Shown here: one piece after another, positions 1-39,235 of the stretch
How the letters are laid out: each line of letters begins with the position of its first letter
Position numbering within the stretch: the stretch's first letter is position 1
Source of the DNA: Candidatus Micrarchaeia archaeon
Lineage (GTDB): Archaea > Micrarchaeota > Micrarchaeia > CAILAH01
DNA: 39,235 bases
NCBI GenBank assembly: GCA_049970015.1
Contig: JBMFNT010000003.1
Location: 1 to 39,235 of the forward strand
Direction: 5' to 3'
Notes under the pieces: model-generated
Databases searched by the model: none
The model's input: the letters and a program-made list of their open reading frames with translations, nothing else
Told to the model about the DNA's origin: nothing
Made by a program: the position numbers and the translations under genes

Positions 1-404
1 CAAACAGAAAAGATTACTGGGCCGAAAGTAGTTGTAAAGGAAACTTCACAAACAGAAAAGATTACTGAGATTGTAAAGGAAACTTCGCAAGCAGAAAAGA
101 TTACTGGGCCGAAGGTAGTTGCAGAGGAAACTTCACAAACAGAAAAGATTACTGGGACTAATGTGATTGTAAATGAAGCTTCACAAACAGAAAAGATTAC
201 TGGGATTGTAAATGAAACTTCACAAACAGAAAAGACTACTGGGATTGTAAAGGAAACTTCGCAAGCAGAAAAGATTACTGGACCGAAGGTAGTTGTAAAG
301 GAAGCTTCACAAACAGAAAAGATTACTGGGCCAAAGGAAACTTCACAAGCAGAAAAGATTGCTGGGATTGTAAATGAAACTTCACAAACAGAAAAGATTA
401 CTGG
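1..404. repeat. In-frame coding tandem repeat: about 10 copies of a ~24-30 nt core (tcacaaacagaaaagattactggg) spaced 36, 39 or 48 nt apart
   Basis: The core starts at -2 (partial), 46, 85, 133, 181, 220, 259, 307, 343 and 382. All spacings are multiples of 3, and the variable linkers encode IVK/IVN, PKVVVK or TNVIVN. Confidence 0.9.
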
Positions 405-954
405 GACTAATGTGATGGAAAATACCATGAAAACACAGCAAAAAACAGATGTTGCAGAGCTTAAGTTAGAATTGGAAAATCTGCTATATAACTCTTTCTA
501 CAACCCTGGAGAGAATATTGCTAACATAACTAACCTAGAAAATAAGATTATTGAAAGAATAAAAAATGGCAAAAAGACCTGCTGTAAGGATATCATAGAG
601 ATTGCTAAAAGAAACTCAATACCGTTCTTGAACCCAAAAAAACTGAATGAAAAGAAGGAAGAAATAGACAGCAGGCTAAGTGAGATGTATGCACTGTACA
701 ATAATGTTCCAAATGGAAATAAGAGAAGCATTATGAAAAGAATTGGTATTGTGTTTGCAACACTTGCTGTAGGAATAGGGATAACCTATGGTTCAATACA
801 TGTAATGAACAATTATCAGAATGAGATTAAGAAAGCCACCGAATACACTTATGAAGCGGCTGAAAGCATTGCAAGTACTGCAAAGAAACAATTAGAAAAG
901 AGGATCAACCGCGTAAAACACAACATCAGGAAATGGAAGGCAAAAATAAATTAA
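1..954 (+). CDS. Repeat-rich, membrane-anchored protein; 5'-partial (open from the window edge)
   Basis: Frame 1 has no stop between nt 1 and the listed 163..954 ORF, so the gene starts upstream of the window. The N-terminal part is tandem E-[TA]-S-Q-[TA]-E-K-I-T-G units. The C-terminal part has one hydrophobic helix (IGIVFATLAVGIGITYGSI) and a K/E-rich tail. No family recognised. Confidence 0.6.
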   Translation, partial: QTEKITGPKVVVKETSQTEKITEIVKETSQAEKITGPKVVAEETSQTEKITGTNVIVNEASQTEKITGIVNETSQTEKTTGIVKETSQAEKITGPKVVVKEASQTEKITGPKETSQAEKIAGIVNETSQTEKITGTNVMENTMKTQQKTDVAELKLELENLLYNSFYNPGENIANITNLENKIIERIKNGKKTCCKDIIEIAKRNSIPFLNPKKLNEKKEEIDSRLSEMYALYNNVPNGNKRSIMKRIGIVFATLAVGIGITYGSIHVMNNYQNEIKKATEYTYEAAESIASTAKKQLEKRINRVKHNIRKWKAKIN

Positions 955-968
955 GAAAGCAATGTAAG

Positions 969-1913
969 TCATGAATATGTTACCTTGACCTTTTCATTTT
1001 CTCCAAAGCCATAAAATGGTATTTCTATTCTTATGTTTATAGGCTTCAACATTTCTTGCATGAACATCTTCAATAAACTACTGGTTGGAGTAAGCGTGCA
1101 CTCATTATACTCACTTATGTTTGAAAGCTCTGCTGCTTTCTCAAATGCTCTCTTACGATTTCCAATCTCATCAACAAGCCCAAGTGAATATGCCTTCCTT
1201 CCGGAGATTATGCGTGCATCAAGAACAGTTTCAAGGCCTGAACTGGAAAAGTTCGGACGGCCTTTCCTGTTTTCCACTACTTTGTCCTTGAAATCTTGGA
1301 AGATTTCTTCAATGTACTCTTTAACAACTGCTCTTTCTTGATCAGAAAGATTTCTTCCTATATCCCCCATATCCTTCATGCTTCCTGAAGATATCACTGT
1401 ATAATTAATCCCAAAGTTTCTGAAAAGGCTCTCAAACGAAATGAATGTTGCGCGCACTCCTATGCTTCCTGTTACCGTCTCAGGCTCAGAGACTATGTAA
1501 TCCGCCCCTAACGCTGCATAGTAGCCCCCAGATGTTGCAATATTTCTGAGATATGCAACAACTGGTTTCTTTGAACTTTTAAGGTTTTCATATATCTCTC
1601 TTGTTGCAATTATCTCCCCGCCAGGAGAATCTATGTAAACTACAATTGCAGATATATCAGAACGCTCATTTGCTTCATCAATCAGCTTTATGACATCTTT
1701 TGCAGTAGGCCGTGGCTCTGGGAATAATATATTATTCTCTTCTGAAACATCTGTTATTGGAAAGTCCACCTTGATCTCAGCAATGCATGGTTTTGAAATC
1801 ACTATACCAGCAAGCTGGCCAAATATGGAGAGCACAACTATGCTAAGTACAATTACAACCAATATTATTGCTATAATCCCCAATATAGAAAATCCTTCTT
1901 TCCTGGCTGTCAT
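969..1913 (-). CDS. sppA: Signal peptide peptidase SppA (S49 family, 36K type)
   Basis: N-terminal TM helix, then IVVYIDSPGGE and ATSGGYYAALGADYIVSEPETVTGSIGV, typical of the ClpP/crotonase-fold S49 peptidases. Confidence 0.85.
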   Translation of the reverse strand: MTARKEGFSILGIIAIILVVIVLSIVVLSIFGQLAGIVISKPCIAEIKVDFPITDVSEENNILFPEPRPTAKDVIKLIDEANERSDISAIVVYIDSPGGEIIATREIYENLKSSKKPVVAYLRNIATSGGYYAALGADYIVSEPETVTGSIGVRATFISFESLFRNFGINYTVISSGSMKDMGDIGRNLSDQERAVVKEYIEEIFQDFKDKVVENRKGRPNFSSSGLETVLDARIISGRKAYSLGLVDEIGNRKRAFEKAAELSNISEYNECTLTPTSSLLKMFMQEMLKPINIRIEIPFYGFGENEKVKVTYS

Positions 1914-1964
1914 TGTATAAAACTAAACTAAAAATAATATAAACTTCATCACTTTAAGTGAAAC

Positions 1965-2474
1965 ATGCTTGATATCTTTTCAATCATCCTATTCATACTG
2001 CCACCATATATTGCAAATGCCATTCCGGTTCTGTTTGGAGGAGGTACCCCTATAGACCTTGGCATGAGCGCGTGGGATGGCAGAAGAATACTTGGGGATG
2101 GTAAGACGCTGCGCGGCCTTTTTGCAGGGATACTGGCTGGCATCCTCACAGGGTATGCTGAGTATACACTTCTGGGGAGATATGAGCTATTCATAATTTC
2201 AGTTTATTCGTCCTGTGGTGCTATGTTTGGAGACATTGTAGGCAGCTTCATAAAAAGAAGGATGGGGATGGAACGCGGAAAGCCTTCATTTGTAATGGAC
2301 CAGCTGCTCTTCATCATATTTGCGCTAGTGTTTTCATACGCTACACTTGCTGAGTATATACCGAGCGTGCTATTTCCTGAAAGTGTTTTATTTATACTAC
2401 TGCTCACATACTTAATGCACAGGGGCATGAACATAGTAGCAAACAAACTCGGCTTAAAGAAAGTTCCATGGTGA
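1965..2474 (+). CDS. carS: CDP-archaeol synthase (CDP-2,3-bis-O-geranylgeranyl-sn-glycerol synthase)
   Basis: LPPYIANAIPVLFGGGTPIDLG, DGRRILGDGKTLRG, GAMFGDIVGSFIKRR and the C-terminal LGLKKVPW match the archaeal CarS (DUF46) family end to end. About 5 TM helices. Confidence 0.85.
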   Translation: MLDIFSIILFILPPYIANAIPVLFGGGTPIDLGMSAWDGRRILGDGKTLRGLFAGILAGILTGYAEYTLLGRYELFIISVYSSCGAMFGDIVGSFIKRRMGMERGKPSFVMDQLLFIIFALVFSYATLAEYIPSVLFPESVLFILLLTYLMHRGMNIVANKLGLKKVPW

Positions 2475-2475
2475 G

Positions 2476-3042
2476 ATGATGAAAATTGTCTGTATAACAG
2501 GAATGAGAGGATGTGGCAAAACAGTCTTTGGTGAGGTTGCAAAGGAGATGGGGTATAAAGTGCATGAGATGAGTGATATTGTCAGGGATATGATGAAAAA
2601 TGAAAATATAATGATAGATAATAGGAACATAAGAGAGTATGCGAAAAGTATACGCGAAAGGTATGGTAAAAATATAGTTGCAGTAAAAATGGTTGAAAAG
2701 ATCATGAGAGAGGACATGAATCTACCTCTCATTGTGATAGTAGGTATACGTGGAATGTATGAGATACGCGAGTTCAAGGAAGCGTTTGGGAATGATAATG
2801 TAATCCTTATTGCAATACATTCCCCACCAAAAGTCAGGTATGAGAGAGTTATGGAAAGGACCAATAAGATTGACGACCCAAAAACCTATGAAGAATTTCT
2901 CTGGGCTGAGGAGATGGAACTTGGCTATGGCATATCAAAGGCGATTGCACTCGCGGATATAATGATAATCAATAATAGTGGGATAGAAGAGTATATACAA
3001 GTATGCAAAAAACTGCTGGGTGGCCTGGCCGGAGGAGGATAG
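2476..3042 (+). CDS. P-loop nucleotide kinase-like protein (archaeal UPF0200 / dephospho-CoA-kinase-like family)
   Basis: N-terminal P-loop ITGMRGCGKT with size and layout like small archaeal NMP-kinase-like proteins. The start lies 1 nt after the carS stop. Confidence 0.6.
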   Translation: MMKIVCITGMRGCGKTVFGEVAKEMGYKVHEMSDIVRDMMKNENIMIDNRNIREYAKSIRERYGKNIVAVKMVEKIMREDMNLPLIVIVGIRGMYEIREFKEAFGNDNVILIAIHSPPKVRYERVMERTNKIDDPKTYEEFLWAEEMELGYGISKAIALADIMIINNSGIEEYIQVCKKLLGGLAGGG

Positions 3043-3043
3043 A

Positions 3044-3727
3044 ATGATGAAACTGAACATAGGGTATGGTAGATATAATGTTCTTGTTGAGCAGAATTTG
3101 GTGGATGAGAATGGGTTAGCGCGTGCATTCTGCGCAATAGGGGATATCCCTTATGAAATAGTTGGAATAGATACTTGCCTAATAAGGAAGAATGTTGTTA
3201 AAGGAGATATTGAAGCCACATTTTCAAACATATCAAAAATAGTAAAAAGCAACAGTGCATATAAAGAGTATGGGCCTTTAATTGAATCTATTGCCATTGA
3301 TGAGTTTCTAGAGATTATGCCAAAGCACACTAAGGTTGAAGGTAAGGCTGAAAAGGATAAGGTATACTTTGTGAGCAACGGCCCTGAATGGATAATAATA
3401 AAGAAGATGAGCATTTCAAAGGAGACTAAGGCACGTGAAGTTGCTGCCTTCCTGCTGGGCATAAAATACTCATTGCTTACAAAGTACTTGGATAACAAAT
3501 CCTGCAGTCCAGATGCACTCGATAGTGTAATGGGCAGCATAAAGGGGAAGCGGAGGAGCATAAGTGCTCTTGCCACTGCTTACAACAGCTCAAAAGGGGA
3601 TAAGATAGCGTTCTTGAAAGGAATTTTAGGGCTTGGATATTCAATAACCCCCACCGCTGATGCAATAAAATCTGTATTTCCGGAGGTTAAGCTTCCTGGA
3701 ATAAAGGGAAGGATGCCTAAAAAATGA
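3044..3727 (+). CDS. Hypothetical protein
   Basis: Long ORF. The preferred start is ATGATG at 3044, 1 nt after the upstream TAG; the ORF-track start at 3020 would overlap the kinase gene. No motif recognised. Confidence 0.5.
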   Translation: MMKLNIGYGRYNVLVEQNLVDENGLARAFCAIGDIPYEIVGIDTCLIRKNVVKGDIEATFSNISKIVKSNSAYKEYGPLIESIAIDEFLEIMPKHTKVEGKAEKDKVYFVSNGPEWIIIKKMSISKETKAREVAAFLLGIKYSLLTKYLDNKSCSPDALDSVMGSIKGKRRSISALATAYNSSKGDKIAFLKGILGLGYSITPTADAIKSVFPEVKLPGIKGRMPKK

Positions 3728-3746
3728 CTAATATTGAGGTGTGAAT

Positions 3747-4028
3747 ATGGAATATCCTGAGGATGCAATTGCAGTTGCAAAAACCGGAAAACGAGAGGTT
3801 CGCGTGCTTATGGGGGAAGGGAGGTATATTATGTATAGGTACAGGGAAGTTGGTGGCAAGGATTTGCAGAAATATTCAATACTGCTGGAAACGAGCACTG
3901 GTGAGATTGAGCACATAATGATTGTGCCTACAAAAGAGAGAGAAATTGTTGTCAAGCACACAAGCGAGAGGCCATTTACGCGAGGGATATGGGATGAAAA
4001 GCATGATAAGGTGGTAAAATTCCCATAA
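3747..4028 (+). CDS. Hypothetical small protein
   Basis: The ORF track lists 3741..4028. The first ATG is at 3747 (MEYPEDAIAV...) and is preceded by gaggtg. No family recognised. Confidence 0.4.
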   Translation: MEYPEDAIAVAKTGKREVRVLMGEGRYIMYRYREVGGKDLQKYSILLETSTGEIEHIMIVPTKEREIVVKHTSERPFTRGIWDEKHDKVVKFP

Positions 4029-4080
4029 TCAATTTTTATTATTATGTATTGTATTCATTTACATTGAATGGTGAGTTTCT

Positions 4081-4506
4081 GTGGATACAAATAGGATAAG
4101 GATGTCTGGAAGGAAGTATTATTTAATAGAACTAGTGCTTGCAATCCTTGTTTCAATTGCGCTCTGGTTCATACCAGTAATTAATGTACTTATACCACTT
4201 GTGTGGCTGGCAGCTGTTGTTGCAGCAATCATCACATACATTTATGTGAGAAATTATTGGATTGAGTTTGAGGAGGATGGCCTAAACATAAACAAAGGAG
4301 TGATCAATGTAAAGACGCTTTTTTTGCCGTACGCAAATATTGATAATGTTGAGATGGATACAAGAATAATGGATAGGATGCTTGGGCTTACAGAAATAAG
4401 GATTGACACAAAAGGGCGTGCGGACGTAGAAGTAATATTAAAGAATATACCAAAGGATCCTGCTATGGAAATAGTTAACCTATTAAGAAAAAAGATTATG
4501 AAGTAG
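4081..4506 (+). CDS. Membrane protein with a bacterial-type PH domain (bPH_2 / YdbS-like)
   Basis: Two N-terminal TM helices followed by IEFEEDGLNINKGVINVKTLFLPYANIDNVEMDTRIMDRMLGLTEIRIDTKG, the bPH_2 pattern. GTG start at 4081; alternative ATG at 4102. Confidence 0.65.
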   Translation: MDTNRIRMSGRKYYLIELVLAILVSIALWFIPVINVLIPLVWLAAVVAAIITYIYVRNYWIEFEEDGLNINKGVINVKTLFLPYANIDNVEMDTRIMDRMLGLTEIRIDTKGRADVEVILKNIPKDPAMEIVNLLRKKIMK

Positions 4507-4525
4507 CTATTGTCCAAAGAATTCT

Positions 4526-4942
4526 CTAAATCTGTACAACTGGCCTAAACTTAAACCCATACGTTATCAGGCCTTCTGGATTATCCTCGTGAAGTTTTCG
4601 GAATACCATCTCAACAGGCATGCCTATTTTAACTTCCTCAGGATCAACATCAACTATCTGGCCTGTTATTCTTGCGCCTTCCTCAAGCTCAACTATTGCA
4701 AGCACATATGGCACATAAAATTCATAACCTTCAGGCGCTACGCGTATTACTGTGTATGAGTAAATCTTACCATTTCCTGAATATTTATGAGGTACAATCT
4801 TACCTTTTCTCCTGCACATTGGGCATATAGCCCTGCCAGGCATATAGTATGTGCCACAGGTCTCGCACCTTGAGCCTATTAGATTATACCTCTCACTTGT
4901 CCTTCTCCACATCGAAGGTAATCCCGGTTTCATCAAAATCAT
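4526..4942 (-). CDS. DUF35 Zn-ribbon/OB-fold protein, scaffold subunit of the thiolase/HMG-CoA synthase complex
   Basis: Zinc ribbon CETCGTYYMPGRAICPMC, then an OB-fold region. The ATG at 4942 overlaps the thiolase TGA (ATGA). It is the third gene of the conserved archaeal operon. Confidence 0.85.
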   Translation of the reverse strand: MILMKPGLPSMWRRTSERYNLIGSRCETCGTYYMPGRAICPMCRRKGKIVPHKYSGNGKIYSYTVIRVAPEGYEFYVPYVLAIVELEEGARITGQIVDVDPEEVKIGMPVEMVFRKLHEDNPEGLITYGFKFRPVVQI

Positions 4943-6117
4943 CCCTTCTTGAATATGTGAACGACACATGTAGCCCCAGAACCGCCAACATTATGCGTGA
5001 GGCCATATTCTGCATCCTTGACTTGCCTGCCTTCTGCCTTTCCACGCAGCTGCCAAACTATCTCGACAACCTGCTTGATGCCCGTAGCCCCAACAGGATG
5101 GCCACATGCTTTAAGCCCTCCACTTGAGTTAACTGTAATCTCACCATTCACTTTCGTTGCACCATCAAGTATTGCCTTTCCAGCTTTTCCTTTCTCAAAG
5201 AACCCCAGGTCTTCCACAGCCATTATCTCAGCTATAGTAAAACAATCGTGAACTTCAGCAACATCAACATCATGGGGTGAGATACCTGCCTGCTTGTAAG
5301 CATCCCGGGATGCGATCTGTGTTGCTTTAATGCTTGTTAGGGTTGTCCTGTCATGCAAAGCAACAGTATCACTTGCCTGAGCACTTGCAACTATTTCAAC
5401 ATAATCATCTGTATGCTTCTTTGCGGTCTCAAGGTCCATCAAAACTGCAACTGCTGCCCCATCACTTATTGGGGAACAATCAAGAATTTTTAGCGGATCG
5501 GCAACCATCTTGGAATCTAGAACCTCCTGAATAGTAATCTCCTTTCTGAACTGTGCATACTTGTTGTGCACTGCATTTGCATGGTTTTTGACCGCAACCG
5601 CTGCCATCATCTCCTCCGTAGTGCCGTACTCAATCATGTGCCTTCTTGCCATCAACGCGTATAAGCCAGGAAATGTTGCACCATGCAAGAGCTCCCATTC
5701 CTGATCACCTGCTCCACCAAGAGCAGTCACAGTTTCTGCAGTCGTTGCATCAGTCATCTTCTCAACACCACCTGCCACAACACAGTTATACGCACCGCTC
5801 GCAACTGCAAAGTAGGCATTCCTGAATGCTAGGCTTCCAGATGCACACGCTCCCTCAACACGAGTTGCAGGTATTGGTGTAAGCCCCATGGAATCAGCTA
5901 TGAGTGCAGCAATATGCTCCTGCCCTATAAGCCGGCCGGAAGCCATCGTGCCACCGTACAATGCCTGTATCTCCGACCCTTCAAGGTTTGCATCCTTAAT
6001 CGCATCTATACCTGCCTGCACAACCAAGTCACGAAGGTTGAGCTCCCACAATTCACCAAACTTGCTCATACCTACTCCAACAACTGCTACCTTTCTCATA
6101 AACATCTCCTTGCTCAC
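4939..6117 (-). CDS. Acetyl-CoA acetyltransferase (archaeal thiolase)
   Basis: [12 protein letters not shown], the active-site region EGACASGS, and C-terminal [13 protein letters not shown] and NVGGSGAT. The GTG at 6117 overlaps the HMGS stop. An AGGAG precedes ATGs at 6105 and 6099, so the true start may be MRKVAVVG at 6099. Confidence 0.9.
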
Positions 6118-7157
6118 ATTATGAGCTTCTTCCTATGCTTTGCATATGTCCCATAATCCAGGTATTTCTTGTTCTGGATTATTTTCATAACTGGATACTT
6201 GTTGGGCTTTGATTCCTTTACATCAGTTACCTCTATGTGCAGCGCATCACTCCCGGCACCGCTGCCAAATGATACTACAAGTACATTGTCCCCCGGCCTG
6301 GCAATGTCAAGGACTGCTGCAAGGCCTATCAGGGATGCTGCTGAATAAGTGTTGCCTATGTATGGGGTTATAAGGCTTGGTTCTATTTGCTCAGTGGTAA
6401 ATGCCAGCTGTTTTGCCACCATTCTAGGGAACTTGCCATTGGGTTGGTGGAACACTGCATACTTGTAATCGCTCGGTCTTGTACCAATCCTGTCCATAAG
6501 CCCCTTTGCGCCACCAATTATGTGTTTGAAATACCCAGGTGTACCTGTAAACCTTCCACCATGAGATGGGTACACTGCATGCTCCCTCCTCCAGAAATCA
6601 GGAGTATCTGTAGCGTATGAAAATATGTGCTCAATACGTGCAATTATCTCATCATCTCTCTTTCCCAAAAGAAAAGCGCCTGCACCTGCACCTGCGCTAT
6701 ATTCAAGTGCATCACCAGGACGGCCTTGTGATGTATCAGCACCTATGCCCATACCATAATCGATATCGCAGGACTTGACAAGTGCATATGAATTGATTAT
6801 ACTTGCCGTGCCTGCCTTGCACGCAAACTCATGGTCTGCGGCATATAACTCGGGGGTTGCGCCTATTGCCTCACCAACTATGGTAGAGGTAGGTTTTACT
6901 GCATACGGATGCGATTCAGAACCAACAAATATTGATGATACTTTCCTACCATCTATACCTGCATGCGCCACCGCCCTCCGTGCAGCCTCAACTGCAAGCG
7001 TTGCTGCATCCTCATCAAGCCCTGGAACAGACTTTTCTGAGAGACCAAGGCCATCAACTATGCGCGATTCTTCCTCTCCCCACACACGCGCAATCTCACC
7101 AACCTTAATTCTATATATAGGAACTGAAACCCCATATCCTACTATACCTACTGCCAT
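6114..7157 (-). CDS. Hydroxymethylglutaryl-CoA synthase
   Basis: [35 protein letters not shown] and FHQPNGKFP are typical of archaeal HMGS. It is the first gene of the HMGS-thiolase-DUF35 operon. Confidence 0.9.
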
Positions 7158-7166
7158 AAAACCATC

Positions 7167-7865
7167 TCAAAGCTTCTTAAGAGCCCCCTCAATCTTATCA
7201 ATCGGCATATATGTAAGGAGAAGTGGGATTTTCTCCTTTTGTGCCAATGCAATTGCTAGCTTGTCAACCTTATTTTCCTTCAGATCATGAAAAACGATTA
7301 TGCTCGGTTTTATAGAGTTGACCCGCACAACCACCATGGGCGACCTGCCAGTGCTAACATCAGAAAATATGAATGCACGCTCCCGCGTGTTCCCAAAAAG
7401 GTTTGGAAAATCTGTGGCCTGCATTTCCATTATTGCGCGCAGAGAGCGGATGAAAGTGTATCCATAGACCTTGGCGCGGTCCAGAAGCTCTTCATTTGCT
7501 ATTGCCTTGCCTTCAATAAGCTTTGCAAAATCCACACCGTTTATAGAACTTGCAAACTCATGCACGTAAAAGAAATCTGATGTTGGCAGCTCCTGAGTAT
7601 ACCTGCTGACAACAGTGCCTCCTCTTGCAAGGTCTATTTCTATTATAGCTGACACAAAGCGCTTAACAATGTTTATGCCGGGATTGCTTCTCCGCTCCCC
7701 TTCATAATCGCTTATGGTTGAGGGATTTATACCCAAAAACCTGCTAAGCTCCATCTGCGAAATGGAAAATATCTCACGCCACTTGCGCATCGTCTTGCCT
7801 GGAGAGTTTGAAAACGTTATCTCGCTTGCTATCTTGTGTGCCAACGGTTCATACCTCTTATCCAT
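7167..7865 (-). CDS. XRE-type HTH transcriptional regulator with a C-terminal extension (archaeal COG1395-like)
   Basis: HTH segment MRKWREIFSISQMELSRFLGINPSTISDYEGERRSNP, followed by a ~150 aa domain. It ends 9 nt upstream of the HMGS start. Confidence 0.7.
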   Translation of the reverse strand: MDKRYEPLAHKIASEITFSNSPGKTMRKWREIFSISQMELSRFLGINPSTISDYEGERRSNPGINIVKRFVSAIIEIDLARGGTVVSRYTQELPTSDFFYVHEFASSINGVDFAKLIEGKAIANEELLDRAKVYGYTFIRSLRAIMEMQATDFPNLFGNTRERAFIFSDVSTGRSPMVVVRVNSIKPSIIVFHDLKENKVDKLAIALAQKEKIPLLLTYMPIDKIEGALKKL

Positions 7866-7953
7866 AGATTATAATCAGAATGGAAAGGATTATAAATATA
7901 ATCGAAATTTATTTAGACAATTGCCTAATGAGCAGACATTCTTCCTTCTAAGA

Positions 7954-8916
7954 CTATTTGTATTCTGTTAATGAATACCTCTTTTTTAGGAGAGACACTG
8001 CAGCAGCTTCAATATCAGAAAATCTTGAGACTGGGACATTTACCCCTGCTGCATACATGTGCCCTCCTCCTGTACCCCCGAGCACTGCTGCAAGCTCTGA
8101 TGCAAACTGGCCAAGGTGCATCCCAAGCGAAGGAGAGGAGCGTATTGAAATCCTTACCTCTCCCTCTTTCTCATACCTTGCATATGCTAAGCCGAAGTCT
8201 GCAGCAAGACATTGTACAATCCTGGTTGCAACTATTGACTGGAACGAATCACAATCACTGAGTATGAAAACAAGCTTCCTGCGTGCATCCCGTAAAATTC
8301 TATAATTCATAAACGAGCGTGCAAAAACCAACCGCTCCGATTCACTGAGTGGAGGTCTTTCAACAAGCGCAACCAGTTCATCATAACTTTTACCTGCATA
8401 CCTGAGAAGGATTGGGATGTCTGCAAAGATTGAAGGGTCTCTTACTGCCTTAAACCTATAAGTGTCAGCAATCAGGCCAAGGAGGATCATATCGGCCTGA
8501 AAAGGAGTAGGTGTAATCCCCCTATCTTTCATCATCCTGTAGATTACATATGTGGTGGATGGTTGGTTTGGAAAAGAGAACCTATACGTGGCATTCAGCA
8601 ATGTCTTTCTCATGTGATGGTCTATTATGCACATGAACTTTTCTTTCTTTACCGGAATGAGTGAAGGGTCATCTACATCTACAAGCACGCATCTAGAAGG
8701 ATCTATTTTGCTAGATATACTGTAGTTAAGCTTGTATGCCTCACATATGGTGCGGGCATCACGTGATGGCCTGTCAAAGAAAACAACTTGTGATTTTGGA
8801 AAAAGGGAATGGATGAGAAAAGAGCTGCATACGCCATCTATATCAGAGAGGAGGTGCGATGAGACTATGAATGCATCATCGCTCGTCAATATGTCAAATA
8901 TGCTTAATGGCGGCAT
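7954..8916 (-). CDS. DHH/DHHA1 family phosphoesterase (NrnA/RecJ-like)
   Basis: Motifs SHLLSDIDGVCSS, VDVDD, IIDHH and C-terminal GGTGGGHMYAAG. Its ATG shares one base with the prefoldin stop (TAATG). Confidence 0.8.
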   Translation of the reverse strand: MPPLSIFDILTSDDAFIVSSHLLSDIDGVCSSFLIHSLFPKSQVVFFDRPSRDARTICEAYKLNYSISSKIDPSRCVLVDVDDPSLIPVKKEKFMCIIDHHMRKTLLNATYRFSFPNQPSTTYVIYRMMKDRGITPTPFQADMILLGLIADTYRFKAVRDPSIFADIPILLRYAGKSYDELVALVERPPLSESERLVFARSFMNYRILRDARRKLVFILSDCDSFQSIVATRIVQCLAADFGLAYARYEKEGEVRISIRSSPSLGMHLGQFASELAAVLGGTGGGHMYAAGVNVPVSRFSDIEAAAVSLLKKRYSLTEYK

Positions 8917-9245
8917 TAACTACCTCCCTGGGCGCCTTCAAGCTTCTCAGCAATCGCTTTCATCCTTGAACGTAGAATACGCTCATTCCTGTCAATGCTC
9001 TCGAGCCTTACTTCAACAAGCTGTTTCCTCTCAAGCAGGTCCTTCTCAATATCTTCCTTTTTTTTCTCTACAAGGAGTGTACCTATCATCTCATAGGTCT
9101 TGCCCTCAACATCTTTGAGAGAAGTGAGTGCCCTGTCCATATCCCCCTGCTGCAGAATCAGTTGCTGTTTTTCAATCATCAATGCCTGTAGTCGTGCTTG
9201 CAAGTCTTGCAGTTCAGATAGTTGATTTTCCATTTCATTTTCCAT
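8916..9245 (-). CDS. pfdB: Prefoldin beta subunit
   Basis: 109 aa with two coiled-coil arms around a central beta hairpin (KTYEMIGTLLVEKKKEDI). Size and pattern fit archaeal PfdB. Confidence 0.85.
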   Translation of the reverse strand: MENEMENQLSELQDLQARLQALMIEKQQLILQQGDMDRALTSLKDVEGKTYEMIGTLLVEKKKEDIEKDLLERKQLVEVRLESIDRNERILRSRMKAIAEKLEGAQGGS

Positions 9246-9253
9246 AACATCAC

Positions 9254-9481
9254 CTATTTCAACAAGCGTTCAACAGATTCACATACCCTCAACAGGCGTG
9301 CATGCTCGTTGAATGATGCACGGAGCGCTGTCAGATCAGTGGCGCTCATGTACACCACAACCTCTCCTTTGTCAACACTAACCCGGGACTTACATCTATC
9401 ATGCTCATCACCCTGTCCAATCGCGGCCACTACTCCATCCGGGTCTGGTACTGCCAGCCTAAGCGTGCATTCGTAAGCCAT
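9254..9481 (-). CDS. KEOPS Pcc1-like small protein
   Basis: MAYECTLRLAV...VSVDKGEVVVYMSATDLTALRASFNEHARLLRVCESV resembles Pcc1/CTAG-fold proteins, which commonly sit next to pfdB in archaea. Start chosen at the internal ATG 9481; the upstream part of the listed ORF is hydrophobic junk. Confidence 0.55.
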   Translation of the reverse strand: MAYECTLRLAVPDPDGVVAAIGQGDEHDRCKSRVSVDKGEVVVYMSATDLTALRASFNEHARLLRVCESVERLLK

Positions 9482-9532
9482 GAGTAGTTTTAGCCAATAA
9501 ATTAAATATACTTTTGCAATCATAAGCATAGC

Positions 9533-10447
9533 ATGGGGCCTCTTGCTAGATTGGATATTGCATTCCAGAAAACCATAATGTTCATAAACAACAATACTAT
9601 AAGGATAGCCTTGCTGTCCATGCTCTTTTTCTTTGCTGCCCTTGCATACAGCATATCCTGGTATATACTGGACATTTTCAAGGATATTGCATGCTATAAT
9701 GGAAACTATGCAATAGAACTGCTATTTTGTGGAACATACCTTGGGATACTTGGCAAGCATATAATTGCCACAATGATAAGCGCATCTGCAATACTTCCGT
9801 TTGCAGGCCTTGTATACTTGGTGCACAACCAAATGGAGAATAGAAGCAAGAAAGTGTTGCAATCAATATCCGAGAGCATGCCAGGAATATTCAGGATAAT
9901 AATATTCAGGACTGGCCTGGTCCTCCTCCTCTTTTCTCCATTTATACTCTTTCTTGTCTTTGGGGGCGATATAATAGCAAAATATATAACTGAAACTGGA
10001 AGATTGACCATACAAAAGCTGTTTATGGTTGACTTAATAATAATCCCTGTGTCGCTCGCTTTTGGGTTTATTATGATGGTGCTGCTCGAGCCCGTCTTCC
10101 AGTATGTTGAATATGAGGTTCTTGTATCCGGCCTTAGGGTAAGGGATGCAATAAGAAATTCGTACAGGATTGCAATGAACAACAAGAAAGAGACATTTAT
10201 ATCCGGGTTCACGTTCGTGGCCATATGGAGTGCATTAATTTTTCTGAAATACCTTCATATGGTGAACATACTACTTTCTGTTGCACTGCTTGCCGCAGTA
10301 TTCGTGGAAAGCTTCCTCATATTCCCGGTGCGTGCAATATTTTTGTATTTCTTGTGGAAAGATTTAAGAGAAGAAAATGTTGAAAAAAATGTTGCTGGGG
10401 TTATGCCTGCCACAAAAAGCTATCTTAACAAGATGCTTATGGGATGA
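9533..10447 (+). CDS. Polytopic membrane protein, unknown function
   Basis: 304 aa with about 6-7 hydrophobic helices. No motif recognised. Confidence 0.5.
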   Translation: MGPLARLDIAFQKTIMFINNNTIRIALLSMLFFFAALAYSISWYILDIFKDIACYNGNYAIELLFCGTYLGILGKHIIATMISASAILPFAGLVYLVHNQMENRSKKVLQSISESMPGIFRIIIFRTGLVLLLFSPFILFLVFGGDIIAKYITETGRLTIQKLFMVDLIIIPVSLAFGFIMMVLLEPVFQYVEYEVLVSGLRVRDAIRNSYRIAMNNKKETFISGFTFVAIWSALIFLKYLHMVNILLSVALLAAVFVESFLIFPVRAIFLYFLWKDLREENVEKNVAGVMPATKSYLNKMLMG

Positions 10448-10456
10448 GGTCTTAGA

Positions 10457-11755
10457 ATGACATATTCAACGCTTGCAGAGGCAAAAAGGGTTAATTCATT
10501 GCTCGATAATTATGAGCTTCCATCAGGTGAGGATGACTGCAACGTAAAGGTGGAAGAGCTGATTGAGATGCGCGAGAGATTGATCAGGATGGGGTTTGAC
10601 AAGAAATTCATGAGCAATCTGCTGGTAGCAAAGAAAGATATGCTTACTAAAAATGAAATCAGCGATGTGAAAAAGCAGGTTGCTGCAATGAAATATGCAA
10701 ACTATGTCAAGAAAAGCACTTTAAGAAGGATTGATGATGCAATTGCAAGTTATAGACTGGCACACCTATACTTAAGAAGTGGTACTCTTGAGAATGCGTA
10801 CAGGCACCTACCATATGATGGGAATGTGCTGAAAAGAATTTCCAGCTTTGGAGCAACTGCTGCACGTGCATACTTTGAGATAGACAAGTTGTTGAGTGGG
10901 GAGCTTGAAAGGCTTGGAATATCTGCAAAGGTTGCAATACCATCTGAGAATGGCATAAAGTATGAGAGCATACAGCTGTACAAAATACGCGACCTTGATG
11001 ATTACATATCACGGGAATATGGGAAAGATGCAGAGATTGTAAGAACCAAGATAATTACAAGGTACAGGAGCATACTCGGTGCAAAGGCCTACAGGAGGGT
11101 GCTTGCATGCGCATATGTCTCATCAGTCTTTGAGAATAATCCTATTGATATGAAAAGCGATGACCTATTGCTGCAAGGGTACTATTCTCTTTTGTCAAAG
11201 TATGGTATTGTGGAACCTGTACGCATAGATATGTTGTTAGATCCGGATGAAAGACTTGTAGATGAAATGATTAAAGAAGGATATTTATACTTTGAGAACA
11301 ATAAGCTGCAGATAAACGAGGAACTTGGAAAAAAATTGAATGAAGATATAAACAAAAAATACTGGGAGATTATGAAGAAAATCTACATCAACCTGTCTGA
11401 GGAGTTTCTTAAGCTTATGATTCTTACAACAAAAGGTACAAGAAAGGCGCTTGGGATATTCTCATTTGATGATGATATTGAGCTTGCAAGGCCAATAATT
11501 GAGAAAACTACCCTGCTTGGAATTAAGAATCCTTATGAAATGATCATGCAGAAAAACAGCATGGAAGATATTCCGAGCTTCAGCAGTAAAAATGTTGGCC
11601 TAGCCGTATTTCTTTATTTTCAGGGAGAAGAGAAATTGAGGAAGCTGTTTGGAGTTGACCCAAAATCAATAATGAATGAGTATGAAATAGTAAAGGCATA
11701 CTTTGAGGGTAGTAGTGGAAGGGGTGAAAAGTTCCTTGAATACCTCAAGAAATGA
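10457..11755 (+). CDS. Hypothetical protein (432 aa, soluble, helical)
   Basis: Long uninterrupted ORF starting 10 nt after the membrane-protein gene. No motif recognised. Confidence 0.5.
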   Translation: MTYSTLAEAKRVNSLLDNYELPSGEDDCNVKVEELIEMRERLIRMGFDKKFMSNLLVAKKDMLTKNEISDVKKQVAAMKYANYVKKSTLRRIDDAIASYRLAHLYLRSGTLENAYRHLPYDGNVLKRISSFGATAARAYFEIDKLLSGELERLGISAKVAIPSENGIKYESIQLYKIRDLDDYISREYGKDAEIVRTKIITRYRSILGAKAYRRVLACAYVSSVFENNPIDMKSDDLLLQGYYSLLSKYGIVEPVRIDMLLDPDERLVDEMIKEGYLYFENNKLQINEELGKKLNEDINKKYWEIMKKIYINLSEEFLKLMILTTKGTRKALGIFSFDDDIELARPIIEKTTLLGIKNPYEMIMQKNSMEDIPSFSSKNVGLAVFLYFQGEEKLRKLFGVDPKSIMNEYEIVKAYFEGSSGRGEKFLEYLKK

Positions 11756-12131
11756 GTGCCTGGAAATAAGTGGGAATAATGCTGAAGTATTAAAGAAAGT
11801 TAAAGAAAACGGGGCATGTAGGAGATTTTACATAAAAAGAAAGGTAAGCAATAAGCTGCTCTATTTTATTTTACAGAGAACCAATGTTGAGGAAATCATA
11901 ATAAGCAGGAAATTGTGCAATGCATTGCCAAAAAAATCTATTGAAGCAATGAGGATGGCTGGTGTGAATGTGAAAATCACTGATGTGAAAAGGGGAAGGA
12001 GAAAAAAATATGACATAGAAAAAATGAAATCACTGCTAAATTCTGGAAAGAGTGTTTCAAAGATTGCAAGTGAGGAAAAAATTCCGGAAAGAACGCTCTA
12101 CTACTACAAAAAATGTGTTAAATTTTTATAA
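11703..12131 (+). CDS. Small protein with a resolvase-type (HTH_7-like) C-terminal helix-turn-helix; start uncertain
   Basis: The C-terminus KRGRRKKYDIEKMKSLLNSGKSVSKIASEEKIPERTLYYYKK looks like a resolvase/invertase DNA-binding HTH. The listed TTG start overlaps the upstream gene by 53 nt, and the first in-frame ATG is at 11949. Confidence 0.35.
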   Translation: MRVVVEGVKSSLNTSRNECLEISGNNAEVLKKVKENGACRRFYIKRKVSNKLLYFILQRTNVEEIIISRKLCNALPKKSIEAMRMAGVNVKITDVKRGRRKKYDIEKMKSLLNSGKSVSKIASEEKIPERTLYYYKKCVKFL

Positions 12132-12276
12132 TTAAGTGTATAATCTCTTTTATGGCAGAAAAAAAGAAGAAAAAGAAATAAGAGATGGTAATTAATATCT
12201 CTCAATATATGGGAGATCTAATTTTTAGTTTTTTAATTTTTGCATTTTAAAATTTTAGATATAATGGTGTGTTTGT

Positions 12277-12510
12277 ATGAATGAAGCAAAAAGGCCTTTT
12301 GATGTGCTGAATAGCTCGCTCAACAAAGATGTGATAATAAGAATCAAAGGCGGGCTTGAGCTTAGGGGAAGAATGGTCGCATATGACGTGCACATGAACC
12401 TTGTGTTGGAGAACACAGAGCAGATAGAAGAGGGAGAAGTAAAAAGAAAGCTTGGTACTATGCTGCTCAGGGGGGATAGTGTAATATTTATATCACCGTA
12501 CATTCCATAA
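12277..12510 (+). CDS. Sm-like (LSm/SmAP) RNA-binding protein
   Basis: Sm1 and Sm2 motifs: VIIRIKGGLELRGRMVAYDVHMNLVLENTEQ ... MLLRGDSVIFISP. Confidence 0.9.
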   Translation: MNEAKRPFDVLNSSLNKDVIIRIKGGLELRGRMVAYDVHMNLVLENTEQIEEGEVKRKLGTMLLRGDSVIFISPYIP

Positions 12511-12516
12511 TCCCAA

Positions 12517-12996
12517 TTAGTCTGGCTCAAGGTATTGCTTGAAAGCTAGCTTTAGTGAATCTACTATTAGATCATAGGCACGCTTGCGGTACTCCGGGTC
12601 GAGCGCAATCGTTATGTTTCCATAGCTGGAAAATAACTCAATTATGTTTATCTTCTCGCGTGCAAGTCCTGAAATTGCTGCGTGTGCAACACCCGGTGTG
12701 TCAACAAGATCTGATGCATCCACTGTTATCAGGCTTTTGTTGCTCCTAAGCACAAGGTCGCTGAATGCAGTTGGCCCTGCCTTGATTGTATTGCGCAGGA
12801 CTGTAAACGCCTTATCCTCATCAGCATAATCAACGATGAATGTGATAGAATCTTCACCGCTCGAACATGCGTACAGGTTAATGTTTTCCTTGTACAATGC
12901 AGATGAAAAGTTGAATAGCACTCCTGGTGTAACGCGCACATTTTCCCCAAATGCCGTTATCAAAGATACTGGTCTCTGAAAAAGTCTTACTTTCAT
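12517..12996 (-). CDS. Tandem ACT-domain protein (aspartokinase regulatory-domain-like)
   Basis: Two repeats of the pattern hhhVxxxxhxxxPGVxxxhhxxLxxxxINhhhh (TPGVLFNFSSALYKENINL and TPGVAHAAISGLAREKINI). Confidence 0.65.
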   Translation of the reverse strand: MKVRLFQRPVSLITAFGENVRVTPGVLFNFSSALYKENINLYACSSGEDSITFIVDYADEDKAFTVLRNTIKAGPTAFSDLVLRSNKSLITVDASDLVDTPGVAHAAISGLAREKINIIELFSSYGNITIALDPEYRKRAYDLIVDSLKLAFKQYLEPD

Positions 12997-13052
12997 GATA
13001 TGGATTTATTAGCGAAAACTTATAAAATAAATGAAAAAAGTGGAAGATATTT

Positions 13053-14105
13053 TTAATCGCATGCAGACTTGGTTCCATCAAGAGTTATGTCTACTTTATC
13101 TCTAGGTGTTTCAACAGTGAGTACCTCTCCTTTCATCAATGTCTTGACATATACTATATTACCTGACACTACCATAATCTTGGCTGATGAGTAGTCCTTG
13201 GAATGGAAAGCATCTAAAAGTTGTATTGAAAAGTCTTCACCATTCCATGTGACTTTCATTCCATTATCCATCGTATATCTTTCCTGGCCTACATTAAGAA
13301 CTGCCTTTGCATTTGTTGTGCCCGCACCGAGTGGATCTATATTGACCAAGAGTTGTGTTCCATCATCTGCTGTCACTTCCAGCACACTACCATTAACATC
13401 AACCTGTGCAGGAAATGATTTTATCGATACAAAGGTGTTAGTGCCAGAACTTGATTCAACAAATACGTTCACTTTAACATCTGCATAACAAACCTTCCCT
13501 GTGCATGCAATATCATTCACAGATAATTCTACATAATGTTTATTGTCTATGCTAAACTTCTCTGACTTGCCAATCTCAATAACTGCTGAGTAATCCTTAG
13601 GCTCTTTATCATAATATTCTAGTTGTATGAACATCGCATTTGTCTCTGTAGTACCGTTGCCAAGAAACTTCACTTTGTTTTCATCTACAACTGTGCCATC
13701 TCCATCAACTACATAGAGTGATCCATCGCTTGACTCTAGCACCGGGCCAACATCACTCTTCCTTAGGGTATACTTTTTATAGCCAATCTCTACCTTTTCC
13801 CCATAAAACACCTTCTGTCTCTCACTGCCAATCTCAAGAACAGCATATTCCCTGAACTTGCACTTCTTCTCTTCCTGTGCTGTACCGCTATCAGGCCTTT
13901 GCGTGGTGCCACCGTCCACATTCCCACTAAATTCCGTTTTGGTATCTATACCCTCTCCGCAACCACTCCCCATTGGTGTAGAGGCCCACAGTGCCATCAA
14001 AGCAGCAGAAGTCGCTAAGAACTTCTTAAACCTAGATGGCCTATTCATCTTTTTGATTTCATTTTCCTCTCTTGATCCATTCTTTTCCAGATTCATGCTT
14101 TTCAT
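13053..14105 (-). CDS. Secreted/lipobox-like protein, unknown function
   Basis: Start set at ATG 14105, one base after the upstream TAA and 9 nt downstream of GGAGG. Signal-like FKKFLATSAALMALWASTPMGSGC, then a beta-rich body. The listed start at 14147 overlaps the upstream gene. Confidence 0.55.
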   Translation of the reverse strand: MKSMNLEKNGSREENEIKKMNRPSRFKKFLATSAALMALWASTPMGSGCGEGIDTKTEFSGNVDGGTTQRPDSGTAQEEKKCKFREYAVLEIGSERQKVFYGEKVEIGYKKYTLRKSDVGPVLESSDGSLYVVDGDGTVVDENKVKFLGNGTTETNAMFIQLEYYDKEPKDYSAVIEIGKSEKFSIDNKHYVELSVNDIACTGKVCYADVKVNVFVESSSGTNTFVSIKSFPAQVDVNGSVLEVTADDGTQLLVNIDPLGAGTTNAKAVLNVGQERYTMDNGMKVTWNGEDFSIQLLDAFHSKDYSSAKIMVVSGNIVYVKTLMKGEVLTVETPRDKVDITLDGTKSACD

Positions 14106-14106
14106 A

Positions 14107-15618
14107 TTACTCAACCTCCTTCTGGGTGAGGAAATAAACTCCAACACCCACTATTAATATGAGTATCACCGCAAGCACTGCAACTATTGGCAAACTTCCA
14201 TTTCCAAAGAATGCTGCGACAACTGCTGTAATATCCAAGGGCTTGTTGTCCACAGATTGCTGGACAGATTTATTAACAGCAACCACACTGAACTGCCCGG
14301 AAACATCGCTTATGCTGAACACGTAAGTACCATCAATGCTTGCCTTGAGGCTTACCTTACCATTTGTACCTGTCTTCAAAATAATCTTCTTACCAATCGG
14401 GTCTTTAACTAATACCTCCCTATTCGCAACAGGCTTTCCATACGAAGAAATGGATATAGTTATTGTATCTCCAACATAAACCTTCTTTGGGTGTGAGACT
14501 TCAATCTCTAAAGGTGTTGCCCCTGCATACAGTGTTGCGTTCTGTGTTGATTCCTCAGGTTTGTTGGGTTCAACCACGGGCTCAGCATTTTCCTTTGCTG
14601 GGTTCGTAATACTAACTACATATATCCCAGTCCTAGATTCGCTCGTGTCATCACCTGCACCTCCTCTACTTGAACTGCCTGAACTGCTGCCTGAACCATC
14701 CTGCTGGCCTGAGCCATTTGAGCCTGACACAACAGCTATCTTAAGATTGTCTACTATATTATCATTATACTGTGCAACCATAACATACTTCATGGCCTCA
14801 CTGCCTGACTTGAAAACACCGCTCACACGACCCCTTGAATCCGTAACACCGTAAACCACTACCCCATCATCACTGCCAACCTCTAAGCTTGCTACAGGCC
14901 TAGTAAGACCTTCTGATTGTAAGTATACCTTTACCCTCTTGCCACTAACTGGATTGCCATCACCATCCTTTAACTCAACATAAAATTTGGTCTCTGTGTT
15001 AACGAGAACATTTGATGCATCACCTGAAAATACTATATCTATGCTTCTAGGATTGTTATCCTGCTGGCCTGAGCCATTTGAGCCTGACACAACAGCTATC
15101 TTAAGATTGTCTACTATATTATCATTATACTGTGCAACCATAACATACTTCATGGCCTCACTGCCTGACTTGAAAACACCGCTCACACGACCCCTTGAAT
15201 CCGTAACACCGTAAACCACTACCCCATCATCACTGCCAACCTCTAAGCTTGCTACAGGCTTAGTAAGACCTTCTGATTGTAAGTATACCTTTACCCTCTT
15301 GCCACTAACTGGATTGCCATCACCATCCTTTAACTCAACATAAAATTTGGTCTCTGTGTTAACGAGAACATTTGATGCATCACCTGAAAATACTATATCT
15401 ATGCTGGATGGTTCTCTAACATTATCATCGTCATCTGAGTTGCTTGGAATATTTGGGGGAATATATGTCGGAACATCTACTGATGGAGTATTAATCACAT
15501 TTTCATACACTGTAAGCCCACTCGTATCTATATTATTTATATTCAGAGCATATGCAATACCTGCAAAAAGCAACACTGCTAAAGCAAATATCCAAGTTAC
15601 AAACGCTATCTTTTCCAT
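14107..15618 (-). CDS. Type-I anchored surface protein with duplicated Ig-like (Big-like) domains
   Basis: N-terminal signal peptide, two nearly identical 120-aa units (SIDIVFSGDASNVLVNTETKFYVELKDGDGNPVSGKRVKVY...), a G/S-rich linker, a third beta domain and a C-terminal TM helix (IVAVLAVILILIVGVGVYFL). Confidence 0.65.
   Translation of the reverse strand: MEKIAFVTWIFALAVLLFAGIAYALNINNIDTSGLTVYENVINTPSVDVPTYIPPNIPSNSDDDDNVREPSSIDIVFSGDASNVLVNTETKFYVELKDGDGNPVSGKRVKVYLQSEGLTKPVASLEVGSDDGVVVYGVTDSRGRVSGVFKSGSEAMKYVMVAQYNDNIVDNLKIAVVSGSNGSGQQDNNPRSIDIVFSGDASNVLVNTETKFYVELKDGDGNPVSGKRVKVYLQSEGLTRPVASLEVGSDDGVVVYGVTDSRGRVSGVFKSGSEAMKYVMVAQYNDNIVDNLKIAVVSGSNGSGQQDGSGSSSGSSSRGGAGDDTSESRTGIYVVSITNPAKENAEPVVEPNKPEESTQNATLYAGATPLEIEVSHPKKVYVGDTITISISSYGKPVANREVLVKDPIGKKIILKTGTNGKVSLKASIDGTYVFSISDVSGQFSVVAVNKSVQQSVDNKPLDITAVVAAFFGNGSLPIVAVLAVILILIVGVGVYFLTQKEVE
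14698..15405. repeat. Near-perfect tandem duplication, period 360 nt
   Basis: 14698-15045 and 15058-15405 are 348 nt each and differ only at 14900 (c) versus 15260 (t). A 12-nt unique junction separates them. The duplication is in frame within the surface-protein gene. Confidence 0.95.
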
Positions 15619-15641
15619 GTAATAAATTTAAAATAAGTGGT

Positions 15642-15857
15642 TTATATACTTTTTGTTTCACTGCTGCGTACAACCAAAAGAGGTATAACATCTGCCTCAA
15701 ACTCTGCACGCGCAAGCTGGATCGGATCGATCGTACCAGGTGGAACAGGGATTAATGGAGGTGCGCCCAAAGCAAGTTGTAATGCACGTGCACCTATTAT
15801 CCGTGCAACCTCAAACCTTGTAAGCCCATCATCACTTATAGTTATCATCACCATCAC
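15642..15857 (-). CDS. rpoK: DNA-directed RNA polymerase subunit K (Rpo6)
   Basis: [25 protein letters not shown] ... [21 protein letters not shown] is the conserved Rpo6/omega core. Three candidate ATGs lie at 15857, 15854 and 15848. Confidence 0.85.
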
Positions 15858-16596
15858 TCTTCTTTTTTCCTTTCTCCTTTTTGTTTAAATCAGGAAAGTC
15901 TTTTATATCAAATGCAGGGACCTTATTGTCTGTATACAAAAACTCTGGTCGTATAAAATCAGTCATGTGCTCGCCCCTGGCTTTCGCAGACATTAATACT
16001 TTCTTTTGCTCTGCAACATACTGGTCAATCTTGTCCCCCAACGCCTTAAGCCCTGATGATAACTTAAGCAAAATCTCACGGTCGGAAAGATATATTTCGC
16101 TGTTCTTTATGTGCTCATTCCCTTCCACATATGCCATAAGCCTTCTTAAAAATAGCTCAGGCTCTGCTATGCCTGGCACTACAACATTCTTCCCATTCCA
16201 TTTAATCTCTACACATGTAAGCCCAAACACCTGATCAAGCGAATGAATACCTTTTCTCAGCACCTTTGCAGAATCTATATCTTTGTATGGTATAATGTAC
16301 TCCTTCCTGGTGAATATTCCTTTCCTGACAATGAATGCATCATCTGCAAAATCGTACTCAAAATTCCTATAATACAGTTCAGCACATATGGCAACACCAA
16401 AAATGATGAGTATTGAAAAAAGCATGGCAGGGCCTAACACAAATATCTTGTTTGGCACACCTTCAAACAGTTCCTGATCAAACGGAAATGCCAGATACAC
16501 TATTATAGACCATAAGAACAGGAGCTGTACTATTAAGAATGCCTCTGCAATCCAAACAAACCTCATCCTTGGGTTAATATTCATCAGGAACACCAA
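15832..16596 (-). CDS. Membrane protein with a bPH_2 (YdbS/YdbT-like) domain
   Basis: Two TM helices, then [57 protein letters not shown], and a charged C-terminal tail. It is a paralog of the 4081..4506 gene product. Confidence 0.65.
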
Positions 16597-16597
16597 A

Positions 16598-17869
16598 CTA
16601 CATGTTGACTAGGGCAGTAAGTACTTTTAAAAGTTGCGGTCGCTTGACAAGCACTTTTTTGACCACTGGGCCGAAATCACCATTGAGCGTGAGCTCCATA
16701 TCCTTGGAATCAAGCGATGAGATGATTACATTAAAGTCATCATCATTGAACTTTTCAAGCACCTTCCTCAATGTCAAGCGTTTGCTGAACTTCTTCCATT
16801 CTTCCGCATACCACAAATCCTTGTACCTATCAAGCTCTTTCTTGCTAGTCTTATTATCCTTGACACATTCCGCTGCAACCGTGCCAGCTATCCTGCCAGC
16901 ATTCATTGCCAATCCTATGCCACCACCATGTATTGGGTCAACCTGGTGCGCCGCTGTGCCAACCACCATAAACCCATCAAGTGCAAACTCTTTTATAGGC
17001 GCACCTACAGGAATCGCCCCTCCCTTGACTGCAACTATGGATGCATCCTTGAACCTGTGTTTTATACCATCTGCTGCAAGGAATTTATGTAGATAGTATA
17101 CTGCATTTGGCTTCTCAAGGCCACCTATACCAACACCCACATTTGCTGAATCTTTTCCTTTCGGGAATATCCACTGGTATCCCCGGGGTGACCATCTGCT
17201 CCCAAAGAAAAGCTCTATCAGGTCAGAGTAATCTTTCCCATTATCCTGGAGCTTTACATTAACCATCTCATACTCATACCCATAATCCGTATCATAGAGT
17301 GTGGCCGTGGCATCGCGCATCCCTGCAAGCCTTGCAAGAACAGACTCTGCTCCGTCCGCTGCTATCACGACATTTGCATGTGCGATTCTTTCCTTCCCAT
17401 CAAAATAGTATTTTACACCGCTTATGCGCCCATCTTCCTTTACTAAACCATACACTTCTGCCTTGCAGAGCACACTCGCACCTGCGCGGGCCGCATCCTT
17501 TGCAAGCTCCTTGTCAAAAACCTTCCGGTCCAGTACATACCCTTTGGTCTCAGGTGTCTTTATTATTATGTCATCTTTAAGGTTGGGTGCAATGACACGG
17601 GCACCATTTATCTCAGCTGAGATTGCATGAGGTGGTAGCTTGAGGCCCATATGTTCAACATGTTTCTTGCCCAACCCCTCACCGCACCTAACAGGAGAGC
17701 CGAGCTCCTTCCTCCTATCGAGCACGAGCACTGAAACTCCTTTTCGTGCAGCCTCACGTGCTGCGATTGAGCCAGCAGGACCGGCACCAACCACCAGTAT
17801 ATCATACTTATCCCTTATGCCAGGATACTCATAAAACTCATTCTCACTGTCCATAGAAACACCATTCAC
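16598..17869 (-). CDS. Geranylgeranyl reductase family flavoprotein (digeranylgeranylglycerophospholipid reductase-like)
   Basis: FAD fold YDILVVGAGPAGSIAAREAARKGVSVLVLDRR, then PVRCGEGL and VIAADGAESV, typical of archaeal GGR. Confidence 0.9.
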   Translation of the reverse strand: MNGVSMDSENEFYEYPGIRDKYDILVVGAGPAGSIAAREAARKGVSVLVLDRRKELGSPVRCGEGLGKKHVEHMGLKLPPHAISAEINGARVIAPNLKDDIIIKTPETKGYVLDRKVFDKELAKDAARAGASVLCKAEVYGLVKEDGRISGVKYYFDGKERIAHANVVIAADGAESVLARLAGMRDATATLYDTDYGYEYEMVNVKLQDNGKDYSDLIELFFGSRWSPRGYQWIFPKGKDSANVGVGIGGLEKPNAVYYLHKFLAADGIKHRFKDASIVAVKGGAIPVGAPIKEFALDGFMVVGTAAHQVDPIHGGGIGLAMNAGRIAGTVAAECVKDNKTSKKELDRYKDLWYAEEWKKFSKRLTLRKVLEKFNDDDFNVIISSLDSKDMELTLNGDFGPVVKKVLVKRPQLLKVLTALVNM

Positions 17870-17878
17870 AAAAGAAAA

Positions 17879-18067
17879 CTATGCCTTCTTTGCTCCGGCC
17901 AATCGTATGCAGTTCACCGGACATGCTTTTATGCACAGCTCACAGTCAACACACTTTTCTGGAAGCACCTCAACATAAACTTCCTTCAGCCTAAGAGCAA
18001 GGTATGGGCATGTTGCAACACATGCGCCACAGTAAATGCATCTCGTATGGTCTATTGATACTACCAT
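17879..18067 (-). CDS. 2x[4Fe-4S] ferredoxin
   Basis: CIYCGACVATCP and CVDCELCIKACP cluster motifs in 62 aa. It sits immediately upstream of the GGR gene. Confidence 0.85.
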   Translation of the reverse strand: MVVSIDHTRCIYCGACVATCPYLALRLKEVYVEVLPEKCVDCELCIKACPVNCIRLAGAKKA

Positions 18068-18126
18068 TTGGACACCAATTAGTTTTTAGGGATTAATTTA
18101 TTAAATTCAATAGGAGAAATTAGACC

Positions 18127-19263
18127 ATGGGCATTGCCTCAGGGATAACAAAGCTTGATGAGCATCTAGGGGGCGGGTTTGAGCAGGGTAAGAGCATTGC
18201 AATAGTTTCAATACCTGGGATTGATGCACGCGTGTTTGCATACCATATCATAAGCACAAACCCAACAATGAAAACGCTGTATGTTGTAGAAAATATATTC
18301 CCAGACCAGATTGAACGGGATGTTTCAAGATATTTGTTTTCTGGAAAAGCGTTCAGCAATACAATGTATTTTGATGCATTTTCTACGGGGTTGGGAATGC
18401 CAAGCAGACAAAAGTATTATGCAAAGGACGCAACTGACATGCAAAATGTTGCAGAAAGCATAATAAATGCTGTGTCCAGTGAGAAGCCATGGCTTGTAAT
18501 AATTGACTCATTATCAGGGATGCTTGCAAAGGCCAAGAACAAGGAAAGTGTGTGGAGCATGATAAGGAAGCTCACGGATAATGGTACGACTGTATTGTGT
18601 ATATATACAAAATGGGATGAAAAGGAGGCAGAAGATGTAAAACAGAGGCTTGATTATGTAATAGAAACCAAGAGTGTTGAAGAAAGGCTTTTGTCAAGAA
18701 GATATTTTAGGGTGGTAAAGGCACCAGGTAAATTTAATGCTTCAGCCGTGCCGTTCAGGATAGGGTTTGATGGAATTGCCCTTTATGTACCAAAAATAAT
18801 CATAACGGGACCGTTCCATGCAGGTAAGACAACATTTATACACAAGATAAGCACACGTGCCGTTTCAGTAAACAGGATGGGTACAACCATTGCGCTTGAC
18901 CATGGGTATGTCGAGCATAGCGGGTTCAGTGTTGACCTGTTTGGTACACCTGGCCAGGAGAGGTTTGAGTTTATGCTTGACATACTAAACAAAGATGCGT
19001 TTGGGGTTGTACTCATTGTTGATTCAACAAAGCCAGAGACTTTTGAGAGGGCAAAACAGATGCTCGCACATGTTTCAAGGTATAGCCTGCCTTATGTGGT
19101 GGTTGCAAATAAACAAGATTTACCATCGGCACTTCCACCTGCAAAAGTTAAGGAAATGCTCGGATTAGATGCCGAAGTTGTGGGTGCTGTTGCCATTGAA
19201 GGAAAGGGATGTATTGAAGCACTTAAAATACTCATCAATAATATTGTTGAGAGTGGTGCATGA
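18127..19263 (+). CDS. Fusion protein: KaiC/RecA-like domain lacking a P-loop, joined to a small GTPase (COG2229-like)
   Basis: The N-domain GITKLDEHLGGGFEQGKSIAIVSIPGIDARVF aligns to KaiC-like GxPGTGKT with the Gly, Lys and Thr replaced. Walker-B-like LVIIDSLS is retained. The C-domain has G1 GPFHAGKTT, G3 DLFGTPGQERF and G4 NKQD. Confidence 0.7.
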   Translation: MGIASGITKLDEHLGGGFEQGKSIAIVSIPGIDARVFAYHIISTNPTMKTLYVVENIFPDQIERDVSRYLFSGKAFSNTMYFDAFSTGLGMPSRQKYYAKDATDMQNVAESIINAVSSEKPWLVIIDSLSGMLAKAKNKESVWSMIRKLTDNGTTVLCIYTKWDEKEAEDVKQRLDYVIETKSVEERLLSRRYFRVVKAPGKFNASAVPFRIGFDGIALYVPKIIITGPFHAGKTTFIHKISTRAVSVNRMGTTIALDHGYVEHSGFSVDLFGTPGQERFEFMLDILNKDAFGVVLIVDSTKPETFERAKQMLAHVSRYSLPYVVVANKQDLPSALPPAKVKEMLGLDAEVVGAVAIEGKGCIEALKILINNIVESGA

Positions 19264-19919
19264 GGGTGGTTATGAAAAGCGGAATAAGTGAACTGGATGA
19301 TGCACTTAAGGGTGGCCTGCGTGAGAAATCTAACGTACTGGTTATTGGGCCTCCTGGCACTGAAAAGGTTATGCTTGCAGTTAGGTTCATATCAGGTGGG
19401 ATAGAAAGTGGGGATGGGATGGTCTACATAACCACAGACTTGCAACCGAGTGAGATTGAGGAAAAAAACCCTGAACTTAGCGGGCACACAAATAAGGAAC
19501 TTTTGTTCATAGATTGTTATTCCTGGACACTTGGGGCACAGCAGAGTGAAAGGAAAGATATAACCGTTCCTGGGCCAAGTGCGTTAAATGACCTTAGCAT
19601 AGGCATTGCACAGGCAATGCAAAAACTCTTCAAACCTGAAAGAAAACTAAGAGTAGTGTTTCAATCACTCTCAACACTTCTGCTCTACAATAATCCTGAA
19701 GTCATATACAGGTTTACACAGATTACTGGGGCACGGTTAAAAGGCAGTAATGCCACAACATTGTTTTTGATTGAGGAAGGAATGCATGACGATAAAGTGG
19801 TGACTACACTTAAGCACCTCGTTGATTCTGTGATAGAAATAAAGAGAGATAATGAAAAGATACTTGTAAGGGCCCCTATGGATGGGCTTGTCCAGTGGAA
19901 AGAAATTACACTTTCTTAG
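19260..19919 (+). CDS. KaiC-like (RecA-superfamily) protein with degenerate Walker motifs
   Basis: GISELDDALKGGLREKSNVLVIGPPGTEKV matches the KaiC-like fold, but the Walker A GKT is EKV and the Walker B position reads VVFQSLS (Asp to Gln). Its ATG overlaps the upstream stop (ATGA). Confidence 0.7.
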   Translation: MRVVMKSGISELDDALKGGLREKSNVLVIGPPGTEKVMLAVRFISGGIESGDGMVYITTDLQPSEIEEKNPELSGHTNKELLFIDCYSWTLGAQQSERKDITVPGPSALNDLSIGIAQAMQKLFKPERKLRVVFQSLSTLLLYNNPEVIYRFTQITGARLKGSNATTLFLIEEGMHDDKVVTTLKHLVDSVIEIKRDNEKILVRAPMDGLVQWKEITLS

Positions 19920-20180
19920 TTTTTCATTTTGATTAAAAGTGGGTGTGAGATTTGTGACATGCTCCCACCCTTAAAAGGTGTGGGCTTCTTGCTTCACATT
20001 TCTTATGTTCGCTTCCATCCCACAGCTCCCATGTGGGATTTCCTGTCACTTTTAGCTAAACCTATACATGGGTATCATAATGCAATACATCTTTTCTGAA
20101 ATTTTAGTATTTCCCATCGTGAATGGATAGTTCCTGCCTTGCAAGTACGGCTCTTGTCCCATAATACTGCTGCGAATATA

Positions 20181-20209
20181 TTCCTCCTCAAGATTGAGTT
20201 GTTATAGAT
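20181..20209. repeat. Left copy of a 29-bp direct repeat flanking the wHTH/NTase cassette
   Basis: ttcctcctcaagattgagttgttatagat matches 21678-21706 at 27/29 positions. It contains the palindrome CTCAA-GA-TTGAG. Confidence 0.85.
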
Positions 20210-20307
20210 AAAACTTAATGCCCCTACTGGCAAGCTCATATAGATTGGATGAGATATTTCGAGAATTGTCGAAAGATATATAAAGGATTGAAAATATAAA
20301 TAGAAAC

Positions 20308-20895
20308 ATGATCAAGAAAAGGGAGGCCGTGTACAGGGAGATGCTCACAGCTGCATTGTTGGAAAAGCGGTTCACATTCACGCAGCTGGGGCTCTCAAAA
20401 AAGTTTGGGTTTTCGCTGAGCACCATCCATAATGCGCTCAGGCCACTGGTTGGTATTGGGGCAATAGGCAAGAGGACTAGGTCATTTGAGATTATCGATA
20501 CTAGGAAGGTGCTCATGTACTGGGCAACGGCAAGGAAACTGCAGAGGGACATAATATACACAACACGGGTTGAAGGGCCCGTGGCAAGGATAGAGGGAAA
20601 CATGCCTGCAGGTGCCATATTCACTGCATATTCCGGGTATAGAATACTCTACAAGGATGCACCCGCTGATTATAGCGAGGTGTACGTTTATGCGGATGCA
20701 AAAGCCCTTGAGGAGATAAGGGAAAGATTCGCAGAGAAAAGCGGGCCACAAAACCTGTTCGTGCTCGAGAAGGATCCATACATGCCAGAGAAGCCGGTTG
20801 CGCCACTGCCGCAGATTTATGTAGACCTATGGAACTTGCGCGAGTGGTATGCGAAGGATTTCCTTGATGCATTGGAGAAAAGGATGTTTGGGTGA
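20308..20895 (+). CDS. wHTH DNA-binding protein with a C-terminal extension (AbiEi-antitoxin-like)
   Basis: N-terminal wHTH-like FTFTQLGLSKKFGFSLSTIHNALRPLVGIGAI followed by a ~120 aa domain. It lies 6 nt upstream of a nucleotidyltransferase gene, which is the AbiEi/AbiEii layout. The family call is an inference. Confidence 0.5.
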   Translation: MIKKREAVYREMLTAALLEKRFTFTQLGLSKKFGFSLSTIHNALRPLVGIGAIGKRTRSFEIIDTRKVLMYWATARKLQRDIIYTTRVEGPVARIEGNMPAGAIFTAYSGYRILYKDAPADYSEVYVYADAKALEEIRERFAEKSGPQNLFVLEKDPYMPEKPVAPLPQIYVDLWNLREWYAKDFLDALEKRMFG

Positions 20896-20901
20896 TTTTG
20901 T

Positions 20902-21528
20902 ATGAAGCCGCGTGAGTTCTGGAATGAGATAGTTACTGAGAAAAGCTGGGAGCTGCTTGTGGCGCTATCAAAAGAGTATGATTTCATCGTTATTGGGGGG
21001 TGGGCTGCATACCTCTGGACGAGGGTGCACAAGTCCAAAGACATTGACATAGTGGTGGATTATGAGACACTACGCGCATTAAAGGCGAAATTTAGTGTGA
21101 ACAAGAACGAGCGCCTCTCCAAGTATGAGATAAAGACTGGCGAGTTTGATATAGACATCTACGTGCCTGGATATTCAAAGCTCGCGGTGCCTGTTGAGCT
21201 GATTTTGGAGCATGTTGAAATAGTGGAGGGGATGAAAGTGCCCGCGCCCGAGGTGATAGTCTTGCTCAAGCAGGGCGCCGAGATTGCAAGAAGAGGCTCC
21301 TCCAAGGGGAAGAAGGACCTTATAGACATACTTACATTACTCATATACTCAGGGTTTTCTGTCAGTAAATACAGGAGTATTGCGGAAAAGCTGAGGCTGA
21401 AAGCATACGTAAAAGAATTGGAGAATGAGGTGCAGGCGTTCAGCCTGCGCGACCTTGAGTACCTGGGGATGGATGTCAACGAGTTTGCCAAATGGAAGCG
21501 TAACTTCCTGCGAGAGCTTCTGGCCTGA
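20902..21528 (+). CDS. Pol-beta-fold nucleotidyltransferase (AbiEii/DUF1814-like or related minimal NTase)
   Basis: The NTase signature hG[GS]x9-13DxD is present as VIGGWAAYLWTRVHKSKDIDIVV, with a third acidic strand EFDIDIYV. The C-terminal LKQGAEIARRGSSKGKKDLIDILTL resembles the AbiEii helical region. Confidence 0.6.
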   Translation: MKPREFWNEIVTEKSWELLVALSKEYDFIVIGGWAAYLWTRVHKSKDIDIVVDYETLRALKAKFSVNKNERLSKYEIKTGEFDIDIYVPGYSKLAVPVELILEHVEIVEGMKVPAPEVIVLLKQGAEIARRGSSKGKKDLIDILTLLIYSGFSVSKYRSIAEKLRLKAYVKELENEVQAFSLRDLEYLGMDVNEFAKWKRNFLRELLA

Positions 21529-21677
21529 TTCCAGTTCACCCCCTCTCCGCCTATGATATTGCAATAGTCTTCGGCATCATCCTGACCTAAGGCCTCACCA
21601 CCCATCGGTTCGATAATTATGATTGCCTCCGGAATGTTTCTAAACAGAGGCAAGAAATCGCTCTTTCCCATCGTGAC

Positions 21678-21706
21678 TTCATCCTCAAGATTGAGTTGTC
21701 ATAGAT
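21678..21706. repeat. Right copy of the 29-bp direct repeat
   Basis: ttcatcctcaagattgagttgtcatagat lies 1497 nt downstream of the left copy in the same orientation. Confidence 0.85.
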
Positions 21707-21917
21707 GATTCATCCAATGAAATTGAAGAATTTGAAAGATTGAAGGAAAATATGCAATAATTACAAATTTGAATGCAAAGGAAATTCTTGAACACTAGCT
21801 ACGCCTATCAAGTCATTTGCTAAAAAGGAGCATCACAAAATGAAGGTGTAAAAAGGATACGTCGAGGTGGATTAATATGAGTTATTCGAATCTACGAGGT
21901 GTCAGATTTATAAGGAA

Positions 21918-23009
21918 TCACATCGTCCTTCGTGGAATGGATTCTATCTCTACATCTTTGCCTTTCTTTTTGTCTTCGTATTTAACAACTATCCATCCCT
22001 TCTCATTGGTACTGAATGTTTTGGCCTTATCTTCAGAGACTAAACCTTCCTTTTCGCTCAATAACCTTCCTGTCCATTTTCTAGTGAAATATCCAAAGTA
22101 GCCATCATCAAACGGCTTACCCTTGAAATACTTTAAGTCTTCCTTAAACTCTTTCTCATTACCATAAACACGTTTCAACATTATCTGAAGTGCCTTGTAC
22201 GCCTTTGCAGTCTGCGGGCCATATATCCCATCTTCCTTTATACCATTTTTCTTTATCATTTCTATCTCTTTATCATTGAACCCTGCCTGCCTAAGATCCT
22301 TATCAACCATGAATTCGCTCCTGTATAACTCATTCCAGAGCTCCTGTGTTATCCGTATCTCATTGTGTTTGTTAACACCATGCGCACCCCCTATATAATG
22401 TGTTTCTTTTCCCTCTTCACCAAATTTCCTGAACTTTTTGTTTTCCTTCTCCTCTTCTTTTGAATAATCTAGTGTGATGTAATTTGTCACAGTTTCCAGT
22501 GCACTCTTATCCTCTTCCTCTTTCTTTTTTGGTAGCCACCAGCTGTTCCATGTATCCTTATCAACCAACCATGCATTCCGTTCCCTGATTGTTTCCCCTG
22601 TGCCCGTCTCACTGCTGCTGCGTTCCTTGCCAACCTTGAAAGATGCACCATTAAGAAATTCCCTTACACTCCTTTCTACATCTTTTATTTTGGATTCATT
22701 AGCATTATCTATCATATCAAACTCTTTCTTACTAAGACCGCCTTCTTTCATTATGCCAATGGCAATAACAAACTCTTTACCTTTTAGGTTCTCCAACGCT
22801 TTTTTGGCCCTATTGAGCTTCTCAACTGTAACATCACTTCCATCAGTCGTTAAGAAATATGCATTGTACACACCATTCTCATACCTGAAAGATACTTGCA
22901 GGTTGTATTTTTCCAACTGTTTGTTAAAATTTTGCTCAACTGCATTAATCTGTTGTTGGACTTCACGAGCCTCTTTTTGGCCGGCAGGAGCTAGCTGCGC
23001 TTGTACCAT
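21918..23009 (-). CDS. Hypothetical protein with a peptidoglycan-binding-like (PG_binding_1-like) motif
   Basis: 363 aa with no signal peptide. It has a coiled-coil-like N-terminus, K/E-rich linkers and IKEDGIYGPQTAKAYKALQ, which matches the DGxxGxxTxxAxxxFQ core of PG_binding_1. Otherwise unrecognised. Confidence 0.5.
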   Translation of the reverse strand: MVQAQLAPAGQKEAREVQQQINAVEQNFNKQLEKYNLQVSFRYENGVYNAYFLTTDGSDVTVEKLNRAKKALENLKGKEFVIAIGIMKEGGLSKKEFDMIDNANESKIKDVERSVREFLNGASFKVGKERSSSETGTGETIRERNAWLVDKDTWNSWWLPKKKEEEDKSALETVTNYITLDYSKEEEKENKKFRKFGEEGKETHYIGGAHGVNKHNEIRITQELWNELYRSEFMVDKDLRQAGFNDKEIEMIKKNGIKEDGIYGPQTAKAYKALQIMLKRVYGNEKEFKEDLKYFKGKPFDDGYFGYFTRKWTGRLLSEKEGLVSEDKAKTFSTNEKGWIVVKYEDKKKGKDVEIESIPRRTM

Positions 23010-23035
23010 AATTACACCAGATAAAGATTTGCTTG

Positions 23036-23050
23036 TTTATTTATATAAAT
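23036..23050 (+). promoter_or_regulatory. TATA-box-like element upstream of priS
   Basis: tttatttatataaat lies 22-36 nt upstream of ATG 23072, inside a 62-nt divergent intergenic region. Confidence 0.4.
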
Positions 23051-23071
23051 ATTGCTAAAATAAAACCAACC

Positions 23072-24115
23072 ATGCAACCCGGGAGGGAAAGGGATTTTTT
23101 GGTTGAAGAATTCAGGAAGTATTATGAAAAGGTTGATGTTGATTATCCAGAGTATATTGAGAGAAGGGAGTTTGGGGTGGGGTTTGAAACGAAGATTGAT
23201 ATGAGGCACAAGAGGTTTAATACAAGAGAGGAACTTAGACAGTATTTGATAACGAATGTGCCTTTTTTCATATCATACTCAGTTGCACTCTATACTGCGC
23301 CCGAGGCAAGACCCATGGAAAACAAAAACATTGTTGGGTCTGATCTGGTATTTGACATAGATGTGCACGGATGCAAAAAACATGCAGATAAGTTTATATG
23401 TGAAGAATGCCTGGGCTTGGCAAAGGAAAATACAATACGGCTTATTGAGGATTTCTTAATACCCGACTTTGGGATAGGAAAAAAAGATATACACATAAAT
23501 TTCAGTGGGAATAGGGGGTACCATGTACACATAAAAGATGGGCGGTATATGAATTTAGGAAAATTGGAGCGCATGGCACTTGTTAGGTACTTAAACGGTG
23601 TGGGACTGGATGCAGGTATATTCTGCGAGAAAAGGGCTACTACAAGATCGCCTGCATGGTTCGGTAGGATTGCTAAATGTATAAAGAAACGGTTGGAAAA
23701 TGGCTTCATAAAGACAAGTAAGAAAGAACAGTATATATTAGATATAGAGAATGGGAACTGGGACAATATAAAGGACAGTGCATGGTTTTACAGAGAATTT
23801 GAGGAATGTCGTGAAATGTGCAAAGCAGATGTGGATGAGCAGGTTACTACTGATTTGAGCAGGCTAATAAGACTGCCAGGGAGCATACATGGTGAGAGTA
23901 CGCTCATTGCAAAAACTGTGGAGGATATTGAGAAGTTTAACCCATTAGATGATGCTGTATTTATAAGTGATGAAGAAATAGATGTATATGTTAAGGATGC
24001 ACCACATGTAATTATGAAAGGGAAAGTGTATGATGAGATTAACAATAAAAAGGAACGGCTCCCTAAATATTATGCTGCGTACCTGATTGCAAAGGGTGCT
24101 GCAAAACTGGTGTAG
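23072..24115 (+). CDS. priS: DNA primase small (catalytic) subunit PriS
   Basis: Catalytic DLVFDIDV, SGNRGYHVHI and RLPGSIHG motifs. Start moved to ATG 23072 because the upstream part of the listed ORF runs through the AT-rich promoter. Confidence 0.9.
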   Translation: MQPGRERDFLVEEFRKYYEKVDVDYPEYIERREFGVGFETKIDMRHKRFNTREELRQYLITNVPFFISYSVALYTAPEARPMENKNIVGSDLVFDIDVHGCKKHADKFICEECLGLAKENTIRLIEDFLIPDFGIGKKDIHINFSGNRGYHVHIKDGRYMNLGKLERMALVRYLNGVGLDAGIFCEKRATTRSPAWFGRIAKCIKKRLENGFIKTSKKEQYILDIENGNWDNIKDSAWFYREFEECREMCKADVDEQVTTDLSRLIRLPGSIHGESTLIAKTVEDIEKFNPLDDAVFISDEEIDVYVKDAPHVIMKGKVYDEINNKKERLPKYYAAYLIAKGAAKLV

Positions 24116-24119
24116 CATT

Positions 24120-24725
24120 ATGTATGAAGAGATAAGAAAAGTGTGTATAGAAGAGAAAAATAATAATGGGCTAGCGAATGTGAAAGAAGATATGTATGAC
24201 AGGATGTTTGAGTATATGGAATCGTTAAGGGCACAACTCGCACAGGAATGGAGCACGCGAAAAGTAAGAGAACTTGAAAATTGCGAAAAGATGCTTCGCG
24301 ATGTTGAGGCAAAAAGGGCACAAAAGATTGTGCTATGTGCATTCAATGCCGTATACAATAAGCTTGATGAAATCCCGCAGATGGCTGGACAGGAGAAGGT
24401 ACTTTATGAAAGTGTTAAGAGATGTATTGAGTCGTTTAGGGTAATGATGGATTACAGAAACGGATTTGAAAATAATGTAAAAACATGTGGTACAATAAGT
24501 ACTGGTAATGGTCAACAGGCCGACGAGAATGTAGGAGGATCTTGCATTAAAGCGGAGAAACCTGTGCAAGGTATTATAAAGGTTAAAGTGCTTAAAGAAA
24601 TTCCAAGGTTCAAGTCGGTTGATGGGAACGAGTATGGGCCTTTCAGGTATGGTGAGGTATGCGAGATGCCTGAGCCTGAGGCAAAAATACTCGTGGCAAG
24701 GAATGCTGTTGAAAAAATGGAGTGA
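24120..24725 (+). CDS. GINS-like replication protein (Gins51/Gins15-type, tentative)
   Basis: Helical N-domain plus a small C-terminal beta domain (FKSVDGNEYGPFRYGEVCEMPEPEAKILVARNAVEKME). It starts 5 nt after priS, matching the priS-gins linkage known in archaea. The call is by pattern and context. Confidence 0.5.
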   Translation: MYEEIRKVCIEEKNNNGLANVKEDMYDRMFEYMESLRAQLAQEWSTRKVRELENCEKMLRDVEAKRAQKIVLCAFNAVYNKLDEIPQMAGQEKVLYESVKRCIESFRVMMDYRNGFENNVKTCGTISTGNGQQADENVGGSCIKAEKPVQGIIKVKVLKEIPRFKSVDGNEYGPFRYGEVCEMPEPEAKILVARNAVEKME

Positions 24726-24743
24726 TATTGAGAGGTGTTCAAC

Positions 24744-25028
24744 GTGAAGTTTCCAAAAGAAGTAATGGCATACTGTCCATCATGCAAAAAGCATACTATG
24801 CACAAGGCAAAAAATCCTAAGAAAGGAAAGGCAAGAGGGCTTGCATGGGGTACTTTGAGGCATGAAAGAAGAACAAAAGGGTATGTTGGTAAGGTTAAGG
24901 GACAGGCTACGGTTAAAAAGCAGGGAAAACGTCAGAAAATAATTCTTGAGTGCACCCAGTGCAAAAAGAATGTTGAGCGGGTGCTGGGTGGCGGCAGAAC
25001 AAAGAAAAGGGTTGAGATTGGCAAATAG
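24744..25028 (+). CDS. rpl44e: 50S ribosomal protein L44e (eL42)
   Basis: KFPKEVMAYCPSCKKHTMHK ... CTQCKK zinc-ribbon pattern. GTG 24744 lies 6 nt after GAGGTG; the listed in-frame GTG at 24735 is the alternative. Confidence 0.85.
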   Translation: MKFPKEVMAYCPSCKKHTMHKAKNPKKGKARGLAWGTLRHERRTKGYVGKVKGQATVKKQGKRQKIILECTQCKKNVERVLGGGRTKKRVEIGK

Positions 25029-25036
25029 GTGAGTAA

Positions 25037-25198
25037 ATGGGTAAGTTTGTTCTTGTGAAATGCAATTGTGGGTATGAACAGCCTTTGTATAAATCGGTAA
25101 AAACGGTTGTCAAGTGCATAAACTGCGGGAGTGTACTTGCAGAGCCATTAGGTGGAAATGCCCGCATACTTGGCAGCGTCAAGAAAGAGTTGGAATAG
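25037..25198 (+). CDS. rps27e: 30S ribosomal protein S27e (53 aa; absent from the ORF track)
   Basis: Hand translation gives MGKFVLVKCNCGYEQPLYKSVKTVVKCINCGSVLAEPLGGNARILGSVKKELE*. This has the CxC...CxxC zinc ribbon and AEPxGGxA signature of S27e. The TAG stop abuts the aIF2alpha ATG. Confidence 0.85.
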   Translation: MGKFVLVKCNCGYEQPLYKSVKTVVKCINCGSVLAEPLGGNARILGSVKKELE

Positions 25199-25972
25199 AT
25201 GAAAGAAATGCCTAAGGAAGGAGAGCTTGTAATTGCAACGATAAAGAAAATCTTACCGTATGGGGCATTCTGCACGCTTGATGAGTATAATGATACAGAG
25301 GCATTTTTGCATGTTTCTGAGGTTGCACCGCGATGGATAAAAAATATACACGAGCACATACGGGAAGGTCAAAAGGTCATTGCAAAGGTTTACAGGTATA
25401 TACCAGAGAAGAACCAGATAGACATAACGCTTAAACGCGTAAGTGAGAGTGATAGGGCATGGAAGCGCGAGCAGTACAGAAAAAAGAACAGGGCGCTAAA
25501 AATGCTAGAGATGGTTGCAAAAAAGCTCAGGAGGGATAAGACAAAATTTGTAGATGAGATGTACAGCCGCCTCGAAAAAGATTATGAGAGTCCTTACTCT
25601 GCACTTGAAGATATTGCATTCAACACCCAAAATGCAAGGAAGAAGCTTGGCGATGTGCCAGATAAAGTGTTTGCAGCGCTTGAGGATATTGCAAAGGACA
25701 ACATAAAAAAGCAAATGATTACACTATCAAGAAAGGTTAAGATTGAATGCTTTGCCCCGGATGGTGTGAAGAGGATTAGAGATACTTTTACATCAATATC
25801 CTCAACTAATGAATTGGTTGTTAAATATCTGGGTGCGCCTATGTATAGGATAGATATAACTGCTGATGATTATAAGACTGCAGAAAAAGAGTTCACACGT
25901 GTGCTTGGGAAGATAAGAGACATGCTCAAGGATACAAAGCACAAGATAAGTGTTGAGGGAGATAAAGAATGA
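25199..25972 (+). CDS. Translation initiation factor aIF-2 alpha subunit
   Basis: N-terminal S1 domain GELVIATIKKILPYGAFCTLDEYNDTEAFLHVSEVAPRWIKNIHEHIREGQKVIAKV. Length and order match the conserved archaeal cluster. Confidence 0.9.
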   Translation: MKEMPKEGELVIATIKKILPYGAFCTLDEYNDTEAFLHVSEVAPRWIKNIHEHIREGQKVIAKVYRYIPEKNQIDITLKRVSESDRAWKREQYRKKNRALKMLEMVAKKLRRDKTKFVDEMYSRLEKDYESPYSALEDIAFNTQNARKKLGDVPDKVFAALEDIAKDNIKKQMITLSRKVKIECFAPDGVKRIRDTFTSISSTNELVVKYLGAPMYRIDITADDYKTAEKEFTRVLGKIRDMLKDTKHKISVEGDKE

Positions 25973-26115
25973 AATTCCTCATACATAAGTGCAGGGTCTG
26001 CGGTAACTATACGCTTGAGGAGGTACATTGTAATGAGCGCACAGCAAGTGCGCATCCTGCAAGGTTTTCGCCATTGGACAGATATGCAAAATACAGGAGG
26101 AAGGTATTTGAATGA
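25969..26115 (+). CDS. nop10: H/ACA RNP protein Nop10 (48 aa; absent from the ORF track)
   Basis: Hand translation gives MKFLIHKCRVCGNYTLEEVHCNERTASAHPARFSPLDRYAKYRRKVFE*. It has the zinc-ribbon half-site and the AHPARFSPxDxYxxYR signature. ATGA overlaps occur at both ends. Confidence 0.85.
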   Translation: MKFLIHKCRVCGNYTLEEVHCNERTASAHPARFSPLDRYAKYRRKVFE

Positions 26116-26864
26116 AAAACGAAACATATGTGCGTATTATAAGGGATATGAAGCTTAAGTCACCGATTGCAATCGAGGGGTTACCAGGTATTGGGCTAGT
26201 GGGTAAGATAGCTGCAGAGCATCTCGCTAGAGAGTTGAAAGCTAAAAGGATTGCAGAGGTATACTCACCGCATTTCCCACACCAAGTAATAATGCGAAAG
26301 AATGGGACTATAAGGATGCTGAGAAATGTGATATATGGGTACAAAAAAGGTAATGTGGAAATAGTCATATTGCTTGGTGATGTACAGGCAGTGACGCCAG
26401 AGGCACAGTTTGAGGTTGCAAACAAGATAATTGATTATTTCAAGTCAATAAATGTAAAAAGGATGTATACATTAGGAGGGTATGGCTGTGGCAGACACTT
26501 GAAGAATCCACGCGTGCTTGGTGCAGCAACTCACAGGCATCTTGTCGAAGAAATAAGCAAGTATGGAGTTGTGTTCGGGCAAAGCAGAGGGACTATAATC
26601 GGGGCAGCTGGAATGCTGCTTGGCCTGGGAAAACTTAACAACATGGAAGGTGTATGTCTCATGGGGGAAACCCATGGTGCATATATTGACCCAAATTCTG
26701 CAAAAGGACTGCTGGAAGTGCTCTGCAAGATAATTGGTGTAAAGATCAAGCTTGACAAGATTGATGAAAAGATCAAGCTTGACAAGATTACAAAAGAAGA
26801 AATGAAAAAAATGGAGGAGTTCAGGGAAGCGGGTGGGGGAGAATCTCTCAGTTACATTAGGTAA
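26112..26864 (+). CDS. PAC2-family proteasome assembly chaperone-like protein
   Basis: IAIEGLPGIGLVGKIAAEHL ... YSPHFPHQV is typical of archaeal PAC2/COG1938 proteins, the usual last member of the L44e-S27e-aIF2a-Nop10 cluster. Confidence 0.8.
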   Translation: MKNETYVRIIRDMKLKSPIAIEGLPGIGLVGKIAAEHLARELKAKRIAEVYSPHFPHQVIMRKNGTIRMLRNVIYGYKKGNVEIVILLGDVQAVTPEAQFEVANKIIDYFKSINVKRMYTLGGYGCGRHLKNPRVLGAATHRHLVEEISKYGVVFGQSRGTIIGAAGMLLGLGKLNNMEGVCLMGETHGAYIDPNSAKGLLEVLCKIIGVKIKLDKIDEKIKLDKITKEEMKKMEEFREAGGGESLSYIR

Positions 26865-26887
26865 CTGCCCCATAAGAGGGGAGCAGG

Positions 26888-27535
26888 ATGCCAAAGGTAA
26901 CAATTGTTTATGTAATCATGTTCGCCTTGTTAGTAGTAATTGGGGTGCTGATTGTACTAAGTGCATTGTCTTATCAAAGCCCAGAGCTGCCGAATAGCCG
27001 TAGCACGAACGAGATATTCAGATGGGGTGCCATATACAGGCTCAATGCAGTATCAACATTCAAGTATGGGCTTGTAAGCATTCAAAAAAAAGAGCTGAGA
27101 AGGGTTGATGCATTATACTCCAAGGAAGCAAAAGGGGATAAGATAGTTGTATATATTGGTTTATACAATGGTAGTTCGCTCGTGCAGGAAGGGAACGGTG
27201 TTGTCCTTGATGCTATAACATACAAATGCAGCAATAGGTACTTAAACTATAGGCTTGTGCCATGCTCAACAAAGTTTGACCGTGACACCGAGCTTGCGGC
27301 ATCATTTCTCCCAGACATGCTCAACAAGAATACTGCCATGCAAGTCACCGATATGATTAAGATGCCTTTTCAGGGAAAGGAGTATGATGCAGTCATGCTC
27401 ACAGTGCCTGACATGGAAATTAATGTATACTTTTCTGCAGATGTGCCACTCCCACTAAGGATTGAAAGGAAAAGTGATGGGGAAATGCAAATTGCAAACC
27501 TAAAGTCATATGAAGGAGTAGTAAAAGCAGAGTAA
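26888..27535 (+). CDS. N-terminally anchored hypothetical protein
   Basis: One N-terminal TM helix (IVYVIMFALLVVIGVLIVLSAL), then a ~185 aa body. No motif recognised. Confidence 0.45.
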   Translation: MPKVTIVYVIMFALLVVIGVLIVLSALSYQSPELPNSRSTNEIFRWGAIYRLNAVSTFKYGLVSIQKKELRRVDALYSKEAKGDKIVVYIGLYNGSSLVQEGNGVVLDAITYKCSNRYLNYRLVPCSTKFDRDTELAASFLPDMLNKNTAMQVTDMIKMPFQGKEYDAVMLTVPDMEINVYFSADVPLPLRIERKSDGEMQIANLKSYEGVVKAE

Positions 27536-27544
27536 AAATCCTAT

Positions 27545-28360
27545 TCATATTAATGCAGCTATGAGGTATAGAACTGAGTATACCAGAAATTCTGCTGGTG
27601 GGTATAGCAGGAGTCCATTCCTTATGCTCTGTATATCGTAATATGGGTCGCTTTTCGTGATAAGCACTATATTTGCCTCATCCCGTATCCTGTCGCTTGA
27701 TTTTGAGATAACTTCAATCTTTACTGGGATCGTCTCCTCATCAGTGTTAACAATCTCGTAGTATGCAGTTGTGCTGCTCTTGCCGGGCACGAAAACCTCT
27801 TTCTCAAAATTCCATCCTGCAATCCCTTTGCCGCGTAGTATAAACATATCACTTGCTGTGCTTGGATTTGTTACGCGTACTGAATACCTACCAGGGGAAC
27901 CTACCTGTACCACCTGAGTTTCGGGAAATACATAGAGATCAACAGCATCTTCCCTAACATCAACATTAACATAGAATGTTACTTTCTCGCCTATTTTTTC
28001 CCTGTCCATCTCATCATTGACGGAAAGTTCAAGCCTGTAAGTGCCCTCTCTCGCATCAGGTGGGGCACGTACGTTTATCTTAAGCTGAGGGCCGTACTCT
28101 GAATATGTTGAAATCCACCCATCAGGCATATCCTCAACCTTTAAGTTGTCCCAATTGCCACCCTGACCATACTTTCCCCCAGTGTCAACCTTGGAGGATA
28201 CTGTAATTGAGAGTGTCTGGCCTGGGCCTATAAAGCCAGCGTTTATTGAATCACCATTCTTGACGATTTTTTCCTCAGGCTCAATCACACTAACCTCACC
28301 AGGACCAACAGAAAATACAAGCGCAAAAGCCAATAGTGATATGAAAAGCATCTTTTGCAT
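27545..28360 (-). CDS. Signal-peptide, C-terminally anchored beta-rich surface protein
   Basis: Signal peptide MQKMLFISLLAFALVFSVG, two Ig-like-looking segments (GTYRLELSV, GRYSVRVTN) and a hydrophobic C-terminus (FLVYSVLYLIAALI). Confidence 0.5.
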   Translation of the reverse strand: MQKMLFISLLAFALVFSVGPGEVSVIEPEEKIVKNGDSINAGFIGPGQTLSITVSSKVDTGGKYGQGGNWDNLKVEDMPDGWISTYSEYGPQLKINVRAPPDAREGTYRLELSVNDEMDREKIGEKVTFYVNVDVREDAVDLYVFPETQVVQVGSPGRYSVRVTNPSTASDMFILRGKGIAGWNFEKEVFVPGKSSTTAYYEIVNTDEETIPVKIEVISKSSDRIRDEANIVLITKSDPYYDIQSIRNGLLLYPPAEFLVYSVLYLIAALI

Positions 28361-28662
28361 ATCTTTGTATTATGTTAGAAAGCATAAAAATCTACTATTG
28401 CATCTCAGCCGCTGTCGACATCCTCACAGGAACTAAACCGGTGCATCATCCGGAACCCTCGGAGGTTGTCATCCTCATCACAGATGCACATATATTATGA
28501 GATGCGCGGTTTATATATGTTCCCAATTTTCCTTAATCTCATCAATACACCACATTCCATAGGAATCTCATTATCGAAATGCTTGAGTGGGCTTTGGAAA
28601 GCTGATGCACTTTTTTGGCCTTCACTACCCAGTGCCATGTTTCTCATTGTTCAATTTCTTCG

Positions 28663-28962
28663 CTAGGACTTCCTAATCATTCTTCCCAATTCATATTGTA
28701 GGGAGGATATCATAACCTTAACATCCTCTCTGTGTTGGACCGGTACCACATCCTTAAGTTCAACCATGTCCGAACTTTTTAGGTTTATACGGTCGAGTAG
28801 GTAACATGCATTCTTGATGAGTTCATCAGGCTCTCTCCCTGTTATCCTCTTTATATGGCCAAGGACTTTCTTAATGTTCGGCTTCATTCCCAATGCGAGA
28901 TGAACGTCATAGATATCCTTTCCCAACGCCCTCCTGCTCAATGCGATTATCTTCTCAGCCAC
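28663..28962 (-). pseudogene. C-terminal fragment of an AbiEii/DUF1814-like nucleotidyltransferase (N-terminal catalytic half missing)
   Basis: AEKIIALSRRALGKDIYDVHLAL resembles the conserved helical motif of AbiEii-family toxins. There is no G[GS]...DxD NTase core and only 99 codons from a GTG. It sits next to ~300 nt of apparently non-coding DNA. Confidence 0.45.
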
Positions 28963-29072
28963 AAGATACTCTTTTCTTTATAGATTTCATACATGAATTT
29001 ATCAACTTTTTAAGTAAAATGTAGAGGTAAGAATTTATTATTTGGAAGGCATTTCACTATCATCCACTACAA

Positions 29073-29597
29073 CTATCTGCCAAACCTTCCCTTTAACTCA
29101 TAATATCCTATTATGTGCCCTTCCATTGCATGCTCAAGCGCTTCTCTTGATGTACCGTTCCCTATTGTTAAACTTGTGTTGAGTGCATATACCTTAAAAT
29201 AGTACGTATGCTGTGAATTACGCGGAGGGCATGGACCGCCATAACCCACACTGCCAAAATCATTTGTGCCTTCATAATCAAGGGTTGCATTCTCAGGAAT
29301 ATCTGTTAAGGCCGGGGGAATGTTCCATGCTATCCAGTGCGTGAATGTACCAAGGGGTGCATCAGGATCATCCACTATAATTGCAATTGACTCCGTGCCA
29401 TCTGGAATTGAATCTATGTGAAGAGGAGGATTCACATCTATGCCTTCACAAGTATACTTTTCTGGAATAATTCCATTGTTATCAAATGCACTGCTTACCA
29501 ATTTCATGTCCGATTTTGGGAGGGGATGTTGCTGAGAGTAGCAACCTGCAAAAAGCAGGGATAGCAGTACAAGGTATGAAAATTTAGTACAATCCAT
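29073..29597 (-). CDS. PEBP family protein (YbhB/YbcL-type), probable lipoprotein
   Basis: Signal/lipobox LLSLLFAGC, then DDPDAPLGTFTHWIAWNIP and GYGGPCPP...HTYYFKVYAL, the PEBP signatures. Confidence 0.85.
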   Translation of the reverse strand: MDCTKFSYLVLLSLLFAGCYSQQHPLPKSDMKLVSSAFDNNGIIPEKYTCEGIDVNPPLHIDSIPDGTESIAIIVDDPDAPLGTFTHWIAWNIPPALTDIPENATLDYEGTNDFGSVGYGGPCPPRNSQHTYYFKVYALNTSLTIGNGTSREALEHAMEGHIIGYYELKGRFGR

Positions 29598-29655
29598 AAA
29601 ATGAGATGCTAGAGAATGTTTTTAACCTTTTGTGAGCGGGAGATCCCAACATCTA

Positions 29656-30240
29656 TCATTCCATGATGAAAACTGCTGCTGCAATAACTGTTGTCCAAAG
29701 ACCATCCTTATTGCCTTCTGCTGACTGACATATATGTGTGGTTTTGAATATATTACCGCTTGCCATGTATACTTGCTTCCTCTCATCCCATGCCTGGCCT
29801 GGGTCGAACGGCACACCTAGTGTTGTTGCAAGCATAGTAGCTGCAAGGTCTTCTGCATACTCTCCAGCGATTGCACCTTTCTCACCATAAGCATGGTGCT
29901 CTGAGAGGTAGCCATATGCTTCCCTATCTGCTGGCACTGCAAGCCCAACCGCTGCAGAAATCAAACGGTTTGGTTCATTGGTCTCGTTCCGCGCCATAAC
30001 ACAGTAAGTAATCTGGCCTGGTTTTATCAGCTTTTTTCCCTCCTCACTAGAGATTATCTTGCAGCCTGGAGGAAATATGCTGGACACATAAACAAGGTTA
30101 CACTGCTGAATACCAGCATCCCTTAAAGCAAGCTCAAAGGAGGCTAGCCTATCCTTATGTACACCTACTCCTTTAACAAAGAAAACCTTTTTTGGAACAG
30201 ATACTAAAGATGGGTTATTAGATGGTGTTTGCTCACTCAC
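29656..30240 (-). CDS. pdaD: Pyruvoyl-dependent arginine decarboxylase
   Basis: [41 protein letters not shown], including the self-cleavage VSS site. GTG start. Confidence 0.9.
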
Positions 30241-30316
30241 GTACCTTCACTAAACTATCTTAGATAGATTAATTTTAAAAATATATAACTTAAGTAGAGG
30301 AATAGACCAATAGGCA

Positions 30317-31477
30317 TTACGGTTGTTTCCAGTCTATTTCATAGTATTCGTATCTGCTGCCCTTCATCTCTATCCTCCTAACCAAGTAGTATGTGACGCT
30401 CGTCTCACGGTCAACGATTGCTAGAAGAAGGTTAAGGCCTATCCTCTTTGCAGACTCTATTGCGCCTGCAAGGTATGCACCGCTTATCTTCTCATCCTCA
30501 TTCAGCGCAAGCATAAGATATTTTGGAGAGCCGTTGTCAGGAGTTTCAATACCGCCTTTCTTCCTATGGTATAAAAGGAAATCTGCCTGCGTTTCACTCA
30601 CTAATTCCTCTCCTGGGATTGCAAGTATGAATGTTTTGCGAACGGAATGTGCAACACGGATCGCGCGCGAAAGCTCTGAGGTTAAAAGCTGCATATCACG
30701 CGGAAATACATGTAGCACATGTTTTGAGTGTATCCATTCATCCTCTTCGCGTGCAGGTGATGCACCTGGAAAATATATCCTGAAATGCGTTCCAAACTTA
30801 AACCCTGTCTTTACTATAAACCCGCGCAATCTCCAATCTTCATAAACGTTGTATATTGGCTCAAAAAAACTGTTATTCATCTTTGCATAACTTATGATCT
30901 CTTCAACAGTTGCATTCTCGATTTTTATTGAGCTGTGCTTTGCAAGAAACACTGTTTCAAATATGTCAAGCTTGGAATACTTGCCATGCTTGTCTGCCTT
31001 GTAAGTGCCATACTGTCCAAACCAGTACTCACGATACATACGCTCTCCAATCTCGCTATCATCGATCACTGACATGTTGTCATCTGGGTAAAACCGCGCC
31101 ACTGCACCATACTTTGGAACATCAAAGCCCGGGGAGGGATATTTCTGTGTTGGGTTTCTTGAGTATGTCTTTGCTTCTGAAACCGGCCTAATAACAAGGC
31201 CGCGGTCTCTCCAGTCCTTGAATGCGTAATACCTTGTCATAAGCCTTGGCACATCACTATAATGCGAGGCAAGCTCATTAAACCGCATCTCCCTACCAAA
31301 TTCATCAAGGCATCTGCCATTGCGCACATCGAGCATGTACATTGCATCTTCCGGGGAAAGGAATACTGCTGCACCTTCGCTCTCACCATAGTAAGCCTTT
31401 CTCAAAGTGGATACGCTAGATGGGTCACCAACAACAAGTTTCCTGTCCTCTTCAAAAAACTCTATCTCTATTGGCAA
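30317..31477 (-). CDS. endA: tRNA-splicing endonuclease, single-chain three-unit architecture
   Basis: Unit 1 is an N-domain ending in YYAFKDWRDRGLVIRP without a catalytic core. Unit 2 is a full catalytic unit, YNVYEDWRLRGFIVKTGFKFGTHFRIYFPG...HSKHVLHV...RVAHSVRKTFILAI (Y/H/K triad). Unit 3 is an extra C-domain, ADFLLYHRK...KYLMLAL...RIGLNLLLAIVDRETSVTYYLVRRI. The proposed start is the in-frame TTG at 31477. The listed ATG at 31627 would overlap xpd by 102 nt and add a hydrophobic non-homologous leader. Confidence 0.8.
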   Translation of the reverse strand: MPIEIEFFEEDRKLVVGDPSSVSTLRKAYYGESEGAAVFLSPEDAMYMLDVRNGRCLDEFGREMRFNELASHYSDVPRLMTRYYAFKDWRDRGLVIRPVSEAKTYSRNPTQKYPSPGFDVPKYGAVARFYPDDNMSVIDDSEIGERMYREYWFGQYGTYKADKHGKYSKLDIFETVFLAKHSSIKIENATVEEIISYAKMNNSFFEPIYNVYEDWRLRGFIVKTGFKFGTHFRIYFPGASPAREEDEWIHSKHVLHVFPRDMQLLTSELSRAIRVAHSVRKTFILAIPGEELVSETQADFLLYHRKKGGIETPDNGSPKYLMLALNEDEKISGAYLAGAIESAKRIGLNLLLAIVDRETSVTYYLVRRIEMKGSRYEYYEIDWKQP

Positions 31478-31489
31478 GCAATCGACCCA

Positions 31490-31501
31490 AATTATATAAA
31501 A
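31490..31501. promoter_or_regulatory. Palindromic TATA element (TTATATAA) in the 48-nt endA/xpd divergent spacer
   Basis: attatataaaat lies 25-35 nt upstream of the xpd ATG (31526) and is the only AT-rich box in the spacer. Its spacing to the endA TTG is shorter than ideal, so its use for endA is uncertain. Confidence 0.35.
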
Positions 31502-31525
31502 TGAGAATAAGTTATTAATGTTGCT

Positions 31526-33337
31526 ATGAAACTGCTCACACGGTACAGGAAATTGAGGAAAGGACAAGAAGAGATGGCACATGATGTGTACAATGCAATA
31601 ATCAGAGAAATGAACATTATGGTACACGCGCCAACTGGAATAGGAAAAACAGATGCATCACTGGCTGCGGCCATAACTGCTGCAACTGAAACTGGGAGCG
31701 ATGTTTTGTTTATAACACCAAAAAACTCACAGCACAAGATTGCAAATGATGTTGTCAAAGGAATATGTAATGCATACAATCTTGGCCTGTGCTCGAGCGA
31801 GTTGGTTGGGAAAAAGCATATGTGCAACTTAAAGCGCACTGAAAACCTGCAGTTTGAGGATTTTTACCATATGTGCAGGATGCGCATAAAGAACGGTACA
31901 TGTCCTTATTATGAGAAAGCAAAGGATGGCAGAAACATTGCACTTCCTGAACAGTTTAATCTCACACATAATGAGTTGTGTGAACTGGGGCAGAAGAGAG
32001 GTGTTTGTGCATATGAGCTTGCGATGGGGGCGGCATCAAGGTCGCAAGTCATCATAGGAGATTATTCGCACGTGCTAATGCCTGCAATCGCATACCCTTT
32101 CCTTAAAAGGTCAGGAAAGACACTTAAAAACTCCATAGTGATTGTTGATGAGGCCCACAACCTGAGTATAAGGTTGCGCGAGCACCTGTCAAGCAGAATG
32201 TCGGAAAAGATGATAATCAGAGCAAGGAAGGAATGTGCACATTTTGATTCTGAACTCCTATCATTCCTTGAGAAAAAGTTTGGGGACTGGTGCAGGTATA
32301 CACTAGGAAGAAGAGATGAGAGAACTGTTGATAAAGAAGAATTGCTTAAGCTTATTGAACTTGAAATGCAGATTGAAGAACTCGTTAATGAGCTTTACGA
32401 GATAGGTGATAAGTGGATTGAGGAAATGAACGTGGCAAGTGCATGCATAAGGATTGCAAACTTCATAGAAATGTGGGTTGATGATACAAATGAAGAAAAG
32501 TTTGCAAGGATAGTGAAAGAAAGCAATGGCAATTATTTTGTTGAAAAGCTGTGCCTGTCTCCAGACATTGTAACTTCAAAGCTTAATGAGGCAATATCTG
32601 CCGTCCTTATGAGTGGTACATTGAAGCCGTTTGAAATGCACAGGGATGTTATCGGGCTTGATCCTCAAAGGACAATGTTTAGAGAATATGAAAGCCCATT
32701 CCCAAAAGATAACTGCCTTAAGCTTATTGATGGATCAATAACTACAAGGTATTCAAAAAGAGGGAAGGAGGAGTACAAAAAGGCAGGAAAGCGTATTTCC
32801 GAATTGTGTGCAATTAATCCAGGTAATGTAGCAGTGTTTTTCCCAAGCTATGAGGTTCTGAGAGGCGTGCTACCATATATAGAACCCGGGACCAAAGAGA
32901 TGATCGTGCAAAAACCTGATATGAGCCCGCAGGAAGTAAAATCAATAGTAAACAGGTTATGTGCAGAGGATGGGTATATACTTATCGGAGTACAGGGAGG
33001 AAGTCTATCGGAAGGTGTTGATTATGAAAACAATGCCCTAAAATGTGTAATAATTGTGGGGGTGCCGCTTGAAGAGATGAATGTAGAAGTTCGGGCAAGG
33101 ATTGAGTACTATGATAAGGTTTTTGGGAAGGGATGGGAGTATGGGTATGTAGGGCCAGCAATAACAAAAAGCCTTCAGGCTGCTGGCAGAGCTATAAGAA
33201 ACGCTGATGATAGAGCAATCATAGTGTTTCTGGATGAGAGGTTTGAGTGGAAAGGATACAGAGAATATTTGGGTGATGCTGAAAAAATGGAATATTCAAA
33301 AATAGATATGTTTTGGATTGATTATTCTGGGGGTTGA
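31526..33337 (+). CDS. xpd: XPD/Rad3-type Fe-S DNA helicase (DinG family)
   Basis: Walker A HAPTGIGKT, the Cys cluster C...C..C....C (KKHMCNL...YHMCRMRIKNGTCPYY...GVCAYE), DEAH box VDEAHNL, and C-terminal motifs QAAGRAIR. Confidence 0.9.
   Translation: MKLLTRYRKLRKGQEEMAHDVYNAIIREMNIMVHAPTGIGKTDASLAAAITAATETGSDVLFITPKNSQHKIANDVVKGICNAYNLGLCSSELVGKKHMCNLKRTENLQFEDFYHMCRMRIKNGTCPYYEKAKDGRNIALPEQFNLTHNELCELGQKRGVCAYELAMGAASRSQVIIGDYSHVLMPAIAYPFLKRSGKTLKNSIVIVDEAHNLSIRLREHLSSRMSEKMIIRARKECAHFDSELLSFLEKKFGDWCRYTLGRRDERTVDKEELLKLIELEMQIEELVNELYEIGDKWIEEMNVASACIRIANFIEMWVDDTNEEKFARIVKESNGNYFVEKLCLSPDIVTSKLNEAISAVLMSGTLKPFEMHRDVIGLDPQRTMFREYESPFPKDNCLKLIDGSITTRYSKRGKEEYKKAGKRISELCAINPGNVAVFFPSYEVLRGVLPYIEPGTKEMIVQKPDMSPQEVKSIVNRLCAEDGYILIGVQGGSLSEGVDYENNALKCVIIVGVPLEEMNVEVRARIEYYDKVFGKGWEYGYVGPAITKSLQAAGRAIRNADDRAIIVFLDERFEWKGYREYLGDAEKMEYSKIDMFWIDYSGG
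32318..32355. repeat. Dispersed 38-nt repeat, copy A (inside xpd)
   Basis: gagagaactgttgataaagaagaattgcttaagcttat is identical to 35433-35470 except at 32339 (g) versus 35454 (a). Confidence 0.9.
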
Positions 33338-33843
33338 CAACTGTTGTAAAATTTCATGAGCTCGTCTTCACTTACGCTTCCCTCAAGCACTTTACCATTC
33401 AATGTACATATATACTGAGGGACTACTGCACGCATGTTAGTGCAACCTGCCAGATTTACATACAATTTAGTATTGCTTGCATCTACTTTTGCTATGGGAT
33501 ATCCACGGGAAATCAGGTTATCTATTATTGGGTTCATCTGCTGACAGTATGGGCAAGTCGGCAGGTACATATACACAAGCACTGATTCAAAGCCCATTGT
33601 CTTAAAGCATTCCTCAACACTCTGTACTGCTTTCTGCCCATCTCCTGTTGCATTCGTGTCAAGCCCTTCATCAAACTCTGTTATATGCTCGTTCGCTTTA
33701 GAGATAGAGTTGCTTATGCTTTGTACAAATAAGTATATGGATACTAAGAGCAAGATTATGATTATGATTATGCCAGCAACAAGATATGTTTTTGGCACTT
33801 TACCCGGCTCAAGCCTCTTTGAAAGTTTTTTTGTGTGCTCCAT
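33322..33843 (-). CDS. Membrane-anchored thioredoxin/glutaredoxin-fold protein
   Basis: N-terminal TM helix and redox motif LPTCPYCQQMNP in a ~100 aa thioredoxin-like domain. The 3' end overlaps the xpd 3' end by 16 nt (convergent). Confidence 0.7.
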   Translation of the reverse strand: MEHTKKLSKRLEPGKVPKTYLVAGIIIIIILLLVSIYLFVQSISNSISKANEHITEFDEGLDTNATGDGQKAVQSVEECFKTMGFESVLVYMYLPTCPYCQQMNPIIDNLISRGYPIAKVDASNTKLYVNLAGCTNMRAVVPQYICTLNGKVLEGSVSEDELMKFYNSCQPPE

Positions 33844-33937
33844 AAAGATAATATCCTATGCATAAAATAAAAATGTATCTTGGTTAAAAAGTATGCATGG
33901 GCCCGTAGCTCAGTTTGGATAGAGCGGCGCTCTCCTA

Positions 33938-33969
33938 TAAGCTTTTTATTTTAGAAAAGAAAAGGAGCA
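33938..33969 (+). other. tRNA intron 1 (32 nt, canonical 37/38 position, relaxed BHB)
   Basis: Loop nt 32-35 CUCC pair with intron GGAG (33964-33967). The 3' site sits in a CA|A bulge and the 5' site in UA|U. The outer helix (CUUUU/AAAAG) is displaced by an internal loop. Confidence 0.75.
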
Positions 33970-33991
33970 AGGCGAAGGTCGAGGGTTCAAA

Positions 33992-34031
33992 TGCACTGGT
34001 GAACTGCACAACTTCACTAAAAAGCTGAATT
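33992..34031 (+). other. tRNA intron 2 (40 nt, T-loop position 59/60, strict hBHBh')
   Basis: The T-stem acts as h. UUCA (nt 54-57) pairs with intron UGAA (34026-34029) as the 4-bp H. The bulges are AA|U and UU|U, and the outer helix is GC/GC. Confidence 0.75.
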
Positions 34032-34071
34032 TCCCTCCGGGCCCGTTCTGTATATGTTTTGGGTCTTTGGT

Positions 34072-34365
34072 CTACTCAAACCCTAAAAGCGATTTCCAGT
34101 TTAATACATTGATCGTATACTTATCTTTTTTCTCCTTGTTTGGTTGCTCCTGTGTGCTTTCCTGTCCCGGTGTTTGTTTATCTTCTATCCGCTCTGGCAA
34201 TGGTTGCTGCTTAGGTACCTTAATAACCTGTGGCATCTGCTTTACTGAGATTGTTTGAGGAGCTGTTTGCCTATTCTGGAAGTAATATGCTTCCAGCCTT
34301 GAAATCCTCCTGTCTATATCTTCAAGCTTTGCATATATATCCTCAAGGGTTATCTTATCTGCCAT
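34072..34365 (-). CDS. Hypothetical small protein (coiled-coil N-terminus, Q/P/K-rich tail)
   Basis: 97-aa ORF divergent from mvk. No motif recognised and the composition is biased. Confidence 0.35.
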   Translation of the reverse strand: MADKITLEDIYAKLEDIDRRISRLEAYYFQNRQTAPQTISVKQMPQVIKVPKQQPLPERIEDKQTPGQESTQEQPNKEKKDKYTINVLNWKSLLGFE

Positions 34366-34388
34366 ACAATACCGTTTCTGATTGGAAG

Positions 34389-34400
34389 TTTATAATATTT
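34389..34400 (+). promoter_or_regulatory. TATA-box-like element upstream of mvk
   Basis: tttataatattt lies 21-32 nt upstream of ATGATG at 34421. This argues against the listed TTG (34382) and ATG (34403) starts and for a leaderless or short-leader mRNA. Confidence 0.4.
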
Positions 34401-34420
34401 CCATGCCCCTATATGAAAAT

Positions 34421-35446
34421 ATGATGGTAAGCGCACCTACAAAGATTATACTTTTTGGAGAGCATTATGTGGTTTATGGCGCCCCAGCACTATCCTTGGC
34501 AGTTGACCAGAGGAGAGTGGTGAATATTGAGGAAATAAAACCTGATGGAAGGGAGAGGATCGAGATTGTAAACCCTGTTTACAGTGAAGAGGGAATCATA
34601 TACCCTGATGGAAAATATGAGGGGCATAAACATGTGCAGATGCATGCTGCAATTTATAAAGAGATCTATAATAGAACTGGAAAATTGAATGGGAGAGTGT
34701 TTAGGGCAACATTTTTGGGAGAGAGGATATTCAAGGGGATGGGAGGGTCATCAGCGCTCGGTGCATGCATAGCACTCGGCTTGTACACGTTTGCTGGTGA
34801 GAGCCCGGATTTGGAGGAGATATTCAGGTGTGCACAGATAGGTGATGAAATCGATCACGGGGGGAGGCCTTCCGGAATTGATGCACGAACAGTTGTACAT
34901 GGAGGCATGATAAAGTTTTGGAGGGAGTTCAACCCGGATAGGTTTAATTTCAAAAAGGTTGAAATCTCGCTTCCAAAGGACACTTCCATAATAATCGTTG
35001 ACACGTTTAGAGGAAAAAGATGCAGTACAGGAGAACAGGTATTGCTGTTTGCCAAAAATAATGGAATAACAAAAAAACCCAGCGAGCTTGATGAGAAAGA
35101 GAGGGATAGGGTTATTCAACCTTACATTAGTATATATAACCGAGCACTTGCAGAGCTTAATCTGAATGGTAATCCAGAAAAGCTGGGCGAGCTGATGAAT
35201 AAGAATCATGAGCTGTTAAGGAATACTGGTATGTCAACAGATACAATAGAGCATGCAATCAAAATAATAATGAAAAATGGTGGGCTTGGTGCAAAGATTA
35301 CGGGTGCAGGTGGTGAAGGTGGGGCGATCATAGGGTATTTGTATAAAAAAGATCTGCAAAAAATTATGAATGTACTAAAAAAAGAAGGATATGACTCAAT
35401 TGAGCTTGAGCCCACAAATGATGGTGTCAGGAGAGAGAACTGTTGA
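34421..35446 (+). CDS. mvk: Mevalonate kinase (GHMP kinase)
   Basis: MMVSAPTKIILFGEHYVVYGAPAL, GHMP motif GMGGSSALGA, and motif III KITGAGGEGGAIIG. Confidence 0.85.
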   Translation: MMVSAPTKIILFGEHYVVYGAPALSLAVDQRRVVNIEEIKPDGRERIEIVNPVYSEEGIIYPDGKYEGHKHVQMHAAIYKEIYNRTGKLNGRVFRATFLGERIFKGMGGSSALGACIALGLYTFAGESPDLEEIFRCAQIGDEIDHGGRPSGIDARTVVHGGMIKFWREFNPDRFNFKKVEISLPKDTSIIIVDTFRGKRCSTGEQVLLFAKNNGITKKPSELDEKERDRVIQPYISIYNRALAELNLNGNPEKLGELMNKNHELLRNTGMSTDTIEHAIKIIMKNGGLGAKITGAGGEGGAIIGYLYKKDLQKIMNVLKKEGYDSIELEPTNDGVRRENC

Positions 35447-35470
35447 TAAAGAAAAATTGCTTAAGCTTAT
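35433..35470. repeat. Dispersed 38-nt repeat, copy B (last 4 sense codons + stop of mvk, plus 24 nt downstream)
   Basis: gagagaactgttgataaagaaaaattgcttaagcttat matches 32318-32355 at 37/38 positions. The mvk TGA (35444-35446) lies inside the repeat. Confidence 0.9.
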
Positions 35471-35521
35471 GAGCTTGCGGAAGCATAAACTAAAGATTGT
35501 ATGGAAAACTTAAAAATTCTC

Positions 35522-35998
35522 TCAAATTGACTCTAATATTGCCTCAAACTTTGACTCGTGCTGTTCCTCTTCAGACATTATGTGAAGTATGAGGTTATAT
35601 GTTGTTGGGTCAGAATCCTTAACTGCTCCAGCTATCTTCATGTAGGTTTTTATTGCACAGCTTTCGGATGATATTGCATCCTTGATTGATTTCTGAGGGT
35701 TTCTTGAAGGTTCACTAAAACCACAGTTGGTCTTCTCCATGAGTCGCTTGGGGTTGATTACAGAAGTTGTGCTGCCAAGCTCAATCATACGCCTACCCAG
35801 TTCATCTATGTGCTCAAGCTCCTCCTTAGCAATCTCCTCAAACACATCTGCTGCAAACTTGCTCCCTTTTCCCCTCACTACTACTGCAGCAAATTTGTAC
35901 TGCATAAACGCAAGCCATTCATCCGCAATCGCGGAGTCAAGCAAACGAAGTATTTCATCCATCTTCTTCTTTCCCAGCACCTTCTCCATTGTTGTCAT
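35522..35998 (-). CDS. Ferritin-like di-iron protein (Dps-like/bacterioferritin-like)
   Basis: Two ExxH ligands in helices (EELEHIDEL and EEEQHESKF) in a four-helix-bundle-sized 158-aa protein. Confidence 0.7.
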   Translation of the reverse strand: MTTMEKVLGKKKMDEILRLLDSAIADEWLAFMQYKFAAVVVRGKGSKFAADVFEEIAKEELEHIDELGRRMIELGSTTSVINPKRLMEKTNCGFSEPSRNPQKSIKDAISSESCAIKTYMKIAGAVKDSDPTTYNLILHIMSEEEQHESKFEAILESI

Positions 35999-36061
35999 TT
36001 ATTACCACCATTATTCTTTTAGTTCTAAAAATTTATAAATTTGTTTGAATAGTAATAATAT

Positions 36062-36487
36062 ATGGTTCGAATTTCAAATATTCAGCTAATAGAATTGCTA
36101 GAAAGGCATGGAAGAATGCCTTACCTGACAATTGCAAAAAGGCTTGGCGTAAGCGAGACTGCAGTAAGGAAGAGAGTAAAGGCATTGGAGAAAGAAGGAG
36201 TAATAGAGGGGTTCACAATACTGGTAAATCCAAAGAAGCTCGGGTACGAGATAAGGGCAATAATTGGGATAGATGCTCCACCAGAAAGATATATGGAAAT
36301 AATGGAACTGCTTAAGGTAGACCCTAATGTTAGGAGGATGTACATCTCAAGTGGGGACCATATGTTTATGGCAGAGTGCTGGTTTAAGGATAGCGAGGAA
36401 ATGGCAACATTTATAAAAACATTAAATCAGAAAGAAGGAATAGTGAAAGTATGCCCAGCAATCATACACGAGATAGTAAAATGCTGA
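36062..36487 (+). CDS. Lrp/AsnC family transcriptional regulator
   Basis: HTH LIELLERHGRMPYLTIAKRLGVSETAVRKRVKALEKEGVIEGF followed by a RAM/ACT-like domain. Confidence 0.9.
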   Translation: MVRISNIQLIELLERHGRMPYLTIAKRLGVSETAVRKRVKALEKEGVIEGFTILVNPKKLGYEIRAIIGIDAPPERYMEIMELLKVDPNVRRMYISSGDHMFMAECWFKDSEEMATFIKTLNQKEGIVKVCPAIIHEIVKC

Positions 36488-36795
36488 TGCAAAGAAAAAA
36501 GAAGAGTGGAAAACATGCTTTTGAGAGGTATTTTATGGATACGGTTAAGGAAGGTAAGGTTGAGGATGTAAAGCATTTCATAGAAATGGGTGTAAACATA
36601 AATATAAAGGATAAATATGGCAGAACAGCTCTCATGCATGCAATACTGAGAGATGATATTGAAATGGTAAGATTACTCATAGAAAATGGGGCCGATCTTA
36701 ATGCAACAGATATGTATGGTAGGACTGTGCTCGAGATAGCAGATGAGAATGATTATGAGATTGCTGAAATCATAAAGAGAAAAATGAAAGATTGA
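36481..36795 (+). CDS. Ankyrin-repeat protein
   Basis: Two clear ANK repeats (DKYGRTALMHAILRDDIEMVRLLIENGADLNATDMYGRTVLEIA). Start set at ATG 36481, overlapping the Lrp stop by 7 nt; the listed start is 36451. Confidence 0.75.
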   Translation: MLMQRKKKSGKHAFERYFMDTVKEGKVEDVKHFIEMGVNINIKDKYGRTALMHAILRDDIEMVRLLIENGADLNATDMYGRTVLEIADENDYEIAEIIKRKMKD

Positions 36796-36984
36796 TTATT
36801 TTACTACTTTCTCTCTTATAACTTCTTCAGCAAGCAGCATCATCTTATTGAACAACTTATTTCTTATAGATATTACCTTTGCTGCTTGTTTCGGTTTATT
36901 ATTTTCGACACATTTCACAGCAAGCGCATAAGAGCGTGCAAGGCCATTTTCAAGCTGTTTATACCTAATAGATGAAGAAAACAT
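36796..36984 (-). CDS. Hypothetical small protein
   Basis: 62-aa helical ORF filling the gap between the ankyrin gene and radA. No other support. Confidence 0.25.
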
Positions 36985-37069
36985 TTGCTCACACTCCTTT
37001 ATTACATTGGAAATTTACACTGAAAACCTTTTAAATAATGCATTTATCAAAGAAATAGCGGGTGTTCGG

Positions 37070-38077
37070 ATGGCTGAGGAAATGATTGATTTTGAGAGTG
37101 AAGAGTATGCTGAGGAGGAAATTAGTGAGGGGAAGCCTTCACCAAAAAGATTGGAGGATTTGCCTGGAGTTGGAAAGGCAACTGCAGAAAAGCTAAGGAA
37201 GGCTGGGTATGATGGGTTTGATAGGATTGCGGCTGCATCTGCATATGAATTGAGCGAGATTGCTGAGATTGGAGTTGAAACTGCCAAAAAGGTTATTGCT
37301 GCTGCGCGTGATGCGCTTGAGATGGGATTTGAGAGTGCAGATAAGATTTTGGAAAGGAGAAAGAATATTGCAAAGATTACAACTGGGTCTAAGGAGCTTG
37401 ACAAATTGCTTGGTGGTGGTATTGAAACACAGGCGATAAGTGAGTTTTACGGAAAGTTTTCAAGTGGAAAGAGTCAGGTGGGATTCCAGCTTGCTGTGAA
37501 TGTACAGCTTCCTGTAGAAGAGGGGGGGCTTGGGGGTAGCTGCCTGTTCATAGATACAGAATCTACATTCAGGCCGGAAAGGGTTGTGCAGATAGCTGAG
37601 GCAAAGAATATGGACCCACAGAAAGTGTTAAAGAACATATATGTAGCGCGTGCTGTTAATTCCGACCACCAGATATTACTTGCAGAGAAAGCGGAGGAGT
37701 ACATAAAGGAGAAAAATGTGAAGCTTGTAATTGTTGATTCTATGATGTCTCAGTTCAGGAGTGATTATACTGGGAGGGGTTCACTGGGAGAAAGGCAACA
37801 GAAGCTGAATAAGCATCTGCACCAGCTGCAAAAGCTTGCAGATATGTATAATATAGCAGTGTATATAACAAATCAGGTTATGGACAGACCAGATATACTG
37901 TTTGGTGATCCAACATCACCGGTTGGTGGGCATGTGCTTGCGCATAATGCCACTTACAGGATATATCTGAGAAAAGGAAAGAATGAGAAGAGGATTGCAC
38001 GACTTGTTGATTCTCCAAACCTGCCAGAGGGAGAAGCGATATTTGCTGTTACAGAGAATGGGATTGAGGATGCATAA
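37070..38077 (+). CDS. radA: DNA repair and recombination protein RadA
   Basis: Hh[21 protein letters not shown], Walker [10 protein letters not shown], Walker [13 protein letters not shown], and the C-terminal GGHVLAH region. ATG 37070 lies 32-41 nt downstream of ttttaaataa; the listed start at 37007 runs through the promoter. Confidence 0.9.
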
Positions 38078-38150
38078 GTCTAATTCTTAGTTTCTTTTAC
38101 ACAGTACACTAAGCAAAAAATTTAAATATAGATTACATCTCAAGTATAGC

Positions 38151-39044
38151 ATGGGTATTTTTAGCAAGTGGTTTGGGGGTAAGAAAAAGGAAAATAGGGA
38201 AGAAATACAAGAAATTATAAGACAGAAAGAAAATGCAGAGAAGAAAAGGCAGTTTAACAAGGCCAAGGAAGAAAATAAAATAGAAAAAAGTTTTAGGGAG
38301 ATTATACCTCTGCAAACTGTATTCAAATCTAGCAGCATAATGCACGAAATCAAATGTAATTCAGAAGTTAAAAAGATCATAATTGCAAACGAGAATGAGC
38401 TGCCAAAAGAGTTTGGAATGCTCCTGCCTACACTTGATGGGAATTACATAATAAGCGCTTATAGAATAAGTAAGGTGGAGGTTTCAACTGAGGTTAGGAG
38501 AAATAATGTGGATAGTGAAGTGCTCAACAAGCTCATACTGGAATACAACGAGCATATTCCATTTTATATGTTTGGGGAAAAAGAACTTGAAGTGCTTAAC
38601 AAAATCATTGAATGGGCAAAAGTAAATAGGAATATTGAATTACAGCTTCCGCCAACATCAAACTTGGAAAAGAATGCACTAAGCGAAATTCTTGACTCTG
38701 CCGAAATACTCTACATGAGCGATAGTCTTTCAAGGAATTTTACGCTTAATAAGTTAATTGCATTGACTAAAAATGTAAAGAAAATTAGCAATAACAAAAT
38801 GGTCCTGAACGTTGAAAATGCATCCGCAAAAATAAGAATAAATTATATATTAATTGACATTGGAAGCAGAAAGCTTGCAAGAAAGAATGATCCGTTCACT
38901 GTCGCAGAGCTGTACGATGTTGATCCTGCGTTCATAGACATGGACCCACGTAGGCTTCAAAACATGGTCTACGAATCAATAGTCATAATGAAAAGGGATG
39001 GTAATGTGGCAGTTCTTATACCATACTCAAAAAGCAAGATATAG
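38151..39044 (+). CDS. Hypothetical protein (K/E-rich N-terminus, 297 aa)
   Basis: Long AT-rich ORF. No motif recognised. Confidence 0.45.
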   Translation: MGIFSKWFGGKKKENREEIQEIIRQKENAEKKRQFNKAKEENKIEKSFREIIPLQTVFKSSSIMHEIKCNSEVKKIIIANENELPKEFGMLLPTLDGNYIISAYRISKVEVSTEVRRNNVDSEVLNKLILEYNEHIPFYMFGEKELEVLNKIIEWAKVNRNIELQLPPTSNLEKNALSEILDSAEILYMSDSLSRNFTLNKLIALTKNVKKISNNKMVLNVENASAKIRINYILIDIGSRKLARKNDPFTVAELYDVDPAFIDMDPRRLQNMVYESIVIMKRDGNVAVLIPYSKSKI

Positions 39045-39051
39045 ATAATAC

Positions 39052-39235
39052 TTAGTTCCATTGGCACTTGTTCTCAAAACAGATGCATTGCAGCCCGTAT
39101 GGCTGTGGGTTGTAGCATGCCCTGTACTCACAGGTTGTTATTACTGGTTCCTCGGCCTTTGACTGGCAAACCTGTCCGCTGCATCCACCTGATAAACAAT
39201 CATCATCAGTATTGCATGGGCCATAGGTTGATTTA
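39052..39235 (-). CDS. Cys-rich extracellular-type domain protein, 5'-partial (only the C-terminal 60 aa are in the window; absent from the ORF track)
   Basis: The minus-strand frame reads KSTYGPCNTDDDCLSGGCSGQVCQSKAEEPVITTCEYRACYNPQPYGLQCICFENKCQWN* with a TAA at 39054-39052. The eight regularly spaced Cys resemble the eight-cysteine-cluster domain seen in archaeal and bacterial secreted proteins. Confidence 0.5.
   Translation of the reverse strand, partial: KSTYGPCNTDDDCLSGGCSGQVCQSKAEEPVITTCEYRACYNPQPYGLQCICFENKCQWN

Follow-up and report, generated by a model that had tools for sequence, protein, structure and literature searches.

A KaiC-like domain-GTPase fusion and its DUF7504 neighbor

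The analyzed DNA (hereinafter the window; 39,235 nucleotides of contig JBMFNT010000003.1 from a Candidatus Micrarchaeia archaeon) contains on its forward strand two closely spaced genes, gene 1 at 18127..19263 and gene 2 at 19260..19919, both present as open reading frames just where an earlier reading made from the letters alone (the sequence-only reading) had placed them. Gene 1 codes for a 378-residue fusion of a predicted inactive KaiC-like (iKaiC) domain to an MglA-family GTPase, matched by the Pfam KaiC model together with the Arf/Ras models. The iKaiC domain (residues 1–220; 18127..18786, + strand) is covered by the KaiC model PF06745 over residues 4–220 (45.8 bits vs a cut-off of 26.6), and in domain-by-domain Foldseek searches it displays a RecA/KaiC fold with matches to PH0284 (2dr3; TM-score 0.82, rmsd 2.5), Sso2452, and KaiC, which bears out the fold first assigned to it by eye. 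Alignment to the solved PH0284 places SIPGIDAR (residues 28–35; 18208..18231, + strand) on the GGPGTGKT of the latter, so that the GKT of the P-loop is missing from the N-terminal domain, as the sequence-only reading had noted. The GK[ST] signature is kept in 0/106 gene 1 homologs, where the Walker A site instead takes the form P-G-[VIL]-[DE]-x-x-x-F. The Walker B equivalent, LVIIDS (residues 123–128; 18493..18510, + strand), retains Asp127 (IIDSL) in the window copy; this residue is not conserved family-wide, since the column reads D51/G37/E14. Likewise, Glu55, at the position of the catalytic glutamate after strand 2, is present in gene 1 and falls in a family column of S37/E18/N18/D17.

The C-terminal GTPase domain (residues 221–378; 18787..19260, + strand) is matched over residues 223–373 by small-GTPase models (Arf at 53.3 bits, Ras, and TIGR00231), and its sequence matches in the PDB include the Arf-like protein 4v0k (1.5e-12) and MglA 3t12 (1.2e-8). 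All its guanine nucleotide-binding motifs lie on the + strand and are nearly without exception retained across the 106 homologs: the G1/P-loop GPFHAGKT (18808..18831; G228, G233, and K234 in 106/106, position 235 being S or T), the G2 pair Thr253-Thr254 (18883..18888; both in 106/106), the G3 GTPGQ (residues 273–277; 18943..18957; G273, T274, G276, and Q277 in 106/106, P275 in 103/106), and the G4 NKQD that specifies guanine (19108..19119; N328 and K329 in 106/106, D331 in 104/106). The sequence-only reading had correctly picked out G1, G4, and the DLFGTPGQ string; its label of a canonical G3 is inaccurate, as a glycine occupies the position of the DxxG aspartate, giving the MglA-type GTPGQ. 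This substitution for DxxGQ defines MglA groups 2–5, in which a threonine also replaces the intrinsic arginine finger that stands beside the G2 threonine in group 1 (Wuichet and Sogaard-Andersen, 2014; PMC4316618). Having both GTPGQ and the double threonine of G2, the gene 1 GTPase is assigned on its motifs to MglA groups 2–5. The spacing between K234 and T253 is 19 residues, equal to that between K16 and T35 of Ras, and there is no insertion between G1 and G2; that insertion is bacterial and is missing from archaeal MglA group 4 (PMC4316618), which gene 1 resembles in this respect.

The two domains are connected by a short V-P-K junction (18787..18795, + strand), around which G216, P222, and K223 are invariant in the homolog alignment. 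In the AF2 model of gene 1 (pLDDT 89.6, pTM 0.80), the last KaiC strand (residues 216–219) is separated by three residues from the first GTPase strand (223–227). The invariant junction and the pTM of 0.80 indicate that the domains are rigidly joined in the model. The GTPase switch region has a lower pLDDT (64–78), as expected of mobile switches. Mean identity to homologs is 59% for the GTPase domain vs 31% for the iKaiC domain, the N-terminal half being the fast-evolving part of the protein.

Gene 2 (+ strand) codes for a stand-alone KaiC-like protein of 219 residues (215 if read from the ATG at 19272) that is predicted to be inactive. It is recovered by the DUF7504 model PF24336 with 81 bits vs a cut-off of 27 over positions 2–179 of the 179 in the model, and by PF06745 with 68 bits; its AF2 model (pLDDT 95, pTM 0.92) finds PH0284 (TM-score 0.76), Sso2452, and the CI domain of KaiC in Foldseek searches. 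The Walker A site GPPGTEKV (residues 30–37; 19347..19370, + strand) aligns to GTPGTGKT, and the Walker B equivalent VVFQS (residues 132–136; 19653..19667, + strand) to VVIDS, in agreement with the degeneracy previously read from the letters. Across the DUF7504 family the Walker A site is GPPGxEK (E35 in 56/64, K36 in 60/64, position 37 variable) and the column of the Walker B aspartate reads H28/Q25/N4/D2. Hence, alignments to solved KaiC homologs confirm that the P-loops are degenerate in both units, as opposed to misaligned by eye, and the loss of ATPase motifs extends beyond this one copy to both families. Each family keeps a characteristic residue at the former P-loop, namely the Walker A lysine in DUF7504 and an acidic residue in the iKaiC domain. 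Judging from these residues, either KaiC-like site may have retained the ability to bind a nucleotide or some other ligand.

The ATGA overlap reported by the sequence-only reading is present in the DNA at the gene junction (19260..19274, + strand), with an upstream ATG at 19260 and the TGA of gene 1 at 19261–19263. It probably does not mark the start of gene 2: because 43 of 64 gene 2 homologs begin at a position corresponding to residue 4 or 5 and a Shine-Dalgarno-like GAGGGTGG precedes the ATG at 19272, the latter is the likely start, leaving an 8-nt gap after gene 1. The corresponding gaps in relatives are 2–13 nt, and the genes are tightly coupled whichever start is used. In profile comparisons the two degenerate KaiC units recovered each other with E=6e-36, as against 3e-27 and 8.5e-26 to neighboring active KaiCs; by this measure the iKaiC domain and DUF7504 are paralogs closer to one another than to those active versions. 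The long non-coding stretch 3′ of gene 2 gave no Rfam, tRNA, or repeat match.

Distribution and gene neighborhoods of the fusion

Neither gene is a chance reading frame, as homologs reach E-values of 1e-173 (gene 1) and 1e-103 (gene 2). Searches with gene 1 recovered 854 homologs, and a second query recovered 1642 protein clusters at E<=1e-40; the fusion, at lengths of ~370–420 residues, was found in at least 582 archaeal genomes, each representing one species, from most archaeal phyla. An exhaustive search with the N-terminal domain likewise retrieved mostly proteins of 370–415 residues, with some of 200–260, and in a search from a Methanosarcinaceae member the best 120 matches bore MAG-derived names throughout. 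This breadth disposes of the notion that misassembly or a frameshift produced the fusion, or that the pair is a decaying, functionless remnant: the fast-evolving N-terminal domain and the missing Roadblock partner (see below) could be taken in its favor, but the same architecture recurs in all these genomes and clusters with invariant junction residues, both reading frames are full length with high-confidence folds, and the window copy has every GTPase motif intact, with members of its clade up to 87% identical in that domain, so that we regard this explanation as refuted by the conservation data for all practical purposes.

We then examined the gene neighborhoods of 80 species-representative loci. 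A Roadblock/MglB gene lies within 2.5 kb of the fusion in 71 of these and directly adjacent to it in 60, and a DUF7504-like gene occurs nearby in 69/80; the Roadblock and a second KaiC-like gene are found together near the fusion in 67/80. The linkage of the fusion to its partners is preserved across at least four gene orders. These counts uphold the pairing of the fusion with a second KaiC-like gene and run counter to the supposition that such GTPases go with Roadblock/MglB-like partners and not with KaiC-like ones, as the fusion family normally has both. A KaiC with an intact Walker A is additionally present in 18/80 loci; the picture drawn by the sequence-only reading, of one live GTPase connected to a pair of scaffolds, consequently fits the reduced form in the window, but not the many lineages with this further component. 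When 126 ORFs flanking the module in 36 de-replicated loci were scanned with Pfam, no family was present in more than four of the ORFs and none was enriched, so that no conserved neighbor beyond the core genes points to an output. By these gene-neighborhood associations, the core of the full module comprises the iKaiC-GTPase fusion, DUF7504, and a Roadblock/LC7 (MglB-like) protein, with a predicted Walker-A-intact KaiC-like ATPase added in some lineages.

The window departs from this organization. In the syntenic relative L012, a true Roadblock gene (PF03259) sits between the fusion and DUF7504 genes, whereas the window and three further loci (L009, L010, and L011) have none between the two, in operons that are otherwise syntenic. 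Neither tblastn with five Roadblock seeds nor a Pfam scan of 30 flanking ORFs detected a Roadblock within the 39-kb window. Comparison of these loci indicates that the Micrarchaeota clade of the window lost the operonic Roadblock gene, and the contrast with the syntenic L012 could reveal what the GAP contributes.

A proposed pseudo-KaiC scaffold for an MglA-type switch

The switch or signaling role suggested by the sequence-only reading is still the most reasonable one. We favor, with a probability of roughly 0.6, the more specific proposal that the gene pair is a reduced two-gene form of a conserved archaeal module in which an MglA-type switch is mounted on a hetero-oligomeric pseudo-KaiC scaffold. 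In this mechanism, the two KaiC-like units would no longer hydrolyze ATP; the iKaiC domain and DUF7504 would instead serve as an oligomerization scaffold, probably a mixed ring akin to the hexamers of their closest structural relatives, which would display several GTPase heads. The GTPase would be the sole working nucleotide switch, its GTP/GDP state governing the association with an output partner. The rate of hydrolysis or exchange would in most archaea be set by a Roadblock dimer, in the way that MglB acts on MglA, while in the lineage of the window the GTPase would either use a Roadblock encoded elsewhere in the genome or rely on intrinsic or oligomerization-dependent hydrolysis.

A second reading, which we consider unlikely, takes the KaiC-like units as sensors, or input domains, whose remodeled P-loops still hold ATP/ADP or some other phosphorylated ligand that they do not hydrolyze; occupancy would be transmitted by way of the rigid junction to the GTPase, which forms the output. 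It accommodates several observations: the Walker A lysine persists in 60 of 64 DUF7504 proteins, next to a conserved glutamate; copies from Methanoperedens and Hydrothermarchaeales have GPPMSGKE and GPPMVGKG, in which GxxxxGK is still there; the former P-loop of the iKaiC domain is strongly conserved (P30, G31, [DE]33, and F37 in ~95% or more of the homologs), implying selection on that pocket; the domain junction is invariant; and the active KaiC at some loci could supply a phosphorylation input. However, neither family has the Mg2+-coordinating Ser/Thr, the acidic Walker B residue has been lost or varies, the position of the catalytic glutamate after strand 2 is not conserved, and the acidic residue in the gene 1 site would repel phosphate.

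Still less probable, in our estimate, is a dedicated role of the module in regulating type IV pili or archaella, in which an ArlH/FlaH-like KaiC would be combined with an MglA/MglB-like polarity switch. In Myxococcus, type IV pili are activated by MglA. Genes for T2SSE/T2SSF lie beside the module in four DPANN loci (L007, L077, L085, and L090) and at a distance from it in L001, the KaiC-like units show weak similarities to ArlH/FlaH, and many archaeal type IV pilus loci contain KaiC-family ATPases and Roadblock proteins of arCOG02603 (Makarova et al., 2016). Against this, T2SSE/F genes were detected within 8 kb in only 6/80 loci, a count made with profiles built from a single-locus seed, which may miss divergent pilus genes; independently of those profiles, no type IV pilus family is among the 25 most frequent in the Pfam scan of flanking ORFs; the 39-kb window has no pilus, archaellum, or arl gene; and the NCBIfam ArlH model scores 17.3 and 28.9 bits on the two units vs its cut-off of 215.

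The same scores, with the lack of arl genes in the window, do not support an identity of either unit as the ArlH/FlaH archaellum protein. Other known identities were rejected on comparable grounds. A bona fide circadian KaiC would have a CI-CII tandem, whereas each protein here has one KaiC-like domain (PRK09302 at 28.9/48.9 bits vs 408). RadB/Rad55, the name carried by gene 2 homologs at NCBI, is contradicted by the NCBIfam RadB scores of 11.9–13.8 bits vs 278. For an anti-phage defense system, PADLOC yields for gene 1 only a 26-residue P-loop match to mad8 and for gene 2 none.

To our knowledge, classical two-component and Ser/Thr-kinase systems are few in Archaea. KaiC-like proteins have been proposed as the main archaeal signaling hubs, of which we know almost none with a known mechanism, and we know of no function assigned to archaeal MglA-type GTPases and their Roadblock partners. 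The three-gene module links KaiC-like proteins and MglA-type GTPases in one operon and, in part, in one polypeptide; it also offers a biochemically tractable entry, with one predicted live GTPase, a candidate GAP, and two ATPase folds that seem to be dead. Extending the preferred scaffold reading, one might tentatively suppose, though we find it doubtful, that nearly all archaeal phyla carry an undescribed machine comprising a mixed pseudo-KaiC ring with MglA-type GTPase heads gated by Roadblock dimers. Such a machine would physically join KaiC-like hubs and small GTPases, the two main candidate currencies of archaeal signaling, and in that case the Micrarchaeum clade of the window would amount to a natural knock-out in which the switch runs without an operonic GAP.

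Relation to described systems

The fusion module is common in genome databases, yet without a description in the searchable literature, a scope outside which Makarova et al. (2017) falls. The census that established the MglA groups covered single-domain proteins of 150–240 residues and excluded those above 240, and found no conserved neighbors for archaeal group 4 (Wuichet and Sogaard-Andersen, 2014; PMC4316618). Gene 1, with 378 residues and two domains, is outside these limits; since the 240-residue cut-off excluded the fusion, the diversity and genomic context of archaeal MglA are probably under-described.

The MglA/MglB systems of Myxococcus xanthus and Thermus thermophilus, with MglA groups 2–5, provide the closest parallel to the GTPase: the GTPGQ form of G3 and the threonine in place of the G2 arginine finger are shared, as is the adjoining Roadblock/LC7 (MglB-like) gene in most related loci, though not in the window. 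Unlike in gene 1, no KaiC-like domain of ~220 residues is fused to the GTPase in MglA/MglB, and, unlike in the archaeal module, no second KaiC-like protein is a conserved neighbor. The actinobacterial conservons (CvnA-D) likewise are multi-gene systems that combine a group 2 MglA-family GTPase of the GTPGQ type (CvnD) with a Roadblock protein (CvnB) and further conserved partners making up a signaling complex; however, in place of KaiC-like pseudo-ATPases the further partners there comprise a histidine kinase and CvnC, there is no gene fusion, and the system is bacterial.

On the KaiC side, iKaiC domains and KaiC-like signal transduction hubs of Archaea are a described concept (Galperin et al., 2018, citing Makarova, Galperin and Koonin, 2017). 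As summarized there, iKaiCs resemble the present units in being single-domain KaiC/RecA folds with degenerate ATPase motifs that serve as signaling modules and are fused to other signaling domains (REC, HalOD1, PAS); here, by comparison with that summary, the fusion partner is a small GTPase, and the module adds a paralogous iKaiC (DUF7504) and a Roadblock protein. PH0284, Sso2452, and ArlH (FlaH), the best structural matches to both units (TM-scores 0.76–0.82), are of the same size and fold and assemble into oligomeric rings (2dr3 contains six chains), but they bind ATP and have kept the GxxGxGKT P-loop intact, whereas both units here have lost the P-loop; the NCBIfam ArlH and thermo_KaiC scores of the latter fall well short of the cut-offs. 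The Elongator subcomplex Elp4/5/6 and the Rad51-paralog rings also build a structural ring from paralogous RecA-fold subunits whose P-loops are degenerate, a likeness in principle only; the present module has no link to tRNA modification or recombination. Weak Pfam matches in this direction are those of PAXNEB (Elp4) to gene 2, which is marginal, and of Elong_Iki1 (Elp5) to gene 1, at a score below the cut-off.

Domains and motifs of the gene pair

Both ORFs, gene 1 (18127..19263, + strand; 378 aa) and gene 2 (19260..19919, + strand; 219 aa), are present where the sequence-only reading had placed them. Gene 1 matches the Pfam KaiC model over residues 4-220 (PF06745; 45.8 bits, cut-off 26.6) and small-GTPase models over residues 223-373 (Arf, 53.3 bits; also Ras, Roc and TIGR00231), and gene 2 matches DUF7504 (PF24336, 81 bits) and PF06745 (68 bits). 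The AlphaFold2 models of the two proteins rest on deep alignments and are confident (gene 1: pLDDT 89.6, pTM 0.80; gene 2: pLDDT 95.0, pTM 0.92), and their best fold matches bear out the KaiC-like assignment made by eye: the solved Pyrococcus KaiC homologue PH0284 (TM 0.82 for gene 1, 0.76 for gene 2), Sso2452 and KaiC (KaiC CI for gene 2). Identities as circadian KaiC, ArlH or RadB were rejected, the NCBIfam scores falling far under the cut-offs. Alignment to solved structures likewise upheld the motif readings: SIPGIDAR of gene 1 falls on the PH0284 P-loop GGPGTGKT, and GPPGTEKV and VVFQS of gene 2 fall on GTPGTGKT and VVIDS; the window copy of gene 1 keeps the Walker B Asp (IIDSL). In the gene 1 family, GK[ST] occurs in the KaiC-like domain of 0/106 sequences, the former P-loop reads P(101)-G(102)-[VIL]-[D/E](99)-x-x-x-F(103), the Walker B column is D51/G37/E14, and the catalytic Glu position varies. 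The gene 2 family (n=64) has a Walker A of the form G-P-P-G-x-E(56)-K(60)-x and a Walker B column of H28/Q25/N4/D2. Judged from these alignments, the pairing of dead KaiC-like units with a live GTPase is a family property rather than a peculiarity of the window copy, and the core intuition of dead scaffolds wired to one live GTPase was right.

The GTPase motifs of gene 1 are nearly invariant: G228, G233 and K234 (G1), T253 and T254 (G2), and N328 and K329 (G4) occur in 106/106 sequences, FGTPGQ (G3) in 103-106, and D331 (G4) in 104. G3 had been described as canonical, which did not hold, as alignment to Arf-like GTPases puts Gly273 at the Asp position of DxxG and leaves the MglA-type G-T-P-G-Q as the working motif. 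MglA groups 2-5 are defined by GTPGQ and also need a Thr where group 1 has an intrinsic Arg finger, and archaeal members are without the bacterial G1-G2 insertion (Wuichet and Sogaard-Andersen, PMC4316618). Gene 1 has all three features (GTPGQ, T253-T254 and a 19-residue spacing from K234 to T253), and by these sequence marks its GTPase domain belongs with the archaeal type of groups 2-5. As a fusion it departs from the single-domain architecture required of the family; the published census left out proteins >240 aa, and no conserved neighbours were reported for archaeal group 4 (PMC4316618). The GTPase is rigidly fused to one RecA-fold unit and has twice the conservation of the N-domain (59% vs 31% mean identity to the window); at the junction, G216, P222 and K223 do not vary. 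The lowest pLDDT of the gene 1 model (64-78) lies in the switch I/II region, consistent with a mobile, working switch. The conserved GTPase domain, the invariant junction and the low-pLDDT switch region are all signs of such a switch.

Of the coupling originally proposed through an ATGA overlap, the tight linkage stands and the overlap as the gene 2 start probably does not: 43/64 homologues start later, at the position of residue 4 or 5, an SD-like GAGGGTGG precedes the ATG at 19272, and close relatives have gaps of 2-13 nt between the genes and no overlaps. On this evidence the true start is probably not in the overlap; the genes are closely coupled whichever start is used.

Distribution and operon organization of the fusion

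Among 5.8 billion proteins searched, 854 gene 1 homologues were found; among the matches listed, full-query homologues are about 330-440 aa long, nearly all with precomputed KaiC and small-GTPase Pfam hits, and the closest relatives are Micrarchaeota (60-71% identity), which makes a Micrarchaeum-like DPANN archaeon the almost certain source of the window. A Methanosarcinaceae member as query recovered 1642 protein clusters at E <= 1e-40, and at least 582 loci encoding the fusion came from a scan in which each GTDB species was represented by one genome. Those listed span DPANN (Micrarchaeota, Aenigmatarchaeota, Woesearchaeota, Nanoarchaeia, Altiarchaeota), methanogens and related euryarchaea (Methanoperedens, Methanosarcinales, Methanocellales, Methanomicrobiales, Methanobacteriaceae, Archaeoglobaceae, Thermoplasmatota, Hydrothermarchaeota), and Bathyarchaeia, Nitrososphaeria and Thermoproteota. 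The fusion is thus genuine, and it is both ancient and widespread. One locus labelled Anaerolineales bacterium (L041, a 6.6-kb contig) carries a Methanosarcinales-type operon of DUF7504, fusion and Roadblock; the probable explanation is mis-binning of an archaeal contig into a bacterial MAG, not a true occurrence in bacteria. A 371-aa Chloroflexota protein (P0211) is a bacterial response regulator combining REC with a DUF7504-like domain, an architecture indicating that the inactive KaiC-like fold is also a two-component output domain outside Archaea.

ORFs were called in 80 species-representative loci and classed by profiles built from annotated partners. The earlier expectation that such GTPases usually pair with Roadblock/MglB-like partners and not with KaiC-like ones gave way here: within 2.5 kb of the fusion lie a Roadblock/LC7 gene in 71/80 loci (directly adjoining on the same strand in 60) and a DUF7504-like second inactive KaiC in 69. 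Roadblock together with a second KaiC-like gene is near the fusion in 67, and a Walker-A-intact KaiC-like ATPase in 18. This linkage indicates that the GTPase family is normally partnered by both Roadblock and KaiC-like proteins. In Methanosarcinales and Methanoperedens the gene order is DUF7504, fusion, Roadblock; many Micrarchaeota have fusion, DUF7504, Roadblock; Methanobacteriaceae have Roadblock, fusion and then two DUF7504 genes; and in Nitrososphaeria an active KaiC comes first, followed by fusion, Roadblock and DUF7504. The persistence of linkage through such rearrangement argues strongly for a joint function. Nine of the 80 loci are without Roadblock, three of them cut by contig ends; the other six are from three Micrarchaeota, two Methanocellales and one uncultured archaeon.

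Scaffold composition seems to vary by lineage, as a Halobacteriota MAG (L070) has two fusion + Roadblock modules in tandem, and three loci (L079, L081, L082; L079-L082 are Methanomicrobiales and Methanobacteriaceae/Methanobacteriota MAGs) have three DUF7504-like ORFs around a single fusion gene. Some DPANN loci hold small ORFs at a conserved position inside the module, coding for an 80-aa helical protein after Roadblock (L001, 8337-8579) and a 110-aa predicted membrane protein (L007, 7229-7561); neither has a Pfam match, and they could be lineage-specific adaptors or outputs.

A proposed GTPase-bearing scaffold and known systems

The module core comprises one intact MglA-type GTPase and two RecA-fold units without ATPase motifs in a conserved operon. 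In a Pfam scan of 126 ORFs flanking 36 de-replicated loci, each family was seen in four ORFs at most; PAS domains and radical SAM came up most often, and V4R three times. Only 6/80 loci have type IV pilus genes beside the module. The module appears to be a regulatory unit in its own right, not a component of one particular pathway. In profile comparisons the two inactive units match each other at E = 6e-36 vs 3e-27 and 8.5e-26 to active neighbours, which suggests that they are paralogues. Structurally they best match single-domain KaiC homologues that form rings, and the two units would probably co-assemble as a mixed oligomer displaying several GTPase heads, whose GTP/GDP state would be the signal and on which Roadblock, where encoded, would act as MglB does on MglA. 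Alternatively, the remodelled P-loops may serve to sense ligands: the Walker Lys is kept in DUF7504, and the corresponding pocket of gene 1 holds a conserved acidic residue.

The KaiC-like units fit the concept of inactivated KaiC-like domains (iKaiC), which Galperin et al. 2018 credit to Makarova et al. 2017. The nearest system-level analogue is the actinobacterial conservon, in which an MglA-type GTPase and Roadblock occur with extra partners (PMC4316618). Public database names are generic ('GTP-binding protein', 'ATPase domain-containing protein', 'RAD55 family ATPase'), and no description of the fusion or three-gene module was found in the searchable literature, a scope outside which Makarova et al. 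2017 falls; the archaeal module with Roadblock is apparently unstudied. The kinds behind it, MglA/MglB switches and iKaiC signalling proteins, are known.

The reduced locus of the window and its flanks

The window pair is a reduced member of this very common archaeal module, which normally includes Roadblock, and not a genome-specific oddity. No Roadblock homologue is detectable across all 39 kb of the window, and three relatives (L009, L010, L011) share its two-gene arrangement and the divergent ferredoxin and geranylgeranyl reductase upstream; L009 and L011 also share the downstream flank, primase and GINS. A further Micrarchaeota locus with window synteny (L012; fusion protein 66% identical) has an extra ~540 bp between fusion and DUF7504 coding a true Roadblock (PF03259, 52.5 bits; 9251-9631, locus 8001-10320); the operonic Roadblock was thus lost in the window's clade. 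The L012 fusion has a Lys-rich C-terminal tail of ~40 aa overlapping the Roadblock start.

The divergent 4Fe-4S ferredoxin and geranylgeranyl reductase pair immediately 5' of the module (17879-18126) is present in every close relative (L009-L012) and looks like conserved synteny with no obvious functional link; the 59-bp intergenic region has an AT-rich TATA-like stretch, TTTATTAAA. Gene 2 is directly followed by ~390 bp of non-coding DNA and then a two-gene cassette (19920-21528 in all), whose first ORF (20308-20895; 195 aa) has no Pfam match and whose second (20902-21528; 208 aa) encodes a DUF6036 nucleotidyltransferase. Its absence from the syntenic L009, L011 and L012 marks the cassette as an insertion specific to the window, which may be a small mobile or toxin-antitoxin-like element. 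A predicted 503-aa surface protein (14107-15618, - strand) has a signal/TM segment at its N-terminus and a TM anchor at its C-terminus. A block of ~120 aa (SIDIVFSGDASNVLVNTETKFYVELKDGDGNPVSGKRVKVYLQSEGLT...) occurs in it twice in tandem, almost without differences between the copies, owing either to a very recent duplication within the gene or to the assembly.

Follow-up and report, generated by a model that had tools for sequence, protein, structure and literature searches.

A tRNA-Arg(CCU) gene with two introns near an ε2-type splicing endonuclease gene in a Micrarchaeota archaeon

A tRNA-Arg(CCU) gene in three collinear exons

The window analysed here, a stretch of 39,235 nucleotides from contig JBMFNT010000003.1 (assembly GCA_049970015.1), contains a 147-nt locus that reads as a tRNA-Arg(CCU) gene in which two introns separate three exons (Table 1). 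The locus lies between a thioredoxin-like gene and a small ORF, and none of the window ORFs of at least 80 aa overlaps it. On the raw 39-kb window, ARAGORN and Rfam (gathering and E-value thresholds) gave no tRNA match. When both introns are removed in silico, ARAGORN identifies the remaining 75 nt as tRNA-Arg(cct), with a regular cloverleaf, a T-loop reading UUCAAAU and a single mismatch, a G.A at 27-43. The original prediction had proposed these exon and intron boundaries, the anticodon CCU and a 75-nt product with one G.A at 27-43; all of them hold, and the comparative data described below agree with the ARAGORN cloverleaf. As read from the sequence, the gene does not encode CCA.

Table 1. 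Features at and around the tRNA-Arg(CCU) locus, with the tRNA-Lys(CUU) gene of locus L078 used for RNA evidence. Positions are those of the window unless another locus is named.
Feature	Position	Strand	Length	Description
ε2-type (three-unit) tRNA-splicing endonuclease EndA	30317-31477	-	386 aa	Pfam tRNA_int_endo and tRNA_int_endo_N
Thioredoxin-like gene	33322-33843	-		Neighbour of the tRNA locus
Putative archaeal TATA-like promoter element	33863-33879	+		TAAAATAAAAATGTATC; centre ~28 nt upstream of the tRNA 5' end; presumed function
tRNA-Arg(CCU) gene	33899-34045	+	147 nt	Two introns
Exon 1	33899-33937	+	39 nt	Acceptor 5' strand, D-arm, anticodon stem 5' strand, anticodon loop to A37 (CCU)
Intron 1	33938-33969	+	32 nt	Canonical 37/38 position; relaxed BHB
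Exon 2	33970-33991	+	22 nt	A38, anticodon stem 3' strand, variable loop, T-stem 5' strand, T-loop U54-A59
Intron 2	33992-34031	+	40 nt	59/60 in T-loop; strict hBHBh'
Exon 3	34032-34045	+	14 nt	U60, T-stem 3' strand, acceptor 3' strand, discriminator G
Oligo-T tract	34057-34060	+		12 nt past the tRNA gene; possible archaeal transcription stop, from sequence
Small ORF	34072-34365	-		Neighbour of the tRNA locus on the other side
tRNA-Lys(CUU), L078	L078:11784-11899	-		Predicted 41-nt 59/60 intron at L078:11797-11838 (59/60 motif scan)

Other kinds of interrupted gene were considered for this locus. A split or permuted tRNA gene is ruled out by the collinear order of the three exons within 147 nt on one strand, and group I or II self-splicing introns by the size of the inserts (32 and 40 nt), which have no Rfam match at gathering or E-value thresholds. 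The 3' CUGA of intron 2 prompted a search for a C/D-box guide RNA; it revealed no box C and no Rfam match, CUGA belongs to the conserved BHB helix of the intron, and this candidate was rejected on these grounds. In its intron mode, ARAGORN mis-called the form from which only intron 2 had been removed as tRNA-Ala, and this wrong call was therefore left out of boundary setting. No further hidden tRNAs emerged when the 39-kb window was scanned for T-arm motifs and G+C islands. One such island, at 9409-9461, has minus-strand start- and stop-like triplets beside it and lacks any tRNA-like feature.

BHB motifs at the two introns

We took a motif as strict (hBHBh') when two 3-nt bulges on opposite strands enclose a 4-bp helix and flanking helices of at least 2 bp are present, and as relaxed (hBH/BHL) when at least one bulge and the central helix lie beside an exon stem. 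Intron 2 has the strict hBHBh' motif that had been claimed for it. Its central helix H pairs T-loop UUCA (54-57) with intron UGAA over 4 bp, its bulges AA|U (5') and UU|U (3') measure 3 nt each, and both flanking helices are present: h is the 5-bp T-stem, which runs directly into H, and h' consists of GC/GC followed by an internal hairpin. Under the rule that cleavage follows the second bulge nucleotide, these elements place the intron at 59/60.

Intron 1 was expected to have a relaxed motif, and its structure agrees. The central helix is formed by CUCC of the anticodon loop and GGAG of the intron, with the 3' bulge CA|A directly beside the anticodon stem. The motif is relaxed because there are zero contiguous h' pairs, which leaves the 5' site (UA|U) inside an internal loop that an A/U hairpin closes. 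Compared with the canonical strict 37/38 intron (Marck and Grosjean 2003, as summarized in PMC4033280), intron 1 is alike in its position, 4-bp helix and 3' bulge and unlike in its non-contiguous h' and in the placement of the 5' site in an internal loop. A fold that holds the cloverleaf stems together with both BHB motifs has an energy of -47.8 kcal/mol, 0.3 kcal/mol from the MFE of -48.1 kcal/mol. The MFE fold already holds the central helix and 3' bulge of intron 1 and the h' of intron 2, and it adds one U-A pair to the former helix.

The sequence at the exon borders is redundant by one nucleotide: A ends both exon 1 and intron 1, and T starts both intron 2 and exon 3, so that registers 36/37 and 60/61 give the same mature sequence. 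A real gene could accordingly be cut one nucleotide away from the assigned positions, at 36/37 (removing 33937-33968), at 60/61 (removing 33993-34032) or at both. Besides the redundancy, which permits the same product, the additional U-A pair in the MFE fold and the RNA joint of a related gene in locus L078 (described below), which has the same one-nucleotide ambiguity of position, are in keeping with such a shift. We nevertheless consider it distinctly unlikely, because the second-bulge-nucleotide rule, applied symmetrically across the 4-bp helix, fits 37/38 and 59/60 in all orthologues, and because ARMAN-2 introns are reported at 37/38 and 59/60 (PMC3239211).

Independent copies and source of the locus

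An identical 147-nt locus is present in an independent NCBI assembly, GCA_049972225.1 (L098), which differs from the window at 22/7812 positions. A Logan contig from a hot-spring metagenome run also spans the locus, with 0 differences inside it and a sole mismatch at 34182. Because it is identical in both, the tRNA locus is not an assembly artefact. Coverage of the locus in that run is low (~5x), a point in favor of reading it as a chance resemblance or as an assembly chimera of tRNA fragments; against that reading stand the two identical copies, a two-intron architecture shared by six loci counting the window, and the rarity of the motif in shuffled sequence. Shuffling intron 2 produced a strict BHB in the right register in only 0.13% of trials, and shuffling intron 1 produced the 4-bp helix in 0.24%. 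We regard a chance or chimeric origin as extremely improbable, and the orthologues and the independent assembly effectively refute it. In hot-spring run X1, a 50x contig matches only 31 nt of the tRNA 5' half (33898-33928) and then diverges; it belongs to a tRNA from another organism of higher abundance and is no second copy of this gene.

The window represents ordinary archaeal chromosome, with genes for thiolase, HMG-CoA synthase, geranylgeranyl reductase, PriS, GINS, aIF2α, pyruvoyl arginine decarboxylase, XPD, mevalonate kinase and RadA. Relatives of its EndA ORF are encoded in 80 genome loci, most of them labelled Micrarchaeota, Micrarchaeia or Micrarchaeaceae, while a few are binned under other names (Marsarchaeota, Mancarchaeum, and one bin each of Methanothrix and Acidiferrales); identity reaches 78% in the best match. 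The runs that contain the window locus are DNA of hot-spring metagenome only. The host is an ultrasmall Micrarchaeota (ARMAN-2-like, DPANN) archaeon of a hot-spring community.

Intron content and conservation among orthologues

The orthologue set was drawn from five EndA-linked genome loci (L001-L005) and 17 metagenome contigs found with an exon-1 pattern (L081-L097). Twenty-one orthologues were delimited; L091, left out by the script, reads as an intronless gene. Exon 1 has the same or nearly the same sequence in the 21 orthologues, and 21/21 splice in silico to a 75-nt tRNA-Arg(CCT). Both introns are present in the window, L001, L002, L003, L081 and L093, with lengths in these six loci of 27-106 nt for intron 1 and 31-74 nt for intron 2. 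Ten loci have the 37/38 intron only, L086 and L088 have the 59/60 intron only, and L084, L094, L095 and L097 have no intron. Intron 2 is absent at exactly 59/60 in 14 orthologues, and introns homologous to that of the window occur in L001, L081, L093 and L086.

The intronless orthologues carry the exact predicted junctions, CUCCUA|AGGCG and UUCAAA|UCCC, and score 65.8-68.6 bits on Rfam RF00005. In one of them, L097 (67 bits), three positions differ from the spliced window sequence, two of these being compensatory partners. On RF00005 the L004 gene, with its single intron, reaches 51.5 bits, and the two-intron orthologue genes are missed by the Rfam tRNA model. Across 15 distinct mature sequences, 96.2% of the cloverleaf cells are paired and compensatory changes occur in 7 pairs, compared with 22-53% of cells pairing in a control in which partners were slid by 1-3 columns. 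The G27.A43 mismatch recurs in 12 of these 15 sequences and, being conserved in the lineage, is no sign of decay.

Both introns diverge around a constant core. In 8/8 carriers, the H of intron 2 remains 4 bp long (UGAA or UGGA), holds its register and is flanked by 3-nt bulges, while the intron varies in length from 31 to 74 nt and diverges in sequence; at least two contiguous h' pairs are found in 5/8. The helix and 3' bulge of intron 1 are kept in 16/16 carriers, the helix with 3 or 4 of 4 pairs, and intron 1 of the L001 orthologue has the strict form with a 7-bp h'.

These data bear on whether the locus might be a disrupted, non-functional pseudogene whose inserts are never removed, AGG being read by tRNA-Arg(UCU) or by another CCU gene. 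Such a state would be in line with the silence of standard tRNA finders on the raw locus, with its appearance in DNA runs only and with the relaxed motif of intron 1. Its exons, however, are perfectly conserved and its stems show compensatory changes, and the BHB helix and bulges of both inserts persist among orthologues even though the insert sequences diverge. The A/T-rich block upstream of the orthologous gene is likewise conserved in an alignment of L001-L004, and a matching broad-specificity EndA that looks intact is present in the window. Furthermore, of 354 Arg codons counted in 21 window genes, 46% are AGG, the most used Arg codon there, which argues against a dead tRNA gene. Weighing these points, we judge a pseudogene to be very improbable.

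Two orthologous loci have an additional interruption. In L005 (minus strand, ~40 nt upstream of minus-index 8880) and L086 (L086:1394-1457), an extra intron follows position 9 of the tRNA-Arg(CCU), with the form GGGCCCGUA|A...CGGG NN|GCUCAG and a BHB helix between acceptor CCCG and intron CGGG. Across relatives, the tRNA-Arg(CCU) gene is therefore interrupted at three different sites. L003 (minus-index ~10487-10640; plus ~28-181, near the contig end) has two extra tandem units of ~62 nt downstream of its tRNA-Arg, each comprising a 3'-exon-like TCCCATCGGGACCG and a trailer CTTCTTAATT. An integration or duplication event may have left these units behind, or they may be a contig-end assembly effect.

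A predicted ε2 endonuclease encoded near the tRNA gene

The EndA ORF of the window matches the EndA of ARMAN-2 (PDB 4FZ2) with E = 2e-126 and 50% identity over 376 aa (query residues 11-386), and assembly GCA_049972225.1 has the same 386-aa gene call. Its conserved residues include the catalytic Y236/H251/K282, the bulge-binding R275, W384 and K228, and Y160/K161 of the ASL; the residue roles of ε2 EndA (catalytic, bulge-binding and ARMAN-specific loop) are those given in PMC12397907. The predicted product is a full-length ε2 three-unit splicing endonuclease. It resembles the ε2 EndA structures 4FZ2 and 9W2K (Hirata 2012, PMC3488258; PMC12397907) in the Tyr/His/Lys residues, in R275/W384 and in the Tyr-Lys of the ASL, and it departs from 4FZ2 in half of the aligned residues, the window enzyme being known from sequence.

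The original prediction had placed a broad-specificity endonuclease 2.3 kb from the tRNA gene. An ε2 EndA is indeed encoded nearby, as the Pfam and 4FZ2 matches indicate, although the distance is 2.4 kb (31477 to 33899). A broadened enzyme had also been held to be required for introns outside the anticodon loop; the two do co-occur, but this amounts to correlation rather than requirement, because the T-loop intron 2 is the strict one and the relaxed one is intron 1. The strict hBHBh' motif is a substrate accepted by every archaeal EndA type, whereas broad specificity toward relaxed motifs has been shown for (αβ)2 and ε2 enzymes (PMC3239211). ARMAN-2 EndA in vitro cleaves strict 37/38 and relaxed 59/60 introns (PMC3239211). 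By analogy, we infer that the window EndA would excise both tRNA-Arg introns. Since intron 1 has no contiguous h', its 5' cut would depend on the assumed broad specificity of this enzyme. In the window ORFs that were compared with Pfam, no RtcB domain appeared.

L081 and L093 have the gene neighbourhood seen in the window, made up of EndA, the thioredoxin-like gene, the tRNA and mevalonate kinase. In the window, the gene for an XPD-like helicase (31526-33337, plus strand) separates EndA from the thioredoxin-like gene. This helicase has no room in L001-L003 and L081, where the matches to EndA and the thioredoxin-like gene are no more than ~200 nt apart and the intron-rich tRNA-Arg is only ~0.7 kb from the endonuclease gene.

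RNA evidence from a related MAG

As a proxy for an RNA test, we used L078, a locus of a Micrarchaeaceae MAG with an EndA 48% identical to that of the window and a different tRNA, the tRNA-Lys(CUU) with a predicted 59/60 intron (Table 1). A metatranscriptome contig from run X11 skips exactly the predicted 41 nt and contains leader, tRNA and trailer without mismatch. Contigs from RNA runs X9 and X10 of the same study retain the intron; in those from four peat DNA runs, two of them belonging to that study, the intron is always present and no joint occurs. The X11 joint is consistent with in vivo splicing of 59/60 introns in the Micrarchaeota lineage; it was seen in one assembled contig, and rare DNA variants can be lost from Logan contigs. 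This contig keeps ~72 nt of leader and ~54 nt of trailer; as both are still attached to the spliced RNA, splicing may precede end trimming. The locus of a cultured relative, Micrarchaeum A_DKE (L046), has no disrupted tRNA and only an intronless tRNA-Lys.

Proposed processing of the tRNA-Arg(CCU) precursor

We estimate a probability of roughly 90% that this tRNA-Arg(CCU) gene with its two introns is functional and is processed by the neighbouring ε2 EndA. Transcription would yield a precursor of ~147 nt plus leader and trailer, in which CUCC would pair with GGAG and UUCA with UGAA to form two 4-bp BHB central helices. The homodimeric ε2 EndA would cut this precursor after the second nucleotide of each bulge, at UA|U and CA|A for intron 1 and at AA|U and UU|U for intron 2. 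An RNA ligase, presumably of the RtcB type and encoded outside the window, would join the three exons, and end trimming and CCA addition would produce a 75-nt tRNA reading AGG. The order given here for these steps is a presumed one.

Comparison with known systems

Genes of this kind, together with the unusual enzyme, were described for the lineage in 2011. In ARMAN-2 (Candidatus Micrarchaeum acidiphilum), Fujishima et al. 2011 reported that 56% of tRNA genes are disrupted, co-occurring with an ε2 enzyme; pre-tRNA-Cys(GCA) has a 59/60 intron, and pre-tRNA-Pro(GGG) has two T-loop introns, at 53/54 and 59/60 (PMC3239211). ARMAN-1 and ARMAN-2 are among the few lineages with multi-intron tRNAs (PMC4033280). 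The proposal that such tRNAs are restricted to a few archaeal lineages is consistent with both sources, which list Micrarchaeota/ARMAN-2 among them (PMC3239211, PMC4033280). The window gene shares with the disrupted tRNAs of ARMAN-2 the phylum, the ε2 family, the 59/60 site, the use of the T-loop in the BHB and the occurrence of multi-intron genes. It is unlike the ARMAN-2 genes compared, tRNA-Cys and tRNA-Pro, in its isoacceptor (Arg-CCU) and in its pairing of a relaxed 37/38 with a strict 59/60 intron, and unlike ARMAN-2, an organism of acid mine drainage, in its hot-spring origin and in having an EndA that is only 50% identical. The gene is a correct but ordinary find, and its novelty is low because the system was already known in Micrarchaeota; it provides one more case of an ε2 endonuclease co-occurring with heavily disrupted Micrarchaeota tRNA genes.

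The second system compared is that of the Thermoproteales (Crenarchaeota), whose multi-intron tRNAs occur with an (αβ)2 EndA (Sugahara 2008 and Fujishima 2010, as summarized in PMC4033280). Going by that summary, the likenesses are non-canonical positions, relaxed motifs and intron presence that varies among relatives. The likenesses also include, in that account, up to three BHB introns per gene and similar introns at different sites, which are read as transposition. The enzyme, as characterized there, is a heterotetramer with a crenarchaeal specific loop, in contrast to the three-unit homodimer with an ARMAN-type loop predicted for the window, and the phylum differs as well.

Introns at 59/60 are not confined to the tRNA-Arg(CCU) gene. 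Scanning 1.5 Mb of loci, mostly Micrarchaeota genome loci, for the 59/60 motif returned ~24 credible tRNA introns, seven in tRNA-Arg(CCU) orthologues and ~17 in other tRNA genes; 59/60 T-loop introns are lineage-wide in Micrarchaeota. The ~17 further introns have a common UUCAAA|...UGAA NN|U design, and most of their genes are missed by standard finders. The loci concerned are L022, L027, L029, L034, L045, L050, L061, L065, L066, L072, L073, L074 and L078. As default finders miss the tRNA-Arg(CCU) gene, MAGs of the clade will seem to be without a tRNA for the most used Arg codon, and this apparent absence distorts estimates of completeness and codon capacity.

Possible movement of introns among relatives

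The 59/60 intron of the L088 tRNA-Arg (GAGCCCTTTTTGGGATGCCTAAAAGCGC..., L088:7491-7616) shows clear homology to the intron at 37/38 in the tRNA-Arg gene of L002, L081 and L093 (by local alignment, z = 7-10, 0/200 shuffles), and this sequence similarity suggests that an intron moved between sites of the gene. The tRNA-Arg 59/60 intron of L086 resembles the 59/60 intron of a tRNA-Ala in L081 and L093 (z = 5.8-7.6), and the three insertion sites (9/10, 37/38 and 59/60) are variably occupied among close relatives. Comparison of the window introns with other sites and genes gave no significant relative (z ≤2.6), their detectable relatives being at the same site only. We propose tentatively, and with rather more doubt than confidence, that BHB introns may still be mobile in Micrarchaeota and that the window introns may be products of that process.

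The occurrence of similar introns at differing sites matches what has been described in Thermoproteales as intron transposition, as reported in PMC4033280. Within a limited literature search, there appears to be no earlier description of intron transposition in Micrarchaeota. If the proposal is true, transposition, which in the sources consulted is so far described only for Thermoproteales with their (αβ)2 EndA, would also operate in a DPANN lineage, and in one that gained broad-specificity splicing independently, through ε2 EndA. The comparative set is worth more than the single locus, as it offers a natural series for BHB intron gain, loss and movement.

The tRNA-Ala gene mentioned above has the anticodon GGC and a G3.U70 pair and contains both a 37/38 and a 59/60 intron. 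It is found at L081:3953-4086, at minus-index 1760-1893 of L093 and also in L002, lying ~0.5 kb downstream of tRNA-Arg in L081 and L093 and ~40 nt downstream in L002.

Other features of the window

The ORF at 14107-15618 (minus strand), with Big_1 and DUF4198 domains, contains identical 65-nt strings at 14841 and 15201, 360 nt apart, which are an internal tandem duplication in a putative surface protein. At 18127-19919 (plus strand), two KaiC-like ATPase genes adjoin each other, the first of them fused to a small Ras/Arf-like GTPase domain.
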